Assembly (NCBI GenBank): GCA_045636425.1
Contig: JAZTXM010000006.1
Location: forward strand, 8,784 to 72,783
Source: Clostridia bacterium
Lineage (GTDB): Bacteria; Bacillota; Clostridia; UMGS1883
Direction of reading: 5' to 3'
DNA length: 64,000 bases
In this document: positions 1-64,000 of the stretch, piece by piece
How the letters are laid out: each line of letters begins with the position of its first letter
Position numbering within the stretch: the first letter of the stretch is position 1
Program-made: the position numbers and the translations under genes
Notes under the pieces: generated by a model
Told to the model about the DNA's origin: nothing
What the model saw: only the letters and a program-made list of their open reading frames with translations
Databases searched by the model: none

Positions 1-95
1 AAAAGGGTGAAATTCCAAAAAAAGCACAAATGCTGAATAAAAAACGCCTCTTTGTCAAAAATGAAATTAGTAATACTTAGAAAAGGAGGCGTCAC

Positions 96-767
96 ATGCC
101 GAAAAAACGCATATATGCCATAGCTTCTGCGACAATTTTGCTTTTTGCCATATGCCTGAACGTGCTTGCCGTATCAAAAAACGGCTCTCGCGGCGAAGAA
201 GTACGCAAAATTCAGACGAAGCTGAAAAACTGGGGATATTACAACGGAAGTGTAGACGGAGTTTACGGCTGGCAGACCGAAAGTGCAGTCCGAAGCTTCC
301 AAAAGAAAAACGGACTCAGCGTTGACGGAGTTGCAGGAACAAAAACCCTTAATGCAATGGGCATCTATTCTTCTTCAGCTTCTTCGGGGGGAGGAGGCTC
401 ATCTTCTTCGCCCAATGAGGCAAATATTGAGCTTTTAGCACGGGTAATTAACGGGGAAGCCAGAGGCGAGCCTTACGAGGGGCAGGTTGCCGTAGGTGCG
501 GTGGTGCTAAACAGGGTGGACCATCCCTCTTTTCCCAATTCCATTTCGGGTGTAGTATATCAGAAGGGGGCTTTTACCGCCGTAGATGACGGGCAGATAA
601 ATGCCGAGATGTACGCAAGCAGCCATCGTGCCGCACGTGATGCATTAAACGGCTGGGACCCTACAGGCGGAGCAATTTATTATTACAATCCCAGGACGGC
701 GACAAATCAGTGGATAAGAACAAGGGAAGTTATATGTACTATAGGTGAGCACGTGTTTTGTAATTAA
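96..767 (+). CDS. sleB: Spore cortex-lytic enzyme SleB-like (N-terminal peptidoglycan-binding domain, Ser/Gly linker, C-terminal Hydrolase_2 domain)
   Basis: Signal peptide; PG_binding_1-like motif (GVDGVYGWQTESAVRSFQKKNGLSVDGVAGTKT); SleB-type catalytic domain (ARVINGEARGEPYEGQVAVGAVVLNRV); RBS AGGAGG before ATG. Confidence 0.75.
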   Translation: MPKKRIYAIASATILLFAICLNVLAVSKNGSRGEEVRKIQTKLKNWGYYNGSVDGVYGWQTESAVRSFQKKNGLSVDGVAGTKTLNAMGIYSSSASSGGGGSSSSPNEANIELLARVINGEARGEPYEGQVAVGAVVLNRVDHPSFPNSISGVVYQKGAFTAVDDGQINAEMYASSHRAARDALNGWDPTGGAIYYYNPRTATNQWIRTREVICTIGEHVFCN

Positions 768-814
768 CTTGGGAGCGACGATAACCGGCACCATTTTTGA
801 GCCTTTTTGGATAC

Positions 815-862
815 TGAAAATCAAAAACGGTGTGTAAAAAGTTAAACTTTTTACACACCGTT
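815..862. terminator. Bidirectional rho-independent terminator between convergent sleB and yerC-like genes
   Basis: Perfect hairpin aaaaacggtgtgtaaaaag...ctttttacacaccgtttc flanked by A/T tracts on both sides. Confidence 0.7.
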
Positions 863-866
863 TCTT

Positions 867-1148
867 TTACATTTTCTCAATAACCGCCCTATATCCTCCG
901 TCGCCATAATTGAGGCAGCGGTTTACGCGTGAAATTGTTGTGGTAGATGCCCCCGTAGCACTCACAATTTCGTTGAAGGTTTTTCCCTCCAACAGCATCT
1001 TTGCCACCTCAAGCCTTTGCGACATGGTTTCAAGCTCTTTCATTGTGCAGATATCTTCGAAAAATAATCTGCACTCCTCCTCACTTTCAAGAGAAAGTAT
1101 TGCGTTATATAATTCTTTAAAGTCATTGGGTTTTGTCATATTCATCAA
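867..1148 (-). CDS. YerC/YecD family TrpR-like DNA-binding protein
   Basis: 93 aa; matches the YerC/YecD small HTH family (LFEDICTMKELETMSQRLEVAKMLLEGKTFNEI). Confidence 0.65.
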   Translation of the reverse strand: MMNMTKPNDFKELYNAILSLESEEECRLFFEDICTMKELETMSQRLEVAKMLLEGKTFNEIVSATGASTTTISRVNRCLNYGDGGYRAVIEKM

Positions 1149-1153
1149 TTCCT

Positions 1154-1969
1154 TTAATTTTCGATTAATTTGTTAAGGAAATGGCGTGTTTTCTCGTTTT
1201 TTGGTTTATCGAGAACCTCTTCGGGAGTTCCATCCTCAAGCACAACGCCGTCAGCCATAAATATAATGCGGTCTGAAACGCCTCTTGCAAATTCTATTTC
1301 GTGGGTTACGATAACCATGGTTACATCCTTTTGGGCAAGGTCGCGGATAACTCTGAGTATTTCACCCGTAAGCTCGGGGTCAAGGGCGCTGGTAGGCTCA
1401 TCAAAGAACAAAACCTTGGGATTAAGTGCCAATGCTCGTGCAATGGAAACACGCTGCTGCTGTCCGCCCGAAAGCTGACAGGGGTAGTGGTTTGCTCTGT
1501 CGGAAAGACCTACACGTTCTAAAAGTGCCTTTGCATTTTCTTCTATTTGGGCATTGATTTCTTTTTTCTTTTCTTTGTAATCGGGGCGTTCCTTTGCTAA
1601 AAGCTTTGGTGCCAGGGTTACGTTTTCAAGAGCTGTATATTGCGGGAACAGATTGAACGACTGGAACACCAGCCCGAAATGAAGCTGATTTGCTCTTATC
1701 TCCTTTGCAGTCAGCTTTTTTTGTGCACTGCCGTCAAAAATACATTCACCGTCCACAAAAATCTGACCGCCGTCGGCGTCTTCAAGGAAATTTATACAGC
1801 GGAGAAGCGTGGTTTTACCGCTGCCGGAAGAGCCGAGAATACTCATTACCTGTCCCTGCTCAAGAGAAAAGCTGACATCCTTTAGTACTTCAACCTTTCC
1901 GAAGCTTTTTGTTATATTTTTTACTTCAAGCATACTCATATCTGTCACCTCACCATCTGTAATAGTCAA
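1154..1969 (-). CDS. Polar amino acid ABC transporter ATP-binding protein
   Basis: Walker A GSSGSGKTT, ABC signature [15 protein letters not shown], Walker B LFFDEPTSALD. Confidence 0.85.
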   Translation of the reverse strand: MTITDGEVTDMSMLEVKNITKSFGKVEVLKDVSFSLEQGQVMSILGSSGSGKTTLLRCINFLEDADGGQIFVDGECIFDGSAQKKLTAKEIRANQLHFGLVFQSFNLFPQYTALENVTLAPKLLAKERPDYKEKKKEINAQIEENAKALLERVGLSDRANHYPCQLSGGQQQRVSIARALALNPKVLFFDEPTSALDPELTGEILRVIRDLAQKDVTMVIVTHEIEFARGVSDRIIFMADGVVLEDGTPEEVLDKPKNEKTRHFLNKLIEN

Positions 1970-2594
1970 GCTTCTTTTCTAAATAAGCAAACAGAAGCGT
2001 GAGAATTCCTACAAACGCAAGGTAGAAAACAGCCGTGTAGAAAAGCGGCCACATCAAGCCGTAGCCTGCAAAGTTCTGTGCTGCCTGAATAAGCTCCACT
2101 ATCATAATCGTACGGGCAAGAGCCGTATCCTTAACGAGAGTTATAACCTCGTTTGACATAGGTGCAAGTATACGCTTTATTACCTGCATAAGTATTATTT
2201 TAAAGAATACCTGCGTCTTGGTCATGCCGAGAACCTGGCCTGCTTCATACTGCCCCTTGGGGATGCTTTCGATTCCGCCTCTGTATATCTCGGAAAAGTA
2301 GCAGGCATAGTTTATTACAAAAGCCGCTATAACGGAGGAGAAGCGTGTAAATATGGGCTGCCCCAAAACAAAGCCCGGTACATAGAACAGTATAATAATC
2401 TGCAGCATCAGCGGAACACCGCGGATTATCCACACAAAAGTTCTTATAAGATAAGCCAAGGGCTTAAATTTTGCCATTGAGCCGAATGAAATTATCAAAC
2501 CTAAAGGAAGCGCTAACACGAGTGTTAGCGCAAAGATTAAGCAGGTTTTTTCAAGACCGGCAAGTAAACTTAAAGTAACGTTCCAAAAATCCAT
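1950..2594 (-). CDS. Amino acid ABC transporter permease
   Basis: Multi-TM protein in an operon with the ATPase and binding protein; EAA-like loop. Confidence 0.8.
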   Translation of the reverse strand: MDFWNVTLSLLAGLEKTCLIFALTLVLALPLGLIISFGSMAKFKPLAYLIRTFVWIIRGVPLMLQIIILFYVPGFVLGQPIFTRFSSVIAAFVINYACYFSEIYRGGIESIPKGQYEAGQVLGMTKTQVFFKIILMQVIKRILAPMSNEVITLVKDTALARTIMIVELIQAAQNFAGYGLMWPLFYTAVFYLAFVGILTLLFAYLEKKLDYYRW

Positions 2595-2619
2595 TATTAC
2601 TTTTTCCTTTATCTTTAGA

Positions 2620-3444
2620 TTAATCTATGTTTTCTGTCACCTGAATTGAGTTTTCGAAGCCATACTTCTTAGCAATTTCCATAAGCTTTCCATTCTCGGA
2701 AAGGGTCTTGATAGCTTCGTTTACCTTAGAAGTAAGCTCGCTTCCCTTCTTGAAGCCTACAGCGTAGATTTCGCTGTCAAGCTCTATCGCCTCTGCAATG
2801 GCAAGGTCCTTATAGTCGCCCTGACCGCAGATATTCTTTGCAAGGATAATATCAACAACTGCAAAATCAACTGCACCTGACTTAACTTCTGAGAAAGCAT
2901 TGATCTGTGCTGTTGTAGAGAAAATCTTGTCAGCATCTGTAACTGTGGATGCATAGGATGCACCTGCACTGCCACCCTCTACGCAAGCTGTCTTTCCCTT
3001 GAGGTCAGCTTCGGATGTGATTGCAGCGGCATTTTCTGCCTTTGTTACAACACACTGCTGATTAAGCATGTAACCGTATGAGAAGTCAACAAGGTCTGAA
3101 CGCTTTACGCTTGCACCGTTTACCTCGTCGGAGGAATTAGCTGTGAATCCGTTCCATACGCAGTCGATTGCACCGGAATTAAGTTCGTTGTATTTCTGAG
3201 CCCAGTCGATAACCTGGAAGTCAACATCCATACCGATGATTTTTCCGACTTCCTGAGCAAACTCGGTTTCAAAACCTGTCCATGTGCCGTCTGCTTCCTG
3301 TTCATTCATCTTTTCGAAAATAGTAACACCGCAAACAAGTGTGTCCTTTTCATTTGATGCGTTGTTTGCCTTTTCCGTGCCGCAGCCTGCAAACATTGAA
3401 AAAGCAAGCATAAGTGTAAGTACAATTGCAAGTAATTTTTTCAT
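2620..3444 (-). CDS. Amino acid ABC transporter substrate-binding lipoprotein
   Basis: Lipoprotein signal (LAFSMFAGCG) and SBP_bac_3-like body; first gene of the three-gene transporter operon. Confidence 0.8.
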   Translation of the reverse strand: MKKLLAIVLTLMLAFSMFAGCGTEKANNASNEKDTLVCGVTIFEKMNEQEADGTWTGFETEFAQEVGKIIGMDVDFQVIDWAQKYNELNSGAIDCVWNGFTANSSDEVNGASVKRSDLVDFSYGYMLNQQCVVTKAENAAAITSEADLKGKTACVEGGSAGASYASTVTDADKIFSTTAQINAFSEVKSGAVDFAVVDIILAKNICGQGDYKDLAIAEAIELDSEIYAVGFKKGSELTSKVNEAIKTLSENGKLMEIAKKYGFENSIQVTENID

Positions 3445-3516
3445 AGTAAAAATCTCCTTATTTATTTAATGTATTATCATATTACCACTTTAGTGCGATA
3501 AAGTCAAGAGGAAATT

Positions 3517-5013
3517 TTACATTTTCCCTCTTTTATAAAGACCGCTTAGATTTTTGTAAAACGCCCTGTCTATACCCGAAAGGGCTTCTTCGGTAATTCT
3601 GAAGCACCAGTTTCCCTCTGCCACTCCGGGGTGATTCATACAGGTATCGGAGCCGAAACCGCACAAATCCTGAATAGGAACTATAGTAAGGATTGCGCCG
3701 CTCCTCCACAAGGTGCGGATTACACTGCGTATGGAATCGCTGTGAAATCCTCCCTGCCCCCAATCTCCGTGAAAATCGCAGTAATCCATAGCGTAGGCAC
3801 GGCTTTTCTCATCGGATTCCCACAGCCAGCCTAAAAGTGTATTGTTATCATGGGTACCTGTATATCCCACTGTGTTTTTAGTGTAATTATGGGGAAGATG
3901 CACCGTGTCATCATCGGTTATAAAGGCGAACTGCATTACGCCCATTCCGGGAAAGCCTGCTTCTTTCACCAGATTTCGCACATCGTCATCAATATCTCCC
4001 AAATCCTCGGCAATAATATTTGCATCGGGATATTTTTCTTTAAGCTTGTTAAAAAATTCGATTCCGGGCCCTTTTTCCCATCTGCCCTCGGTAGCCTTTT
4101 CCCCGGCAGGGATAGACCAGTAGGCGGAAAATGCACGGAAGTGGTCTATTCTTACGGCATCATACATTTTAAGAGCACAGCCAAGTCTGTTTATCCACAA
4201 ATCGTAGCCTGTTTTTTCAAGATTATCCCAGTTGTAAAGAGGGTTTCCCCATTTTTGTCCGTCCTCGCAGAAATAATCGGGGGGCACTCCTGCACATCTT
4301 TTAAGGTTCATATCCTCATCCAACGAGAAAAATTCGGGGTTTGCCCACACATCGGCACTGTCGTGTGAGAGATAAATAGGCATATCTCCGATAATGGAGA
4401 TACCTTTTTCGTTTGCGTACTTTTTCATGCTTTCCCACTGTGAAAAGAATTCGTACTGCAAAAATTCGTAAAAAGAAATATCCTCGGAAAGCTCCGCCTT
4501 TGCCTTTTCCAGGGCATCACTGTTGCGAAGCTTAAGACCCTCATCCCACTCATACCAGGGGAGGAGAGAATTTTTTTCTTTAAGAGCACAGAAAAGAGCG
4601 TAGTTCTCCACCCACGGATTTTTACTGCAAAAATCCGCAATTTCGCCTTTCATTTCCTCCGAAAGGCGTGAATATGCCCTGCGGAAAATTTTCTCTCTGG
4701 TGTTTTTTAAAAACTCATAGTCCGTTACATATATATCGGAGGATTTACATTCCTCCACATCGCTTTTTGTTAAAAGCTTTTTCTCCATAAGTATTTCGGG
4801 GTCAATAAAATAGATATTCCCTGCAAAAGCACTCTTTCCGCTGTATGGGGAGTTATAGTCATCGCAGGGACCGCAGGGCAGTACCTGCCATGCCCCAAAT
4901 GAGCAGGAGGATAGAAAATCTATAAAATCGCTTGCTGCCTTTCCCAGTGTTCCTATGGCAAAAGGACCGGGGAGGGAGGAAATGTGCATCAATACACCGC
5001 CGCATCTTTTCAT
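3517..5013 (-). CDS. malQ: 4-alpha-glucanotransferase (amylomaltase, GH77)
   Basis: N-terminal GVLMHISSLPGPFAIGTLG typical of MalQ; 498 aa. Confidence 0.85.
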   Translation of the reverse strand: MKRCGGVLMHISSLPGPFAIGTLGKAASDFIDFLSSCSFGAWQVLPCGPCDDYNSPYSGKSAFAGNIYFIDPEILMEKKLLTKSDVEECKSSDIYVTDYEFLKNTREKIFRRAYSRLSEEMKGEIADFCSKNPWVENYALFCALKEKNSLLPWYEWDEGLKLRNSDALEKAKAELSEDISFYEFLQYEFFSQWESMKKYANEKGISIIGDMPIYLSHDSADVWANPEFFSLDEDMNLKRCAGVPPDYFCEDGQKWGNPLYNWDNLEKTGYDLWINRLGCALKMYDAVRIDHFRAFSAYWSIPAGEKATEGRWEKGPGIEFFNKLKEKYPDANIIAEDLGDIDDDVRNLVKEAGFPGMGVMQFAFITDDDTVHLPHNYTKNTVGYTGTHDNNTLLGWLWESDEKSRAYAMDYCDFHGDWGQGGFHSDSIRSVIRTLWRSGAILTIVPIQDLCGFGSDTCMNHPGVAEGNWCFRITEEALSGIDRAFYKNLSGLYKRGKM

Positions 5014-5014
5014 A

Positions 5015-5758
5015 TTAGAATACCTCCGTAATTTGCTGAATCAGATAATAAACAAGGGGGATAAACATAGAGGGAAGCATGTTGGCAAGCTTAAGCTTCG
5101 GCTTATACAGAAAGTTAAAGCCGATTCCCATAATAAGTATACTTCCCACAAAGGACATTTGTGCAATAACCGTTTCGGTAAGAAGCGGTGCAAGGAAAGA
5201 TGCACAAAGCGTTATAAGCCCCTGATAAAGTGCAATTGTAACACTTGAAAACATTACCCCTATTCCCAAGGTTGAGGCAAAGACCATTGCCATAATCATA
5301 TCTAAAAGGCTTTTGGTAATAAGAATGGTAGGATCGTGAAGAATCCCATCGTTAAGAGAGCCTAATATTGCCATCGAGCCTACACAGAACACCAAAGACG
5401 CCGTAATAAATCCCTCGGCAAAGGAGGATGAGTCCGAGGAGAATTTTTTCTGAAAAAAGCTTCCCATATCATCAAGCCCTTTTTCGATGTTAATAAGCTC
5501 CCCAAGCAGTGTGCCCAAAGCCAACGATATTACCATAAGTATTATGTAATCGGACTTCAAAACACCTTTTTCGCCTACACTGCAACAAGCGGTGATTATC
5601 CCCGTCAGCCCGATTGTCATTGTGGCAAGAGCCAGAGCCTGGGTAAGGCTGGTTTTGAGCCTTTCAGGGATTGCTTTTTTAAGAAGAAGCCCCAAAAGCG
5701 AGCCTATTATTACTAAAATAATATTTATCATTGTACCTGTTCCGGGCATATAAATCAT
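5015..5758 (-). CDS. DUF554 family membrane protein
   Basis: Polytopic membrane protein with an N-terminus (INIILVIIGSLLGLLLKKAIPERLK) typical of DUF554/YqgA. Confidence 0.55.
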   Translation of the reverse strand: MIYMPGTGTMINIILVIIGSLLGLLLKKAIPERLKTSLTQALALATMTIGLTGIITACCSVGEKGVLKSDYIILMVISLALGTLLGELINIEKGLDDMGSFFQKKFSSDSSSFAEGFITASLVFCVGSMAILGSLNDGILHDPTILITKSLLDMIMAMVFASTLGIGVMFSSVTIALYQGLITLCASFLAPLLTETVIAQMSFVGSILIMGIGFNFLYKPKLKLANMLPSMFIPLVYYLIQQITEVF

Positions 5759-5891
5759 TCCTTAAATAAAATATAATCCTATTCTATCAAATCCGCGAAG
5801 AATATACAATAACGTTTTCGGCTTTTTTTTAAATCTTCTCAAAGAGTGTAATTTTTGCTCGTTTACCGCCATATACTGCACTGACGAAAGG

Positions 5892-6767
5892 ATGAAGAAT
5901 ATGTACGTAAACGCATTTACACAGCACTTCCCCGTAAATCTTACGGAAACACTGCTCATTATGGGGACAAAGGACATGCAGGAGATACGTCTTTGTGCGG
6001 ACAAAAATGCGGCGGTAATAAAAAGCGGAAGGCTTATGGACACAGGAGTTCATATCAGCAAAGAAGCTCTTGACAAAATTATTCAGTCCATGTGCCGGGG
6101 AAGTATGTATGCCGTGCAGACAAGCCTTGTGCAGGGATTTCTCACTCTTTCGGGAGGTCATCGGGTAGGAGTATGCGGCAGGTGCGTAACTGAGGACGGA
6201 AAGGTTACACACCTTACTGATATTTCCGCCATTTGTATACGGGTGGCAAAGGAAGTTAAGGGTGCGGCAGATGAAATTATGGAGTACCTTGAATGTAACG
6301 GCCGGCTTTACAATACACTTATAATATCCCCTCCCGGATGCGGAAAAACCACATTGCTTCGGGACATTGCACGTAGAATAGGAGATAACCACAAGGTCTG
6401 CATTGCAGATGAAAGAAGCGAAATTGCCGCATGTAAAAAGGGAATTCCCTCCTATGACGTGGGAAAATACACCTGCGTTATGGACTGCGTGCCCAAGGCA
6501 GAGGGGATTTTAATGATGCTAAGAACAATGTCACCCGATGTTATTATTACAGATGAGACGGGAAGCCGCAGTGAGGGTGATGCCATACGCAGTCTTGTAA
6601 ACTGCGGAGCAAAAATAATAACCACAGCCCACGGCTACAGCGACAGAAGCTCCGAAAAATATGCCGACAGGGACATTTTTGAAAGAATTATAATATTAAG
6701 CGGACGAAAAGGACCGGGGACAGTGGAAAAAATTATAACGGACGGTAGGGTGATAAGACGTGCTTAA
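5892..6767 (+). CDS. spoIIIAA: Stage III sporulation protein AA (ATPase)
   Basis: Walker A PPGCGKTTLLRDIARRI; first gene of an 8-gene spoIIIA operon. Confidence 0.85.
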   Translation: MKNMYVNAFTQHFPVNLTETLLIMGTKDMQEIRLCADKNAAVIKSGRLMDTGVHISKEALDKIIQSMCRGSMYAVQTSLVQGFLTLSGGHRVGVCGRCVTEDGKVTHLTDISAICIRVAKEVKGAADEIMEYLECNGRLYNTLIISPPGCGKTTLLRDIARRIGDNHKVCIADERSEIAACKKGIPSYDVGKYTCVMDCVPKAEGILMMLRTMSPDVIITDETGSRSEGDAIRSLVNCGAKIITTAHGYSDRSSEKYADRDIFERIIILSGRKGPGTVEKIITDGRVIRRA

Positions 6768-7239
6768 ATTAATCGGAAGTGCTTTGGTTTTTCTTTGTGC
6801 TACATATATGGGAATGAGTAAATATCAGGAACTGTATAAGCGAAAAAGGGTGTTAACGTCAATAAGGGACGGAGGCATAAAAATCCGTGATAATTTAAGA
6901 TGCATGTGCATGCCTCTTTATGAATCTTTCCTGTCTTCGGGAGAGTTTTTTGAACTTGCCGCATCAAATATCCGAAGCGGCCTGCTCCCGATGGAGGCGG
7001 TAAAAGAGGCTTGCCGAGGTAACCGCTATTTAAGAGAAAGGGACAGGGAGTGCATACAAAGATTTGCCGAGGGGCTTAGTGCAGGGGACTGTAAGGGGCA
7101 GCTTGCCAACGTAGAAATGTTTATATCGGAAATGGACCAATGTGTTGAGCATGCAGAAAAGGAGCTTGGCACAAAGGGCACTCTTTTCATAAAAGGGAGT
7201 ATTCTTACCGCGGCAGCGGTAGTATTGCTGATGATATAA
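6760..7239 (+). CDS. spoIIIAB: Stage III sporulation protein AB
   Basis: Operon position; size; overlaps the spoIIIAA stop. Confidence 0.7.
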   Translation: MLKLIGSALVFLCATYMGMSKYQELYKRKRVLTSIRDGGIKIRDNLRCMCMPLYESFLSSGEFFELAASNIRSGLLPMEAVKEACRGNRYLRERDRECIQRFAEGLSAGDCKGQLANVEMFISEMDQCVEHAEKELGTKGTLFIKGSILTAAAVVLLMI

Positions 7240-7252
7240 AGGGGAAAAGCGT

Positions 7253-7447
7253 ATGGAAGTTCAGTTGATTTTTCAAATTGCGGGAATAGGCATTATTGTT
7301 GCCGTTATGAATATACTGCTTTCCAAAAGCGGCAGAGATGAACAGGCTCTTATGATAACCATAGCAGGGCTTGTGATAGTCCTGATGATGCTTGTAACAA
7401 AGATTGCACAGCTTTTTGAAACTGTAAAGACGGTGTTTGAGCTATGA
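7253..7447 (+). CDS. spoIIIAC: Stage III sporulation protein AC
   Basis: 64-aa two-TM protein, typical SpoIIIAC. Confidence 0.75.
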   Translation: MEVQLIFQIAGIGIIVAVMNILLSKSGRDEQALMITIAGLVIVLMMLVTKIAQLFETVKTVFEL

Positions 7448-7830
7448 ATATAACCGAGATAACGGGTGCGGCAATATGCATGTCGCTACTGGCACTCATA
7501 GTGAAAGGAATAAAAAGCGAAACGGGGCAGATGATTTCCATTGCGGCGGCTCTTGTCATTATGGCGGCGGTTATCCCCTATGCAGTCAGGATTGTTGACG
7601 CGGTAAAAGACCTTGCCGCCTACAGCTCCATGGGGGAAAAATATATAAAACCCATACTTAAAATTACGGGAATTGCATATATTACCCAGATAGGAAGTCA
7701 GCTTTGCGAGGAAAACGGGGAAAAGGCAATGAGTGCAAGGGTAGAAGGTGCAGGAAAGATTGCAATAGCCGCCGTAACCCTCCCTATAGCAAAGGAGGCA
7801 TTTTTAAAGATTATGGAAATACTGACATGA
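7444..7830 (+). CDS. spoIIIAD: Stage III sporulation protein AD
   Basis: 128-aa membrane protein; operon position. Confidence 0.75.
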   Translation: MNITEITGAAICMSLLALIVKGIKSETGQMISIAAALVIMAAVIPYAVRIVDAVKDLAAYSSMGEKYIKPILKITGIAYITQIGSQLCEENGEKAMSARVEGAGKIAIAAVTLPIAKEAFLKIMEILT

Positions 7831-8858
7831 CAAAAAACATACCAACGCCTACCCTTACCCCCTCCGCAGCGGAAAATATTGAAAAGCTTTTCGGGGATTT
7901 AAGCTTTGAAGAAATAGTAACGGACATTACAGACGGAAAATTCTCGTTTAAATCGGGAGGATTGATAAATACCCTTACAGGCCTTTTTTTCGGAGAGCTT
8001 AAAACGGCTTTCAGCTTAGTGGGAGGCATTGCCGCCTTGATTCTTCTATGCTCCTTTATCAATAATCTTCACCGTAGCTTCGGGAAAAATGCTTTAAGCG
8101 AAGCAACGGGCTTTGCCATTTTTCTGTATATAGCAACCGTTGCCGCAACAATATTTGAAAATGCAGGAAGCTTTGTGACCGAGACTCTTAAAGATATTAC
8201 TCTGCTGGTGCATAGTATTCTTCCGTCAATGTCACTTTTGTGCGTGTCGGGGGGAGAGCCTATGGCGGCAACGCTTTCGCACCCCGTTATATTTTTCATA
8301 TGTAGCTGCGTGGGAAGCCTTATTAAAAATATAATTACGCCGCTGGTGCTTCTGAGAGCCGTGTGCAGCCTCTTGTGCGCTGTTACGGGAAATGAGGCTT
8401 TAGAGGAATTTGCAGGGCTGTTTGCCAAGGTGCATAAAACCTTGCTTGCCTTCTCCATGTCATTATTTGCAGGAATTTTAGGGATAAGCTCCTTTGCCGC
8501 GGCGAGCTTTGACAATCTTGCCGCGAGAGGGGTGAAATTTGCCATAAGTGCTTCCGTCCCCGTTGTGGGAGGCTCTATTTCGGAGGCAATGAGCTCCGTG
8601 GCAGGAAGTGCCATGCTTCTTAAAAATGCAGTGGGACTAGGCGGTGTAATCCTCCTTTTCGGCATCTTCGCTCTGCCGCTTCTTAAATTATGGGCACTAT
8701 CCCTCTCCCTCAGGCTGACGGCGGCATTTACTGCCCCAATAAGCGAAAAACGGATTACGGGAGTGCTGAAAAAACTGGGAGAGTGTATAGATATGCTGTT
8801 TTCCTCCATTGCCTGTATGGGAACGATTATGATAATAGCAATAGCTTCGATATTGTAG
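7827..8858 (+). CDS. spoIIIAE: Stage III sporulation protein AE
   Basis: Start moved to ATG at 7827, which overlaps the spoIIIAD stop (ATGA). Polytopic membrane protein. Confidence 0.8.
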   Translation: MTKNIPTPTLTPSAAENIEKLFGDLSFEEIVTDITDGKFSFKSGGLINTLTGLFFGELKTAFSLVGGIAALILLCSFINNLHRSFGKNALSEATGFAIFLYIATVAATIFENAGSFVTETLKDITLLVHSILPSMSLLCVSGGEPMAATLSHPVIFFICSCVGSLIKNIITPLVLLRAVCSLLCAVTGNEALEEFAGLFAKVHKTLLAFSMSLFAGILGISSFAAASFDNLAARGVKFAISASVPVVGGSISEAMSSVAGSAMLLKNAVGLGGVILLFGIFALPLLKLWALSLSLRLTAAFTAPISEKRITGVLKKLGECIDMLFSSIACMGTIMIIAIASIL

Positions 8859-8865
8859 GTGCATT

Positions 8866-9309
8866 ATGCGTGAGTATATGAAAAACTTAGGGACAATAAT
8901 GATGATGATTGCCCTTTCAAATATGTTGATACCCGAGGGGGGTATAAAAAAGTTTGCCTCCCTGGCAACGGGCTTCATGCTGATAACTGTGGCAGTAGCC
9001 GTAGTACCGAAAAATGTATCGGAATTTTCCTTTTCCTCGCCTGCATATACCTTTGACGAAAAGAGAATGGAGGAGGCGGAAGAAAGGTACCGTCAGCAGG
9101 TTATTGAAAACCACAGGGAAAATATCGAAAAGCTGATTTCGGAAAATTTTGTGCATCCCTCAAAAGCACAGGTGGAAACCGACAGAGAGGGAAATATAAA
9201 AAAGATAACACTGTATGTACACGGTGATGAAAGCCGTGCAATCTCCTATATTGTAAACGAACTCAGCTTTCCCAGAGAAAGGATAAGTATTGTATATGAA
9301 AAAAATTGA
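8866..9309 (+). CDS. spoIIIAF: Stage III sporulation protein AF
   Basis: Operon position; N-terminal TM segments. Confidence 0.65.
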   Translation: MREYMKNLGTIMMMIALSNMLIPEGGIKKFASLATGFMLITVAVAVVPKNVSEFSFSSPAYTFDEKRMEEAEERYRQQVIENHRENIEKLISENFVHPSKAQVETDREGNIKKITLYVHGDESRAISYIVNELSFPRERISIVYEKN

Positions 9310-9718
9310 CAAAATTTTCGGGGATAAAAAGACAAATGCATTAATATATATAATATTAGCAGTGGGAATACTTATGCTTGCAGGCGGAAACGGTTTTTTA
9401 CACAGCGATACGGATAATAAAGCATTGCCTGGGGCGGTAAGCGAAAATGCCGCAGAGGAAAATCTCAGGCAGATTCTCTCGGAGATTGACGGCGTGGGAG
9501 AAGTCAGCGTAATGCTTTGCGAAAGTGAAGTTGCTCCAAAAGAGGAGCAAAGCGTTTTTTCCTCCTCGGACAAAGAGTATAAATCCGTTATAGACGGGGT
9601 ACTGGTAGTTGCCGAAGGCGGCAAGGATGCGGCAGTCCGTGAAAAAATTATCCGTGCGACAAAGGCCGCTTTGGGAGTGGATGCCCACAAAATTGAAGTG
9701 CTTGAAAGGATTGTGTAA
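9290..9718 (+). CDS. spoIIIAG: Stage III sporulation protein AG
   Basis: Operon position; single N-terminal TM segment. Confidence 0.65.
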   Translation: MYMKKIDKIFGDKKTNALIYIILAVGILMLAGGNGFLHSDTDNKALPGAVSENAAEENLRQILSEIDGVGEVSVMLCESEVAPKEEQSVFSSSDKEYKSVIDGVLVVAEGGKDAAVREKIIRATKAALGVDAHKIEVLERIV

Positions 9719-9721
9719 AAA

Positions 9722-10234
9722 ATGATGATGGTTGTTAAGAAAAAACAGCTTGTAGTTGCGGCTTTGGCTATTGTGATAGGAACGGCAGGATATCTTAATG
9801 CAGGGAAAAATCCTGTAAGTGAAACCTCGGGCGGCTATATGGGAGAAGCACAGCTTGTAGATTCCGACAGTATCAATGAAAGCAGTGAGGATTTTTTTGC
9901 CAGAGCCAGAATAGACCGTGAAGCGGGACGAAGCCGAAGCATAGAAACCTTTAACTCGATTATTATGAATGAAAACGCAGATGAAGCTGCAAAGGCGAGT
10001 GCCCAGCAGGGGGTTTTGCGGCTTGCTCAGAACACCGAAACGGAAAGTGCCATAGAAAATATTCTTCGGGTAAAAGGCTTTGAGGATGCGGTCTGCTATA
10101 TAAATAATGATATGGCAAACGTTGTGGTAAAAACACAGGTTCTGGACAGTACTGCCGCCGCAGTTATTTCCGAAGTTGTCACGGAGCAAAGCGGAATAGT
10201 TCAGGAAAAAATTAAAATTATGGAAATGAATTAG
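9722..10234 (+). CDS. spoIIIAH: Stage III sporulation protein AH
   Basis: Operon position; N-terminal TM segment; YscJ/FliF-like fold expected. Confidence 0.65.
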   Translation: MMMVVKKKQLVVAALAIVIGTAGYLNAGKNPVSETSGGYMGEAQLVDSDSINESSEDFFARARIDREAGRSRSIETFNSIIMNENADEAAKASAQQGVLRLAQNTETESAIENILRVKGFEDAVCYINNDMANVVVKTQVLDSTAAAVISEVVTEQSGIVQEKIKIMEMN

Positions 10235-10346
10235 GGGACCGGGCGGGACAAAATAAAGAAAAGACTTGATTATTTTTTACAATGGTGATAAAATAAGTAT
10301 ATCAATTCATTGTGTGCGTTTATGCATATGAAAGGAAGGATTATTT

Positions 10347-10721
10347 ATGGCTGAAAACATAGTAGCTACAGAAAATGGCAATATAAAAATTTCTCCCGAG
10401 GTTATAATGCGTATCAGTGCTATTGCCGCACGTGAGATTGAGGGTGTGGCAGGTCTTGGCGCTGCTATTGCAATCGGTGACCTTTTGGGAAAAAAAGCTC
10501 CTTCTAAGGGTGTTAAGGTAGAGATTACAGAGGAAGGCACAATCATTGATGTACATGTAACCGTGAAATTCGGTATAAAGATTAATGAAATTGCTCCCGA
10601 AATTCAGAAGGTAGTAAAAAATGCCGTTGAAGAATATGCGGGCATCGAAAACGTAATTGTAAATATTTACGTAGACGGCATTGAAAACGAAGCCCCCGAA
10701 GTAAAGAAAGTGAAGAAATAA
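10347..10721 (+). CDS. Asp23/Gls24 family envelope stress protein
   Basis: IKISPEVIMRISAIAAREIEGVAGLG motif; promoter TTGATT-N17-TAAAAT upstream. Confidence 0.8.
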   Translation: MAENIVATENGNIKISPEVIMRISAIAAREIEGVAGLGAAIAIGDLLGKKAPSKGVKVEITEEGTIIDVHVTVKFGIKINEIAPEIQKVVKNAVEEYAGIENVIVNIYVDGIENEAPEVKKVKK

Positions 10722-10723
10722 TT

Positions 10724-10981
10724 ATGATAAGTGAACACGTAAACCGCGGGGTTTGTTCAAGGAAGACCGTTGTTGACCTTGCCCCTGACGGGACGATAAA
10801 TGATATAAGAATCGTAGGAGGATGCAGCGGCAATACAAACGGTATCGCCATGCTCCTTAAAGGAATGAAAGCACAGGACGCAATTGAAAGGATGAAAGGT
10901 ATCGACTGTAACGGCAGAGGTACCAGTTGTCCCGATCAGGTTGCAAGGGCATTGAGCGAAGCAATAAAAAACCTCGGTTAA
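10724..10981 (+). CDS. TSCPD domain-containing small protein
   Basis: Literal TSCPD motif and conserved Cys pattern; terminator hairpin at 10963-10994. Confidence 0.5.
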   Translation: MISEHVNRGVCSRKTVVDLAPDGTINDIRIVGGCSGNTNGIAMLLKGMKAQDAIERMKGIDCNGRGTSCPDQVARALSEAIKNLG

Positions 10982-11011
10982 TCCGAGGTTTTTTTATTGC
11001 TTCGCTCTGTT

Positions 11012-11539
11012 TTATACTCCCAACACCAACACGCTATCCATTTTCACGTCAAATTCATTGTGGGGAAGTGAATCTAAATAAAATTCCTTTGCACACACGC
11101 CTAATTTAAAGGGGTTAATATCGCTTAAAAAGCGGTCATAATACCCCTTTCCGTAACCGAGACGATAGCCTTCTTTGTCAAAGGCAATCCCCGGAACTAT
11201 GACAAAATCAACTTTTTCTTTCGGAAATTCCACAGGATTCTTCGGCTCTAAAATCCCGAAAAAGCCTTCCTTTAGCTCATCAAAGGAACTAATTTTCACG
11301 CAAATCATATTGCCCTCTTTATCGGTGCAATAAGGAACGACCACTTCTTTTTCTTTCAAAAGCTCTTTAATTAAGGTGTGCGTGCCAACCTCTCCTTTTG
11401 CGGAAACGTAGCAGAAAACCACCCTTGCCCGGGAAAATTCGGGATATGCCTTTAAATCCTCAAGCTTTAAATCAACCAAATCAGCCGCTTTGCGACGGGA
11501 AAGAAACTCCCTTCGCAAAGCGGCTTTATCTTTAACCAT
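11012..11539 (-). CDS. 5-formyltetrahydrofolate cyclo-ligase
   Basis: FVIVPGIAFDKEGYRLGYGKGYYDRFL motif of the MTHFS family. Confidence 0.8.
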   Translation of the reverse strand: MVKDKAALRREFLSRRKAADLVDLKLEDLKAYPEFSRARVVFCYVSAKGEVGTHTLIKELLKEKEVVVPYCTDKEGNMICVKISSFDELKEGFFGILEPKNPVEFPKEKVDFVIVPGIAFDKEGYRLGYGKGYYDRFLSDINPFKLGVCAKEFYLDSLPHNEFDVKMDSVLVLGV

Positions 11540-12203
11540 TATATTTTTCCTCGGCGTTTTTACGGATAAGGGAAATCATTTCATCATAGAGAGGCTTTGC
11601 AAATACTGCACTTCCTGCAACGAGGACATTTACCCCTGCTTCGGCGGCAAGTGCGGCAGTTTCGGCATTTATTCCGCCGTCCATCTGAATATCGATATTC
11701 TTTCCATGCTCGTGAGAACGGATATTTCTTACCTTGTCCAAAACTTCGGGCATAAACTTCTGTCCGCCGAATCCCGGTACAACGCTCATTACAAGCACCA
11801 TGTCAAGCTTATGCAAAACGGGGAAAAGAACCTCCTCGCTTGTGGCAGGCTTAATTGCAACCGCCGCTTTTACGCCAAAGGAATGAATATAGTCGATAAG
11901 TGAGTCCATATCCTCCACACATTCAGCGTGGAAAGTAATAAGCTCTGCTCCTGCTTTCACAAACGGCTCTACGAACATCTTTGGGTCAGTTACCATCAAA
12001 TGACAATCGAAGAAAAGCCCGCTGTCCCCCCTGATAGCCTTTACAATATCGGGTCCCATTGAAAGATTGGGAACAAAGTGTCCGTCCATAATGTCAATAT
12101 GTGCCCAGTCGGCACCTGCCTTTTCTATTGCGATAACGTCATTTCGGAGTGAACCAAAATCGGATGCAAGTATTGAGGGTGCAATTTTAATCATCAGTAT
12201 CAA
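11532..12203 (-). CDS. rpe: Ribulose-phosphate 3-epimerase
   Basis: Full-length match to the Rpe family (HIDIMDGHFVPN, GGINAETA). Confidence 0.9.
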   Translation of the reverse strand: MILMIKIAPSILASDFGSLRNDVIAIEKAGADWAHIDIMDGHFVPNLSMGPDIVKAIRGDSGLFFDCHLMVTDPKMFVEPFVKAGAELITFHAECVEDMDSLIDYIHSFGVKAAVAIKPATSEEVLFPVLHKLDMVLVMSVVPGFGGQKFMPEVLDKVRNIRSHEHGKNIDIQMDGGINAETAALAAEAGVNVLVAGSAVFAKPLYDEMISLIRKNAEEKYNG

Positions 12204-13087
12204 TCCTTTCTCTGCCAGTCCTTTATATCCTTTAGTTTATTAAAAAGTGCCACATAATTTTCATATCTGCTCGGTGCAATGCTTCCACCCAGAACGGCTT
12301 CCTTTACACAGCACCCTTTCTCTCCCACATGGTTGCAGGTGCGGAATTTGCACTCTCCGTGCAGGGAGGAAATTTCGGGGAAATACTGCCATAGGTCGGC
12401 GGCTCTCAGCTCATCAGCATCAAGCCTTGAAAACCCCGGCGTATCAAATACAAGGGTGTCGGAGGCGGCAATAAGCTCCACATGGCGTGTGGTGTGCTTT
12501 CCCCTCTGAATCTTGCTTACATCGCCTGTTTTAAGGTCTATTCCCGTGATTCTCTTAAGGAGACTTGATTTTCCAACTCCCGACAGCCCTGCAAAAGCAA
12601 CGGTTTTTCCTTTTATTATCTCACGGATTTCATCTACCCCCTCGCCTGTTTTGGCACTGGCACAAATGCAGGGATAGTTTGCTCTTTGGTATACGGATAT
12701 AAACTGCTCCGCCTCATCACTGTCCGCAAGGTCTGTTTTGTTAAGGCATATTACGGCTTTAATATTCTTGCTCTCCGCAATTACCAAAAGCTTGTCAAGA
12801 AGCGAAAAATCGGGGAGTGGAGATTTTGCCGCAGAAACCAAAAGTAATATATCCACATTGGAAACTCCCGGTCTTATGAGAAAATTCTTTCTGGGAAAAA
12901 TTTTCACAATATGTCCCGTAGAATCGGGATTAAGGGAAATCTCAACCTTATCTCCCACGATGGGGGAAAGCTCATCTTTTCTGAATTTTCCCCGTGCGTG
13001 GCACTCTATCACTTCATCTTCTGTTTTGACGTAATAGAATCCGCCTATTCCTTTTATAATTGTTCCGCAAAGTTTTGTGTTTGTCAA
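12200..13087 (-). CDS. rsgA: Ribosome small subunit-dependent GTPase A
   Basis: Circularly permuted GTPase motifs (NKTDL...GLSGVGKSSL) and C-terminal zinc-finger cysteines. Confidence 0.85.
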   Translation of the reverse strand: MTNTKLCGTIIKGIGGFYYVKTEDEVIECHARGKFRKDELSPIVGDKVEISLNPDSTGHIVKIFPRKNFLIRPGVSNVDILLLVSAAKSPLPDFSLLDKLLVIAESKNIKAVICLNKTDLADSDEAEQFISVYQRANYPCICASAKTGEGVDEIREIIKGKTVAFAGLSGVGKSSLLKRITGIDLKTGDVSKIQRGKHTTRHVELIAASDTLVFDTPGFSRLDADELRAADLWQYFPEISSLHGECKFRTCNHVGEKGCCVKEAVLGGSIAPSRYENYVALFNKLKDIKDWQRKD

Positions 13088-15009
13088 TATTTTACCTCTT
13101 CCTGGCGGATATAAACTCCGTCATAATATATCAAGAGGCCGGAGGTTTTTTCTATCTGGAAAGAAATAGTTTCCGTGCCTGTAGATGTTGTAATATCGCT
13201 TTCATAAATGGGCACGCCGTCGCAGACCAGCTTCACCGTAACTGCCTTTCCCTTGGGAAGACTTGTAAGCTTTAAGGAAACCGTCTTAGGCTTGGGGTTT
13301 TTCTCGGGCTTTACGGGAGGTTTGTCGGTTTCATCATCAGCTTCTGCCTTTTCCCCCGTTGAAATATAAAGGTCAATCTGTGTTCCTGTGGGAACGGTTT
13401 CATATGCATCTATGCTTTGCCTGAAAACCTGTCCCTTGGGATATTTTTCGCTGGAGGCTTCCTTTACGGAGCCTACCTTAAGCCCTTTTTCTTCAATGGC
13501 AAGAAGTGCCTCTTCACGGGTTTTTCCTACTAAATCGGGGACAATTTTTTGTTCTGCCCCCCTGGATACGTAGAGGATAACCTCCTCGCCCTCTGCCATG
13601 GTCTTTCCGTCGGAGGGGAACTGCTTAAAGATTATTCCTTCGTCATAATCTTCGTTATCCTCTTCCTCAATGGTTACCTTAAGACCTTTGTCCTCAAGCT
13701 TTTCCTTTACGCTCTTGTAGTGCTTGTTTTTATAATTACTGAGAACAAGGGCCTCAGGACCTTTGCTGACAACGACCTTGATTTCTCTGGATTTTTTCAC
13801 ATTAAAGTTTCCTTCAGGGTCCTGACTTATTATTGTGCCCTTAGGCTCATCGGAGCATTTTTCGCTGCTTTGTACCAATGTAAATTCCACGCTGTCCGTA
13901 GACGCGTCGCTTACAGCAAGTAACGCATCGTCGTATTTCATTCCCACCACGTTGGGGATTTTAACCTCCTCACTCTGTGGGAAAAGCAGTTTTATTCCCA
14001 AAACCATAAGTGCTATTACAGCGGCAAGGCCTATAATAATGGTTATCATAAGACCTCTGTTTGCTTTCTTTTTCTGATTTTTTCCGCCCTGTCCCGGTAT
14101 ACGCCTTTTTTGTACGGGATTGCGTTTGGGAATATCCTCCATACCCTCGCTGTCATATGCATTAAGGTGTGAAATAGCAATTGAGGGATTCTGATATACC
14201 TTTACAAGGTCCTGAAGAATTTCCGTTGCATTATTATAGCGAAGACGCTGTTCCTTTTTCATACAGCGGACAATAATTGCCTCAATTCCTGCAGGAAGCT
14301 CGGGATTTACCTCACATGGGAGTGTTGCCTCCTCCTGCAAATGCTGGAGAACTACGCTGATGCTCTCTTCTCCGTCAAAGGGAAGCGACCCGGTGAACAT
14401 TTCATACATAACCACGCCCAGGGAATAAATGTCGCTTCTAAGGTCGGTATAACCGCCCCTTGCCTGCTCGGGAGAAAGATAATGTGCACTTCCGATTGCA
14501 TTTTTCCCTGCGTTTACCATGGTGGAATTATTTGCGGCTCTTGCTATGCCGAAATCGGCAACCTTAAGCTTTCCGCTTTCCGTAATGATAATATTCTGGG
14601 GCTTAATATCCCTGTGAACAACGTGCTTTGAGTGGGCGTGCTCCAATGCTCTGCATATTTGCATCGAAAAATTGGTAGCTTCTCTGACGGTGAGCTTTCC
14701 TCCGCGGGAGGTGATGTACTGCTTCAGAGTTTCTCCCTCCAAAAGCTCCATTACTATGTAATGAAGACCGTCCTCCTCACCGACATCGTAAATCTGAACG
14801 ATGTTCTGATGTGAAAGACTTGCCGCCGCCTGTGATTCTACATTAAATCTTCGTATGAATTCCTCGTTTTCCTTGAATTCTTCCCGAAGAACCTTTACTG
14901 CAACATATCTGTTAAGCATTTTATCCATCGCTTTATATACGATTGCCATACCGCCCATGCCGATTTGTTCAAGCAATTCGTATCTGGAACCAAGTACTTT
15001 AGACTGCAT
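13084..15009 (-). CDS. prkC: Ser/Thr protein kinase with PASTA repeats (PrkC/Stk1)
   Basis: Hanks kinase motifs (VAVK, HRDIKPQN, DFG), a TM segment and C-terminal PASTA domains. Confidence 0.9.
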   Translation of the reverse strand: MQSKVLGSRYELLEQIGMGGMAIVYKAMDKMLNRYVAVKVLREEFKENEEFIRRFNVESQAAASLSHQNIVQIYDVGEEDGLHYIVMELLEGETLKQYITSRGGKLTVREATNFSMQICRALEHAHSKHVVHRDIKPQNIIITESGKLKVADFGIARAANNSTMVNAGKNAIGSAHYLSPEQARGGYTDLRSDIYSLGVVMYEMFTGSLPFDGEESISVVLQHLQEEATLPCEVNPELPAGIEAIIVRCMKKEQRLRYNNATEILQDLVKVYQNPSIAISHLNAYDSEGMEDIPKRNPVQKRRIPGQGGKNQKKKANRGLMITIIIGLAAVIALMVLGIKLLFPQSEEVKIPNVVGMKYDDALLAVSDASTDSVEFTLVQSSEKCSDEPKGTIISQDPEGNFNVKKSREIKVVVSKGPEALVLSNYKNKHYKSVKEKLEDKGLKVTIEEEDNEDYDEGIIFKQFPSDGKTMAEGEEVILYVSRGAEQKIVPDLVGKTREEALLAIEEKGLKVGSVKEASSEKYPKGQVFRQSIDAYETVPTGTQIDLYISTGEKAEADDETDKPPVKPEKNPKPKTVSLKLTSLPKGKAVTVKLVCDGVPIYESDITTSTGTETISFQIEKTSGLLIYYDGVYIRQEEVKY

Positions 15010-15032
15010 AATATTTCCTCCGTAAATAAATG

Positions 15033-15764
15033 TCAGACTTGTGCTAAAATGACGGTAATGTTGTCACTTCCGCCTGCATCATTTGCCAGTTTTATCAGCG
15101 TCTTAACGCCGTCCTCAAGACTTTCTAATCGCGAAAGTGTGTTTTCAATGGTTTCATCGCTGAGCATATTTGTAAGTCCGTCACTGCACATGAGAAAACG
15201 GCTTTTCGGGGAAGCCTTCACGTGAAAAACATCGGCATTAACTTCGGGAGAAATTCCCAAAGCCTTTGTAATGACGTTTTTCTGTGGATGGCCTGCCGCC
15301 TGCTCACGGGTAATGGCACCTGTTTCAATCATATATTCCACCAGAGAATGGTCCTTAGTCAGAAGACGAAGCTTTCCGTCTTGGTTTAAGGAGTATATTC
15401 TTCCGTCACCGACGTGGGCCATGTACGCCACATCATTCTTAAATACCAAAACGTCGGCAGTAGTACCCATTCCTGCAAGATTGGCTTTCTTTTTAGAAAG
15501 CGAAAGAATATATTCGTTGGCTTTTTCAAGAGCTTCTCCCATCATCAGCATAATCTGCCCCGGAAGAAGAGCTTTTTTCAGGCTTTGGCTGAGGAAATCA
15601 AAAATAATTTCCCCTGCAATTTTGCTGGCAGTTTCGCCGCCGTTATGTCCGCCCATGCCGTCGGTAAGAATCAGCACGGTAAAGCCCTCTATATTTTCCG
15701 ATATGAAATAATCTTCGTTTATTTCACGAAGCATACCTCTGTCGCTAAGTGAATAAAACTGCAT
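15033..15764 (-). CDS. stp: PP2C-family Ser/Thr phosphatase (Stp/PrpC)
   Basis: DGMGGH and other PP2C metal-binding motifs; paired with prkC. Confidence 0.85.
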   Translation of the reverse strand: MQFYSLSDRGMLREINEDYFISENIEGFTVLILTDGMGGHNGGETASKIAGEIIFDFLSQSLKKALLPGQIMLMMGEALEKANEYILSLSKKKANLAGMGTTADVLVFKNDVAYMAHVGDGRIYSLNQDGKLRLLTKDHSLVEYMIETGAITREQAAGHPQKNVITKALGISPEVNADVFHVKASPKSRFLMCSDGLTNMLSDETIENTLSRLESLEDGVKTLIKLANDAGGSDNITVILAQV

Positions 15765-15787
15765 ATTACCACCTCCCCAAAAGGGTT

Positions 15788-16804
15788 TTACAATTCATTG
15801 TTTCTGAGCTGTCCGCAGGAGGCATTTATATCTGCACCTAATTCTCTGCGGATTGTTGCATTTATTCCAAGGCTTTCAAGAGCCTTTTTAAAATTCTGCG
15901 TTTCTTTCTCGCTTGTACGAATGTTGTCACGCTCCCTGACGGGATTTACGGGGATTAAATTCACGTGACAGTTTTTTCCCCGAAGAAGCCTTGCAAGGGT
16001 GCGTGCTTCCTCCGCATTGGAGTTTTTATCTTTAACCAACGCATACTCGAAAGTTATGCGCCTGTGGGTTTTATCAAAGTAATAGTCGCAGGCACTCATC
16101 AGACTTTCAAGGGAATACGCCTTTGCCACGGGCATCAGCGTCTTTCTCACGTCGTCTGTGGGGGCATGGAGGGAAATTGCTAAGTTTATGGGAATTTCCT
16201 CATCTGCAAGGGTGCGGATTTTATCCGCAAGTCCGCATGTAGAAAGGGTAATGTGCCTGTAGCCCATTCCGATGCCCGATTCATCATTTATGTTTTTCAA
16301 AAATGTAATTATATTGTCGTAATTATCAAGCGGCTCGCCTATTCCCATAATTACCACACTGTTTATTTTTACGCCAAGGTCCTTTTGTGCCCTTAAAATC
16401 TGCCCCTCTATTTCAAAGGGGGAAAGATTTCTCGTCAGTCCGTGGAGCGTGGAAGCACAAAAGCTGCATCCCATTCTGCACCCAACCTGGCTTGAAATGC
16501 AGATGCTTTTCCCGTGGTGATAGTCCATTACCACGGTTTCAATTATATTGCCGTCAGAAAGGCGGAGAAGATATTTTACCGTCCCGTCCAGCTTGCTTTC
16601 AAGCTTTTTGTGTATAGTGGGAAGAAAAATTTCAAATTCCTCGCAAAGCTTTTGTCTTAGCGTAAGGGGAATATTCGTCATTTCATCGGGAGCCTCAATT
16701 CCGCCGTGAATCCATTTATAAATCTGGTCAGCACGAAAGGGGCTTTGCCCGATGCTTTTTATATATTCTTTTAGCTGTGCTTTTGTCAAATCACCTAAAT
16801 TCAA
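15788..16804 (-). CDS. rlmN: 23S rRNA (adenine2503-C2)-methyltransferase, radical SAM
   Basis: CxxxCxxC radical SAM motif (CRMGCSFCAS) and RlmN-like ends. Confidence 0.9.
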   Translation of the reverse strand: MNLGDLTKAQLKEYIKSIGQSPFRADQIYKWIHGGIEAPDEMTNIPLTLRQKLCEEFEIFLPTIHKKLESKLDGTVKYLLRLSDGNIIETVVMDYHHGKSICISSQVGCRMGCSFCASTLHGLTRNLSPFEIEGQILRAQKDLGVKINSVVIMGIGEPLDNYDNIITFLKNINDESGIGMGYRHITLSTCGLADKIRTLADEEIPINLAISLHAPTDDVRKTLMPVAKAYSLESLMSACDYYFDKTHRRITFEYALVKDKNSNAEEARTLARLLRGKNCHVNLIPVNPVRERDNIRTSEKETQNFKKALESLGINATIRRELGADINASCGQLRNNEL

Positions 16805-16809
16805 GGCTT

Positions 16810-18066
16810 TTACTTCCTTTCAAAAACGGCGTAGAAAAAGCCGTCGGTACCGTCTGTATGAGGCATAAGCTGTTTTTGCTCTGTCAGGGAAAATTCAGAA
16901 AAGTTTTCCAAAATCCAGGCTACATTATCCTCGTTTTCGCTTTTATTTATTGTGCAGGTGGAGTACATAAGCCTTCCGCCCGGCTTTACATATTTTGCAG
17001 CATTGGAGAGTATATCACGCTGTATTTTTACAAGCTCATTATTTCCTAATTCCGATTTTGTCCATTTAATATCGCTCTTTCTGCGGATTACTCCCAATCC
17101 CGAACAGGGGACATCTGCCAATACAGCGTCAAAGCCGTCCATAAATTCGGGGCAGAAAACGGTAGCGTCGTTTAGCATAACGCGGGCATTTGTAACGCCA
17201 AGCCTCTTAAAGTTGTTTTCAATGAGTGCAAGCTTATGGCTATGTATATCGCAGGAAACAATTTCTCCCGTGTTATCCATAAGCTGTGCCATAAATGCAC
17301 TCTTACCGCCGGGGGCGCTGCATAAATCGAGCGCTCTCATGCCCTTTTTAAGCCCGAATGCCGAAATTGCTATTTGAGAAGCTCCGTCCTGAATTGCAAT
17401 GGCTCCGCTTTTAAATTCCTCTGTGTTTTCCGCACCACGGCTTCCCACGTATCGATAGGAAAAATCGCTGTCAGCCGTTTTTTCAAAATCCTCTCCGAGA
17501 GAGGTGCATTTGAGGGTGTTAAGCCTTACCGTTACGGGAGGAGTTTCATTCATTGCTTTAAAAAGCTCTGTGGTGTGTCCCTGGCTTTTCCATAAATCCA
17601 CCAACCACAAGGGCATGGAGTATTTTATGCTTATATATTCGCCGCTTTCGGTGTCGTCGGGCAGAAAATCCCCCGACGCAGCCGCTTTCCGAAGCACCGC
17701 ATTCACAAATCCGCCCGAGGCGCTGTGACCATACCTTCTTGCAAGGCGGACACATTCGTTTACCGTGGCACTTTCGGGGATTCTGTCAAGAAAACGAAGC
17801 TCAAAGATTCCCATTCTCAGAATGTTGAGAATCCATACGGAAAGCTTTTTTAACTTTATTGAAGATATGTTAGCTATAATATTATCCAGAAAAAGACGGT
17901 TTTTCATTGCCCCGAAAGCAATATTTGTTGCAAGGGCATTGTCTCTCGGCTCCATATTGGCAGATGCCAGTATGTCCCTGAGTGCAATATTAAGATATGC
18001 ACCGTCCTTTTCGCAGTGGTATAACGCTTTAAGTGCCGCCTCACGGGGCTTTGAAAGTGAACTCAT
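16810..18066 (-). CDS. rsmB: 16S rRNA (cytosine967-C5)-methyltransferase
   Basis: NusB-like N-terminus plus SAM-MTase domain (DLCSAPGGKS, PCSGLGV). Confidence 0.85.
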   Translation of the reverse strand: MSSLSKPREAALKALYHCEKDGAYLNIALRDILASANMEPRDNALATNIAFGAMKNRLFLDNIIANISSIKLKKLSVWILNILRMGIFELRFLDRIPESATVNECVRLARRYGHSASGGFVNAVLRKAAASGDFLPDDTESGEYISIKYSMPLWLVDLWKSQGHTTELFKAMNETPPVTVRLNTLKCTSLGEDFEKTADSDFSYRYVGSRGAENTEEFKSGAIAIQDGASQIAISAFGLKKGMRALDLCSAPGGKSAFMAQLMDNTGEIVSCDIHSHKLALIENNFKRLGVTNARVMLNDATVFCPEFMDGFDAVLADVPCSGLGVIRRKSDIKWTKSELGNNELVKIQRDILSNAAKYVKPGGRLMYSTCTINKSENEDNVAWILENFSEFSLTEQKQLMPHTDGTDGFFYAVFERK

Positions 18067-18770
18067 CAGTCATCATTCCTTCTGGAGCTTACGAGCATAA
18101 GAAGCCTCAGTAGCTGCATAATAGAAACAGCCGCCGCCGCAACGTATGTCATTGCCGCCGCTCCCAGCACCTTTTTCACTGCGGGAACTTCATCGCTTTC
18201 AAGATAGCCGCCGTTTGAAAGAGTAGCAATGGCTCTTCTTGATGCGTTAAACTCAACAGGGAGAGTAACAAGCTGAAAGAGAACTGCCAGTGAGAAAAAG
18301 GCAATTCCCGCATAAGCAAGAGCTCCGTATGACAGAAGAAGTCCTAAAATTACAAGATAAGGACCTGCCATAGAGCCGATATTTGCAACAGGGACAATAG
18401 CGTTGCGAAGCTGTATGGGTTTATAATTTGTAGCATGCTGAACGGCGTGGCCTGCTTCGTGTGCCGCAACTCCAACCGCCGCAACGGAGGTGGAGCTGTG
18501 TACGCTGTCGGAAAGCCTGATAACATTTGCCTTAGGGTCGTAATGGTCGGTAAGCTCACCGCGGACTCTTTCGATGCGGACATCGTAAAGCCCGTTGGAA
18601 TCTAAGATTCTTCTTGCCGCCTGCTCGCCCGTAATATTTCTGCCTGTATGCATGGAAGAAAACTTTTTGAAAGTGGAATTAACTCTCATTGACGCAATCA
18701 TTGAAAATATACCTGCAATGAGTACCAGTACAAGACCGGCATCCATATAATAGCCAAACCCGAATAACAT
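18066..18770 (-). CDS. Putative zinc metallopeptidase (membrane)
   Basis: HEAGHAVQH zinc-binding motif; TM helices. Confidence 0.6.
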   Translation of the reverse strand: MLFGFGYYMDAGLVLVLIAGIFSMIASMRVNSTFKKFSSMHTGRNITGEQAARRILDSNGLYDVRIERVRGELTDHYDPKANVIRLSDSVHSSTSVAAVGVAAHEAGHAVQHATNYKPIQLRNAIVPVANIGSMAGPYLVILGLLLSYGALAYAGIAFFSLAVLFQLVTLPVEFNASRRAIATLSNGGYLESDEVPAVKKVLGAAAMTYVAAAAVSIMQLLRLLMLVSSRRNDD

Positions 18771-18776
18771 ATAAAA

Positions 18777-19703
18777 TCACACTCCTAATTTTGTGCCTTT
18801 TTCGATTTTGTGTCCGCGGAGATAATCCTCGGCGGACATTTTCTTTTTGCCCTCTACCTTAATTTCTTTTATAATGACACTGCCCTTTTTGCAGGCAACC
18901 TTGATTCCGTCAGAATCTGCACTAAGAACCTCGCCCGCATTTCCTTCATCGTCGCATTTATACACAAAGTCAACGACAAATCTCTTTCCTCCGATAAAGC
19001 TGAAAGCCTTCGGCCAGGGATTAAGCCCCCTTACTTTATTGTAGATTTGTTCGTTAGTATTATTCCAGTCAATTTCTCCCTCTGCTTTTGAAAGCTGGGA
19101 GGCATATGTGGAAAGGGCATCGTCCTGCTTTTCGGGGGTAATTGTTCCCTCTTTTAAACCGTCCAGGGTTTTAAGAAGCACCTCTCCGCCCAGAACTGCC
19201 AGAGCATCGTGATACTCTCCTGCTGTGGTTTCTTCCCCTATGGGAAGCTCGCTTTTTATGAGCATATCGCCTGTATCAAGCCCCTTTTCCATGTACATGC
19301 TTGTGACGCCGCTAACCTTTTTGCCGTCAATTACAGCTCTTTGTATGGGAGCGGCACCGCGGTATTCGGGGAGAAGAGACCCGTGGATATTGATGCATCC
19401 GTATTTGGGATAATTAAGTATATATTCGGGAAGTATCTTTCCGTAAGCCACCACTACAATAATGTCGGGATTAAGCTCCTTAAGGAGAGGAAGAATGGCT
19501 TCATCTTTAAGTGTATCGGGCTGATACACGGGAATGTCCTTCTCCAAAGCAAATATTTTTACTTCGGGCATTGACATCTCGTATCCTCTGCCCTTGGGCT
19601 TATCGGGCTGAGTTATTACGCCGATGACATCTCGTTTATCATCAACAAGTGCTTTCAGCGAAATTTGTGCAAACTCGGGTGTTCCCATAAATAATATACG
19701 CAT
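18777..19703 (-). CDS. fmt: Methionyl-tRNA formyltransferase
   Basis: Start moved to internal ATG at 19703 (MRILFMGTPEFA), RBS GGAG upstream. The six-frame ORF extends 49 codons further. Confidence 0.9.
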   Translation of the reverse strand: MRILFMGTPEFAQISLKALVDDKRDVIGVITQPDKPKGRGYEMSMPEVKIFALEKDIPVYQPDTLKDEAILPLLKELNPDIIVVVAYGKILPEYILNYPKYGCINIHGSLLPEYRGAAPIQRAVIDGKKVSGVTSMYMEKGLDTGDMLIKSELPIGEETTAGEYHDALAVLGGEVLLKTLDGLKEGTITPEKQDDALSTYASQLSKAEGEIDWNNTNEQIYNKVRGLNPWPKAFSFIGGKRFVVDFVYKCDDEGNAGEVLSADSDGIKVACKKGSVIIKEIKVEGKKKMSAEDYLRGHKIEKGTKLGV

Positions 19704-19707
19704 AGAA

Positions 19708-20181
19708 TTACTCCTCATTTTGTTCCAATTCAAATACCTCGGAGGCTTTTTCAACATAAAGTGTGCCGTCAAGGTGGTCGCACTCGTGGCAAATGCACCT
19801 TGCATAAAGGTCCTCGCCCGTAAATTCAAATTCGTCTCCGAATCTGTCAAATGCCTTCACGGTAGCTTTCTGCGGTCTTGTAACCGTTCCTGCCTTACCG
19901 GGAACGCTGAGGCAGCCTTCCGTATCGGTAACACTGCCCTCGGTGTGGATAATGACGGGGTTTATAAGCTCAAGCATACCCTCGTCCTCGCCTAAATCTA
20001 TCACAACCGCTCTGCGAAGAATTCCCACCTGGGGTGCGGCAAGTCCCACTCCGTTTGAAAGAATGAGCGTTTCCTGCATATCGTCAAGAAGTGTGTGAAG
20101 CTTTTCGTCAAAATTTTCCACCTCACGGCATTTCTTTTTAAGGCAAGGGTCACCTATTTCTCTGATTTTTCTTATCGCCAT
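19708..20181 (-). CDS. def: Peptide deformylase
   Basis: GLAAPQVG, EGCLS and HECDH motifs. Confidence 0.9.
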   Translation of the reverse strand: MAIRKIREIGDPCLKKKCREVENFDEKLHTLLDDMQETLILSNGVGLAAPQVGILRRAVVIDLGEDEGMLELINPVIIHTEGSVTDTEGCLSVPGKAGTVTRPQKATVKAFDRFGDEFEFTGEDLYARCICHECDHLDGTLYVEKASEVFELEQNEE

Positions 20182-20193
20182 GTTAATTTCTCC

Positions 20194-22626
20194 TTACATC
20201 ATGCTGTACGGATTAATATCCGCAATTACCGATAAATCGGAATTTCGTTTTTTCGGGCTTTCGTGAAGAGTGTCCCGAAGAATACGGATAAAATCCTCAT
20301 CGGCTCGGCATTTAAGCCATAGCCTCATTCTGTATCTTCCCTGAATTTTGTTTACGGGGGCAGGCGAAGGGCCGTAGAACTTACAGTTGTCATAACCACG
20401 CAGGGCAACTCTCAGCTTCATTGCGATGCTGCCTATCGCCTTTTCCGCCTCCTCACGGTCGGAGGAAGATACCATTATATTTATAATATCACAAAACGGG
20501 GGATAAATAAACTCCCGTCTGTAGGAAATTTCATCCTCAAAGAACGCCTTGTAATCCTGTGATGCCGCAAGAAGAAGCGTGGGATTTTCAGGCTCATACG
20601 TCTGAATGACGCATCTGCCCTTTTTTTCGCCCCTGCCTGCTCTGCCGCATACCTGTGTTATCAGATTAAAGGTACGCTCCTGCGCCCTGAAATCATCAAC
20701 GTTAAGCGAGGCGTCCGCCGCCAATACACCCACCAGGGTTACATTTTCAAAATCAAGCCCCTTTGTAACCATTTGCGTGCCCAAGAGAATGTCGGTCTTT
20801 TCACCGTCAAACTGCTCCAAAAGCTTTTCGTGACCGCGTTTTCCGCTTGTGGTATCTGCATCCATTCTAAGGGTTTTTGCAGAGGGGAAGATGCTTTCAA
20901 TCTGCTCCTGCGCTTTTTGCGTGCCTCTGCCAAAATCACGAACACGGCTCCCCCCACATTTGGGGCAAATGCTTTTAACCTTTTCTCTGTAATCGCAGTA
21001 ATGGCACCTTAGAGAATCGCTGTTTTTGTGATACGTCAACGACACACTGCAATTGGGACAGGAAAACACATATCCGCATTCACGGCAGGAAACGAAGGTG
21101 GAATACCCACGTCTGTTAAGAAACAGAATCGTCTGCTCGCCGCTTTTGATATTTGAATCAATTTCTTTTGCAAGAAATCGGCTTAAAACAGTTTTATTTC
21201 CCTCTTTAAGCTCCTGACGCATATCGGAAATAAAAACTTCGGGAAGTGGCATTTTGTTATATCTTTCCGAAAGCTCTATTAAAGTATATTCGCCGCATTT
21301 TGCTTTATAATAGCTTTCAACAGCCGGAGTTGCACTACCCAAAATAAGCGGACAATCATGCTCTTTTGCAAGATATGCCGCAATATCGCGGGCATGATAA
21401 CGGGGAGAAGCTTCCGATTTATAGGATTGCTCATGTTCCTCGTCAATTATTATTGCTCCTAAATTATCACAGGGAGCAAAAATTGCACTTCTTGCACCGA
21501 TAATAAGCCTTGCCTCACCACGGCGGATTCTTCTCCATTCGTCCAGCCTCTCTCCCAAAGAAAGAGCGCTGTGAATAACAGCCACATTTTTGCCGAATCG
21601 GCTGAAAAAACGACTTGTCATCTGCGGAGTGAGAGCAATTTCGGGTACAAGAATTATAATTTGCTTGTTTTTTTCCAACGCCTTGGAAACTATGCTCATA
21701 TACACTTCGGTTTTACCGCTTCCCGTAACTCCGTGTATGAGAAAAGTTCCTCTTTTGCTATCTGTTATAGCCTTAGAGGCTTCCTGTTGCATCTTTGACA
21801 GCTTAAGGGGGGCAGGCTCGGAAGAAGCTTTTCCCTCCAAGGGATTCCGAAGAACCTCCGTCTCGCGAAAATCTATTAAATGCTTTACGTAAAGGGACTC
21901 CACGGCATTTCGTGCAGCACCTGAAACGCGTAATAAATCGGGAACGGAAAGCTCGCCAAGCTCGCTTAAAGCTCTAAGCACCGCCGCCTGACGGGGGGCG
22001 TTCTTTTCAAGCTTTTCAATATAATATGAAATGTTTTCCTCGCCGCAGTAAAAAGCTAATCGGATTGTCTTTTCATTTGCACGGCGTTTATCACGAAAGC
22101 TTTTTTCTAAGATGCCCTTTTTTATAAGTGCATTTACCGTGGCTCTGGCATTTTTACCCAAAAGACTTTTAATCTGCTCTATTTCCGCACTGCCGTCGGA
22201 TTGCTCTAAAAGCTGCAAAAGCTGTTCCTGCTTAACCCCTTTAACGGAGGAAAGCAAATCGGAATATTCGTGGGTAAGTGAAATCCATTCCTCAAATTTT
22301 GCATCCGTTCCGGGAGGAAGGCATAGCTGTGCCGCCTCGGAAAAGGTGCAAAAGTATCTTTCCCTCATGTGAAAGCATAGACCGATACTGCTTTTTGTCA
22401 GCACGGGAAGCTCATCTGTTAAGGATTTAATTTCCTTGAGTGCTTCAAAGCTGCTGACATCCTTAAGCTCGGTAACATAAGCCTCTTTCGGTAGATTCCC
22501 CGTGCCGAAAGGAATTTTAACACGGCATCCTACCGCGATTTTATCCTCCATGGTCTCGGGCACAAGGTAGTCAAAAGGCTTATCAATATTCAGGTTTTTT
22601 GTATTTACATAAACCTGAGCAATCAT
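20194..22626 (-). CDS. priA: Primosomal protein N' (replication restart helicase)
   Basis: 810 aa; DEEH helicase core with Walker A GVTGSGKT and a Cys4 zinc-binding region. Confidence 0.9.
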   Translation of the reverse strand: MIAQVYVNTKNLNIDKPFDYLVPETMEDKIAVGCRVKIPFGTGNLPKEAYVTELKDVSSFEALKEIKSLTDELPVLTKSSIGLCFHMRERYFCTFSEAAQLCLPPGTDAKFEEWISLTHEYSDLLSSVKGVKQEQLLQLLEQSDGSAEIEQIKSLLGKNARATVNALIKKGILEKSFRDKRRANEKTIRLAFYCGEENISYYIEKLEKNAPRQAAVLRALSELGELSVPDLLRVSGAARNAVESLYVKHLIDFRETEVLRNPLEGKASSEPAPLKLSKMQQEASKAITDSKRGTFLIHGVTGSGKTEVYMSIVSKALEKNKQIIILVPEIALTPQMTSRFFSRFGKNVAVIHSALSLGERLDEWRRIRRGEARLIIGARSAIFAPCDNLGAIIIDEEHEQSYKSEASPRYHARDIAAYLAKEHDCPLILGSATPAVESYYKAKCGEYTLIELSERYNKMPLPEVFISDMRQELKEGNKTVLSRFLAKEIDSNIKSGEQTILFLNRRGYSTFVSCRECGYVFSCPNCSVSLTYHKNSDSLRCHYCDYREKVKSICPKCGGSRVRDFGRGTQKAQEQIESIFPSAKTLRMDADTTSGKRGHEKLLEQFDGEKTDILLGTQMVTKGLDFENVTLVGVLAADASLNVDDFRAQERTFNLITQVCGRAGRGEKKGRCVIQTYEPENPTLLLAASQDYKAFFEDEISYRREFIYPPFCDIINIMVSSSDREEAEKAIGSIAMKLRVALRGYDNCKFYGPSPAPVNKIQGRYRMRLWLKCRADEDFIRILRDTLHESPKKRNSDLSVIADINPYSMM

Positions 22627-22628
22627 AA

Positions 22629-22877
22629 TTATTCTGCCTCGGAATCCAAAGATGCTTCATATTCGGCAATCGCTTCCGAAAAACGCTGCTCTGCAGATTT
22701 CTTTACGCATCTGATTTTACCGTTTGCAATTTCATTTATCGCGCGGGAAACCGTCTTGTCATTGCCTGAATCGGAAACGAGCTGACGGGCACGCTTCGCG
22801 GTAACAATTACAAGTGAATAACGGGAATCAAGTCCCTCCATAAGTTTTGAAATTTCGGGATACAACATATTTATCAT
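22629..22877 (-). CDS. rpoZ: DNA-directed RNA polymerase subunit omega
   Basis: [14 protein letters not shown] motif; true start may be the internal MLYPEI. Confidence 0.8.
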
Positions 22878-23494
22878 TACCTTTCTATATTTAAAAATTC
22901 TTTTTCAATATATTTGTAGTTTCGGCAAAGGAGACAATGCTCCGCCTTAACAATGGCGTCAAGGCGTGCCACCGCATCCTCCACCGTATCATTAATAAGC
23001 ACATAATTATATTTTTCAATATATTTAAATTCTGCCTTTGCTCTTTCAAGGCGGCTTAAAATTACATCCTCTGTTTCCGTGCCTCTGCCGCGGAGTCTTG
23101 CCTCCAAATCCTCTACCCGAGGGGGGAGAACAAATATAAATACCGCTTCGGGATAATGAGCACGAACCTGAAGTGCGCCCTGAACTTCAATCTCCAGTAT
23201 TACATCCTTGCCGCTTTCTATCATTTCCATAACGGCATCCTTAGGAGTGCCGTAATAATTTTCGCAAAAAACTGCATGTTCCAAAAATCCGTCTGCATCT
23301 ATTCTCTTTCTGAATTCCTCGTGGCTCAGAAAAAAGTAGTTTACACCGTCAATTTCGCCCTCGCGGGGATTGCGTGTGGTTGCAGATACGGAAAGGGTGC
23401 AATCATCGTGGGTGCGGAGATATTCCTTGCAGACAGTACCCTTGCCAACGCCGGAGGGACCGGAAATGACAAGGAGCAAGCCCTTTTTCTTCAT
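22877..23494 (-). CDS. gmk: Guanylate kinase
   Basis: P-loop GPSGVGKGT and guanylate kinase signature. Confidence 0.9.
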
Positions 23495-23500
23495 ATGTAA

Positions 23501-23776
23501 TCAATCCTTTCTGTCTTCATCATCAAACTCCGCATAGCTTCCGTGCCTCTGTGCGATCATATCGGGAGTCAGCGCGGAAAGTATAACGTGTTCGCTGTCG
23601 GTTACGATAACGCTTTTTGTTTTTCTGCCGTAGGTGGCATCGATAAGCATGCCTTTTTCCCTTGCCTCCTGGGCGATTCGCTTCACGGGAGCACTTTCGG
23701 GAAGAACAATGCTTACTATTCTTTCGTCGGAAACTAAATTTCCGAATCCGATATTAACTAATTTCATATTAAACAA
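23501..23776 (-). CDS. remA: RemA/YlzA (DUF370) family regulator
   Basis: 91 aa; conserved position between gmk and yicC. Confidence 0.75.
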
Positions 23777-23824
23777 TCCTTTTTTTGAGAATGCAAAATT
23801 ACGGTGCTGGTTTTCTCCACTTTT

Positions 23825-24703
23825 TTACTCAACGTTTTGTATCTGCTCACGCAACTTCTCAATCTCTGCCTTTACATCAATCACAATTCTTGCCACATCA
23901 AGGTCGTTGGATTTTGAGCCTATTGTATTGATTTCACGATTCATTTCCTGAATCAGAAAGTCTATCTTTCGTCCTACGCATCCGCCGCCACATAGCATCT
24001 CGGTAAACTGCTCCACGTGGCTTCTTAAGCGAACGGTTTCCTCATTCACATTTACCTTATCGGCAAAAATTGCAACCTCGGTAAGAAGCCTTGCTTCATC
24101 GTATGAGGCACTTCCCAGGATATCCTTCATTCTTTCTTCGATTCTTTGGCGGTACTCCGATACGATTTTGGGAGAACGCTCCTCAACCTTAGCTGTAGCA
24201 TCCAATATAAAAGCAAGGTGCTCTTTAAGGTCACACTCAAGCTTTGCGCCCTCGGCAATACGCATGGAATCAAATCCGCAAAGTGCTTCACAAAGAGCTT
24301 TAAGCACCGTTTCTTTAATCAGATTCTCGTCCTCGGGTGCTTTGTCCAAGGCAAAAATGTCGGGAATGCGAAGAAATGTCTCCGCCGTGGTATTGCTTGA
24401 AATCTGAAGCTCCGAAGAAAGGGTACGAAGACCCTGCAGGTATTCCTTTGCCAGTGCAGTGTTTACTTTAACGACGCTGTCATCCTCGCCGCTTGACTCT
24501 ACATTTACATATATGTCCACCTTGCCTCGGTTTATCTTCTCCTGTGCCGCCTTGCGGATAGCATCCTCCAGGAAGGTATATACCCTGGGCATTTTAATGG
24601 AAAAATCGCTGTATCTTGAATTAACCGATTTAATTTCAACGGTAAAGGTCTTATTTCCCATTTCTGCCTTTCCGCTTCCGTAGCCTGTCATGCTTTTTAT
24701 CAT
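23825..24703 (-). CDS. YicC/YloC family stress-induced protein
   Basis: Start moved to ATG at 24703 (MIKSMTGYG), RBS GGAG; YicC N- and C-terminal (DUF1732) domains. Confidence 0.8.
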   Translation of the reverse strand: MIKSMTGYGSGKAEMGNKTFTVEIKSVNSRYSDFSIKMPRVYTFLEDAIRKAAQEKINRGKVDIYVNVESSGEDDSVVKVNTALAKEYLQGLRTLSSELQISSNTTAETFLRIPDIFALDKAPEDENLIKETVLKALCEALCGFDSMRIAEGAKLECDLKEHLAFILDATAKVEERSPKIVSEYRQRIEERMKDILGSASYDEARLLTEVAIFADKVNVNEETVRLRSHVEQFTEMLCGGGCVGRKIDFLIQEMNREINTIGSKSNDLDVARIVIDVKAEIEKLREQIQNVE

Positions 24704-24911
24704 AAGAAAAATCTCCATTCTCTTAATAGGGTATAACACCCCATAATTATTAAACATTATATCATACTTAAGTAGAGTTAGTCAACTGTTTTAATTATAG
24801 ACGGGAAAATTGAAAATTTTTTACACTAAATTGAAAAGAAAGTAGGTTGTTTTTATTTTTTGTATATGATAAAATAAACAAATAATAATCTACCAAAAGG
24901 AGAAAGGTACA

Positions 24912-25868
24912 ATGATAAGACAACAGGCTTTTACAGGCAATAACAAAATGCTTAAGGGAGCTCTTCACTGCCACACCACACGCAGTGACGGAAATCAGAC
25001 GCCCGAAGAAGCAATGCATAAATATAAGGACGGCGGATATGACTTTGTGGCACTTACCGACCACAGAAAATATAACTTTGTCAATTACGCACCCGAAACG
25101 GGGCTTTTGCTTATTCCCGGTATGGAATATGATTCGTTTATTCATAAGGATGAATACGGCAGAATCTGCCACCACACTGTATGCCTCGGACCTCTTAAGG
25201 AGGACGGAAACGGATTCGAGCAGGACGATATAGGTCCCGAAAGACCATATGTTTCAGACAATGAAATGTACCAGGGGTATCTTGACGAAATCCATGCAAA
25301 GAACAATATCACAATTCACGCTCATCCCGAATGGAGCAATACGCCTCTTACCATGTTTAATTGCCTCAAGGGAAATTTTGCTATGGAAATCTATAACCAT
25401 GGCGGAGTGCTTGGTTACGAAATGGATGCGGACAACGGTCTTTACTGGGATCAGCTTTTAGCAGAAGGAAAGCGTGTCTGGGGTGTAGCGACAGATGATG
25501 CTCACGGAGAGAGGCATTTTGGCGGCGGATGGGTAATGGTGAATGCAGAGAAAAACGTAAATTCCGTGCTGGAAGCTCTTAGTGAAGGCAGATTTTATGC
25601 CTCCACGGGTCCTGAAATCTATGATTTTTACGTAGATGATGACAACATCGCTCACATTAAGTGTTCGCCCGTTAAAAAGATTCTTCTCCAGGGTTGCAAG
25701 CATCCTCACAGGCTGTTCCCGAAAGGCAAAGCAGCTTTGGAAGGACCTGTGACGGAGGCTGAGTTCAAGCTGGAAACCAAAACAGGGCTTTACGAATATT
25801 GCCGCTTTACAATAATAGACGAAAACGGCAAAAAAGCATGGACAAATCCCATATTTTTAAAAAAATAA
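24912..25868 (+). CDS. PHP-domain metal-dependent phosphoesterase
   Basis: HCHTTRSDG...ALTDH PHP motifs. Confidence 0.6.
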   Translation: MIRQQAFTGNNKMLKGALHCHTTRSDGNQTPEEAMHKYKDGGYDFVALTDHRKYNFVNYAPETGLLLIPGMEYDSFIHKDEYGRICHHTVCLGPLKEDGNGFEQDDIGPERPYVSDNEMYQGYLDEIHAKNNITIHAHPEWSNTPLTMFNCLKGNFAMEIYNHGGVLGYEMDADNGLYWDQLLAEGKRVWGVATDDAHGERHFGGGWVMVNAEKNVNSVLEALSEGRFYASTGPEIYDFYVDDDNIAHIKCSPVKKILLQGCKHPHRLFPKGKAALEGPVTEAEFKLETKTGLYEYCRFTIIDENGKKAWTNPIFLKK

Positions 25869-26006
25869 AAAAGACAACAGTGAGAAAAGGCTCTATAATA
25901 TCTATAGATTGCTCGCGCAACATAGATGTTATAGAGCCTTTAAGCTTTATTTAAGGTATAAATACTACTATAAAATAGTATTTATGCTATAATGGAGGTT
26001 TGTCAG

Positions 26007-28259
26007 ATGAAAAAAATGAAAGAGTGGATGAAGGACGGATACGCATGGCTAAAAAAATGGGCTGCCGTTCCTTTCGCAAAGTATAAAACGCTTAATAAAG
26101 GGGCAAAAAGAGCAGTTTGCCTTGTGCTGGCAATTTTAGTTGCGGCATCAGGCTTTGGTATATGGAAATGGCACAGTGCTTCCGAGGCTACCGTGGCAAA
26201 GGCAAGCGGCACCTCAATTGTCAGACAGGGCAGTCTTACCAACAGTATCACGGGAAGCGGTACAGTGGAGCCTATCGAACAGCGTGAAATTGTTCCCGAG
26301 GTAAACGGAAAGATTATCGAGTCGTATTTTAACGAGGGCGACAGCGTTAACGAGGGAGATGTTCTCTATCGCTTTGAAATGACTGCGGCGGAAAATGCGA
26401 TTGAAAGTGCTCAGAACAACGTGGAAAAAGCACAGACCACCCTTTCAAACAGGCAGAGCAATCTCGAAAAGGTACGTGAAAATATAGCAAATCTCACAAT
26501 TAAAGCCACCGTTTCAGGAAAAATCAGTGATATGTCCCTTCGTGTGGGAGAGGATGCATCGGGAAAAATCTGCACAATCACCAATTTCAAGGAACAGACT
26601 GCCACGATTCCTTTCAGCTCCGCACAGATAAAGAACATCAGCGTGGGCGACAATGTAGATGTGGCAATCGATAAATATATGATAAACACCACAGGTAAGG
26701 TAATACGCAAATATACTGCACCTGATACCCTCCCAAGCGGTGCGGTTGTGTACTATGTGGAAATAAGGCTTGATGATAAATATACCGTTGAAGAAAATGT
26801 AAATGTCACTGCTACTGTAAACAGCAAAAGCGGAAAGATAAGCTCCGCTTCCTACGGCAGTGTAAAATATGCCGATCCCGTGACGGTAAATGCCGACCAG
26901 CGAGGTGAGGTTTCAAGGATTAACTTTAAAAACGGCGACTGGGTGGACGAGGGTCAAATTATTGCCGTGCTTAAAAACAACGACCTTAACGACGAGCTCA
27001 GAACAGCTCAGCAAAACCTTAAGGAAGCACAGATGAACCTCACGGAATCCCTCAACAATCTTGAGGACAAAGAGGAAGAAGCAAACGAATACATAGTTAC
27101 ATCCCCCATAAACGGCGTTATCCTCACAAAGGATTATTTTGTGGGCGACACAATAAGCGGACAAAATCCCCCTGCCCTTATGGTAGTTGCGGATATGAGC
27201 AAGATGAAATTCACAATTTCAGCCGATGAGCTTGACATTGCAAAAATTCAGGTGGGCCAGAGCGTAACGGTAACGGCGGACGCACTTTCAAATCAAAGGC
27301 TGAGAGGCACAATTACTGCCGTGTCAAAGCTGGGAACCTCCTCAAATGGCGTTACCAACTATCCCATTGAGGTTACCATAGACGAGCCGGGAGAGCTTAT
27401 GCCCGGAATGAACGTAAGTGCACAGATTATAGTAGAGCAATCCTACAACAGCCTTTATCTCCCTGTTGAGGCGGTCGAATACTACGACGGCAAATATTAT
27501 GTTACAGTTGTGGGCGAGGTAGAAAATATGCCCGAACCTCAGATGCAGGGTGGATTTGGAGCAAGAGGGCAGGGCGGCTTCTCACAGGACAAAAAGACAA
27601 ATACTGATTCTGAAAACAAAGCTTCCGATGAGAAAAAGCAGGAGAGCAGTAACACTGAAGCAAAAAATCAAAATCCGCAAAACAGTGAAAAACCAAGCTT
27701 TGGCGGAGAAAGACCAAATTTCAGCGGTGAAAGACCTGCGGGAACGGGAAATTGGAGCAGACAGGAAAACGCCCCCCAAAACGAGGAAAGTGTGAAACCA
27801 CAAGCTGCTCCTGCACAAAATACGGAAAAACCCGCAGAGGGCAAGGAGGAAAAGCCTGCCGAAGAAAATAAGACAACGGCAAAAGAAAACGCAAAACCCT
27901 CCGGTGAGGAAAAATCGGGCAAGGAAAGCGGAGAAAAAACAAACAATTTTAACAGGGGCAATATGCAGATGCCTCAAAGGCAAAATCAGGAAGATCTCAA
28001 AATAAAATACTACGGAAAAGAAAAACGTGTCGAAGTAACAATCGGCATAAAAACAGACACCGCCTATGAAATTTTAAGCGGTGTAGAGTACGGTCAGGTT
28101 GTTAAAAACACAGTCCAGGTAACACAGTCAGGCTCCAGAACAGGTGCTTCTAACCGCGGCGGCATGGGCGGCTTCGGCGGAGGAATGATGGGCGGTATGC
28201 CGGCGGGAATGGGCGGAAACAACCGTGCCACCAACCGTAATTTCGGAGGCGGAAGATAA
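26007..28259 (+). CDS. HlyD/MacA-family efflux adaptor with a roughly 230-aa low-complexity C-terminal extension
   Basis: N-terminal TM anchor, coiled-coil and beta-barrel MFP core to about residue 520, then an E/K/N/Q/P-rich disordered region and a Gly/Met-rich tail. Start chosen at 26007 after RBS GGAGG. Confidence 0.7.
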   Translation: MKKMKEWMKDGYAWLKKWAAVPFAKYKTLNKGAKRAVCLVLAILVAASGFGIWKWHSASEATVAKASGTSIVRQGSLTNSITGSGTVEPIEQREIVPEVNGKIIESYFNEGDSVNEGDVLYRFEMTAAENAIESAQNNVEKAQTTLSNRQSNLEKVRENIANLTIKATVSGKISDMSLRVGEDASGKICTITNFKEQTATIPFSSAQIKNISVGDNVDVAIDKYMINTTGKVIRKYTAPDTLPSGAVVYYVEIRLDDKYTVEENVNVTATVNSKSGKISSASYGSVKYADPVTVNADQRGEVSRINFKNGDWVDEGQIIAVLKNNDLNDELRTAQQNLKEAQMNLTESLNNLEDKEEEANEYIVTSPINGVILTKDYFVGDTISGQNPPALMVVADMSKMKFTISADELDIAKIQVGQSVTVTADALSNQRLRGTITAVSKLGTSSNGVTNYPIEVTIDEPGELMPGMNVSAQIIVEQSYNSLYLPVEAVEYYDGKYYVTVVGEVENMPEPQMQGGFGARGQGGFSQDKKTNTDSENKASDEKKQESSNTEAKNQNPQNSEKPSFGGERPNFSGERPAGTGNWSRQENAPQNEESVKPQAAPAQNTEKPAEGKEEKPAEENKTTAKENAKPSGEEKSGKESGEKTNNFNRGNMQMPQRQNQEDLKIKYYGKEKRVEVTIGIKTDTAYEILSGVEYGQVVKNTVQVTQSGSRTGASNRGGMGGFGGGMMGGMPAGMGGNNRATNRNFGGGR

Positions 28260-28263
28260 GCCT

Positions 28264-28959
28264 ATGATAAGAATTAAGGACATGTATAAAATCTATAAAA
28301 TAGGCGACATTGAGGTGCGTGCATTAAACGGCGTATCCCTTAATGTCAGCCCCAGGGAATTTGTCTCTATCATAGGACCTTCGGGAAGCGGAAAATCAAC
28401 CCTTATGAACATGATAGGCTGCCTTGACGTAGCCACAAGCGGAGAATACTTTTTAGACGGAAGGGCAGTTGAGGCACTCAGTGAAAACGAGCTTGCCTCC
28501 ATCCGAAATGAAAAGATAGGCTTTATCTTTCAGGGCTTTAACCTGTTAAATAAACTAACGGCACTGGAAAACGTAGAGCTTCCCCTAATATATCGCGGAG
28601 TTGATTCGGCGCGTAGGCGTGAGCTTGCCGAGGAGGCACTTTTTCGGGTAGGGCTTGAGGAGCGTATGCATCATAAGCCGAAGGAGCTTTCGGGCGGACA
28701 GCAGCAGAGAGTTGCCATAGCACGTGCCCTTTCCTCAAAACCCCCGCTGATTCTCGCCGACGAGCCTACCGGTAATCTTGACTCTAAAAGCGGTATTGAA
28801 GTTATGAAAATGCTTAAGGAGATTCATGCCGAGGGAAATACAATTGTGCTGATAACTCACGACAGCGATGTTGCAAGGCAGGCGGAGCGTGTCGTAAGAA
28901 TTGCCGACGGCGTTATTACCAGCGATACTACAGTGACAGAGGATGTGAAATGTGAATGA
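28264..28959 (+). CDS. ABC transporter ATP-binding protein (MacB-type)
   Basis: Walker [10 protein letters not shown], signature [15 protein letters not shown]; start at ATG 28264. Confidence 0.85.
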
Positions 28960-30149
28960 ATCTATTTATGTCTTTTAAAATGGCACTCAGCAGTATTCTC
29001 AGCTCAAAGGTTCGTTCCTTTCTGACTATGCTGGGTATAATAATCGGCGTTGCGGCAGTTATTATTCTTGTAAACATGGTAACGGCGACAACACTTAACA
29101 TGCGTAATCAGCTTGAAAGCATGGGAACAAATCTTATCAACGTAAATATAAGGCGGGGCGGATGGGGAATGACCAGAAGCGTCAGCGTGGAGGAAATAGA
29201 GAAAATAGCCCAAAACAATCAGGACAGTATTAAATATATAACCCCCGTGGTAAGCTCCAACGCAACCGTTAAATACGGAAGCAGTAACGCTTCCACCTCG
29301 CTTAGCGGAGTAAATGAGCATTACGGAACAATCCGTAATCGAGGCATTGACAGCGGAAGATTTATTACCCCCGACGATGTGGATAACCGCAAATCCGTTG
29401 CAGTTATCGGTGCGTATGTGGCAAGCACGCTTTTCGGTGCACAAAACCCCGTGGGGCAACAGATAAAAATAAATAACGAGCTTTTCACCGTGGTGGGAAT
29501 ACTTACGGCGAAATCCTCAAATGTTTCTCAGGGGGGCGAGGATGACGTGGTAATCATTCCTTATTCCAGGGCAACCCGACTTATAAGGAATGCGAACATT
29601 ACCTCCTTTGCGGTTTCTGCAAAAAATGCCGACACAATGACTGCGGCAACGCAGGCGATTGAAGCATTTCTCTATCAGAAATTCAAATCTGAAAACTCCT
29701 ATACAGTTACAAACCAGGCGGCACAGATTGAAACCGTGGACGATGCACTTGGCTCCATGACACTTCTCATGGCAGGCATTGCAGGTATCTCTCTTATCGT
29801 AGGAGGTATCGGCATTATGAATATTATGCTTGTAACGGTAACGGAAAGAACACGCGAAATAGGTATCAGAAAAGCAATCGGAGCGAAAACAGGGTCTATC
29901 CTTATCCAGTTCCTTATCGAATCGGCAGTTGTAAGCTGCCTTGGAGGTATCCTTGGAATTGGACTTGGCATCGTGGGCAGTTATTTCACCAGTACAAGTA
30001 TGGGAATGCCGACGGTGCCTCTATCGGAGCAGACAACAGTAATTCTCGGCTCATTCATTTTCTCTGCGGCAATAGGAATATTCTTCGGGCTTTACCCTGC
30101 CAGAAAGGCGGCAAAGCTTAATCCTATTGAAGCCCTGAGATTCGAGTAG
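28956..30149 (+). CDS. ABC transporter permease (FtsX/MacB-type)
   Basis: N-terminal TM, a large extracytoplasmic domain and a C-terminal FtsX 3-TM bundle. Confidence 0.85.
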   Translation: MNLFMSFKMALSSILSSKVRSFLTMLGIIIGVAAVIILVNMVTATTLNMRNQLESMGTNLINVNIRRGGWGMTRSVSVEEIEKIAQNNQDSIKYITPVVSSNATVKYGSSNASTSLSGVNEHYGTIRNRGIDSGRFITPDDVDNRKSVAVIGAYVASTLFGAQNPVGQQIKINNELFTVVGILTAKSSNVSQGGEDDVVIIPYSRATRLIRNANITSFAVSAKNADTMTAATQAIEAFLYQKFKSENSYTVTNQAAQIETVDDALGSMTLLMAGIAGISLIVGGIGIMNIMLVTVTERTREIGIRKAIGAKTGSILIQFLIESAVVSCLGGILGIGLGIVGSYFTSTSMGMPTVPLSEQTTVILGSFIFSAAIGIFFGLYPARKAAKLNPIEALRFE

Positions 30150-30172
30150 TCGAAAGGAGAGAAAAAAACAGC

Positions 30173-32452
30173 ATGAAAATAAAAATAACAGCACTTATAA
30201 CAGCTTTAATGATGCTTGTAAATATCGGAGCATTTGCCGCATTTGAGGACATAAATGTCAACACAGGCGTGGGAAATGCCGTTAAACAGCTTGTGCAGTT
30301 GGGGATAATAAACGGCTATCCCGACGGCACATTCAGACCCGAGGACACTTTGACCCGCGGTCAGTTTGCAAAGATTGCCGTATGTATGCTGGGGGACGAA
30401 CAGCAGGCAGCTTCACGCAGTGCAAACGCCATTTTCAGCGATGTTCCCACAGAACATTGGGCAAGCGGATATATTAATTACATAGCAGAACGTCAGATAA
30501 TAAACGGTTATCCCGACGGCACCTTTGGAGCAGAGGACACCATTAATTACGCCCAGGCACTCACCATTCTTATAAGGCTTTTAGGGTATACGGGCGAGGA
30601 TGTTGCATACAAGTGGCCCGATGGCTATATTACCAAAGCACAGTCCCTCGGAATTACCAATGGAATATCCTTCGGAACATATGAAAACATCACACGCGGC
30701 AATGCGGCATATGTAATATATAACACCCTCCTTGCCGATAAAAAGGAGGGCTCATCCCTTTCGCTTTTAAGCTCCTCCTCCGTAAAGGATGTTGTAATTT
30801 ACGCTGATAACAGCATCAATGCAGGGCTTGCAATAGGAAATATTGAAACAACAAACGGAGTATATAAGCTTGCCGATAACTCAAATATCACCTCCGAGGT
30901 TTACGGAAGATTAGGTACATTGTATCTGGACGGCGAAAAGAGGGCAACGGCGTTTGTTCCCGAAAACGAAAATGTGAGAAGCGTTACCCTTTCAAGTGCC
31001 GCCGTAAGCGGTGACGGCAGAAGGGTGGAAATCGGCTTTACGGAAAATGGAACAGCAAAGGCTGAAAGCCTTCCTGCAAATGCACCCCTTTATTACGAGG
31101 GTAAAGCTTCTACGCTTTCGCAGGGTGCGGCAAAGCTTGAGGCAGGAAGTGAAGCACTCCTTCTTTACGCAGATGACGGAAGCTTTGCAAGAATGTATTT
31201 AAAGGAAAGCACTCTTTCGGGACCGAGAACGGTTACCTCAGGCTATTCTCAGATTTATTCTTTCTTTAGCATTGTAAACAGCGGCACGATGAAAGTAATC
31301 CGTGACGGACGAAACGCGACGCTTTCCGAAATTCAGGCATATGATGTCGTATATTATATGGCAGGCAATAACACCCTCTATGCCTACACCGATAAGGCAA
31401 GCGGTGTTTATGAGGAAGCATATCCCCTTAAGTCAAACGTAACAAGCGTTAAAGTAGGCGGTAAGGAATATTCCCTCTCCACTCAAACGGCAATCGGAAA
31501 AATGAATACCTCCGAGGGTGCATTTGAACTGGGAGAGCGTGTAACCTTACTCTTTGGCAGAGACGGCGAAGTTGTGGACGTTGTAAACCTTGCGGCAGTG
31601 GGAAGCCTTGATTTGGTCGTTCTGACAAAAAGCTACAAGGAAATATCACAGGAAACCGAGACGCTGGGAAAAAGCACGAACTATGTCACAGTAGTACTTC
31701 CCGACGGAGGCGAGGTTACCTACGAAGCAGACCGTGACTATAGTGACTATGTGGGAAATGTGATGAAAGTTAAATATGAAAACAACGTAGCAAAGCTTAC
31801 CGTAGTATCGCACACGAATATATACGGAGATTTTGATTCCTCAATACCCTCTTTGGGAGAATATTGGCTTTCAGAAAATTGTGCGATTCTTGAGCTTGTG
31901 GAAAATACCGCCAGCGGTGCAACTGTAAAAAAGATTGAGCTGCGTGACATTGTTACCGACAGCCTTACTAAGAATCAGGTGCTTCATGCAGAAACAAGCG
32001 GAGCACTCAGGGATATCACATTCCTTTACGTGACCGATGTTACAAAAACAGATGCAGATTTCGGCGTGGTAACGGAGGTCAACAAAAACAAGTATACAGT
32101 TTTAATTGATGACAGGACCACCCAAATCGAAACGGCAGTGAAGCTTGAACGCGGCTGCGCAGTGGAAATTCAGCAGACAAGCGACGGACAGATTGCAAAA
32201 AGGCTTACAAATGTAGGCTCGGCATCAAAGATAGAGGGCTACAGCGGAAGCAGAATCCGTGTAAACGGAAAGAACTATATCCTAAGTGATTATGTGAAAG
32301 TTTACGGAGGAACCTACGCAAATGAGTACACATCTATGTCGGTGTCGGAGCTTACAAACAGTGAAAATATTCAGAATATTACGCTGTATTCCGACAGGTC
32401 GCTTTCAAGCGGAGGCATCGTCAGAGTGATTGTGGTTAAGACAAAAAATTAA
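30173..32452 (+). CDS. SLH-domain cell-surface protein (759 aa)
   Basis: Signal peptide plus three N-terminal S-layer-homology repeats (GYPDGTFRPEDTLTRGQFAKI and similar). Confidence 0.8.
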   Translation: MKIKITALITALMMLVNIGAFAAFEDINVNTGVGNAVKQLVQLGIINGYPDGTFRPEDTLTRGQFAKIAVCMLGDEQQAASRSANAIFSDVPTEHWASGYINYIAERQIINGYPDGTFGAEDTINYAQALTILIRLLGYTGEDVAYKWPDGYITKAQSLGITNGISFGTYENITRGNAAYVIYNTLLADKKEGSSLSLLSSSSVKDVVIYADNSINAGLAIGNIETTNGVYKLADNSNITSEVYGRLGTLYLDGEKRATAFVPENENVRSVTLSSAAVSGDGRRVEIGFTENGTAKAESLPANAPLYYEGKASTLSQGAAKLEAGSEALLLYADDGSFARMYLKESTLSGPRTVTSGYSQIYSFFSIVNSGTMKVIRDGRNATLSEIQAYDVVYYMAGNNTLYAYTDKASGVYEEAYPLKSNVTSVKVGGKEYSLSTQTAIGKMNTSEGAFELGERVTLLFGRDGEVVDVVNLAAVGSLDLVVLTKSYKEISQETETLGKSTNYVTVVLPDGGEVTYEADRDYSDYVGNVMKVKYENNVAKLTVVSHTNIYGDFDSSIPSLGEYWLSENCAILELVENTASGATVKKIELRDIVTDSLTKNQVLHAETSGALRDITFLYVTDVTKTDADFGVVTEVNKNKYTVLIDDRTTQIETAVKLERGCAVEIQQTSDGQIAKRLTNVGSASKIEGYSGSRIRVNGKNYILSDYVKVYGGTYANEYTSMSVSELTNSENIQNITLYSDRSLSSGGIVRVIVVKTKN

Positions 32453-32461
32453 ACAGGTAAC

Positions 32462-32508
32462 AAAAAGAACAGACACCCACAAACGTGGATGCCTGTTCTT
32501 TTTGGCGC
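32462..32508. terminator. Hairpin plus T-tract terminator after the SLH gene. It is the first of three similar bidirectional hairpins in the repeat array
   Basis: gaacagacaccc...ggatgcctgttc hairpin followed by TTTTT; A-tract on the 5' side. Confidence 0.6.
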
Positions 32509-33190
32509 GCCCCCTGGGATTCTACCCGTTTGCGGTGCCCGACATATGTCTGCGGCGATAAATCACCTTGCCATCTGTCGACCGCTGCACAACCCTATGC
32601 CTTCCCTTCATCCGCCACCGGCGGCGGTCAGGCTCGGTTCCCCCTCCCCACGGGTCGGGGCTTCGAATCCCTTTTATCAAGCAAAAAAACAAAAGATACC
32701 CACTTCGTAGGTATCTTTCGCTTTTTTTGGCGTGCCCCGGGATTCTACCCGTTTGCGGTGCCCGACATATGTCTGCGGCGATAAATCGCCTTGCCCCCTG
32801 TCGACCGCTGCACAACCTGCACCCTCGCTTCATCCGCCATCGGCGGCGCTCGGGCTCGGTTCCCCCTCCCCACGGGTCGGGTTTTCGAATCCCTTTTAAT
32901 TCAAGCAAAAAGAAACAGACACCCACTGACGTGAATGTCTGTTCTTTTTGGCGTGCTTGGAGGGATTCGAACCCCCGACCCTTTGGTTCGTAGCCAAATA
33001 CTCTATCCAACTGAGCTACAAGCACACATTATTCAATTTTACGTTTGTTCGAATCCGGGATTCTACCCGTTTGCGGTGCCCGACATCTGTCAGCGGTGAT
33101 AAATCACCTTGTCATCTGTCGACCGCTGCACACCCCTGCGCCTTCCCTTCGTCCGCCACAGGCGGCGGTCAGGCTCGGTTCCCCCGCCCC
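32503..33190. repeat. Tandem array of about 215-225-bp repeat units: R1 32503-32690, R2 32727-32900 and a partial R3 33056-33190, interleaved with hairpin terminators and the tRNA-Arg gene
   Basis: R1, R2 and R3 are roughly 85-90% identical over about 160 bp (gggattctacccgtttgcggtgcccgacatatgtctgcggcgataaatcacc...). On the minus strand R1 and R2 end ...CGGGTAGAATCCCGGGGCACGCCA, which resembles the tRNA T-arm, acceptor and CCA. Confidence 0.8.
32941..33017 (-). tRNA. tRNA-Arg (anticodon ACG), CCA encoded
   Basis: Manual cloverleaf: acceptor GUGCUUG/CAAGCAC, D-arm GCUCAGUUGGAUAGAGU, anticodon loop CUACGAA, T-arm GGGGGUUCGAAUCCCUC. Closely resembles E. coli tRNA-Arg(ACG). Confidence 0.85.
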
Positions 33191-33234
33191 TTTGGTTCGT
33201 AGCCAAATACTCTATGGGGCTGAGCTACAAGCAC
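33187..33234 (-). pseudogene. 5' fragment of tRNA-Arg (acceptor 5' strand through anticodon arm, diverged D-loop) fused to repeat unit R3
   Basis: Minus-strand GTGCTTGTAGCTCAGCCCCATAGAGTATTTGGCTACGAACCAAAGGGG matches the first roughly 45 nt of the intact tRNA but lacks the T-arm and 3' acceptor. Confidence 0.55.
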
Positions 33235-33389
33235 ATATTATTAAACAAATCTTTTCAAACGCATTGACTATAATAACACATAAATCCGAAAAAAGCAAGA
33301 CTTATTTTGCAAAATTTTCAAATTTTATTACACTTTGCTCTATTTCAATTGACAAAAGGTTTCTTCTAATGATATACTAACTTATTATA

Positions 33390-34709
33390 ATGGAAAGAAT
33401 TTTTTCTCAGAAAGAGGTAATGACAATGAAGGACTACAAAATCGGCACCAAATGTATTCAGGCAGGCTACACTCCAAAAAACGGTGAACCTCGTCAGATT
33501 CCCATTTATCAGAGTACTACTTTTAAATATGATACAAGTGAAGAAATGGGTAAGCTTTTTGACCTTGAGGCATCGGGCTATTTCTACAGCCGACTTCAGA
33601 ATCCCACCAACGATTGTGTTGCGGCACGTATTGCGGCTCTTGAGGGCGGCAGTGCGGCAATGCTTACATCAAGCGGTCAGGCAGCATCATTTTACAGCGT
33701 ATTCAATATCGCTTCCTGCGGTGACCATGTAGTTTCTTCTTCTGCAATTTACGGAGGTACGTTTAACCTCTTTGCTGTTACCATGAAGCGTATGGGTATC
33801 GAATTTACTTTTGTAGCTCCCGATTGCACAGATGAGGAGCTTGAGGCGGCTTTCCGTCCTAATACAAAAGCAGTGTTCGGCGAAACTATTGCAAACCCTG
33901 CCCTTGATGTACTTGATATCGAGCGTTTTGCCAATGCGGCACACGCACACGGAGTTCCGCTTATTATAGACAACACCTTTGCCACTCCAATAAACTGCCG
34001 TCCCATCGAGTGGGGTGCGGATATTGTAACCCATTCCACAACTAAGTATATGGACGGACATGCAAGCGGTGTGGGCGGATGTATTGTAGACAGCGGAAAG
34101 TTCGACTGGACAAAATACCCCGATAAATTCCCCGGACTCTGCACTCCCGACGACAGCTATCACGGCGTAACATATACCGAGAGATTCGGACTTGAAGGAG
34201 CATATATAACAAAAGCTACTGCACAGCTCATGCGTGACCTCGGCTCTATCCAGGCTCCGCAGAATGCATATCTTATCAATCTCGGTCTTGAGAGCTTGCA
34301 GGTAAGAATGGCTCGCCACTGCGAAAATGCACAGGCAGTTGCCGAATATGTGAAAAACCATGAAAAAATTGCTTGGGTGCGTTACTGCGGACTTGAGGGT
34401 GACAAGAACTACGAGCTTGGACAAAAATATCTTCCGGGTGGCTCCTGCGGTGTAATCTCCTTTGGCGTTAAGGGCGGAAGACTGGCGGCAGAAAAATTCA
34501 TGAAGAATCTTAAGCTTGCTTCTATCGAAACACATGTAGCAGATTCTAAAACCTGCTGTCTGCACCCTGCAAATGCAACTCACCGTCAGATGAATGATGA
34601 CGAGCTTCGTGCGGCAGGTGTAGCTCCCGACCTTATCCGTTTCTCCTGCGGTCTTGAGGAAAAGGAAGATATCATCGCAGATATTGCACAGGCACTTGAA
34701 ACTATATAA
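33390..34709 (+). CDS. metY: O-acetylhomoserine aminocarboxypropyltransferase (sulfhydrylase), PLP-dependent
   Basis: Cys/Met metabolism PLP family with a PLP-lysine region (HSTTKYMDGH). Confidence 0.85.
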   Translation: MERIFSQKEVMTMKDYKIGTKCIQAGYTPKNGEPRQIPIYQSTTFKYDTSEEMGKLFDLEASGYFYSRLQNPTNDCVAARIAALEGGSAAMLTSSGQAASFYSVFNIASCGDHVVSSSAIYGGTFNLFAVTMKRMGIEFTFVAPDCTDEELEAAFRPNTKAVFGETIANPALDVLDIERFANAAHAHGVPLIIDNTFATPINCRPIEWGADIVTHSTTKYMDGHASGVGGCIVDSGKFDWTKYPDKFPGLCTPDDSYHGVTYTERFGLEGAYITKATAQLMRDLGSIQAPQNAYLINLGLESLQVRMARHCENAQAVAEYVKNHEKIAWVRYCGLEGDKNYELGQKYLPGGSCGVISFGVKGGRLAAEKFMKNLKLASIETHVADSKTCCLHPANATHRQMNDDELRAAGVAPDLIRFSCGLEEKEDIIADIAQALETI

Positions 34710-34728
34710 ACCCAAGGAGGGATAGAAT

Positions 34729-35646
34729 ATGCCCATTAAAATTCCCGACAAACTTCCTGCGGCAAAAATCCTTGCCGATGAGAATATATTTGTAATGCCG
34801 CAAAAGCGTGCGGCAACACAGGATATCAGACCGCTGAGAATAGGTATACTGAATCTGATGCCCACCAAAATTGAGACGGAAACCCAGCTTGCACGGCTTC
34901 TGGGAAATACGCCGCTTCAGGTAGAGGTTGAGCTTATTCAGGTCAGCACCCATAAAGCGAAAAACGTTTCGGCAGAGCATATGCTGGCTTTCTATAAAAC
35001 CTTTGACGAGATCAAGGATCAAAAGTTTGACGGCTTCGTAATCACGGGTGCTCCCGTTGAAAAATTAGAATTTGAAGAAGTGGACTATTGGGAGGAGCTT
35101 TGCACCATTATGGAGTGGACGAAAACCAATGTTCATTCTACCTTCCATATTTGCTGGGGTGCACAGGCGGCACTTTACTATCATTTCGGAATAAAAAAAT
35201 ACCCTCTTGAGGAAAAGCTTTCTGGAGTATATAAGCATCGTGTGGTTTATAAAAACCCCATGCTTATGCGTGGCTTTGATGATGAATTTATGGTACCTCA
35301 TTCAAGGCATACCACCGTTCGTATTGAGGATATTGAGAAATGCAAAGCCATTAAAATCCTTTCCGTCTCCGATAAGGCAGGGCTTTATGCCGCGGCAACG
35401 GCTAAGGGAAAGCAGATCTTCATCACAGGCCATAGTGAGTATGATCGTGATACTTTAAAAAAAGAATATCTGCGTGACGAGGCGGCAGGTATGAACCCCA
35501 AAGTTCCCGAAAATTATTTCCCCGACGATGATCCTACGAAGGACCCCATCGTAACATGGAGAGGCCATGCAAACCTTATTTATTCCAACTGGCTTAACTA
35601 TTTTGTATATCAGAGTACACCCTTTGATATATCCGAAATCAAATAA
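34729..35646 (+). CDS. metA: Homoserine O-acyltransferase (MetA family)
   Basis: [11 protein letters not shown]...[11 protein letters not shown]-terminus typical of MetA; catalytic Cys region [11 protein letters not shown]. Confidence 0.85.
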
Positions 35647-35710
35647 ATGAAACACTGCTGCACTTGACAAAAAGGAAATATGTGCTATAATGTATGCGTA
35701 AGATTATGTC

Positions 35711-37027
35711 TTGCGCATACATTTATTTTTTAAAGGAGTGATTGTCCTAATGGACGGGAGTAGTATACCGATATTTGTACTGCTACTAATCGTGCTGATT
35801 ATGTTATCGGCATATTTCAGCGCATCGGAGACGGCGTTTTCGTCGTACAATCGTGTGAGGATGAAGAGCGAGGCAGAGGATAAAAAAGGAAAGAAAGCCC
35901 GCCGTGTTCTTTTTCTCAGCGAAAATTATGAGAAGCTTATCTCAACCATACTTATCGGCAATAACATTGTAAACATAGTTGCAACCTCTATTGCAACGTT
36001 GCTTTTCACGCATCTTTTGCCGAATAATGAGGCAGTGGCAGCCACTGCTTCAACCGTTGTGATGACCCTTGCGGTTCTTACCTTTGGCGAAATCACGCCC
36101 AAGACCATTGCAAAGCGTACAGCGGACGGCTTTAGTAAAAAGGTTGTAGGAAGCCTCAGCTTTCTTACTATGCTGTTCACCCCTCTTACTGCGATTTTCA
36201 ACCTGTGGCAAAAGTTCGTTATGAGCTTTGTCAAGGGAACGGATGATGATAATGTCACAGAAGATGAAATTATCACGGTTGTTGAAGAAGCGGCAGAAGA
36301 CGGCGAAATTGACGAACAGGAAAGCGAATTAATAAAGAACGTAATCAAGTTCAGTGACCTTGATGTTAATGATATTCTAACACCTCGTGTGGACGTTGCC
36401 GCCGTGGATATTTCATGGGACAGGGAGCGTATCTCTAAGGTGTTTGCGGAAACGGAGTTTTCCCGTCTTCCCATTTATGAAGAAAATATCGATAATATTG
36501 TGGGCATACTGTATCAGAAGGATTTTTCAAACCATGCAGATATAGATGTGTCCAAGCTTGTAAAGCCCGTTAAATTTATTTTCTCCTCGATGAAAATCTC
36601 AAGGCTTCTTAAGCTTTTCCAGGAAAGTAAATGCCACATGGTTGTCGTAAATGATGAGTACGGTGGTACGGAAGGTATCGTTACCTTAGAGGACGTTATA
36701 GAATCCCTTGTAGGCGAAATCTATGACGAGCATGACGAAGTGGTTGAAGATATTGTGAAGCTTTCCGAGGACAGGTTCCGTGTGCTCGGAAGTACAAGCA
36801 TTGATAAATTTATGGAATTTTTCGCTCTTGAACAGGAGGAAGGCGAGGACGATTCGGATATTACCACCGTAAGCGGCTTTGCAGCACATAATCTGGAAAA
36901 AATTCCCGACCAGGGCGATCGTTTTGAATACGAAAATTTAAAAATTGTTATTACCAAGACAGACAGCAATCGTGTGCTTGAATCTGTGGTAACGGTTTTC
37001 CCCAAGGAGCCGGAGCCTGAGGAGTGA
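35711..37027 (+). CDS. Hemolysin-family/CNNM transporter (DUF21 + CBS pair + CorC_HlyC)
   Basis: N-terminal 4-TM DUF21, tandem CBS domains and a C-terminal CorC/HlyC domain. Confidence 0.75.
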   Translation: MRIHLFFKGVIVLMDGSSIPIFVLLLIVLIMLSAYFSASETAFSSYNRVRMKSEAEDKKGKKARRVLFLSENYEKLISTILIGNNIVNIVATSIATLLFTHLLPNNEAVAATASTVVMTLAVLTFGEITPKTIAKRTADGFSKKVVGSLSFLTMLFTPLTAIFNLWQKFVMSFVKGTDDDNVTEDEIITVVEEAAEDGEIDEQESELIKNVIKFSDLDVNDILTPRVDVAAVDISWDRERISKVFAETEFSRLPIYEENIDNIVGILYQKDFSNHADIDVSKLVKPVKFIFSSMKISRLLKLFQESKCHMVVVNDEYGGTEGIVTLEDVIESLVGEIYDEHDEVVEDIVKLSEDRFRVLGSTSIDKFMEFFALEQEEGEDDSDITTVSGFAAHNLEKIPDQGDRFEYENLKIVITKTDSNRVLESVVTVFPKEPEPEE

Positions 37028-37064
37028 TAGTATTAAAAGGTTTTTTAGATTTATATTCGATGTA

Positions 37065-37856
37065 ATGTCCTCCTCTAAAAAGGACAGCATCGGCGCATAT
37101 ACTGCTAATGCGGCATTTTTCATCACTGTTTCATTTATCCCATTTATAATGCTGCTTATAAGTATACTTAGATTTTTGCCTTTGGGTGAAATTCAGATGA
37201 TTGAGCATATTGCATCGATTTTTCCTGCTGCGGCAAGGGATATCGCATCTACGATAATAGCAGAATCCTACGATAAGGGCGGCAGTGCCTTAATTTCCAT
37301 TGCGGCAGTGACAACTCTGTGGGCGGCTTCCGTAGGAATCCATTCCCTTTCCAAGGGGATAGACCGCATCTATAATTCGGACAAGCCCAATAGCATTATT
37401 AAACTCCGCCTTAAAAGCATGGTTTATACTCTTGCAGTATTTGCGGTAATGATTTTTTGGTTAGGATTGCTTGTTTTTGGAGATACTGTTAGCAGAGAGA
37501 TAATAAGGGACTTTCCAAGGCTTTCCCCGATAGTAAGGATTCTCTCGAATATGGACGGACTTTGGGCGTTTTTGGTACTTACGCTGTTCTTCCTTGCAAT
37601 GTATACCGTGATTCCTTCTAAAAAAGTGCGTTTTATAGCACAGATTCCTGGAGCGTTAATCAGCGGGGTGGGCTGTCTGGGAATTTCGAGGTTTTTCACC
37701 CAATATTACACAAGCGTTTTAGGGTTTTCCCCGGTTTACGGCGGACTTACAATTTTGGTTTTCTTCATGCTGTGGCTGTTCTTCTGCCTGTACGCTCTTT
37801 TTATAGGTGCAGAAGTAAACAAATGTATGGGTGAAAGATTAGAAGCTGAAATTTAA
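37065..37856 (+). CDS. YihY/BrkB family membrane protein
   Basis: Six TM helices; YihY-like N-terminus. Confidence 0.65.
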   Translation: MSSSKKDSIGAYTANAAFFITVSFIPFIMLLISILRFLPLGEIQMIEHIASIFPAAARDIASTIIAESYDKGGSALISIAAVTTLWAASVGIHSLSKGIDRIYNSDKPNSIIKLRLKSMVYTLAVFAVMIFWLGLLVFGDTVSREIIRDFPRLSPIVRILSNMDGLWAFLVLTLFFLAMYTVIPSKKVRFIAQIPGALISGVGCLGISRFFTQYYTSVLGFSPVYGGLTILVFFMLWLFFCLYALFIGAEVNKCMGERLEAEI

Positions 37857-37937
37857 AAAAGTAAAAAATAACTCTTTGACAAAAAATCTCAAAAGTGGTA
37901 TAATAATTGTAGAAGTTTAGGAAATCGGAGGCGTGCC

Positions 37938-38432
37938 ATGTACAAGATTGGTGACAGCGTTGTGTATCCTATGCATGGCGCAGGGGTCATAGAGGATATT
38001 GAACAAAAGGAAATTTTAGGTAAAATGCAGTCGTATTATGTCATGCGTATGCCTGTTGGTGATATGAAGGTTATGGTTCCCATGGATAATGCCGCGGAAA
38101 TCGGAATGCGTGACGTTATCTGTAAATCTCAGGCGGAAAAGGTTCTTGAAAGCTTCCGCACCTCTGAGACCGATGTTATACAAAACTGGAGCAAGCGTTT
38201 CCGTGACAATATGGGCAGGATAAAGAGCGGAGATATTTTCGAGGTCTCGGGTGTTGTTAAGAGCCTTATGATGCGTGACCGCCAGAAAGGGCTTAGCACC
38301 GGGGAGCGGAAAATGCTCTCTAACGCAAAGCAGATTCTGATTAGTGAAATTGTGGTGGCAACGGGTGTTGCTCATGACGAAATAGAATCAAAGCTCGCCA
38401 ATATGATTGACGAAGAAATCGGACAGGGATAA
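37938..38432 (+). CDS. carD: CarD/CdnL family transcriptional regulator
   Basis: MYKIGDSVVYPMHGAGVIEDIE matches the CarD_CdnL_TRCF N-terminal domain. Confidence 0.8.
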   Translation: MYKIGDSVVYPMHGAGVIEDIEQKEILGKMQSYYVMRMPVGDMKVMVPMDNAAEIGMRDVICKSQAEKVLESFRTSETDVIQNWSKRFRDNMGRIKSGDIFEVSGVVKSLMMRDRQKGLSTGERKMLSNAKQILISEIVVATGVAHDEIESKLANMIDEEIGQG

Positions 38433-38490
38433 TAGCAGGGGATGTAAAAACGAGTTTTTACATCCCCTTTGAACATAAGGAGGAAATACC

Positions 38491-39660
38491 ATGTATCATA
38501 ATAAAACCGCTTCGGCAGTCATAGTAGCTGCAGGCTCGGGCACACGAATGGGCAGGGACAAGCTTCTCATTGACTTGTGTGGAAAAACCACCATTGTCCG
38601 CAGTGTCGAGGCTTTTAAAAACACAGGTTTTTTTGATGAAATTATACTTGTGGCAAGCGAAAAAAACATGGAATCCATAAGCTCCGAAATGGAAAACCAA
38701 TCCCTTTCGGACGATGTACGTATAATTCTCGGAGGCAGTAGCCGCGGCGAAAGCTCATTTCTTGGTATAAATGCCGCAAAAGGTGAATATGTCCTTATTC
38801 ATGACGCTGCTCGCCCCCTCGTTTCAGCTCAAACCATTGAGGACACCCTCTCTGCTTGTATTAAGAGCGGTGCCGCGGCGGCAGGGGTAAAATCCAAGGA
38901 TACAATTAAACAGGTTTCCCCGGATAATACCATTTCCGCGACAGTTCCCAGGGAATCGGCAGTGCTGATTCAGACCCCCCAGGGCTTTAAACGTGCAGAC
39001 ATTCTGTCTGCATATAGTGAGTACGGCTTTAACGAAACCGACGACTGTTCCCTTATGGAAAAAATGGGGGCAAGCATAGCCATAGTGGAGGGGAGCTACG
39101 AAAATTTGAAGCTTACCACGGCGGAGGATGTTGTAACCGCAGAGGGAATCCTCAAAAAACGCGGCGAAGGAAGGAGTGTTGTTCCCATGCGTGTCGGAAC
39201 AGGCTTTGATACACATAGACTGGTTGAAAACCGTGACCTTATAATAGGCGGAGTAAAAATCCCCTACGAAAAGGGGCTCTTAGGGCATAGCGATGCCGAT
39301 GTACTTATTCATGCAGTGATTGATGCACTCTTTGGAGCGGCGGCATTGGGGGATATCGGAACGCATTTCCCCGATACCGATGATAAGTATAAGGGCGTAT
39401 CAAGCATGCTTCTTTTGGAAGAAGCGGCGCGGCTTATTCGCGAAGAAGGCTATGAAATAGGGAATATAGATGCCACCATCATCGTACAAAAACCAAAAAT
39501 GGCACCCCATATCCCAATCATGTGCCGCAATATTGCCGATGCCGTAAAAACCGATGCTTCACGCATCAGCATTAAGGCGAAAACCAACGAACAAATGGGC
39601 TTCGCCGGCAGAGGCGAAGGAATCGAAGCCCGAGCCGTAGCATTATTATACCGCAACTAA
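38491..39660 (+). CDS. ispDF: Bifunctional IspD/IspF (MEP cytidylyltransferase / MEcPP synthase fusion)
   Basis: N-terminal [13 protein letters not shown] (IspD) and C-terminal GFDTHRL...[30 protein letters not shown] (IspF) in one 389-aa ORF. Confidence 0.8.
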
Positions 39661-39668
39661 AATAATTG

Positions 39669-39697
39669 TTGACATTTAACCCACATGGATATATAAT
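39669..39697 (+). promoter_or_regulatory. Consensus sigma-A promoter (TTGACA-17-TATAAT) driving a short sRNA (module A)
   Basis: Perfect -35 and -10 hexamers with a 17-nt spacer. Confidence 0.65.
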
Positions 39698-39703
39698 GAA
39701 TAT

Positions 39704-39775
39704 AGAAAAAGGCAAAACCTCAAACGGTTATGCCAAAGAATAGTTGCAAATTTTAAAGAGTAACCGTCTTTGCCG
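39704..39775 (+). ncRNA. Putative antisense sRNA A, about 72 nt, of a type I toxin-antitoxin-like module
   Basis: Lies between the consensus promoter and an intrinsic terminator (9-bp stem gagtaaccg/cggttactc + TGCTTTT). Overlaps the 3' end of the convergent small hydrophobic ORF. About 85% identical to the paralog at 45688-45779. Confidence 0.5.
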
Positions 39776-39833
39776 AGGCGGTTACTCTGCTTTTATCGCA
39801 AATGTTATTAACAACACAATTGTTAGAAAGAAT
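39762..39833 (-). CDS. Type I toxin-like small hydrophobic peptide, paralog A (IQYILRIFFLTIVLLITFAIKAE). Its start position is ATT rather than ATG, so it is possibly inactivated
   Basis: Homologous to ORF 45629-45697 in sequence and context. Own RBS AGGAGG 8 nt upstream. Promoter TTGAAA-17-TATAAT on the minus strand at 39908-39936. Confidence 0.35.
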
Positions 39834-40024
39834 ATTCTTAATATGTATTGAATAACTACCACCTCCTCTCGGAGCGTGGCATAACCGCCGGTGAAAAACA
39901 CCGTTAAGAAGTTTTGCCTTCCTAAACATTATATCGTATTTTCCCCGGCGTTTCAAGAAAAATTTTGAATTAACATAAAACATCCCCCTTTTGGATAATA
40001 TATCTCTAAAAGGGGGCTTTTTCT

Positions 40025-41131
40025 ATGAAAAAAATTATAAAAATAACCGCCGTGACCGCCTTGTGCCTCATGGGCATATTTGTGGCTTTCACCATAATCT
40101 ACGGAATGCTTTCGGGCATAAACACTCGTGAAAACACCCCCGAAAAAACCGATTCCTCCCCAGACCTTTCCGTAGTTCGCCGTGACAGCGGAGCATTTAT
40201 AATGGCACCACGACTCAGGGAGGATATGTTAGAGGGTGCCCTACAGAGCGTAGTGGGAATATCTTCTGCCGATGCCTCGCCAAGTCAGGAGGGCGATACA
40301 TGGTACATGGGCAGCGGAGTTCTTGTCAGCACAGACGGGTATATAATCACCAATCACCACGTAATCGGGGCTCGCCCTAAAAGGATTGTGGTCACCCTCC
40401 ACAACGGAGATGTCACCGAAGGAACTACCGTCTGGAGCGAAAGCTCTCTCGATTTAGCAATAGTAAAAATCGACGGGGAGGGGTATACCTGCTCAAAATT
40501 AGGCGATGCCAAAAATCTTCGCGTGGGTGAAAGCGTGGTAGCAATCGGCAATCCTCTGAGCCTGCAATTTCAGCGGACAGTAACGGCAGGCATCGTCAGT
40601 GCTTTGGGACGGAGCATCAGCATAGAAAACGAGGACGGCACCTCCTCCTATATGGAGGATTTGATTCAGACAGATGCCTCCATAAACCCCGGTAACAGCG
40701 GAGGCCCACTCCTTAATGACGACGGCGAAGTCGTGGGCATTAATACCGTCAAGGTTTCCTCAGCGGAGGGAATGGGATTTGCCGTTCCCGTAAACGTGTG
40801 CGTTCCCATTATGAAAAGGCTTCGCAGCACAGGAAGCTTCCGCACCCCCTACCTGGGGCTTTACGCCTATACTCCCACAGCCGCCCGATATTTAGAAGAG
40901 AATGAAAACATAAAACAAGGACTTTTTGTGGCAAAGTTAGATGCAAAAGGACCTGCCTTCGATGCAGGAATACGCTACGGCGATATAATCACGGCAATTG
41001 AAGGGGTCGAGGTTGATTCCATGCTTACCCTCCGTGAAGAATTGTATAAAAAACAAAGCGGGGACAGAATCACCCTCGAAATCGTCCGCGACGGAAACAT
41101 GCGCAAAATCTCCGTCCTCCTCTCCGATTGA
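40025..41131 (+). CDS. htrA: Trypsin-like serine protease with a C-terminal PDZ domain (HtrA/DegP family)
   Basis: Catalytic triad motifs (TNHHV, D, GNSGGPL) and a PDZ domain; N-terminal TM anchor. Confidence 0.8.
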   Translation: MKKIIKITAVTALCLMGIFVAFTIIYGMLSGINTRENTPEKTDSSPDLSVVRRDSGAFIMAPRLREDMLEGALQSVVGISSADASPSQEGDTWYMGSGVLVSTDGYIITNHHVIGARPKRIVVTLHNGDVTEGTTVWSESSLDLAIVKIDGEGYTCSKLGDAKNLRVGESVVAIGNPLSLQFQRTVTAGIVSALGRSISIENEDGTSSYMEDLIQTDASINPGNSGGPLLNDDGEVVGINTVKVSSAEGMGFAVPVNVCVPIMKRLRSTGSFRTPYLGLYAYTPTAARYLEENENIKQGLFVAKLDAKGPAFDAGIRYGDIITAIEGVEVDSMLTLREELYKKQSGDRITLEIVRDGNMRKISVLLSD

Positions 41132-41160
41132 TATCACTCCTCCCCACAGACTGTCGCCGC

Positions 41161-41189
41161 CCTTGACAAAATCAAAATAACATTATATA
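41161..41189 (+). promoter_or_regulatory. Consensus promoter TTGACA-17-TATAAT for the RelE-like cassette
   Basis: Perfect hexamers and spacer. Confidence 0.6.
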
Positions 41190-41225
41190 ATAATAGTATA
41201 AAGATTTTTTCTTGGAGGATATGCT

Positions 41226-41486
41226 GTGGTTATCAGATATTCAAAAAACGCATTGCGATTTCTAAGCAAGTTGGATAAAAACTCTGTAACGCGTATAAGA
41301 AATGCTGTAGATGGATTGCTTCATATTCCGCCTGAGGGCGATATAAAGCTTCTCAAGGGATATGATGATGCTCGCAAAAGGTTGCGTGTAGGTTCATGGC
41401 GTATAATTTTCAAGTATGTAGCGGAAAATAAGCTTGAAATATTATATATTATAGATATAGGTAATCGTGGGGACATATATAAGTGA
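41226..41486 (+). CDS. Type II toxin, RelE/StbE (ParE superfamily) family; GTG start
   Basis: Aligns with E. coli RelE across its length (ALRFLSKL...KLLKG...RLRVGSWRIIFKY...LEILYIIDIGNRGDIYK). RBS GGAGGA 7 nt before GTG. Confidence 0.7.
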   Translation: MVIRYSKNALRFLSKLDKNSVTRIRNAVDGLLHIPPEGDIKLLKGYDDARKRLRVGSWRIIFKYVAENKLEILYIIDIGNRGDIYK

Positions 41487-41498
41487 GGAGGAGATACA

Positions 41499-41720
41499 AT
41501 GTCTGAAATTGTTGCTAATGCAGCTCGAATGATGGAAATGTTGCCTGATTCTGAAAAAAGCTTTGCATTTGAGTTTATAAAAAAGCTTGTCCTTGCGTGG
41601 GATCCTGATTTTACAAAAGTCACTGCGGAAGAAGCAAAGCAAATAGAGGCAGCGGAACAAAGCGGTTTTGTTGATGAGAAGGATATAGACTGGAACAACC
41701 TGTCAAAAATGTTTGACTAA
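41499..41720 (+). CDS. Small acidic protein (73 aa), candidate cognate antitoxin encoded downstream of the toxin
   Basis: Follows relE-like 12 nt later with RBS GGAGGAG; no recognisable HTH or RHH; terminated by a perfect palindromic hairpin at 41722-41757. Confidence 0.35.
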   Translation: MSEIVANAARMMEMLPDSEKSFAFEFIKKLVLAWDPDFTKVTAEEAKQIEAAEQSGFVDEKDIDWNNLSKMFD

Positions 41721-42005
41721 CAAAACAAGGTGGGATTGCGATGCAATCCCACCTTGTTTGTTTCTTAAAAAGTCAACCCCCAATATTAAAAATCCGACTT
41801 TCTTCCTATTATATATAACAACAAACCCCGTGGGGTTTGCACCATCACTCTGCATTTCGCACTCCAATTGCGGCAGGACAGCAGGACCCGTCCCCACAGA
41901 CTGTCGCCGCCCCCCTGTTTTGTAACATAACCATCACAAAACTCTATTTATGTGTTACTTATGTTACAAAACATTACAGTTTCATTACATCTGCAAAAAA
42001 CCTAT

Positions 42006-42034
42006 TGACGTCTCACAAAATGGGTGCTATAATC
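42006..42034 (+). promoter_or_regulatory. Strong promoter TTGACG-17-TATAAT for the major S-layer gene
   Basis: Near-consensus hexamers; about 60-nt leader; strong RBS TAGGAGGA. Confidence 0.6.
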
Positions 42035-42098
42035 GCAATAGAGTAAAGGGGAAATTCCCCGCTCGAAAAAAATTTTAATTTTATAGGAGGAAGAGATT

Positions 42099-45000
42099 AT
42101 GAGAAATCTCAAGAAGACACTCGCAGTTGTTCTTGCATTTGCTATGATTCTCAGCATGGGTCTTACATCCATGGCTGCGTATTCAGACGTAGAAGCAGGA
42201 ACAAAAGTTTCCGAGGCTGTTGGTATCCTTTCTAACCTTAACATTCTTACAGGTTTTGAAGATGGTACATTCAAGCCCGACGAAACTGTTACAAGAGCTC
42301 AGATGGCTGCTATCATCTGCCGTACACTCGGTTACGAAGATCAGGCACAGTCAAGCATGGGCACAACAGTATTTAACGACGTTGCCGCTGATCACTGGGC
42401 ATCAGGCTACATCAACGTAGCTCAGGCACAGCAGATCATCAACGGTTACGGTGATGGTAACTACGGTCCCGAGGATCAGGTTACTTACGAGCAGGCAGTT
42501 AAGATGATCGTTTCCGCTCTTGGTTACGACCTTGCTGCACAGTCAAAGGGTGGTTACCCCACAGGTTACCTTGCAATCGCTTCTGCTGAGGGCATCACAA
42601 AGAGTGCTAACGGTAAGGTAGGCGACGCTGCTGCAAGAGGAACAATCGCAATTCTCGTTTACAACTCTCTCGAAGTTCGCCTTATGGACCAGGCTTCTTG
42701 GTCTACAGGTTCTGACGGAGACAAGTATGAGAAGACAGACGACACAATCCTTTCTAAGTACCTTGAGGTGTTAAAGGTTGAAGGTGTTGTTACAAAGACT
42801 CCTTTTGCTACCTATGAATCTAAGGGCTTTGACGCTGACATGGTTCCCGAAATGACAATTGATGGTAAGGAATTCTACTACAATAAAGGTGTAGAAGAAA
42901 CTAAATCATATTCAGATACAGTTGATTGCAGCCTTGTTGATGCTGACTCACTCCTTGGTAAGTACGTTGTTGCTTACATTGGTGCTGACGAAGACGACAA
43001 TACAGGTAATGTAATGGTTTACGCTGTTTCTGAAAAGCAGAATAAGAACGTTGTTACAACAGTAGCAAGCACACAGCTTGTAGATTCTACTGATACAAAG
43101 TATTTTAATAACGCTAAGCAGGTTTGCTACAGGGAAGTAGGTTCAACAAGAGTTATTGAACTCGACCTCGAACAGACTGCAGCAGAATTCAAAGTATATG
43201 AAAACTTTGGTACAAGCACATTTACAAACGCTTCTACAACAGCTAACCTTGCTACAATTCTCCAGGAGGGTGGCATGGCTCAGTTCATCAGCAATGACAA
43301 TGATGATGCTATCGAATATGTAATCATCACTGCATTTGATGAAGAAGGCGTTATCGAAAACGTAACTAATGAAGATGGCGTTATTATGTTCGACCTCTTC
43401 TACGGTGACCTTGCTGATATCGATACAGAAGACGAAGATGAGCTCACAGTTGTTTACAAAGACGGTGCTCTTGCAACAGCTGCTGATCTTGCTGCAAACG
43501 ATACAGTTTCTACTGTAAACGTTCACAAGACTGTTAAGGTTCTCTACGCTTCTTCTGCAACAGTTACAGGTGCTGTTGAGTCTCATGATGACGAAGTTGT
43601 AACAATCGGTGGTACTGACTACAAAGTTGGCCTTCAGTACAGCGGAGATGCAAGCCTTCTTAAGGATAAGGAAGGTATCTTCTTCCTTAACGTTGGCGGT
43701 ATCATCGCTCACGACGAAGCAGATTCAACAGCTTCAGGCAACTACGGTGTAGTTCTTGCTGTTGATTACGAAGATGGTATTACAGATGGTTATGTAATGC
43801 AGGTTGTTCTTCAGGACGGTACGGTAGCTGAGTATGAAGTTTCTTCTAAGGTTGCTTATACAAAGGCTGACGGTTCTGCTCTTGCAGTAGGTGATGGTCT
43901 TAGCAAGGATGACGTTGCAGCAGCTGCTGTAGCTTCAGGTATCACAGGTGCTACTGTAACAGCAAATGCTTCAGGCTTCACAACTAAGAACCTTACTTCT
44001 ACGAACGCTCAGGCTGCTGTATACAAGTTTACAGTTAAGAACGGCGAAATCACAAAGATTAAGGAAGTTGAATCTTCTACAGAAGTTAAAGAATATACAA
44101 GCAGCGATGTTAAGAAATATGATGCTGAGTCTATGAGCTATGGTTCATATGAATTCGACGAAAGCTCTATCGTATTCGCAATTGACCATGCAAAGGGTGC
44201 TACTCAGGTTACAGACGATGATATCGCTGTAGGTGGCGTATCTTCTTTCATCGCTGATGAAGATGATAGCCTTGCACTTATTCTCTTCACAGAGAAGAAT
44301 AAGGACGTTGTAACATTCGCAATTGGCTTTGGTCTTACAGCAAGTATCCCCGAAGAGTCTGCTGCAATCATCGTATCAGCAGTTAAGAATGTTACTTATG
44401 ATGATGACGAAGCTATTCAGGTAACAGGTATCCAGGCAGGCGAAGAAGTAACTTACATCATCTATGATGAAAACAGTGGTTACACATCAAATCCTGAAAA
44501 CATCGAAAAGGGTGACGTAATCCTTGTTTCTGCTGCAACAGCTGAAGGTGTAGTAGAAGACTGCAAGATCCTTCTTGACATTTCTGCTAAGACAGCAGCA
44601 GCAGGCATCGCTGCTGATGAAAGTGCTAACACATTTGCTCTTCTCGGCGGATTCTACAACGACGATGCTGCTGCAACATCTTCTAAGTTCTTCATTGATA
44701 AGGATGTTACAATCCCCACAACTCCTTCTGCTACAACTTGGGCAGCATCCGGAGACGGTATCACAATGAAGACATCTGCTAACTACACACTTGTAGATTA
44801 CACAGATGGTGAAAAGAACCCTGTTATCGAGAAGAAGAATCCCGGAACTTCACTCTTCAGCAAGAGATATCCTGCTTACGTATTCGTAAGAGTATATGAC
44901 GATGTTCTTACAGAAGTTGTTGTTTACCGTTATGATGAAGATAAAGTTCTTTCTGCACAGGGTACAGGATTCAAGGTTGCAGATCCTGTAATCAAGTTTA

Positions 45001-45206
45001 ATGATGACAAAACAAAGGCTACAATCACATGTGCTACAGAGGGTGCTACAATTATGTACAAACTCAACAGCGGTGAATTTGCAAAATATACAGAGGAAAT
45101 TACTGTAACAGCAGGTGATGTTGTTCAGGCTTATGCTACAAAGACAGCTTGTACAACAAGCGATACTGCTTCGGAAACAGTTCCTACTCCTGCTCCCGCA
45201 GCTTAA
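42099..45206 (+). CDS. Major S-layer protein candidate (1035 aa), N-terminal SLH triplet
   Basis: Signal peptide; three SLH repeats; a large Thr/Ala/Val/Asp-rich beta-rich body. Codon usage is strongly biased toward T/C-ending codons, a highly-expressed-gene signature distinct from its neighbours. Confidence 0.8.
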   Translation: MRNLKKTLAVVLAFAMILSMGLTSMAAYSDVEAGTKVSEAVGILSNLNILTGFEDGTFKPDETVTRAQMAAIICRTLGYEDQAQSSMGTTVFNDVAADHWASGYINVAQAQQIINGYGDGNYGPEDQVTYEQAVKMIVSALGYDLAAQSKGGYPTGYLAIASAEGITKSANGKVGDAAARGTIAILVYNSLEVRLMDQASWSTGSDGDKYEKTDDTILSKYLEVLKVEGVVTKTPFATYESKGFDADMVPEMTIDGKEFYYNKGVEETKSYSDTVDCSLVDADSLLGKYVVAYIGADEDDNTGNVMVYAVSEKQNKNVVTTVASTQLVDSTDTKYFNNAKQVCYREVGSTRVIELDLEQTAAEFKVYENFGTSTFTNASTTANLATILQEGGMAQFISNDNDDAIEYVIITAFDEEGVIENVTNEDGVIMFDLFYGDLADIDTEDEDELTVVYKDGALATAADLAANDTVSTVNVHKTVKVLYASSATVTGAVESHDDEVVTIGGTDYKVGLQYSGDASLLKDKEGIFFLNVGGIIAHDEADSTASGNYGVVLAVDYEDGITDGYVMQVVLQDGTVAEYEVSSKVAYTKADGSALAVGDGLSKDDVAAAAVASGITGATVTANASGFTTKNLTSTNAQAAVYKFTVKNGEITKIKEVESSTEVKEYTSSDVKKYDAESMSYGSYEFDESSIVFAIDHAKGATQVTDDDIAVGGVSSFIADEDDSLALILFTEKNKDVVTFAIGFGLTASIPEESAAIIVSAVKNVTYDDDEAIQVTGIQAGEEVTYIIYDENSGYTSNPENIEKGDVILVSAATAEGVVEDCKILLDISAKTAAAGIAADESANTFALLGGFYNDDAAATSSKFFIDKDVTIPTTPSATTWAASGDGITMKTSANYTLVDYTDGEKNPVIEKKNPGTSLFSKRYPAYVFVRVYDDVLTEVVVYRYDEDKVLSAQGTGFKVADPVIKFNDDKTKATITCATEGATIMYKLNSGEFAKYTEEITVTAGDVVQAYATKTACTTSDTASETVPTPAPAA

Positions 45207-45259
45207 TCTTTGACTCTTATAAAATTAATAGTCAATTAAAAAAGGACAGTCCCGAAAGG

Positions 45260-45446
45260 GGCTGTTCTTTTTTGTCCGCTTGACAACAAGCATCAAAAGT
45301 GGTAAAATATGCCCATAATCTTTATTGGAGGGGATAAAATGACAAAGCGTATTACATGTGTACTGATGATGTTCATCCTTGTGTCACAAGGATGCTTTGC
45401 ACAGGACGTGTTTTTTGGAAAAGCCAGAACAGAGGAATATATTCCG
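45260..45446. repeat. 187-bp direct repeat, copy 1, identical to 46798-46983. It contains a promoter, RBS and the first 36 codons of the transglutaminase-like gene
   Basis: Both copies can be aligned in the raw sequence. Confidence 0.85.
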
Positions 45447-45493
45447 GTGATAATGGGGACGGGTGATAATGGGGACGTACATTTTTTGTCAAC
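45447..45493. repeat. Solo copy of the element end: two copies of the 13-mer GTGA(T/C)AATGGGGAC followed by GTACATTTTTTGTCAAC
   Basis: Nearly identical to 45839-45885 and to the inner part of the inverted right end at 46675-46793. Confidence 0.75.
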
Positions 45494-45514
45494 TTTTCCC
45501 AAAACAAAAAGCCA

Positions 45515-45543
45515 ACCGAAGTTGACTTTTCTTTCGCAATACT
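45515..45543 (+). promoter_or_regulatory. Consensus promoter TTGACT-17-TATAAT for the type I toxin-like mRNA (module B)
   Basis: Perfect -10 hexamer, 5/6 match in -35, 17-nt spacer. Confidence 0.6.
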
Positions 45544-45628
45544 ATATAATAGAACACAAGGTAAGACCTAAAACAGTGTAACAGCTGGGCGGTTATGCCA
45601 TCATCTTCTTTTAAGGAGGTGATAGCTT

Positions 45629-45697
45629 ATGGATAGTGAATACATAATATCTTTTATGTTAATTCTGTTACTTTTAGTAATTTCCATAAAAAAATAA
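45629..45697 (+). CDS. Type I toxin-like small hydrophobic peptide (22 aa): MDSEYIISFMLILLLLVISIKK
   Basis: RBS AAGGAGG 9 nt upstream of ATG; a single predicted TM helix with a C-terminal KK; stop codon inside the stem of a bidirectional terminator; convergent antisense promoter downstream. Confidence 0.5.
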   Translation: MDSEYIISFMLILLLLVISIKK

Positions 45698-45779
45698 CGC
45701 CAGCCGACCAAAGCAATAGCGTTATTTTTTAAATAATTCTGATGTTTTGGCATAACCGTTTGAGGTCTTGCCTTTTTCT
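45688..45779 (-). ncRNA. Putative antisense sRNA B, about 90 nt, convergent with the toxin-like ORF and overlapping it 3'-to-3'
   Basis: Minus-strand promoter TTGACT (45809-45814)-17-TATAAT (45786-45791). Ends at the shared hairpin (aataacgc/gcgttatt) plus U-tract. About 85% identical to sRNA A. Confidence 0.5.
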
Positions 45780-45880
45780 ATTTACATTATATAACCACAT
45801 AGGGAAAAAGTCAACCCCTAATATAGAAAATCCATCTAGGTGACAATGGGGACGGGTGACAATGGGGACGTACATTTTTG

Positions 45881-46618
45881 TCAACTTTTGTATATTATTC
45901 CTCGCGATATCCCGGTCACCCGTTCCAGTTGTCGTATTGAATACTCTTTCTTCATTTTATTTAACATCGCATTTCGCTCTTTCTTTTCCATGGTACAGAT
46001 GTTTTTAGGCTCAATTTTGTACTTTTTTATTATCCTTCTTCTTATTTCATCATCTGTCAGCTTTACTTTTCCATCTACATTAAAATCGCTCTCTTCGTCT
46101 TGTTTGTGAAACTCAACAAATTCTTCTTTGCTTATCATTCCCAAGATAAAATCCTTGTCAGTTATTCTGGATTCATCAAAAATGTACTCATTATAACTCG
46201 ACCATTCATAGTCCTTCAATTCATCTACTATTCCTGCCTTTTTAGGATTTTGATGTATATATCGGACTAAGCATAAAAAATATTCATCTACATCAACAGC
46301 CTTACTTTTATATCTGTTTGCAATTAATGCTCCGCTTCTTCCATACTTTATATTGTACCAGCGAGCATATTTTGTCAAAACCCTTTTCATTATCAGCGAT
46401 ATTTCACCGGCAGTTTTTTCTTTTAACAAAATATGTACGTGGTTACTCATCAGACAAAACGCATATATTTCGTATTCCATTTCGATTTTGATGCTGTTTA
46501 ATATCTCTATCAACTTTTCATAATCCACCGATTCTTCAAAAATATGCTGCCTGTTTACTCCTCTAAAAACAATGTGGTATATCCCACTTTGACTGATCAC
46601 TCTCGCTGCCCTTGCCAT
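45881..46618 (-). CDS. IS200/IS605-type Y1 transposase-like protein (245 aa) with a C-terminal HTH extension
   Basis: HuH motif (SNHVHILL) and catalytic Tyr region (RYIHQNP) of the Transposase_17/Y1_Tnp family; C-terminal SIRQLERVTGISRGIIYKS helix-turn-helix. Confidence 0.75.
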   Translation of the reverse strand: MARAARVISQSGIYHIVFRGVNRQHIFEESVDYEKLIEILNSIKIEMEYEIYAFCLMSNHVHILLKEKTAGEISLIMKRVLTKYARWYNIKYGRSGALIANRYKSKAVDVDEYFLCLVRYIHQNPKKAGIVDELKDYEWSSYNEYIFDESRITDKDFILGMISKEEFVEFHKQDEESDFNVDGKVKLTDDEIRRRIIKKYKIEPKNICTMEKKERNAMLNKMKKEYSIRQLERVTGISRGIIYKS

Positions 46619-46674
46619 TTTCTCATCTCCTTTCTATGAATTGTATCACGCTTAATCATATTAGTCAAGGAAAA

Positions 46675-46793
46675 GTTGACAAAAAATGTACGTCCCCATT
46701 GTCATCCCCATTGTCAGTCCCCATTGTCACCGTCCCCATTGTCACCCATTGTCACCCATTGTCACCAATGTCACTCCGTCCCCATTGTCACTC
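46675..46793. repeat. Right inverted end: about 8 tandem copies of the CCCCATTGTCA(C) 12-13-mer
   Basis: Direct reading of the sequence; inverted relative to the left-end 13-mers. Confidence 0.85.
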
Positions 46794-46875
46794 AACTGCT
46801 GTTCTTTTTTGTCCGCTTGACAGCAGAGTAAGAATGTAGTAAAATATATCCATAATCCTTATTGGAGGGGATAAA

Positions 46876-48285
46876 ATGACAAAGCGTATTACATGTGTAC
46901 TGATGATGTTCATCCTTGTGTCACAAGGATGCTTTGCACAGGACGTGTTTTTTGGAAAAGCCAGAACAGAGGAATATATTCCGATTAGCGGTTCGCTTTT
47001 TGAAAATTCCGAGGGTATAGCCTGCGAGGAAGATGAGCCGTCCATAAGCTTTTTTAACAATTTATCTTTCGAGGAATATATTCTTCAGGCGGTGACTGAA
47101 CGTGAGACTTTCCCCACGGAGATTCCGGGACTAGGTCAGTACAATCTTACAACAGAAGAATTTTTGAAATTATACAGAGATGTTGCGATGAGGAATCCCG
47201 AGGCATTTATAACACCGTCGTGTACGTACTACTACAATAGCAGTGGAATAGTTACAAGTGTAGTGCCTGAATATGTGCTTGAAAACAAAGCCGAGATGGA
47301 ATCTGCAATCTTTCAAATGAATGAGGCAATAAAGGAATATACAGACCTTGCTGCAAAGTATGATACAGAGCTTGAAAAATTGCTCGTAATCCATGATAAA
47401 ATGGTTGCCGAATGTGACTATGATGTGAATGTGCTGAATGAAGCAACTGAGAGTTTGGCAGAGCGTAGTGTATACCATGCCTTTGGTGCTTTGTGTAAAA
47501 GTAAAAAGAAGGCAGTGTGCCAGGGGTATTCACAGGCACTTTATATGATTGCCAATAAAATCGGTATAGAGATTGATTTTTGCCGCTCCGCAGAGAGAAA
47601 GCATATGTGGAACTATGTGAAGCTTGATGGCAAGTGGTACCACATGGATATGACCAATGACGACCCGTTAATCAAAGATGAAAACGGACTTGTTTCAGCA
47701 AGAAAAGACCCTCGTGCGAAGCATAGTTACTTCCTTGTGTCGGATAGCGGCCTTGAAAAGAGTATACATGGAACGGATTACGGCAATATCTTCGGCGAAA
47801 GATATACTTGTGACGATAAGCGGTACGAATCAGACCATTTGTTTAATATGAATCTGGTATTTACCGCTCAAAAAGATGAGAATGGATATTACACCGTTGA
47901 GATTGAAAACATAGTGGGACCATTGGGAACAGGTATTGCCATTCCGCTTAGAAGCAAAACCTTGTATACAGGCCCTGTGGTGACTTATCCGTTTGTAACA
48001 GAGACTCCCGTGGGTGTTACATCAAGCGGTCAATTAGTGACAAAACCGTGTCTTTACCTGGCGCAGTATGCGACAAAGGATATCCCCCCTGCAATTCCTT
48101 TTATAAAAATGGAGGATGGGATAAAGTCTTTCCCTGTGCAGGATGATTTCACAAAGGACAGCTATTATATGATAGGAATAGCAAGGGATGTGGAAAGTAA
48201 CCCCGTTTCGGAATTTTCTTCATTCCTCTTTGGAGAGGGGACGCTTTGCCCGCACTCAATCAACAAAAATTGGGTTTTGCGATAA
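46876..48285 (+). CDS. Secreted transglutaminase-like (cysteine protease fold) domain protein
   Basis: Signal peptide; Cys-His-Asp core (CQGYSQALY...HMWNYV...DMTNDDP). Confidence 0.6.
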   Translation: MTKRITCVLMMFILVSQGCFAQDVFFGKARTEEYIPISGSLFENSEGIACEEDEPSISFFNNLSFEEYILQAVTERETFPTEIPGLGQYNLTTEEFLKLYRDVAMRNPEAFITPSCTYYYNSSGIVTSVVPEYVLENKAEMESAIFQMNEAIKEYTDLAAKYDTELEKLLVIHDKMVAECDYDVNVLNEATESLAERSVYHAFGALCKSKKKAVCQGYSQALYMIANKIGIEIDFCRSAERKHMWNYVKLDGKWYHMDMTNDDPLIKDENGLVSARKDPRAKHSYFLVSDSGLEKSIHGTDYGNIFGERYTCDDKRYESDHLFNMNLVFTAQKDENGYYTVEIENIVGPLGTGIAIPLRSKTLYTGPVVTYPFVTETPVGVTSSGQLVTKPCLYLAQYATKDIPPAIPFIKMEDGIKSFPVQDDFTKDSYYMIGIARDVESNPVSEFSSFLFGEGTLCPHSINKNWVLR

Positions 48286-48435
48286 CGAGTCTTTTCGCCG
48301 AGAAATTTAATAGTTATAAAAGAGACACATTGGGGACAGTCCCCAATGTGTCTCTTTTTAGCTTAATTCATGGGCTTTTTATGTAAAAATAGAAAATTAT
48401 ACTTGACTTTTGCCCCGTAGGGTGGTACATTATTG

Positions 48436-48462
48436 TTAGCACTCAAAAAGGTTGAGTGCTAA
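48436..48462 (+). promoter_or_regulatory. CIRCE operator (TTAGCACTC-N9-GAGTGCTAA), HrcA binding site
   Basis: Perfect consensus inverted repeat immediately upstream of hrcA. Confidence 0.9.
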
Positions 48463-48485
48463 CAATAGAAAACGGAGGTGAGCAT

Positions 48486-49547
48486 ATGGAGCTTTCAAAC
48501 AGAAAAAAAGCTATTCTTCAGGCGATTATCGAGGATTATATTCAGACGGCAGAGCCCGTAGGCTCACGAAATATTGCAAAAAATCACGACCTTGGGCTAT
48601 CGGCGGCAACCATTCGTAACGAAATGGCGGATTTGGAGGAAATGGGCTATCTTGATAAGCCCCATACCTCTGCCGGAAGAATCCCATCGGAAATGGGCTA
48701 CAGATTCTATGTAGACAGTCTGATGCACCGCTACAGCCTTACCATGGAGGAAATTTCGAGCCTGCAAAGCAGTATGGACAGAAAGTATAGTCAGCTTGAA
48801 AATGTGATTTCTGAAATTTCCGACATTATTTCAAAAACCACAAACTACCCTGCCATCGTGGAGCTTCCTGCGGAAAACTCCTGTAGGCTCAAAAGTGTGA
48901 AAATGATGCTTATCGAGCAGGGAAGCGTGCTTATCGTCGTGGTGACCGATGCGGGCGTTGTCCGTAATCGTCATATGAAGGTTGGCGCAAATATCGACTA
49001 TGAGGTTGTGGATTCCATATCGGAATTTTTGTCAGGACAGCTTACGGGGCTTTGTGCGGAGGATTTCACCCCTGCCCGCCTCATGCTTATATATGAAGCG
49101 ATGGCGTCCTACGGTGACTTTTTAAAAACCGTTATCGAGTTTGTCCTTGAATGTTTGGGCAATTCAAAAAGCAGAGTTTATATCGGCGGAGCTTCCAATA
49201 TTCTTAATAATCCTGAATTTGAAAATATAGACCGTGCAAGGGAGTTTCTCACTTTCATTGACAGGAAAGAAAATGTGTCCCGTATGCTTAGCCTTACGGA
49301 AAGTGGGAATGATGAACATATCAGCATCAAAATCGGAAGCGAAAATCAGGCGCCCGAAATGCGTGACACGAGCCTGGTTGTTGCCAACTATAACGTCGGC
49401 GGTAAGCTTTACGGAAAAATCGGCATTATAGGCCCCAAGCGTATGAACTACGCCAGAGTGGTTTCATCGCTGGAGCTTATTAACAGGCAGCTCAGCGAAA
49501 TATTGGGCAGAATGATCTACGGAAAGGACGATACAGATGGCAACTAA
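48486..49547 (+). CDS. hrcA: Heat-inducible transcription repressor HrcA
   Basis: Start moved to ATG at 48486, downstream of CIRCE, RBS GGAGGTG; full-length HrcA similarity. Confidence 0.9.
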   Translation: MELSNRKKAILQAIIEDYIQTAEPVGSRNIAKNHDLGLSAATIRNEMADLEEMGYLDKPHTSAGRIPSEMGYRFYVDSLMHRYSLTMEEISSLQSSMDRKYSQLENVISEISDIISKTTNYPAIVELPAENSCRLKSVKMMLIEQGSVLIVVVTDAGVVRNRHMKVGANIDYEVVDSISEFLSGQLTGLCAEDFTPARLMLIYEAMASYGDFLKTVIEFVLECLGNSKSRVYIGGASNILNNPEFENIDRAREFLTFIDRKENVSRMLSLTESGNDEHISIKIGSENQAPEMRDTSLVVANYNVGGKLYGKIGIIGPKRMNYARVVSSLELINRQLSEILGRMIYGKDDTDGN

Positions 49548-50064
49548 GAAAAAGACAGAAGAAGCACAGGAAATCAAGGAGCAGGAAGTAACTGAAAGTG
49601 AAGAAGTAACCGAAGAAGCTCCTTTGGAAGAAGAAAACGAATTTGAAAAAAAGTACAACGATGTAAATGAAAAATATCTTCGCACACTTGCCGAATATGA
49701 TAACTATCGCAAGCGTACCATTAAAGAGAAGGAAAGCATTTACCCCGAAGCAAAGGCGGTGGTGATAGAAAAATTCCTACCCGTGCTTGACAATTTTCAG
49801 CGTGCGATTGAAAGTGCGGAGAATAAGGACGCTTTTTACGACGGCGTAGTAATGCTGAAAAAACAAATGGATGAAGTTCTTTCTGCTCTCGGCGTGGAAG
49901 AAATTAAAGCCGTGGGTGAGGAATTTAATCCCGAAGTTCACAATGCCGTAATGCATGTGGAGGACGAGGAAGCGGGCGAAAATATTATCGTGGAAGAATT
50001 TCAAAAAGGATATAAAATCGGCGACCGTGTAATAAGACACAGCATGGTAAAAGTAGCAAATTAA
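49537..50064 (+). CDS. grpE: Nucleotide exchange factor GrpE
   Basis: GrpE family; operon position. Confidence 0.9.
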   Translation: MATKKKTEEAQEIKEQEVTESEEVTEEAPLEEENEFEKKYNDVNEKYLRTLAEYDNYRKRTIKEKESIYPEAKAVVIEKFLPVLDNFQRAIESAENKDAFYDGVVMLKKQMDEVLSALGVEEIKAVGEEFNPEVHNAVMHVEDEEAGENIIVEEFQKGYKIGDRVIRHSMVKVAN

Positions 50065-50106
50065 CATAGCTTATAAATTTTTTAATATATTTGGAGGTAT
50101 ACAATC

Positions 50107-51927
50107 ATGGCAAAAATTATTGGTATTGACTTGGGTACAACAAACTCATGTGTAGCAGTTATGGAGGGTGGCGAGCCTGTAGTAATTGCAAACGCAGAAG
50201 GTGCGAGAACTACACCTTCCGTTGTAGCTTTCACAAAAACAGGTGAAAGACTTGTAGGTCAGGTAGCAAAGAGACAGGCGGTTACAAACCCTGACAGAAC
50301 AGTTATCTCTGTTAAGAGAGAAATGGGTACTAATTTCAAAGTAAACATTGACGATAAGAGCTATACTCCCCCCGAAATCAGTGCAATGGTGCTTGCAAAG
50401 CTCAAGGCTGATGCAGAAAGCTACCTTGGCGAAACTGTTTCACAGGCAGTAATCACAGTTCCTGCATATTTCTCCGATGCACAGCGTCAGGCTACAAAGG
50501 ATGCAGGTAAAATTGCAGGACTTGAAGTTCTTCGTATTATAAACGAGCCTACAGCAGCAGCATTCGCTTATGGTATGGATAAGGAAAATGACCAGAAAAT
50601 CATGGTTTATGACCTTGGCGGCGGTACATTCGACGTATCAATCCTCGATATCGGTGACGGCGTATTCCAGGTTCTTGCAACAAACGGTGATACACGCCTC
50701 GGCGGTGACGATTTTGACGAAGCTATCATTAAATATCTTGTAGATGAATTCAAGAAGGACAGCGGAATCGACCTTTCCACCGACCGTATGGCTATGCAGA
50801 GACTTAAGGAAGCGGCAGAAAAGGCAAAGATTGAGCTTTCAGGCGTTACCACAAGTAACACCAATCTTCCTTTCATCACAGCAGATGCAACAGGTCCCAA
50901 GCATCTTGATATCACTCTTACTCGTGCTAAGTTCAACGAGCTTACCGCAGAGTTAGTAGAGCGTACCATTATCCCCACAAAGAAAGCACTTCAGGATGCA
51001 GGTCTTTCAACAGGCGAAATCGATAAGGTTCTTATGGTCGGCGGCTCCAGCCGTATTCCTGCGGTTAACGAAGCAGTACAGAAGCTTATCGGCAAAGACC
51101 CCCACAAGGGAATCAACCCCGACGAATGTGTTGCACTCGGTGCGGCTATTCAGGCGGGCGTTCTCGGCGGTGATGTTACCGATATCGTTCTTCTTGACGT
51201 AACTCCCCTTTCTCTCGGTATTGAAACCATGGGCGGTGTTTGCACAAGACTTATCGAAAGAAATACAACAATCCCTGCAAGAAAGAGCCAGATTTTCTCC
51301 ACTGCGGCAGATAATCAGACCAGCGTAGACGTTCACGTTCTCCAGGGTGAGAGAGAAATGGCGGCAGATAATAAAACTCTCGGAAACTTCGTTCTTTCAG
51401 GCATTGCACCTGCACCCCGCGGAGTTCCGCAGATTGAAGTTACCTTTGATATTGATGCCAACGGTATCGTAAACGTAAGTGCAAAAGACCTTGGAACAGG
51501 TCAGGAGCAGAAGATTACAATCACAGCTTCCTCCAACCTTTCCGACGAAGATATTGACAAGGCTGTAAAAGAAGCTGAACAGTATGCAGAAGAGGATAAG
51601 AAGCGTAAAGAAGCTATCGAAATCCGCAATAATGCAGATCAGCTTGTATATCAGAGTGAAAAAACTCTTACGGAGCTTGGCGACAAGGTTGAGCAGGCTG
51701 ACAAGGATGCTGTTCAGACTGAGGTTGACAAGGTTAAGGAAGCACTCAAGGGTACTGACAACGAGCAGATTAAAGCGGCTACAGAGGCACTTCAGCAGAA
51801 GTTCTACGAAATCAGCACCAAGCTTTACCAGCAGGCTAACCCTCAGGCTGAGCCCGGTGCAAATGCACAGCCCGGCGGGGAAAATGTGTATGATGCAGAT
51901 TTCACAGACACAACAGACAATAATTAA
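50107..51927 (+). CDS. dnaK: Molecular chaperone DnaK (Hsp70)
   Basis: [18 protein letters not shown] and other Hsp70 signatures. Confidence 0.95.
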
Positions 51928-51990
51928 TTGAACGAAAAGACAGGGACGGCGGCTCTCGCCGCCCCTGTAGTCCTTTGAGGTGGTAAGTAA

Positions 51991-53127
51991 ATGGAAAATA
52001 AGAGAGATTATTATGAAGTCCTCGGCGTACAAAAGGGTGCTTCGGACGATGAAATAAAAAAAGCATACAGAAGGCTTGCCAAGCAGTATCATCCCGACCT
52101 TAACAAGGACAATCCCGATGCCGCTGATAAATTCAAGGAAGCCTCCGAGGCTTACGATGTTTTAAGCGATAGCGAGAAGAGAAGCCGTTACGACCAGTTC
52201 GGCCATGCAGGGGTAGACCCCAATGCAGGCTTTGGCGGTGGCGGTTACGGCGGTGGTTTTGGCGGCTTTGATGTAGGTGATATTTTTGAAAGCTTTTTCG
52301 GCGGTGGTTTTGGCGGCGGCAGAGCAAGGAGAAACGGACCGGCGAAGGGCAGAGATATACAGCAGGCAATCGAGCTTACTTTTGAAGAAGCGGCATTCGG
52401 TTGCAAGAAGAAAATTACCATTATCCGCGGTGAAAAGTGTACAGAGTGCAGCGGAAGCGGTGCAAAGAAAGGAACTTCTCCCGAAAAGTGTTCAAGGTGT
52501 AACGGTACGGGACAGGTGCGAAGTGTTCAGAACACGCCTTTCGGTCAGTTTGCAAGCACTTCTGCATGTAATCAGTGCGGCGGTAAAGGAAGCACGATAA
52601 AAGACCCGTGTCCCATATGTAATGGAAGCGGACAGACACGCGAGCGTCGTGTGATAGAGGTTGACGTTCCCAAGGGCATTGACCACGGGCAGACCTTTGC
52701 AGTGTACGGCGAGGGTGAAGCAGGCACAAGAGGCGGTGGAAACGGAGACCTTCTCATAACAGTTTACGTAAAGGAAAGCAGTGTATTCCGCCGTGACGGA
52801 TTTAACGTTTACGTTGATGTTCCCATCACCTTTGTTCAGGCAACCCTGGGCTGCGAGATTGAAATTCCCACCATTGACGGTAAGGTATTGCAGAAGATTC
52901 CCGAGGGAACACAGCCGGGAACAAAATTCCGTCTTAAAGGCAGAGGAATCCCTGCCACACGCGGAGCTTCACGAGGCGATCAGTATGTACGCATAATCGT
53001 GGAGATTCCAAAGAATCTTTCTGCAAAACAGAGGGAAATCCTTCAAAAGTTTGCAGATGAAAGCAACGAAAAAAACTATAACCAGCGTAAAAAATTCACT
53101 GAAAAGCTTAAGGAATACTTTAAGTAA
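51991..53127 (+). CDS. dnaJ: Molecular chaperone DnaJ
   Basis: J-domain HPD, G/F-rich region and four CxxCxGxG zinc-finger repeats. Confidence 0.95.
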
Positions 53128-53141
53128 GGAGGGAAATTCTT

Positions 53142-54110
53142 ATGGATTGGCTTGCGGTAAGCATATATACAACCCCCGAGGGAATAGACCCTCTTTGCGG
53201 ACGACTTTACAATCTGGGAATTACAGGAGTAGAAATTCAGGACAAGGATGATTTTGAGGATTTCCTTGAAAACAATAAGCAGTACTGGGACTATGTGGAT
53301 GAGGAGCTTCGCGAGAAAATGAACGGCGAAACCCGCGTGAAAATATATGTCAGCGACAATGAAAACGGACATAAGCTTCTTAGCGGTGTGCGTGACGACC
53401 TTGTGTCCTTTAAAAGCCTTGATAGTGAGAATGTCTTCGGCTCGCTCAGAGTGGAAATCGACACCATGCACGAGGAGGACTGGGAAAATAACTGGAAGCA
53501 GTACTTTAAACCTATTTATGTAGGCGACAGGCTTGTAATCAAGCCCGAATGGGAAACCATAGCTGACGGAGAGGGAAAGATTGTATTCAATATTGACCCC
53601 GGTATGACGTTTGGAAGCGGTCAGCATGAAACCACACGCCTTTGCGTGGAAACACTGGATAAGACCGTGAAAAAAGGTGATAAGGTTCTTGACCTTGGCT
53701 GTGGCAGCGGTATTCTTTCGATTATCGCCCTTATGATTGGTGCAGGCGAAGCGAGAGCCGTCGACATTGACCCCAACTGCAAAAAAATAGCCTATTCAAA
53801 TGCCGCTCTTAACGGCATCGGGGAGGATGTGTACACCGTTCTTGACGGAAACATCCTCATTGATGAGGAATTTAAGAGCAGTACAGAAAAAAGCGGTCCC
53901 TACGACATTGTAGTTGCAAATATTGTGGCGGATGTTATTATCCCGCTTGCGAGCGATGTAAAACGTTATCTTAAAGACGGCGGCACATTCATTGCAAGCG
54001 GTATTATAGAGATGCGTATTGATGAGGTAAAAGCCGCAATCGAAGAAAACGGATTTACCATCGAGGAAATAAAGAAAGAGAATGACTGGTACTGCATAGT
54101 GTCAAGATAG
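53142..54110 (+). CDS. prmA: Ribosomal protein L11 methyltransferase
   Basis: PrmA family; SAM motif LDLGCGSGIL. Confidence 0.85.
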   Translation: MDWLAVSIYTTPEGIDPLCGRLYNLGITGVEIQDKDDFEDFLENNKQYWDYVDEELREKMNGETRVKIYVSDNENGHKLLSGVRDDLVSFKSLDSENVFGSLRVEIDTMHEEDWENNWKQYFKPIYVGDRLVIKPEWETIADGEGKIVFNIDPGMTFGSGQHETTRLCVETLDKTVKKGDKVLDLGCGSGILSIIALMIGAGEARAVDIDPNCKKIAYSNAALNGIGEDVYTVLDGNILIDEEFKSSTEKSGPYDIVVANIVADVIIPLASDVKRYLKDGGTFIASGIIEMRIDEVKAAIEENGFTIEEIKKENDWYCIVSR

Positions 54111-54123
54111 GAGATATAAGCAT

Positions 54124-54852
54124 ATGCCTAACTTCTACATAACAAAAAATGATATAACAGGTGATACGGCGGTAATTACAGGCGAAGAAGCACAGCATAT
54201 AAGCCGTGTGCTCCGTATGAAAAAAGGCGATGGGGTAACTCTTTGCGACGGAGAAGGGAATTTTTATGAGGCGGTTTTGACGGATTTTTCAGACAAAAGT
54301 GTTACAGCCGACATACTTTCTTCACGCAGGGCAGAAACGGAGCCCAAAGTGCAGATAACGATTTTCCAGGGCGTTCCCAAGAATCCCAAGCTTGAAACCA
54401 TCGTTCAGAAAGCCACGGAAATCGGAGTGGTGCGGATTGTGCCTGTAGACACTGTGCGTGCGGTGGCAAAGCTTGATAAAAGTGCCAAGGTGGACAGACT
54501 CCGCAAAATTGCAAAGGAAGCGGCAAAGCAAAGTAAACGCGGAATAATCCCTTATGTAAATGATGCCGTGAGCTTTAAGGAAGCGGTAAAAATGGCGTCC
54601 GAGGCAGACCTTGCATTGATTCCCTATGAGGAAGAAAGAGAAGTCTCGCTGAAAAAGGCACTTTCGGGGAAAAATCCCAAAACCATAGCCGTTATGATTG
54701 GCCCCGAGGGTGGCTTTGAGAAAGACGAAATTAATCTTGCAAAGGAAAGCGGCGTTATAAGCGTCACCTTAGGGAAAAGGATTTTGCGTACGGAAACTGC
54801 ACCTCTTGCAGTAAGTGCGGCAATACTTTACGAGCTTGGTGAAATGGAATAA
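54124..54852 (+). CDS. rsmE: 16S rRNA (uracil1498-N3)-methyltransferase
   Basis: RsmE (SPOUT) family. Confidence 0.8.
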   Translation: MPNFYITKNDITGDTAVITGEEAQHISRVLRMKKGDGVTLCDGEGNFYEAVLTDFSDKSVTADILSSRRAETEPKVQITIFQGVPKNPKLETIVQKATEIGVVRIVPVDTVRAVAKLDKSAKVDRLRKIAKEAAKQSKRGIIPYVNDAVSFKEAVKMASEADLALIPYEEEREVSLKKALSGKNPKTIAVMIGPEGGFEKDEINLAKESGVISVTLGKRILRTETAPLAVSAAILYELGEME

Positions 54853-54865
54853 AGGAGAGATTGAA

Positions 54866-56062
54866 ATGGCAATTTTTAATAAAGCGGATATCATGCTTCC
54901 CAAGGAAGCGGACCTTACAAAGTGGAGCGTGGTGGCGTGCGACCAGTACACATCACAGCCCGAATACTGGGAAAAGGCACAAGAACTTGTAGGAAACAGC
55001 CCCAGTACGCTTAACCTTGTGTACCCCGAAGCATTTCTCACGCAAGGGGACGGCAGAATTGCTGAAATTAATAAAACCATGAAAAGCTACTTGGAAAGCG
55101 GTATTTTCAAGACCTATGAAAACGCTTTTATATATATTGAAAGAACTCTTTCTGGCGGCAGAGTGAGAAAGGGAATAATAGGTGCGGTTGACCTTGAAGC
55201 ATATGATTTTCACAAGGGGGTTAAATGCCCTATCAGAGCTACCGAGGGTACGGTTCTTGAAAGAATTCCCCCAAGAGTAAAAATCCGTCAGGATGCACCA
55301 TTGGAGCTTCCTCATGTAATGCTCCTCATCGATGATGCGAAAAAATCAATCATAGAGAACGTGAAAAAGGGCGAAAAGCTCTATGATTTTGAGCTTATGG
55401 CAAACGGCGGTCACCTTGCAGGCTGGCTTGTTGACGATGCCAATGAGTTTGAGGCAAAGCTTGAAGCTTTTGCTCAGAATGCGGCAGACGGCCTTGTTTT
55501 TGCAGTTGGTGACGGAAACCATTCCCTTGCAACGGCAAAAACATGTTGGGAAAATATTAAAGGCACACTTACAAAAGAAGAACAGGAAACACATCCTGCA
55601 CGCTTCTGCCTGGTAGAAATTGAAAATATCCATGACGAGGTTCTGGAGTTTGAGCCTATACATAGGGTTGCTTTCGGGATTGAAGACGAAAAGCTCTTTA
55701 TCGACACTCTTATAAAAGAGCTTGATTGCACCGAGGAACAAAGCGGCGGACAGGAGATTGTTCTTGTAAAAGGGGAAAGCAGAAAGACCCTTTATATGAA
55801 TAACACCTCAAGCCCCATCAGCGTGGGAACGCTTCAGAAGTATTTAGATACCCTTTCATATGAGGTTGACTATATTCACGGTGATGATGTAGTTGCCTCC
55901 CTCAGTGCAAAGGACGGTGCTGTGGGCTTTCTTCTTCCCAAGCCCGAAAAGAGCAGCCTTTTTGAAACCGTTATCAAGGACGGGGCACTTCCCAGAAAGA
56001 CATTTTCCATGGGTGAGGCAAACGAAAAGCGTTACTACATGGAAGCAAAAAAGATTAAGTGA
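54866..56062 (+). CDS. DUF1015 family protein
   Basis: Start moved to ATG 54866 (RBS GGAGAG); conserved DUF1015 N-terminus. Confidence 0.55.
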   Translation: MAIFNKADIMLPKEADLTKWSVVACDQYTSQPEYWEKAQELVGNSPSTLNLVYPEAFLTQGDGRIAEINKTMKSYLESGIFKTYENAFIYIERTLSGGRVRKGIIGAVDLEAYDFHKGVKCPIRATEGTVLERIPPRVKIRQDAPLELPHVMLLIDDAKKSIIENVKKGEKLYDFELMANGGHLAGWLVDDANEFEAKLEAFAQNAADGLVFAVGDGNHSLATAKTCWENIKGTLTKEEQETHPARFCLVEIENIHDEVLEFEPIHRVAFGIEDEKLFIDTLIKELDCTEEQSGGQEIVLVKGESRKTLYMNNTSSPISVGTLQKYLDTLSYEVDYIHGDDVVASLSAKDGAVGFLLPKPEKSSLFETVIKDGALPRKTFSMGEANEKRYYMEAKKIK

Positions 56063-56334
56063 TTACGTTGTTGAAAAACGGCACCGACCGCAAAAACACT
56101 GAAAAAATTTCCAAAATTATTACGAAATTTACATAGAAAAAGGTATAAAATGCGTTCTTGCTGATAAAATGTAACATGAATCAAAAAACAAGAAACCCCT
56201 ATATATTGGGTTTCTTGTTTTTTTACGACACAAGTTTTTAAGAAAATGTTACAAAGTTATAACAAAAACCGCAAAAAAGCTTGACAAACGTCGTATTGTT
56301 AAGTATAATGATTCACGGTAAAGGACGTGATAAA

Positions 56335-57129
56335 ATGTTTATCAGCAAAAAGATAAAAAGGGCTGTGGCTGCCACAAGTGCGGCTATGGCGATTTTAATG
56401 AATACAGTTACCTCAATTGCGGCTCCCTTCACTTATGGCAGTGCCGATGATATCCGTGCAAAGGCACTTGGCGAATATCTTTCCTCAAGCGGCATAATCC
56501 TTGCAGGTACAGATTATCATTCAAGCTCCAAGAATGAAGCTGCGGCAGTTTCAACCAAACAGGTAACTGAAACCACACAGGTTTCTTACAACACAATTAA
56601 GAGAGTAAACACCTCTCTCCCCGCAGGATACACTAATGTTATCCGTGAAGGTGTAGAGGGCGAAAAAAGCGTTACTTATAAGGTAAAGTATCAGGGTGGC
56701 AAGGAAGTTTCAAGGGAGATAGTTTCCGAAACACTGCTCAAAGCACCTGTTGACAAAATCGTTGAATATGGCGATACTGATGCTAAGGTAAGCACTGCCT
56801 CCGATAACACTTCTTTCAGCTATAAGTATGTTATCGAATGTAAGGCAACGGCATATGACCTTTCCGCAGAAGAAAATGGCGGATACGCAGGGCAGAGTGC
56901 GACAGGCGTTCCCCTTGATAAGGGCGTAATCGCAGTAGACCCCAGAGTTATTCCTCTCGGTTCAAGAGTTTACATTGAAGCGCTTGACGGAAGCTGGTCT
57001 TACGGCTATGCGGTTGCGGCAGATACAGGCGGTGCAATCAAAGGAAAGCGTGTTGACCTTTGCTACAGAACTCAGAAGGAATGTATTCAGTTCGGTGTAA
57101 GACCTTGCAGAGTATATGTTCTGAGCTAA
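56335..57129 (+). CDS. Secreted G5-domain + 3D-domain protein (cell-wall-associated)
   Basis: Signal peptide; G5-like middle; C-terminal 3D domain (DLCY and other conserved Asp residues). Promoter TTGACA-17-TATAAT at 56281-56309. Confidence 0.6.
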   Translation: MFISKKIKRAVAATSAAMAILMNTVTSIAAPFTYGSADDIRAKALGEYLSSSGIILAGTDYHSSSKNEAAAVSTKQVTETTQVSYNTIKRVNTSLPAGYTNVIREGVEGEKSVTYKVKYQGGKEVSREIVSETLLKAPVDKIVEYGDTDAKVSTASDNTSFSYKYVIECKATAYDLSAEENGGYAGQSATGVPLDKGVIAVDPRVIPLGSRVYIEALDGSWSYGYAVAADTGGAIKGKRVDLCYRTQKECIQFGVRPCRVYVLS

Positions 57130-57143
57130 TCTAATCATAAATT

Positions 57144-57186
57144 TCAAATCACCTCATACACATAAAGTGTATGAGGTGATTTTTTA
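57144..57186 (+). terminator. Intrinsic terminator whose 3' arm contains the RBS of the downstream SpoVB-like gene
   Basis: aatcacctcataca...gtatgaggtgatt hairpin + TTTTTT, immediately followed by the ATG at 57186. Confidence 0.65.
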
Positions 57187-58709
57187 TGGACAGTGCGTCA
57201 AAGCTTTTGAAAAATACGCTCTTAATTGCTTCGGGCAGTATAATTTTGCGTCTGTGTGCACTTTTTTTCCAGGCATATCTGGCGGCACAGGCAGGGGCAG
57301 GACAGCTTGGATTTTACGGCATTATTTCCTCGGTGGGGGTTGTTTTTGCAACCATTGCCATTTCAGGGGCGCGTTTTGCCGTTACAAGACTTGCCTCCCA
57401 GCAATGCAGTATGGGAAATTTATACCCTCATTCTCTGATGAGAAGTGCCTTTTTGTATGGACTTTTGTTCGGTGCGTTATCCGGCGGAGTAATGTACTTT
57501 GGCTCGGATGCCTTGTCACGCTATTGGGTCATGGAATCCTCTGCCGCTCTGCCGCTTCGTATAATATCCGCATCGATGCCCTTTATTTCTGTCGGTGCAG
57601 TTATTGAAGGCTACTTCACTGCGAAACAGAAGGTTTTCAGACTTGTAACGGCTGAAATCTCCTCACAGCTTATAAGGATATTCTTTGTTATAATTTGTTT
57701 TGGAAAACTTGACAAAGAAAATGTCATGAGTATTTTATCAGCAGGCTCTTTTATTGGGGAGGTTTCACTTTCTCTTATCTTACTTATCCTTTATTTTTTT
57801 GAAAGCTTCGGTAAAAAAGAAAAGTGCAAAAGCAGAAAAAACCTTTCCGCTCTTGCAAAAACGGCACTTCCCCTTGCTGTAAGTGCGTATATGCGAACGG
57901 GGCTTAGCTCGCTCGGGCAGATTATTATTCCGAGGGGGCTCAGGAAGTCGGGAATGGGGGCAGATGCGGCGTTTGTTACCTATGGTATAATAGGGCAGAT
58001 GGCGTTCCCCGTAATAATGTTCCCCGCGGCACTTTTAAATGCGTTGGGAGATATTCTTGTGCCTCGCCTGACGGGGGCACAGACAACCGGTAAAAAAATA
58101 GGCATAGCACATATTGTAAACCGTGCACTCAGAATAGGTATTATTTTCAGCTTCGGGGTAATGGGGCTGATGTTTTTCTATTCGGACAGCCTGGGACAAT
58201 GTTTTTACAAAAGTGCAGAGGCAGGAAAGTACATACGCATTTTTGCCCCCCTTATTCCTATTATATATATTGACTGTGTAACCGACGGGTGCCTCAAGGG
58301 ACTCGGGCAGCAGGTTCATTCTATGGTATATAACGTGCTGGAGGGTATAATCAATGTCACGCTTTTGTTTTTGCTTCTTCCCACCATGGCAATTAGGGGA
58401 TATATTGCAGTAATGTACATAAAAGAAGCCTTTAATGCCGTGCTTAGCCTGAGGAGGCTCAGTATGGTGACATGCGTGGATAAGAACATAGCTGTTTTTA
58501 TCAGTGTTACAGCGGCGGCATATTTATCCTACGTGTTTTCGGGCATTGTGGCACCCGGGGGGACTCTTTGGATAGCACTTTCTCTGTACGCTCTGTTTTA
58601 TATTGTTCTTCTCTATGTGCTTAACACCGTCACCCGTGAGGACTTGAAATGGGTGGTCTCACTTGTGAGAAATGAAGAAAAACCTAAAAAAACTGCTTCT
58701 CGGTGTTGA
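57186..58709 (+). CDS. SpoVB-type polysaccharide/peptidoglycan-precursor flippase (MOP superfamily)
   Basis: 507 aa; 14 predicted TM helices; SpoVB-like N-terminus. Confidence 0.65.
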   Translation: MDSASKLLKNTLLIASGSIILRLCALFFQAYLAAQAGAGQLGFYGIISSVGVVFATIAISGARFAVTRLASQQCSMGNLYPHSLMRSAFLYGLLFGALSGGVMYFGSDALSRYWVMESSAALPLRIISASMPFISVGAVIEGYFTAKQKVFRLVTAEISSQLIRIFFVIICFGKLDKENVMSILSAGSFIGEVSLSLILLILYFFESFGKKEKCKSRKNLSALAKTALPLAVSAYMRTGLSSLGQIIIPRGLRKSGMGADAAFVTYGIIGQMAFPVIMFPAALLNALGDILVPRLTGAQTTGKKIGIAHIVNRALRIGIIFSFGVMGLMFFYSDSLGQCFYKSAEAGKYIRIFAPLIPIIYIDCVTDGCLKGLGQQVHSMVYNVLEGIINVTLLFLLLPTMAIRGYIAVMYIKEAFNAVLSLRRLSMVTCVDKNIAVFISVTAAAYLSYVFSGIVAPGGTLWIALSLYALFYIVLLYVLNTVTREDLKWVVSLVRNEEKPKKTASRC

Positions 58710-58776
58710 CAAAAGCAAAGCATATTGATAAAATTAAAAGATAGTGAATTGCATAGTGCAGAAAAGAGGCGGCAAA

Positions 58777-59784
58777 ATGAAAAATTTAATTTTACCCAAG
58801 GAATATTGTGCAAAATTAACACTCAGAGAAACTCAGCGTGCAATTAAAATAATAAAGGATAATTTCCAGAAGAAGCTGGCAAAGGAGCTTAACCTTGACC
58901 GCGTAACGGCTCCCGTTATCGTTACCAAGGCAAGCGGTATTAATGACGACCTTAACGGCGTTGAACGCAAGGTCGAGTTTGATACCAAGGAATGCGGCGA
59001 AACGGTTGAGATAGTTCAGTCCCTTGCAAAGTGGAAGAGAATGGCTCTTTACCGCTACGGCTACAACCCCGGTGAAGGCATATATACAGACATGAATGCC
59101 GTACGCCGTGACGATAAGGTTGACAATGTACATTCCCTTTTTGTTGACCAGTGGGATTGGGAAAAGGTAATCGACAGAGAGGAAAGAAATGTGGAGTTTC
59201 TGAAAGAAACCGTAAGGAAAATCGTCAGAGCGGCGGCAGACACCCAGGATATTCTCTGCGAAGAGTTCCCTTTCCTTGAAAAGACCATCGAAAGGGAAGT
59301 GTTCTTCATCACTGCCCAGGAGCTTGAGGATATGTATCCCGGATTTACCGATAAGGAAAAAGAGGATGCAATTGTAAAAGAGCATAAAACCGTTTTCCTG
59401 ATGCAGATAGGAAAGAACCTTAAAAGCGGCAAGCCTCATGACGGCAGAGCGCCCGACTATGATGACTGGTCATTAAACGGCGATATTCTTATCTGGAACA
59501 ACGTTTTGGGAAGAAGCCTTGAAATTTCCTCTATGGGAATACGTGTAGATAAAAATTCTTTAAGAGCACAGCTTGAGGAGAGGAATTCTCTTGACAGAAT
59601 GAAATATGATTATCACAAAATGATTGATGACGAAACCTTGCCCCTTACAATAGGCGGTGGTATCGGTCAGTCAAGACTTTGCATGCAGATGCTCGGTCGT
59701 GCCCATATCGGTGAGGTGCAGGTAGCCGTATGGCCTGAGGAAATGAGAGAAGAATGCAGTGAAAACGGAATCTTCTTATTGTAA
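58777..59784 (+). CDS. asnA: Aspartate--ammonia ligase (asparagine synthetase A)
   Basis: Full-length AsnA similarity; start moved to ATG 58777. Terminator hairpin at 59798-59836. Confidence 0.85.
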   Translation: MKNLILPKEYCAKLTLRETQRAIKIIKDNFQKKLAKELNLDRVTAPVIVTKASGINDDLNGVERKVEFDTKECGETVEIVQSLAKWKRMALYRYGYNPGEGIYTDMNAVRRDDKVDNVHSLFVDQWDWEKVIDREERNVEFLKETVRKIVRAAADTQDILCEEFPFLEKTIEREVFFITAQELEDMYPGFTDKEKEDAIVKEHKTVFLMQIGKNLKSGKPHDGRAPDYDDWSLNGDILIWNNVLGRSLEISSMGIRVDKNSLRAQLEERNSLDRMKYDYHKMIDDETLPLTIGGGIGQSRLCMQMLGRAHIGEVQVAVWPEEMREECSENGIFLL

Positions 59785-60055
59785 TAAATTCGAAGTGAAG
59801 GAGGAAATCCTAAGGGATTTCTTCCTTTTTTGTAGGGAAGCGTTGACAAAATCAACAAAAAATCAGAAATAAAACACGCTCCTTTGTGCAAAATGACGAA
59901 AGAAAAAATAAATTATTGTATAATCTACGGATATATAAAAGCTGTAATTTATAGTAAAATTATATTACGGAGATATTCTTCGGAGTATAATATAACAAAC
60001 GAAGTAAAAAAGGCGGGTTTCATCGCCGGCACTTCGTAGAAAGGCGGTTACAGCA

Positions 60056-62095
60056 ATGAATGTATTTAGTGGAGAAAACATCAGAAACGTAGTAGTATTA
60101 GGACACGGCGGAGCAGGAAAGACATCGCTTGTTGAGGCGATTTTACATAAAGCCGGTGCATCTGACAGATTCGGTAAGATTGCAGACGGAACAACTGTAA
60201 GTGACTACGACGCAGAAGAAATCAAGAGAAAAATTTCAGTTAATCTTTCCATGGCACCCTGCGTGTGGCATACTCCCAAAATAGCAGATTCAAAGCTGAA
60301 CCTTATAGATACTCCCGGTTACTTTGATTTTGCAGGGGAAGCTATGGGCGGTATCCGTGCAGCGGAAAGTGCCCTTATCGTGATAAATGCTAAAAACGGA
60401 GTGCAGGTAGGTACGGAAAAGGCATGGAAATATGCTACCGACCGCGGTATGGCACGAATGATGTTTATTAACTTTATGGACGATGAAAATGCGGACTTTG
60501 ATAAAGTGGTAGATCAGATTCATGATAAATTCGGAGCAAGTGCGGCTGTTTTCAGAATTCCCATTAAGGAAGGCAAGGAAATGCGTGGTTATGTCAATAT
60601 CGTAAGCGGTAAGGCATATTCCGTTGTGAACGATGTTGAAACAGAAATCCCGATTCCCGATAATATGAAGCAGTCCTATGATAAATATCACGATGCTTTG
60701 GTTGAAGCCGTGGCACTTACGAGTGATGAGCTTTTGGAAAGATATTTTGCAGGCGATGTTATCACCGACGAGGAAATGCGTGCCGTTCTTAAGGGCAGTG
60801 TTAAGCAGGGACAGGTAGTTCCCGTATACGGCGGTTTCTGCGTAGATAAAACGTTTGCGGTACGCTCTCTTATGGATGCTATGCTTAAGTATCTTCCTTC
60901 CCCCATTGAAGCGGAGACAAATCCCGTGTGTGACGCATCTGCACCCCTTAGTGCAATTGTATTTAAGACGCTGGCTGATTCCTACGGAAAGATTTCTCTT
61001 ATCCGCGTGCTTTCCGGCACTCTTAAGGCGGACTCCACGGCATATAATGCTACAAAGGATGTTAATGAAAGAATCGGTAAGCTTTACGTAATCCGCGGTA
61101 AAAAGCAGATTGAAGTTCCCGAGCTTAAAGCAGGCGATATCGGTGCGGCTACAAAGCTTTCATATACGCTTACGGGAGATACCCTTGCAAAGCAGGGCGG
61201 AGAAAAGCTTGATGGTATCGAATTTGCAGAGCCTGTTATAAAAATGGCAATTGTTCCCCAGGCAAAGGGTGACGAAGAAAAGATAAGTGCAGGGCTTAAC
61301 AAGCTTCACGAGGAAGACCCCACATTCTCAGTTCTTAATAATCAGGAAACAAAAGAACTTACGATTTCGGGAACGGGTGAGCTTCATCTTGATGTTATCA
61401 CAAGTAAGCTTAAGAGCAAATTCGGCGTTGCCGTTAATCTTCAGGCTCCCAAGATTGCATACCGTGAAACCATCAGAAAGAACGTAAAGGTTCAGGGCAG
61501 ACATAAGAAGCAGTCGGGCGGTCATGGTCAGTTTGGTGATGTATGGATTGAATTCAGCCATCATGACGGAAACGAGCTTATCTTTGAAGAAAAGATTGTA
61601 GGCGGTGCAGTTCCAAAGAACTATTTCCCCGCTGTTGAAAAAGGACTTCAGGAATCTATCGCAAAGGGCGTTCTGGCAGGCTATCCCGTAGTGGGGCTTA
61701 AGGCTGTTTTGGTTGATGGCTCGTATCACCCCGTTGATTCCTCGGAAATGGCGTTCAAGGTAGCGGCAGGTATTGCTTATAAGGACGGTCTTACCCAGGC
61801 AAGTCCGGTGCTTTTGGAGCCTATCGGTCATCTTGAGGTTAAAATGCCCGAGGACCTTATGGGCGATATTATAGGCGATATCAACAAACGCCGCGGCAGA
61901 ATCCTTGGTATGAATCCCATTGGTGACGGACTTGGCGAGGTTATTGCAGAAGTCCCCGAATCTGAAATGGTTAAATATGCTACAGACCTTCGCTCTATGA
62001 CAAGGGCAAGAGGCTCCTTTACCTTCCAGTTTGAAAGATATGAGGAGGTTCCCGAAAATATAGCACAGAAGGTAATTGAAAACGCAAAAGCTTAA
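60056..62095 (+). CDS. Elongation factor G family translational GTPase (EF-G paralog)
   Basis: G1-G4 motifs (GHGGAGKTS, DTPGY, NFMD) and EF-G domains II-V; 679 aa. Confidence 0.8.
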   Translation: MNVFSGENIRNVVVLGHGGAGKTSLVEAILHKAGASDRFGKIADGTTVSDYDAEEIKRKISVNLSMAPCVWHTPKIADSKLNLIDTPGYFDFAGEAMGGIRAAESALIVINAKNGVQVGTEKAWKYATDRGMARMMFINFMDDENADFDKVVDQIHDKFGASAAVFRIPIKEGKEMRGYVNIVSGKAYSVVNDVETEIPIPDNMKQSYDKYHDALVEAVALTSDELLERYFAGDVITDEEMRAVLKGSVKQGQVVPVYGGFCVDKTFAVRSLMDAMLKYLPSPIEAETNPVCDASAPLSAIVFKTLADSYGKISLIRVLSGTLKADSTAYNATKDVNERIGKLYVIRGKKQIEVPELKAGDIGAATKLSYTLTGDTLAKQGGEKLDGIEFAEPVIKMAIVPQAKGDEEKISAGLNKLHEEDPTFSVLNNQETKELTISGTGELHLDVITSKLKSKFGVAVNLQAPKIAYRETIRKNVKVQGRHKKQSGGHGQFGDVWIEFSHHDGNELIFEEKIVGGAVPKNYFPAVEKGLQESIAKGVLAGYPVVGLKAVLVDGSYHPVDSSEMAFKVAAGIAYKDGLTQASPVLLEPIGHLEVKMPEDLMGDIIGDINKRRGRILGMNPIGDGLGEVIAEVPESEMVKYATDLRSMTRARGSFTFQFERYEEVPENIAQKVIENAKA

Positions 62096-62188
62096 CTAAA
62101 AGGGGGTGTTTTACACCCCCTTTCCGGCAAAATTTTTAGAATATAAAAATTCTGCATATAATTAAAAACAGAAAGTGAGGTTATTAGT

Positions 62189-62482
62189 ATGAAAAAAATT
62201 CTGTTAATAAGTATGATTGTATTGTCGCTTCTTCTTTCCGCTTGCGGAAACAGTAGCCAAAGCACAAATATTACCGCAGAAAGAGCAAAGGAGATTGCCC
62301 TTGAGAAAGTTCCCGGTGCAAAAACAGAGGATATCCGCAAATTCAAGAAAGACCGTGACGATGGAAGATATGTGTATGAGGGAGAAATTTTGTACAACAA
62401 AACAGAGTACGATTTTGAAATTGATGCACAAAGCGGTGAAATTATAAGCTGGGACCAGGAAAGAGAAAAATTGTTTGATTGA
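62189..62482 (+). CDS. PepSY-domain lipoprotein
   Basis: Lipobox LLSAC; PepSY fold motif; terminator hairpin at 62487-62535. Confidence 0.6.
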   Translation: MKKILLISMIVLSLLLSACGNSSQSTNITAERAKEIALEKVPGAKTEDIRKFKKDRDDGRYVYEGEILYNKTEYDFEIDAQSGEIISWDQEREKLFD

Positions 62483-62712
62483 CCATTAAAAATGCCATAG
62501 TGCAGCAAGGAAATACTGCACTATGGCATTTTTTTCTTTATATCGACCAAAAACGATAAAAAAATACTGATTTTAAGCGTATTTTCACGCAAAAATGCTT
62601 GCATTTATGATGAATAGTGGTATAATAAATAAGATGATAGTGCTGAAAGTAGGCTCTGTCGAAAAATAGGGTTATAATTTTTAAGATATATTTTTATAAG
62701 GTGGTTTTAATT

Positions 62713-63894
62713 ATGAACAAAAAGACAATTGAAGACATTCAGGTACAGGGAAAAAAGGTCCTCGTTCGTTGCGACTTTAACGTTCCCCTTGACAAAGAAG
62801 GAAACATCACAGACGAAAACAGAATTGTAGGCGCTATGCCCACAATCAAATATCTTGCAGATAACGGTGCAAAGGTTATTCTTTGCTCTCATATGGGTAA
62901 GCCCAAGGGTGAGCCCAAGCCCGAATTCTCTCTCGCTCCCGTAGCAAAGAGACTTTCTGAGAAACTCGGCAAGGAAGTAGTTTTTGCAGCAGATGCTAAC
63001 GTTGTTGGCGAAAACGCAAAGAAGGCAGTAGCAGAAATGAAGGACGGAGATATCGTACTTCTTGAAAACACCCGTTACAGAGCAGAGGAAACAAAGAACG
63101 TTGAAACATTCAGCAAGGAACTTGCTTCATTGGCAGAAATCTTTGTTAACGATGCTTTCGGTACAGCACACAGAGCACACTGCTCCACAGTTGGTGTTAC
63201 AGAGTATCTTCCCGCAGTTTGCGGTTACCTCATTCAGAAGGAAATTGAGTTCCTCGGCAATGCAGTAAATAACCCCGTTCGTCCCCTTGTTGCAATTCTT
63301 GGCGGAAGCAAGGTTTCAAGCAAAATCAGCGTAATTGAAAACCTTCTTGACAAGGTTGACAAGCTCATCATCGGTGGCGGTATGGCTTATACATTCATGG
63401 CTGCTAAGGGCTATGAAGTAGGTGACAGCCTTCTTGAAAAGGATTATATCGACTACGCTAAGGAAATGATGGCAAAAGCCGGAGATAAGCTTCTTCTTCC
63501 CATCGACACAGTTGTTGCAAAGGATTTTGACAACGATGCAGAGAGCAAGGTTGTAAACGAAGGTTGTATTGAAGAGGGCTGGCAGGGTCTTGATATCGGA
63601 CCTAAGACAATCGAGCTTTTCTCCGATGCAGTTAAGAGTGCAAAGACAGTTGTTTGGAACGGACCCATGGGCGTATTTGAAATGAGCAACTTTGCTAAGG
63701 GTACAAATGCAATCGCACAGGTTCTTGCTGAAATTGATGCTACAACAGTTATCGGCGGCGGCGACAGCGTTGCAGCAGTTAACCAGGCAGGCCTCGGTGC
63801 TAAGATGAGCCATATTTCAACAGGCGGCGGCGCAAGCCTTGAATTCCTTGAAGGTAAGGAGCTTCCCGGCATAGTTGCACTCCAGGACAGATAA
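62713..63894 (+). CDS. pgk: Phosphoglycerate kinase
   Basis: Start at ATG 62713 after RBS AAGGTGG; strong full-length Pgk similarity. Confidence 0.95.
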
Positions 63895-64000
63895 GGAAGC
63901 GGGATGTTAAAAATGCCCAGACCATTCGTTGGCAACGGATTATGGCCCAAAAAGGCTATGATATTTACAACGATATGGTTTTTGGTTGAAATCCGTTATA

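Follow-up and report, generated by a model that had tools for sequence, protein, structure and literature searches.

Organization of the locus

Within the window (the whole 64-kb stretch of DNA that was analysed), the block at 45447-46797 holds a transposase gene flanked by two inverted, repeat-bearing ends, an additional solo copy of such an end and, between this solo end and the element, a small module resembling a type I toxin-antitoxin (TA) locus. A 186-bp direct duplication (45261-45446 = 46798-46983), overlooked in the first-pass annotation, brackets the whole block. From left to right the features are:

45261-45446, plus strand: left copy of the 186-bp direct duplication, containing the 3' half of the SLH-gene terminator, a promoter and a truncated gene start
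45447-45499, plus strand: solo end, pointing inward, with two 16-bp units (GGTGATAATGGGGACG) followed by the core GTACATTTTTTGTCAACTTTTCC and without a transposase gene of its own
45520-45815, strand not assigned: type I toxin-antitoxin-like module with convergent promoters, a small ORF and a shared hairpin
45839-45890, plus strand: 3'-side end of the element (RE), with two 16-bp units (GGTGACAATGGGGACG) followed by the core GTACATTTTTGTCAACTTTT
45881-46618, minus strand: transposase gene (245 aa), with an N-terminal, RAYT-like Y1/HuH domain and a C-terminal extension
46640-46668, minus strand: probable transposase promoter, TTGACT-17-TACAAT with TG upstream, directly inside the core of the 5'-side end
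46669-46797, minus strand: 5'-side end of the element (LE), with the core GTACATTTTTTGTCAACTTTTCC at 46669-46691, about eight units at 46692-46791 and TCAACT at 46792-46797
46798-46983, plus strand: right copy of the 186-bp duplication, continuing into the intact transglutaminase-like gene at 46876-48285

The window contains only one full copy of the element. Its RE overlaps the last transposase codons and the TGA stop, which sits inside the end core, and the same holds for the stop codon at 15 of the 16 homologous loci with a readable 3' flank, L014 being the exception (L017 and L018, with unreadable 3' flanks, were left out of this count). Promoter-like hexamers, read by eye, occur at the matching position in homologous loci. 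The solo left end reported in the first-pass annotation is present, 393 bp outboard of the inner end. In the left copy of the duplication, a TTGACA-17-TAAAAT promoter precedes codons 1-36 of the transglutaminase-like gene, which the solo end interrupts. Its coding part is 100% identical to 46876-46983, and the two copies differ only in the promoter spacer, which has diverged strongly, and at three nearby bases. For annotation of this genome, the block can be entered as an IS-like element with, beside it, a solo end and what is probably a small toxin locus.

The transposase

The ORF at 45881-46618 (minus strand) encodes, as first proposed, a 245-aa Y1/HuH protein with a catalytic Tyr. It matches the Pfam Y1_Tnp model (E=2.8e-16) and carries HVH at residues 60-62 (H60-V-H62) and Y120-I-H-Q-N124-P125 (Y120-x3-N124-P125), invariant across 26 and 30 homologs. 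In the comparison with the RAYT and IS200 groups suggested by the first-pass annotation, REP_Tyr_transpos (NF047646) is the top NCBIfam model at 71 bits, ahead of the IS200 model (NF033573) at 31 bits, although both scores lie under the respective cut-offs of 80 and 55. The sole match of the family profile to PDB sequences is 4ER8 (TnpA-REP; E=3e-5), which is also the top fold match of the AlphaFold model (pLDDT 88; E=4e-8, target TM 0.75).

The C-terminal extension of ~105 aa is conserved, helical and confidently folded in the model, and probably ends in a helix-turn-helix (HTH) motif (SIRQLERVTGISRGIIYKS). The extra C-terminal region of the original description is present, but its designation as an HTH is less firmly grounded than first stated: a Pfam scan of the C-terminal 102 aa gave no match, and HTH_28, HTH_58, HTH_7, Sigma70_r4 and Trp_repressor were matched, all sub-threshold, in 1-3 of 30 homologs. 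No kinship with DnaA-C or the Trp repressor is claimed, because a fold search with the C-terminal domain alone returned nothing better than E=3.4. The 245-aa clade has more than 2,500 homologs, mostly in gut and rumen Clostridia; an exact-sequence look-up of the window transposase returned no record.

Architecture of the ends

Each end consists of a conserved core, GGGGACGTACATTTTT(T)GTCAAC, and tandem partial copies of the outer part of this core. The inverted arrays noted at first, with two copies on the left (45839-45870) and about eight on the right, are borne out, except that the repeat measures 14 nt and not 13 bp. The 14-nt sequence GTGACAATGGGGAC has 10 matches (at most two mismatches) in the 64-kb window, every one at the element locus, against 0.37 expected from shuffles; none of 100 shuffles reached 10. 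Of these, the solo end has two (45447-45476, variant GTGATAAT), the RE two (45840-45869) and the LE six, on the minus strand (46692-46791), where truncated copies are interspersed. The unit period is 16 in both left arrays and irregular (9-17) in the right array, where the LE units, read inward, measure 17, 9, 10, 10, 15, 13 and 12 nt before the innermost unit runs into the core. Inverted pairs are formed by 45461-45499 and 46669-46707 (39 nt, 95% complementary) and by 45854-45879 and 46682-46707 (26 nt, 96% complementary), and the two-unit outer part of the solo end matches 45839-45879 (41 nt, 95%).

Each end is also an imperfect palindrome, with the outer arm TGACAA and the inner arm TTGTCA separated by the family-wide GGGGACGTAC; each tandem "13-mer" is a further, incomplete copy of the outer arm with GGGGAC(G). 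Among distinct ends, GACA is found with TGTC in 33 cases and NCCA with TGGY in 33, with two hybrids, counts that ignore shared ancestry. The two arm subfamilies pair in registers one base apart, and pairing was scored as a contingency count rather than as a pair-count on one alignment, in which a single structure would be hand-fitted. Distant relatives have strong end hairpins by DNA folding against shuffles (L016, z=-5.3; L014, z=-2.7). A stable hairpin in the window element's own clade was considered and dropped, as folding is at shuffle level: the ends give a weak hairpin (-3 kcal/mol, z ~ -0.9) that is not better than shuffles, and neither is the fold of the whole 129-nt array. The arm symmetry might equally mean that a dimeric protein binds double-stranded DNA. 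Some 55% of partial units terminate at GGGGAC, GGGGACG or GGGGACGT, a clustering of junctions at GGGGACG that could come from polymerase stalling instead of cutting by the transposase.

Distribution and mobility of the family

Homologous genome loci, defined by an encoded protein that aligns with most of the query at 50-68% aa identity, share the end design at every readable flank in 18 of 18 cases: (units)n-GGGGACGTAC-T-run-inner arm, the gene and an inverted copy of the same arrangement. The closest homolog contigs, P0001 and P0004, are too short or rearranged and were left out of the flank comparison. Loci L020 and L022 have 858 bp in common at 99.65% identity, with unrelated flanks and different neighbour genes, and L005 and L006 have 867 bp in common at 98.5% identity, again with unrelated flanks. 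As these near-identical units of 858-867 bp lie in unrelated flanks, the element moves or is transferred. The near-identical copies come from different metagenome bins; they are proof of insertion at more than one site but not of transposition inside a single cell. The mobile or transferable unit of ~860 bp comprises an end unit, a core, the promoter, the transposase gene, a second core and a second end unit. The two 99.65%-identical copies have four junctions, and none showed a short target duplication. Most homologs are on ~1-kb contigs, and several metagenome matches fall at contig ends, as repeated DNA would give. A scan of viral contigs for the core 18-mer yielded one match, and no phage link is drawn because this match has no family arms.

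Family-wide, an end has between 1 and 8 units. In the two 99.65%-identical copies, one end has 1 versus 3.5 units and the other 3 versus 1; a single insertion site represented in several samples has 2.5 units in L031 and 3.5 in the others; and a 40-bp end duplication is present in L021 and L025 and absent from L020. Transposase-free solo ends or miniature inverted doublets occur on at least 10 other contigs (L030, L010, L038, L044, L048, L035, L039, L054, L059, L060, L065), and end copies are also found as tandem fragments; about 8 of 34 metagenome matches were without family arms and, as probable chance matches to the 18-mer, were left out of the counts. The short tandem repeats and the extra solo end belong to the variable traits widespread in the family and do not constitute a new type of transposon end. 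The likeness to the multi-site ends of Tn7 or Mu-type elements, proposed in the first-pass annotation, is not supported. Such ends have several transposase-binding sites in a conserved, fixed order and go with a DDE transposase; here unit number and spacing vary from copy to copy and from sample to sample, both ends of L011 and L013 have a single unit, and the protein is HuH/Y1, not DDE.

Relation to known systems

The architecture was initially judged unusual for a Y1 protein, but it has been described since 2013 under the name TIRYT or "TIRtron" (Di Nocera, De Gregorio and Rocco, 2013; PMC3733652), and TnpA-Y1 subclass 2.1 (Quentin et al., 2018; PMC6006769) and RAYT group 1 (Bertels et al., 2017; PMC5581495) are its equivalents. 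The element is a real small mobile element, of a family already described and little studied. With TIRYTs it shares a RAYT-like Y1/HuH protein with Y-x3-NP, long terminal inverted repeats (TIRs) and no GTAG REPs, a C-terminal HTH-like extension (the HTH being probable here) that makes the proteins longer than RAYTs, a GGGG-rich TIR motif, a TIR overlapping the 3' end of the gene, TIR copies as singles, dimers and clusters, and occurrence in Clostridia. The published TIR motif, GGGGWSAS, is given for the majority of TIRs and is not obligatory for the family (PMC3733652); GGGGACGT fits it at six of eight positions, with GT instead of AS at positions 7-8. Published TIRYT C-terminal HTHs are Bac_DnaA_C, HTH_23 or HTH_28-like, whereas the corresponding part of the window protein has no Pfam match. 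For subclass 2.1 genes, the available text reports that no REP-like structures were found nearby (Quentin et al., 2018), whereas the ends described here are imperfect palindromes, strong in distant relatives. In the published text on TIRYTs available to us, the outer TIR is not described as variable tandem partial copies, no ~860-bp mobile unit is defined and no near-identical copies in unrelated sites are given.

E. coli TnpA-REP (4ER8) is the closest solved structure as well as the sequence profile match. In both systems the gene is bracketed by inverted cognate repeats, which are also dispersed, clustered and arranged as inverted doublets, and each repeat is palindromic with a conserved unpaired motif. 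However, GTAG is absent here, the palindrome is weak in the window clade and the protein has the extra ~105-aa C-terminal domain; unlike in group 2/3 RAYTs, moreover, the gene-carrying unit is found at different sites. Classification as a strict RAYT was rejected on the sub-cut-off score and on flanking repeats that, without GTAG, are not classical REPs. IS200/IS605 elements (IS608, ISDra2) share the HuH motif with a single catalytic Tyr, the fold and the absence of an obvious target-site duplication at the sites compared. Their transposases, in contrast, have ~130-155 aa and no HTH, and their ends are dissimilar subterminal hairpins, not inverted repeats. Membership in this family was rejected on the IS200 score, the length of 245 aa and the inverted-repeat ends.

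The toxin-antitoxin-like module

The module between the solo end and the element has the anatomy that the earlier description gave it. Convergent promoters at 45522-45550 (plus strand) and 45814-45786 (minus strand), each with 11 of 12 consensus positions, share a bidirectional terminator-like hairpin (45689-45730), whose inverted repeat of 12 bp is perfect (45689-45700/45719-45730). AAGGAGG precedes a hydrophobic ORF of 22 aa (45629-45697, plus strand). A type I TA system pairs a small membrane-type toxin peptide with an antisense RNA, encoded in cis and overlapping the toxin mRNA. Type I TA loci with 3'-overlapping convergent RNAs include txpA/RatA and bsrG/SR4 of B. subtilis and par/Fst of E. 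faecalis. Like these, the module is predicted to combine a short hydrophobic peptide and a strong Shine-Dalgarno sequence with a convergent small transcript and a bidirectional terminator. Unlike them, it has no counterpart in Rfam (chance-level matches only at E<=1 over 44500-47500) or Pfam (no match for the 22-aa peptide), and the predicted transcripts have 5' leaders (45558-45600 and 45748-45774) that are similar, not complementary. Judged by its sequence, the segment is a probable small toxin locus. A paralog at 39660-39960 (minus strand), a remnant at 41767-41795 and a homolog at 9-142 of L001 do not adjoin element ends, and the module is a member of a chromosomal family with end-free copies.

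Readings of the locus

The locus most probably consists of one intact TIRYT-family element and one solo end of the same family. Two readings had been offered at the outset, and that of a solo end beside a full element fits better, given that solo ends are common and that end-free copies of the module exist. The other, in which 45447-46797 transposes whole as a composite, with the TA-like module as addiction cargo and the inner end at 45839-45890 as an internal site, is unlikely. The outermost inward-facing ends do form the longest and best inverted pair (39 nt, 95%, versus 26 nt for the inner pair), and T6 and TTTTCC are common to the solo end and the far end, but no second copy of such a composite was found, the module adjoins ends at no other locus, and solo ends are common on their own. 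The 186-bp duplication brackets exactly the 1351-bp block, as a target duplication would; yet no other family member has a long flanking duplication, and the strongly different promoter spacers of the two copies are unexpected for a fresh target duplication. Small genes (Imm40, orf159) are likewise found between element ends in L030; however, those ends face away from them, and the genes therefore lie between elements, not inside one.

A further alternative, that this is a domesticated RAYT-like gene, fixed in position, vertically inherited and only servicing flanking and dispersed repeats as group 2/3 RAYTs do with REPINs, is rather improbable. In four genomes (window, L001, L002 and L014), the orthologous SLH gene is closely followed, on its downstream side, by a TIRYT gene, and L001 and L002, 96% identical, are apparently one inherited insertion. 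Against a common descent in place, the window protein is 68% and 67% identical to those of L001 and L002, and elements in other contexts are just as close to it (67%); L001 has a closer match in L004 (71%), although its flank is, over 70 nt, 100% identical to that of the window; and neither the positions of the junctions nor the orientation is the same in the window as in L001/L014. The single copy in the window, the low copy numbers reported for class 2 (PMC6006769) and group 1 (PMC5581495), and the resemblance of dispersed solo ends and doublets to REPs and REPINs would suit domestication, but the 99.65%- and 98.5%-identical units in unrelated contexts do not, and, judged by duplicates and plasmid carriage, group 1 is reported to resemble IS elements more than any other RAYT group does (PMC5581495). 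It is highly improbable that the tandem units are multi-site binding platforms (iteron-like or Tn7/Mu-like), required for transposition and occupied by several transposases via the C-terminal HTH. In favour of this, the units depart from randomness and are confined to the locus, the extra C-terminal domain of the protein is conserved, and the outer arm varies by subfamily together with the inner arm and with substitutions in the HTH region (such as LERVTG versus LQRITG). Against it, unit number runs from 1 to 8, is one at both ends in L011 and L013 and differs between near-identical copies and samples, spacing is not fixed, and truncation at variable points leaves many units with 9-12 nt, so that a binding site would be lost.

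A possible origin of the repeats

TIRYT/group 1 is the largest RAYT group, and the literature searched shows no demonstration of its action on DNA. The favoured reading, an intact element beside a solo end, comes with a proposed mechanism. By analogy with TnpA-REP, the HuH domain would nick and rejoin one DNA strand at or beside GGGGACG/TAC, with the end extruded as a weak hairpin during nicking, as TnpA-REP does on REPs. The C-terminal HTH would grip the arms, with repression of the neighbouring promoter as a possible second function. Extra units, solo ends and doublets would be by-products of repeated or abortive end processing or, alternatively, of insertion into resident ends followed by recombination, and might take the role that REP clusters and REPINs have for RAYTs. 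The TA-like module would be a resident chromosomal small gene caught between the solo end and the element.

In a bolder and rather unlikely reading, the clade would be an actively transposing, IS-like RAYT branch with a TIR-bounded unit of ~860 bp, and its irregular partial units, solo ends and doublets would be scars left where the transposase nicks at GGGGACG/TAC and rejoins to an element terminus. If this is true, the cleavage site is recorded in the genome, and REP/REPIN-like repeat families are seen arising from transposon ends. The locus and its relatives give testable parameters, namely the ends and size of the moving unit (858-867 bp), the invariant GGGGACGTAC with co-varying arms, the preferred breakpoint after GGGGAC(G) and the miniature derivatives. 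In combination, they could connect the origin of REP/REPIN-type repeat families with IS-like Y1 elements.

The 186-bp duplication and the SLH gene

The 186-bp repeat was rejected as a transposition signature of the family, since long flanking direct repeats are absent from the 18 other family loci and the window alone has one. If the clade is the actively transposing branch of the bolder reading, the repeat could be an unusually long target duplication, left by a replication-fork-linked single-strand mechanism. We favour a secondary rearrangement specific to the window locus; most likely, insertions located 186 bp from each other in an insertion hot spot would have undergone unequal recombination. 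In the window, in L001/L002 and in L014, elements that fall into three lineages (53-68% aa identity) adjoin the terminator of the same SLH gene; over ~70 nt, the flanks of L001 and L002 are 100% and 92% identical to that of the window. That elements recur behind the SLH gene may in part go back to ancient vertical inheritance. In the window, the element, the solo end and the toxin-like locus split off a dead 5' copy of the transglutaminase-like gene, and the intact copy keeps its own promoter.

Family and transposase

The element is a real feature, rightly noticed, and belongs to a known family. RAYT-like genes flanked on both sides by long inverted repeats have been named 'TIRtrons' and their proteins TIRYTs; a GGGGWSAS motif was noted in many of the terminal inverted repeats (TIRs), copies of which can be single, paired as dimers or clustered (Di Nocera et al., 2013; PMC3733652). 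TIRYTs constitute TnpA-Y1 subclass 2.1, with a C-terminal HTH-like domain, and REP-like structures were not found near subclass 2.1 genes (Quentin et al., 2018; PMC6006769). The same set is RAYT group 1, which includes Clostridia among its hosts and is the most IS-like group by duplicates and plasmid carriage (Bertels et al., 2017; PMC5581495). Given these publications, a Y1 protein with inverted termini is not new, and the first-pass annotation's view that such termini are unusual for a Y1 transposase is not borne out, the architecture having been published as TIRYT (PMC3733652). In the literature searched, TIRYT is named only in these three papers and a mechanistic study was not found. As far as that literature goes, the family is mechanistically unstudied; what the loci described here offer is a candidate site of cleavage, ends that can be put to the test, and miniature derivatives.

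Features of the element in the window
45447-45499: solo end
45447-45476: array in the solo end, 2 copies of GTGACAATGGGGAC (variant GTGATAAT)
45839-45890: inner end
45840-45869: array in the inner end, 2 copies of GTGACAATGGGGAC
45881-46618, minus strand: transposase ORF, 245 aa (Pfam Y1_Tnp, E=2.8e-16, residues 13-124)
46692-46791, opposite strand: array of 6 copies of GTGACAATGGGGAC with interspersed truncated ones

The Y1/HuH identity of the protein holds, given the Y1_Tnp match, HVH at residues 60-62 and the motif Y120-IHQ-N124-P125. The top NCBIfam model is the REP-associated tyrosine transposase (71 bits, under the cut-off of 80), and with the IS200 model the protein reaches 31 bits (cut-off 55). 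Among PDB sequences, the sole meaningful match to a 26-homolog profile is E. coli TnpA-REP (4ER8; E=3e-5), which is also the top fold match of an AlphaFold model with pLDDT 88 (E=4e-8, target TM 0.75), ahead of the IS200, IS608 and ISDra2 transposases. The C-terminal ~105 aa are helical and conserved and terminate in SIRQLERVTGISRGIIYKS. Of the C-terminal HTH first annotated, the conserved extension stands; sub-threshold HTH matches in 1-3 of 30 homologs hint at an HTH, while Pfam gave no HTH match in this region of the protein itself and a fold search with it returned nothing significant.

Homologs number 2,539 at E<=1e-3; among the 120 matches listed, nearly all are 245 aa and most lie on ~1-kb contigs. 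Nineteen genome loci were recovered, 18 of which, mostly from Clostridia metagenome bins, encode a protein aligning with most of the query at 50-68% amino acid identity.

Architecture of the ends

The 14-mer GTGACAATGGGGAC has 10 matches (<=2 mismatches) in the 64-kb window, every one at the element locus, against 0.37 expected from shuffled windows; none of 100 shuffles reached 10. Tandem Repeats Finder gives a period of exactly 16 bp in both left arrays and an irregular one in the right array. Gene-ward of each array lies GTACATTTTT(T)GTCAACTTTT. The inverted arms form an outer pair (45461-45499 with 46669-46707; 39 nt, 95%) and an inner pair (45854-45879 with 46682-46707; 26 nt, 96%), and the TGA stop codon of the transposase gene sits within the end core. 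Repeat, arm and promoter mapping confirm the inverted repeat arrays, the solo left end and the small module between the left ends as first described.

One end design is common to all 18 loci, at each readable flank. The 5' end has at least one short unit that terminates in GGGGAC; GTAC, a T-run and the inner arm (TTGTCAAC or TTGGYA) come next, and inward of these follow the promoter, the gene, an inverted core and inverted units. Of the 16 loci with a readable 3' flank, 15 (all except L014) have the TGA stop within the inverted core. Unit sequences (GACAAT, GACAAA, GCCATTT, GCCACTT and others) vary between subfamilies and the inner arm shifts along: among distinct ends, GACA pairs with TGTC 33 times, NCCA with TGGY 33 times, and hybrids occur twice, a count that ignores shared ancestry. 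Because outer and inner arms change together, each end is an imperfect palindrome whose arms enclose GGGGACGTAC, which is invariant. What the tandem '13-mers' add is further copies of just the outer arm plus GGGGAC(G). As single-stranded DNA, the ends form strong hairpins in distant relatives (z=-5.3 in L016, z=-2.7 in L014) and weak ones in the window element (-3 kcal/mol, z about -0.9).

A 74%-identical relative (L069, 1120-1338) departs from the family norm at its 3' end: beyond the gene come copies of the 5' end in direct rather than inverted orientation, and a second element copy begins, so that the copies stand head to tail. Downstream of the element in L002 (~5150-5230), an ORF starting MELPKRKSTRLKEYDYSTPGIYFVTVC resembles by eye the N-terminus of a further RAYT-like (class-2 Y1) protein.

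Mobility and variable unit number

Both the length and the termini of the unit found at new sites are established. Genes for one protein, P0027, sit in two unrelated neighbourhoods, one with HTH_3/HisKA-GerE genes on one side and Peptidase_M55/BrkB/RecJ genes on the other, the second within a Tox-WTIP/Peptidase_M16/Imm40 locus. The two copies are 99.65% identical over 858 bp, and similarity ends exactly at one end unit per side; no short target duplication was seen at their junctions. Likewise, L005 and L006 have 867 bp in common (98.5% identical) between unrelated flanks.

Unit number varies even between such copies: the 99.65%-identical pair has 1 and 3.5 units at the 5' end, and 3 and 1 at the 3' end. 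At a single site, L031 is one unit short of four other samples, and in L021 and L025 the whole end is duplicated (40 bp), unlike in other samples. The arrays are therefore best read as variable by-products, not fixed architecture. These differences give no support to the Tn7- or Mu-like multi-site ends suggested earlier, and the single unit at both ends of L011 and L013 speaks against the arrays as a set end architecture; the window's array, with 8 units, is the largest among the loci compared. Across units, the outer boundary is constant and the inner stop point varies: ~55% stop at GGGGAC/G/T, ~22% after the arm plus GG(G), and ~20% reach the T-run or inner arm. Bigger partial end copies, including tens of interior bases, occur in L001, L007, L008 and L069.

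By analogy with the HuH/Y1 enzymes IS608, ISDra2 and TnpA-REP, the observed anatomy of the ends and variability of the arrays can be fitted to a mechanism. The N-terminal domain would nick one strand via Y120 at or beside GGGGACGTAC, displayed between the paired arms, and the C-terminal domain would bind duplex DNA at the arms, with possible autoregulation of the promoter abutting the inner arm. Partial end copies could be left by repeated or abortive nick-and-rejoin, or by elements that insert into resident ends and then recombine. As a cause of the breakpoints, stalling of a polymerase is a reasonable alternative; a site-specific process is supported by the preferred breakpoint after GGGGAC(G) and by the identical 16-bp duplication register that arose in the window's C-type and T-type ends.

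Solo ends, doublets and the TA-like module

Non-autonomous end copies exist in several forms. L030 runs end, Imm40, end-transposase-end, orf159 and last a solo end. A gene-less inverted doublet of ~100 bp is present twice in L010 (3005-3075, 5692-5762). A metagenome scan with the 18-mer core as query gave 34 loci, 4 of which encode a transposase; several matches lie at contig ends, and ~8, without arms, are probably chance 18-mer matches. At least 10 contigs (L035, L038, L039/L057, L044, L048, L045/L054, L058, L059, L060, L065) have family-type ends or doublets with space for a gene yet none. Since solo ends and doublets are common elsewhere, the window's solo end is an ordinary family feature.

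The alternation of ends and small genes in L030 spans 2500-4320, within a Tox-WTIP/Peptidase_M16/Imm40 polymorphic-toxin locus, and is shared by L004, L022, L028, L031 and L032. Other gene-less inverted doublets lie in L044 (65-125), L048 (470-570) and L038 (2092-2220); with those of L010 they measure ~75-130 bp and are MITE- or REPIN-like. A perfect palindrome, AGGGGACGTACATTTTTTGATGTACGTCCCCT, with two armless cores head to head (L040 ~4700-4735, L050 ~1435-1470), may be a minimal doublet or unrelated.

The gap from the solo end to the inner end is occupied by the TA-like module.

Features of the module
45522-45550, plus strand: convergent promoter, 11/12 consensus positions
45629-45697: 22-aa hydrophobic ORF preceded by AAGGAGG
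45689-45730: perfect 12-bp hairpin with T and A tails, between the promoters
45814-45786, minus strand: convergent promoter, 11/12 consensus positions

This anatomy suggests a type I TA; Rfam and Pfam matched no family. A paralog at 39660-39960 (minus strand) has the same two-promoter design and leader motifs, and L001 has an 87%-identical homolog (9-142). The paralog runs promoter, leader AAGGCAAAAC...CGGTTATGCC, small hydrophobic ORF, terminator, convergent promoter; at 41767-41795, upstream of the SLH gene, a remnant of 29 nt occupies the place where L001 has its full module. Because none of these copies adjoins element ends, the module belongs to a chromosomal small-gene family and is not a regular passenger. 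Of the two readings first offered, a composite at 45447-46797 carrying the TA as cargo is therefore less favoured, and a solo end beside a full element is preferred.

Flanking duplication and the SLH-gene site

Overlooked at first, a 186-bp direct duplication (45261-45446 and 46798-46983) encloses the block 45447-46797. Within it lie half of the SLH-gene terminator (its 3' part), a promoter and codons 1-36 of a transglutaminase-like gene. The coding part (107 nt) is 100% identical between copies; the promoters (45280-45308 and 46817-46845) have the same -35 (TTGACA) and -10 (TAAAAT) with 17-bp spacers that differ by ~50%. No other locus compared has a long flanking direct repeat, so the duplication is probably a secondary, locus-specific event. 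Two insertions 186 bp apart that recombined unequally would leave exactly what is seen: one side with a complete terminator, the promoter and the 5' end of the gene, the other with half a terminator, the promoter and the gene intact. The alternative source is a long staggered target duplication.

A TIRYT element adjoins the terminator of an orthologous SLH-domain (S-layer-type) gene at four loci.

SLH-gene regions
Window: 42099-45260
L001: 595-3793
L002: 832-3867
L014: 835-3830

Window and L001 are 100% identical over the 70 nt of the SLH gene end and terminator, and their transposases merely 68%; hrcA lies downstream in L002 as in the window (89% amino acid identity). The window protein is no closer to those of L001 and L002 than to elements at other sites, and element orientation and exact junctions differ. 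We read the SLH terminator, a strong one, as what may be a recurrent insertion hot spot; partial vertical inheritance at the site is possible. The elements directly 3' of the terminator represent three lineages (53-68% amino acid identity).

TCAACT at 46792-46797, the 6 nt from the outermost unit to the duplicated flank, resembles TCAATT (45232-45237) 5' of the left-copy terminator. If the two are homologous, 23 nt, the terminator's 5' half, have been lost from the right copy, and 45261 is not where the duplication begins.

Follow-up and report, generated by a model that had tools for sequence, protein, structure and literature searches.

A candidate chromosomal type I toxin-antitoxin-like module, conserved as a large family in uncultured gut and rumen Clostridia

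Type I toxin-antitoxin loci are difficult to detect by sequence similarity. Among those that have been described, hok/Sok (R1 plasmid) and aapA1/IsoA1 (Helicobacter pylori) produce a full-length toxin mRNA that is closed by pairing between its 5' and 3' ends, with an occluded Shine-Dalgarno (SD) sequence, and in the 3'-overlapping systems of Bacillus the antisense RNA acts mainly by triggering mRNA decay; an antisense promoter stronger than that of the mRNA is typical of type I systems. In Clostridia, such loci are essentially known only from Clostridioides difficile (PMC6563280), where the toxin and antitoxin genes of the CD-RCd modules are convergent and overlapping, and where the toxins (30-56 aa, with a hydrophobic N-terminus and a lysine-rich C-terminus) are encoded on prophages or next to CRISPR arrays (PMC6563280). 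Searches for known toxins in other Clostridia returned almost nothing, apart from a few TxpA- or Fst-like matches (PMC6563280).

The locus considered here lies in the window, i.e. the whole stretch of 64,000 nt of DNA that was analysed, and had been flagged in an earlier note, made from the sequence alone, as a candidate type I module, made up of a short hydrophobic peptide gene and an antisense RNA that is convergent with it and overlaps its mRNA at the 3' end. Its layout is closest to that of par from the Enterococcus faecalis plasmid pAD1 (Fst / RNA I-RNA II; Fst/Ldr family), the features of which are taken from PMC7472228. As in par, convergent promoters and a single terminator hairpin (T1 below) would serve both RNAs, this common hairpin being the likely first-contact site, an intramolecular 5' stem-loop is predicted to hide the SD and a helix to tuck away the mRNA 5' end, a sequence is repeated at the 5' ends of both RNAs, and the peptide is small and hydrophobic with a charged C-terminus. 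Unlike in par, the peptides lack the PXXXG motif (no subfamily has a proline/glycine motif) and do not match the Pfam Fst_toxin family, the repeats are inverted instead of direct, and the 3' partner of the mRNA 5' end lies downstream of the common hairpin. The txpA/RatA, bsrG/SR4, bsrE/SR5 and yonT/SR6 systems of Bacillus subtilis are likewise convergent, with RNAs overlapping at their 3' ends, but their peptides are unrelated and longer (29-59 aa), they sit in prophage-like regions whereas the new family is mainly chromosomal, and we know of no 5'-3' clamp in their mRNAs. With hok/Sok and aapA1/IsoA1 the family would share an mRNA closed from 5' to 3' and an occluded SD; their antisense RNAs, however, target the 5' part of a 3'-processed mRNA, whereas the complementarity of the new antisense RNA is to the clamp's own 3' arm. 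There is no sequence relationship; no Pfam match, and so none to Hok/Gef, was found, and the antisense RNA lies at the 3' end, not against the 5' leader. The CD-RCd modules, set against the new family by description only, have in common with it their host class, their convergent, overlapping toxin and antitoxin genes, and a toxin that is hydrophobic at the N-terminus and lysine-rich at the C-terminus. These comparisons suggest a family and an architecture that fall within type I systems but belong to no named family (CD-RCd being set apart by description), and that combine traits of separate systems: the common terminator and locked SD of par, the 3' overlap of txpA/bsrG, and the 5'-3' clamp of hok/aapA1.

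The signals reported in the earlier note can all be read in the sequence of this copy (copy 1, Table 1). The plus-strand promoter TTGACT-17-TATAAT exists, although the coordinates given for it (45515-45543) are 7 nt too low; the strong SD AAGGAGG and the 22-codon hydrophobic ORF stand as described, at 45613-45619 and 45629-45697, and the opposite-strand TTGACT-17-TATAAT (-10 at 45786-45791) matches the consensus at 11/12 positions and corresponds to a near-invariant consensus promoter in homologues. Promoter-like matches are common in this region (19 in a consensus scan, versus 8.1 +/- 3.3 in shuffles), so the case for the module rests on comparison with related sequences; judged by that comparison, the signals at the flagged locus are no chance alignment. 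The window holds exactly two copies of the module as detected by nhmmer. Copy 2 is a diverged paralogue 6 kb from copy 1, with an identical order of parts, including a conserved 5' UTR box, and the 86% identical block common to both copies includes the antisense promoter region.

Table 1. Features of the two module copies and of the adjoining transposase gene (positions are those of the window).
Feature	Position	Strand	Remarks
Copy 1: mRNA promoter TTGACT-17-TATAAT	45522..45550	+	TTGACT 45522-45527, TATAAT 45545-45550; 11/12 matches, consensus scan
Copy 1: putative mRNA transcription start	~45557	+	placed from promoter position
Copy 1: a1 = AAGGTAAGACCT, 5' arm of long-range 5'-3' helix, partner b2	45558..45569	+	also local partner a2
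Copy 1: P2, small 5' UTR hairpin (CAGT/GCTG)	45574..45587	+	covaries in homologues
Copy 1: a2 = GGCGGTTATGCC, second 5' arm of long-range helix, partner b1	45588..45599	+	98% of cells paired
Copy 1: anti-SD/SD hairpin ATCATCTTCT / AGGAGGTGAT	45600..45623	+	predicted to hide SD AAGGAGG
Copy 1: SD AAGGAGG	45613-45619	+	9-nt spacer to ORF
Copy 1: ORF, 22-aa hydrophobic peptide MDSEYIISFMLILLLLVISIKK, subfamily A	45629..45697	+	ORF listing
Copy 1: T1 stem-loop over stop codon	45689..45730	both	stem AAAAAATAACGC 45689-45700 with GCGTTATTTTTT 45719-45730
Copy 1: ORF stop TAA, inside T1 5' arm	45695-45697	+	
Copy 1: b1 GGCATAACC - loop GTTTGA - b2 GGTCTTGCC - TTTTTCT	45749..45779	+	3' arms of long-range helix and U-tract
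Copy 1: antisense RNA, ~90 nt, predicted ends	45686..45779	-	from promoter position and fold
Copy 1: antisense promoter TTGACT (45814-45809)-17-TATAAT (45791-45786)	45786..45814	-	11/12 matches
Copy 2: whole paralogue, subfamily C, between ispDF and htrA-like gene	39669..39956	-	self-BLAST; nhmmer E = 1.3e-42
Copy 2: mRNA promoter TTGAAA-17-TATAAT	39956-39951, 39933-39928	-	
Copy 2: a1	39920-39910	-	
Copy 2: a2	39889-39878	-	
Copy 2: SD GGAGG (within GAGGAGG)	39866-39862	-	
Copy 2: ORF (ATT)QYILRIFFLTIVLLITFAIKAE	39853-39782	-	hydrophobic
Copy 2: T1 over stop codon	39788-39757	-	different hairpin, AGAGTAACCG/CGGTTACTCT
Copy 2: b1	39734-39726	-	
Copy 2: b2	39719-39711	-	
Copy 2: antisense promoter, perfect TTGACA-17-TATAAT	39669-39674, 39692-39697	+	
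IS200-like Y1 transposase, next to copy 1	45881-46618	-	

Homologues were collected with a 28-nt pattern (GGCATAACCNNNNNNGGTNTTGCCTTTT) from the antisense-proximal block, one genome being scanned per species. At least 120 loci match it in species-representative genomes, and the listed matches all come from uncultured gut or rumen metagenome-assembled genomes assigned to Clostridia, Oscillospiraceae, Ruminococcus, Acutalibacteraceae or Ornithomonoglobus; only 7 matches were found in 2.9 million viral contigs. The module is also present in human-gut metagenome contigs, as detected with an independent, arm-free pattern from the ORF end, and these are mostly close relatives that add little covariation. 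Two or more copies occur in tandem or in clusters in 12 of 120 listed loci, and no neighbouring gene is fixed across loci. The peptide family, which had not been recognised in the earlier note, has no match to any described one in the resources searched: Rfam gave only sub-threshold hits in 44000-48000, among them RatA (RF01776; 24.3 bits, E = 5.9, versus a gathering score of 49), five representative peptides were assigned to no family by Pfam or PADLOC (no Pfam match at E <= 1), plasmid and phage collections contained nothing relevant to the locus by blastn, and a full-text literature search found neither the peptide string nor type I toxins for Ruminococcaceae or Oscillospiraceae. This points to a family that is large and apparently undescribed, carried by uncultured Clostridia of the gut and rumen, spread over well over a hundred species and often multi-copy within a genome. 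Should the peptides prove toxic, they would rank among the shortest Gram-positive type I toxins and make up a substantial part of gut commensal genomes that has gone unannotated.

An SD followed by a hydrophobic ORF of 20-24 aa was found in 96 of 125 listed instances, with the ORF ending 40-54 nt before b1; ORFs of only 20-24 codons also explain why the module escapes gene callers. Five peptide subfamilies can be distinguished: A (representative MDNEYIISFMIILLLLVISIKK), which includes copy 1, B (MEYVYIMIYIITLIVLIITIKK), C (MGKYILRIIFLTVVFLIALTKKVR), which includes copy 2, D (MEYDILILALVLFIILSIKK), and E, for which a representative peptide is left out, its start being ambiguous. Conservation of the ORF in homologous loci, named beforehand as one of the points on which the proposal could fail, was found together with a coding signature: in subfamily A the three codon positions have nucleotide diversities of 3.46/1.48/5.62, and synonymous changes make up 50% of single-base codon differences (50-60% over subfamilies A and B). 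Hydrophobicity is maintained as well, with a GRAVY of 1.54 for the peptide of copy 1 and of 1.3-1.8 across peptides. The pattern of substitution argues that the ORF is coding and under protein-level purifying selection as a hydrophobic helix, and a small hydrophobic, membrane-type peptide conserved as coding is what would generally be looked for in a type I locus. Copy 2 and one other locus (L042) carry ATT where their relatives have ATG, and these two could be attenuated or dead toxin genes.

On the antisense side of the module, the promoter is near-invariant. TTGACA-17-TATAAT is matched at 12/12 positions in 101 of 123 listed instances and at 11/12 in 19 more, i.e. at 11/12 or better in 120/123, and the terminator is conserved too. 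The mRNA promoter, found at the same place in homologues, is weaker (mostly 10-11/12), and both promoters are conserved while the spacer sequences vary. By its match to consensus, the antisense promoter is thus the stronger of the two. Its position sets a predicted transcription start 5-7 nt ahead of GGCAAGACC, and the resulting antisense RNA (sRNA) would consist of a 5' leader AGAAAAA, a hairpin GGCAAGACC-UCAAAC-GGUUAUGCC, an AU-rich linker, and the T1 hairpin with its U-tract (fold z = -4.1 for copy 1). The 5' hairpin of the sRNA is nearly invariant over peptide subfamilies, and 14 listed instances are orphan antisense halves that keep the b1-b2 hairpin without the ORF side, a1 or a2. A cis-encoded antisense RNA gene predicted to overlap the mRNA, as is general in type I loci, is therefore a conserved part of the module.

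T1 had been described in the earlier note as a bidirectional terminator. The stem over the stop codon, flanked by an A-tract and a T-tract, is indeed there, but it looks like a dependable terminator for the antisense RNA only. A terminator scan did not list T1 because of its 18-nt loop, although it does form in RNA folds, and its stem covaries (TAACGCC, TAACACGCC, GATAGCCCC, AATAACCGCC, GTAACCCCC and others). The U-rich tail that follows T1 on the minus strand is always present, being encoded by the Lys-Lys-stop codons, and this constancy is what makes T1 reliable for the antisense RNA. On the plus strand, a good T-tract follows T1 in subfamily A, including copy 1, and is missing in many members of subfamilies C, D and E (e.g. 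GGGCTATCTAAAAAC), so that T1 would be at best a partial terminator for the mRNA. The loop of T1 contains CAA[AG] in 61 of 79 unique cases, versus 19.7 in shuffles; in copy 1 the loop is CCAAAG, where the antisense RNA reads YUUG. Such a YUUG is a U-turn-type motif, and fits a loop-loop contact as the first step of pairing.

On the mRNA strand the parts follow each other in the order promoter, extra 5' hairpin GTCGGAGAAATCCGAC (in many members), a1 (AAGGYAAGACY), P2, a2 (GGCGGTTATGCC), anti-SD/SD hairpin, ORF, T1, 11-18 AU-rich nt, b1 (GGCATAACC), GTTTGA, b2 (GGTCTTGCC), TTTTTCTAT, and then the -10 and -35 of the opposite strand. The SD appears locked within the 5' part: its predicted probability of being unpaired has a median of 0.01 (87 homologues), and the anti-SD/SD helix changes on both sides (UA 36 / UG 24 / CG 19). 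P2 covaries among homologues (CAGTG..GCTG, CGGTG..CACCG, CGGC..GCCG, GGAATG..CATTCC). With the SD held in the anti-SD hairpin, translation is expected to be intrinsically low. No shift in SD exposure is predicted between a long and a short mRNA, both being closed, and no activation mechanism emerged from these folds.

A further layer of pairing joins the two ends of the mRNA, a1 being complementary to b2 and a2 to b1. Both helices form in the predicted fold of the 226-nt RNA from copy 1 (-73.7 kcal/mol, z = -7.7), the RNA of copy 2 gives z = -8.3, and across 83 sequences the helices are 96%, 86% and 98% paired, versus <=49% with the partners slid. Since the search pattern itself set b1 and b2, covariation in the helix rests on variation in a1/a2, which is free of that constraint, and on a small number of diverged copies detected with nhmmer. 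Variation in a1/a2 consists of transitions to U-G or G-U (U-G in 62/83 at one pair), and most sequences carry such pairs in the helix, which on the opposite strand would be A.C mismatches. This indicates that the pairing is a property of the plus-strand RNA, and not of the DNA. Among the diverged copies, L110 has a compensatory change from A-U to G-C (a2 GGTTGTGCC with b1 GGCACAACC), L045 has compensatory changes at 9 positions (a1 GGCAGTTCG with b2 CGAACTGCC; a2 CGGCTCGCC with b1 GGCGAGCCG), and L102 has one in a2 GGCGGTTTGTC with b1 GGACAAACCGCC, its a1 helix arm being changed too; a counter-example is L103 (7743-7960), the helix of which has an A.C mismatch. A long-distance 5'-3' pairing of the kind seen in hok and aapA1 mRNAs is thus conserved in the family, b1 and b2 having been fixed by the search pattern. 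The pairing of the mRNA ends had no counterpart in the earlier note.

According to these folds and alignments, the mRNA most likely reads ~50 nt past T1 to a second U-tract, the one after b2, giving an RNA of ~225 nt with clamped ends, and the antisense RNA of ~90 nt is probably complementary to it along the whole sRNA length, so that the overlap of ~45 nt first proposed is revised to ~90 nt. A shorter mRNA terminated at T1 may coexist, especially in subfamily A. The near-invariance of the 9-12-mers concerned would be explained by a triple role, as sRNA hairpin, as clamp with a1/a2, and through their promoter-proximal position.

The reading that we prefer is built on sequence comparison and predicted folds. 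That the module is a real, conserved association of a peptide gene with an antisense RNA is held with high confidence, given the conserved coding ORF, the near-invariant antisense promoter, the SD sequestration, the multiple and tandem copies, and the orphan antisense halves, and in this general form the original proposal is supported. That it represents a chromosomal type I toxin-antitoxin-like module, and a large family of them, is likely, and it is about as likely that the locus works as a toxin-antitoxin pair. In the mechanism proposed, the plus-strand promoter would produce an mRNA that encodes a membrane peptide of 22 aa with a single helix; this mRNA would read through T1 and end ~50 nt further on, and its 5' end (a1, a2) would pair with its 3' end (b2, b1) to form a closed, presumably stable and inert molecule, the clamp and the closed SD keeping it stable yet silent. 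The consensus-strength minus-strand promoter would fire from just past the b2 U-tract, and its ~90-nt RNA, as it stops at T1, would be antisense to the final third of the mRNA, its last codons included. First contact would be made by the complementary T1 hairpin loops with their YUUG motif; the RNAs would then zip into a long duplex, leading to double-strand-specific cleavage and mRNA decay, as in the Bacillus 3'-overlap systems. Exposed to decay in this way, the mRNA would yield no peptide as long as the sRNA is produced.

A different mode of action, modelled on par, was considered and rejected. Because the repeats are inverted in the new family, the 5' end of the sRNA has no complement in the region where translation starts: par-type DRa/DRb pairing with it gave a median duplex energy of -19.4 kcal/mol, versus -23.7 for shuffled minima, and the sRNA 5' end has its best duplex sites at a1/a2 instead of the SD or the start codon. 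A par-type block of translation is unlikely for lack of this second complementarity. More tentatively, the antitoxin gene might be built into the toxin mRNA clamp, the DNA for the sRNA 5' hairpin also encoding the 3' arm of the clamp, within a network that cross-protects paralogues genome-wide; we regard this as a speculative extension that is rather doubtful. The sRNA 5' hairpin segment is identical in all peptide subfamilies, so each sRNA could pair with each paralogous mRNA. If such a network existed in place of isolated pairs, any sRNA, orphans included, could bind the toxin mRNA of any paralogue in the cell and open its clamp, and whether an mRNA decays or is activated would depend on sRNA binding or 3' trimming. 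The comparative data give testable predictions for RNA ends and for mutational tests.

How well do other explanations account for the same observations? In the module as first drawn, T1 would be a true bidirectional terminator, with an mRNA of ~175 nt and an overlap of ~45 nt, and a1:a2 and rc(b2):rc(b1) would be homologous 5' hairpins, each protecting its RNA from 5' exonucleases. This arrangement, which we hold to be possible but on the unlikely side, draws on the GCGTTATTTTTT that follows the stem on the plus strand in copy 1 and most members of subfamilies A and B, on the local pairings, a1:a2 in the mRNA and rc(b2):rc(b1) in the sRNA, which form in nearly all members, each with one constant A.A mismatch, and on the orphan antisense halves, which retain the b1-b2 hairpin without a1 or a2. 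Independent hairpins, however, need no exact match between a1/a2 and b2/b1, and yet L045, L102 and L110 changed both partners; the local pairing is the weaker one and retains mismatches at positions where the long-range helix has none, b1:b2 folds on the plus strand with two mismatches (U.U and A.C), and many members of subfamilies C, D and E have no plus-strand U-tract after T1.

Less probable still is that the peptide is a non-toxic small membrane protein, for instance one that regulates a membrane complex or forms part of it, with a cis-antisense RNA that tunes its level and with no role in addiction or defence. The mostly chromosomal location of the loci, the rarity of matches among viral contigs, and one site that looks positionally conserved between species would suit it, but many diverged paralogues per genome, tandem copies, orphan antisense halves with the toxin side deleted, a predicted constitutive lock on the SD, an antisense promoter stronger than the mRNA promoter, and the absence of a fixed neighbouring gene all speak against it; such traits are those of type I toxin loci (Ibs/Sib, Ldr/Rdl, AapA/IsoA), not of housekeeping small proteins. 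The sRNA could also be the main product, acting in trans or binding a protein, with the small ORF and its mRNA as a secondary product or decoy. We consider this improbable: its near-invariant 5' hairpin, persisting at 14 loci without the ORF side, would be accommodated, but the ORF is under protein-level purifying selection, the triple constraint described above already accounts for the near-invariance, and no Rfam family matches. Finally, the a1-a2 ... b1-b2 inverted repeat could mark the termini of a short mobile element, either MITE-like or REP-associated, in which the ORF is incidental, as might be suspected of a multi-copy family with one copy that is flanked by REP-like direct repeats and adjoins a Y1 transposase. 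This is very improbable, as a Y1 transposase was found at none of 127 other loci, conservation reaches beyond the repeat to both promoters, the arms pair through G-U, which is relevant only in RNA, and the ORF has a coding signature.

The surroundings of copy 1 are rearranged: 45261-45446 duplicates 46798-46983, which holds the promoter and the first 36 codons of a transglutaminase-like gene, and arrays of a REP-like sequence (GTGACAATGGGGAC) lie on both sides of the module. As no other locus has the transposase, its association with copy 1 is treated as local. The exact REP motif is absent from the other loci; L042 has a related sequence beside its module. The same locus shares synteny with the window's hrcA region, and the module found there is a mosaic, with a copy-1-like promoter and a copy-2-like body.

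In L042, a homologous locus from the scan of species-representative genomes, positions 1-4539 are 76% identical to window 45500-50018 (the hrcA region), and the module lies about 2.5 kb upstream of hrcA. A copy-1-like promoter is there fused to a body resembling copy 2, the subfamily C paralogue, a mosaic that suggests recombination between paralogues inside the invariant a1/a2 boxes of the mRNA 5' region. Where the window has its transglutaminase-like gene, L042 instead has a T-box-like leader and a threonyl-tRNA synthetase-like ORF. Copy 2 carries an ATT at the exact position of the ATG in other subfamily C members, as does the related module in L042, and this codon could be either a conserved weak start or the sign of an inactivated toxin gene.

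In subfamily E (peptide group comprising L044, L048, L054, L091, L092, L106, L111 and L118), the ATG near the SD opens a different frame (MKSKH...) from that of the hydrophobic peptide (MAKKLL...IKAQ), which starts about 30 nt further downstream, past a run of A's. This may reflect initiation at an internal start codon, slippage along the A-run, or decay; in L086, the SD-proximal ATG and the hydrophobic peptide share a frame, giving 30 aa. Other loci (L005, L023, L026, L034, L037, L046, L055, L072, L084, L090, L102, L109 and L110) retain the antisense promoter together with the 5' hairpin, and in most cases T1 (the shared stem-loop over the stop codon), with unrelated sequence in the position of the toxin 5' half; these loci are orphan antitoxin-like genes.

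Between the two window copies, a 29-nt stretch directly past the terminator of a 73-aa gene matches the outer edge of copy 1 at 90% (AAAAAGTCAACCCC..AATAT.AAAATCC), has the -35 box without a -10, and may be the remnant of a third module. The 73-aa ORF and the 86-aa ORF that it follows may form a type II toxin-antitoxin pair.

Features around and between the two module copies
Feature	Window position	Strand	Remarks
ATT codon, copy 2	39851-39853	minus	
86-aa ORF	41226-41486		weak ParE/RelE-like matches (21 bits, under Pfam cut-off)
73-aa ORF	41499-41720		no family
29-nt match	41767-41795		
186-bp duplicated segment	45261-45446, 46798-46983		
14-nt repeat arrays	45446-45499, 45839-45889, 46669-46795		unit GTGACAATGGGGAC
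IS200-like Y1 transposase ORF	45881-46618	minus	Pfam Y1_Tnp, 60 bits
Transglutaminase-like gene	46876-48285		

Inverted arrays of the 14-nt unit flank the Y1 transposase on both sides, an arrangement like a REP/RayT unit, and a third array copy creates direct repeats on either side of the toxin module; the unit occurs 10 times (0.5 expected), always within the Y1 transposase/copy 1 region. The duplicated segment (97% identity) spans the terminator tail of the transglutaminase-like gene region, its TTGACA-17-TAAAAT promoter and its first 36 codons; the upstream copy is a truncated gene fragment. The promoter is intact in this upstream copy, and faces the toxin module in the sense orientation.
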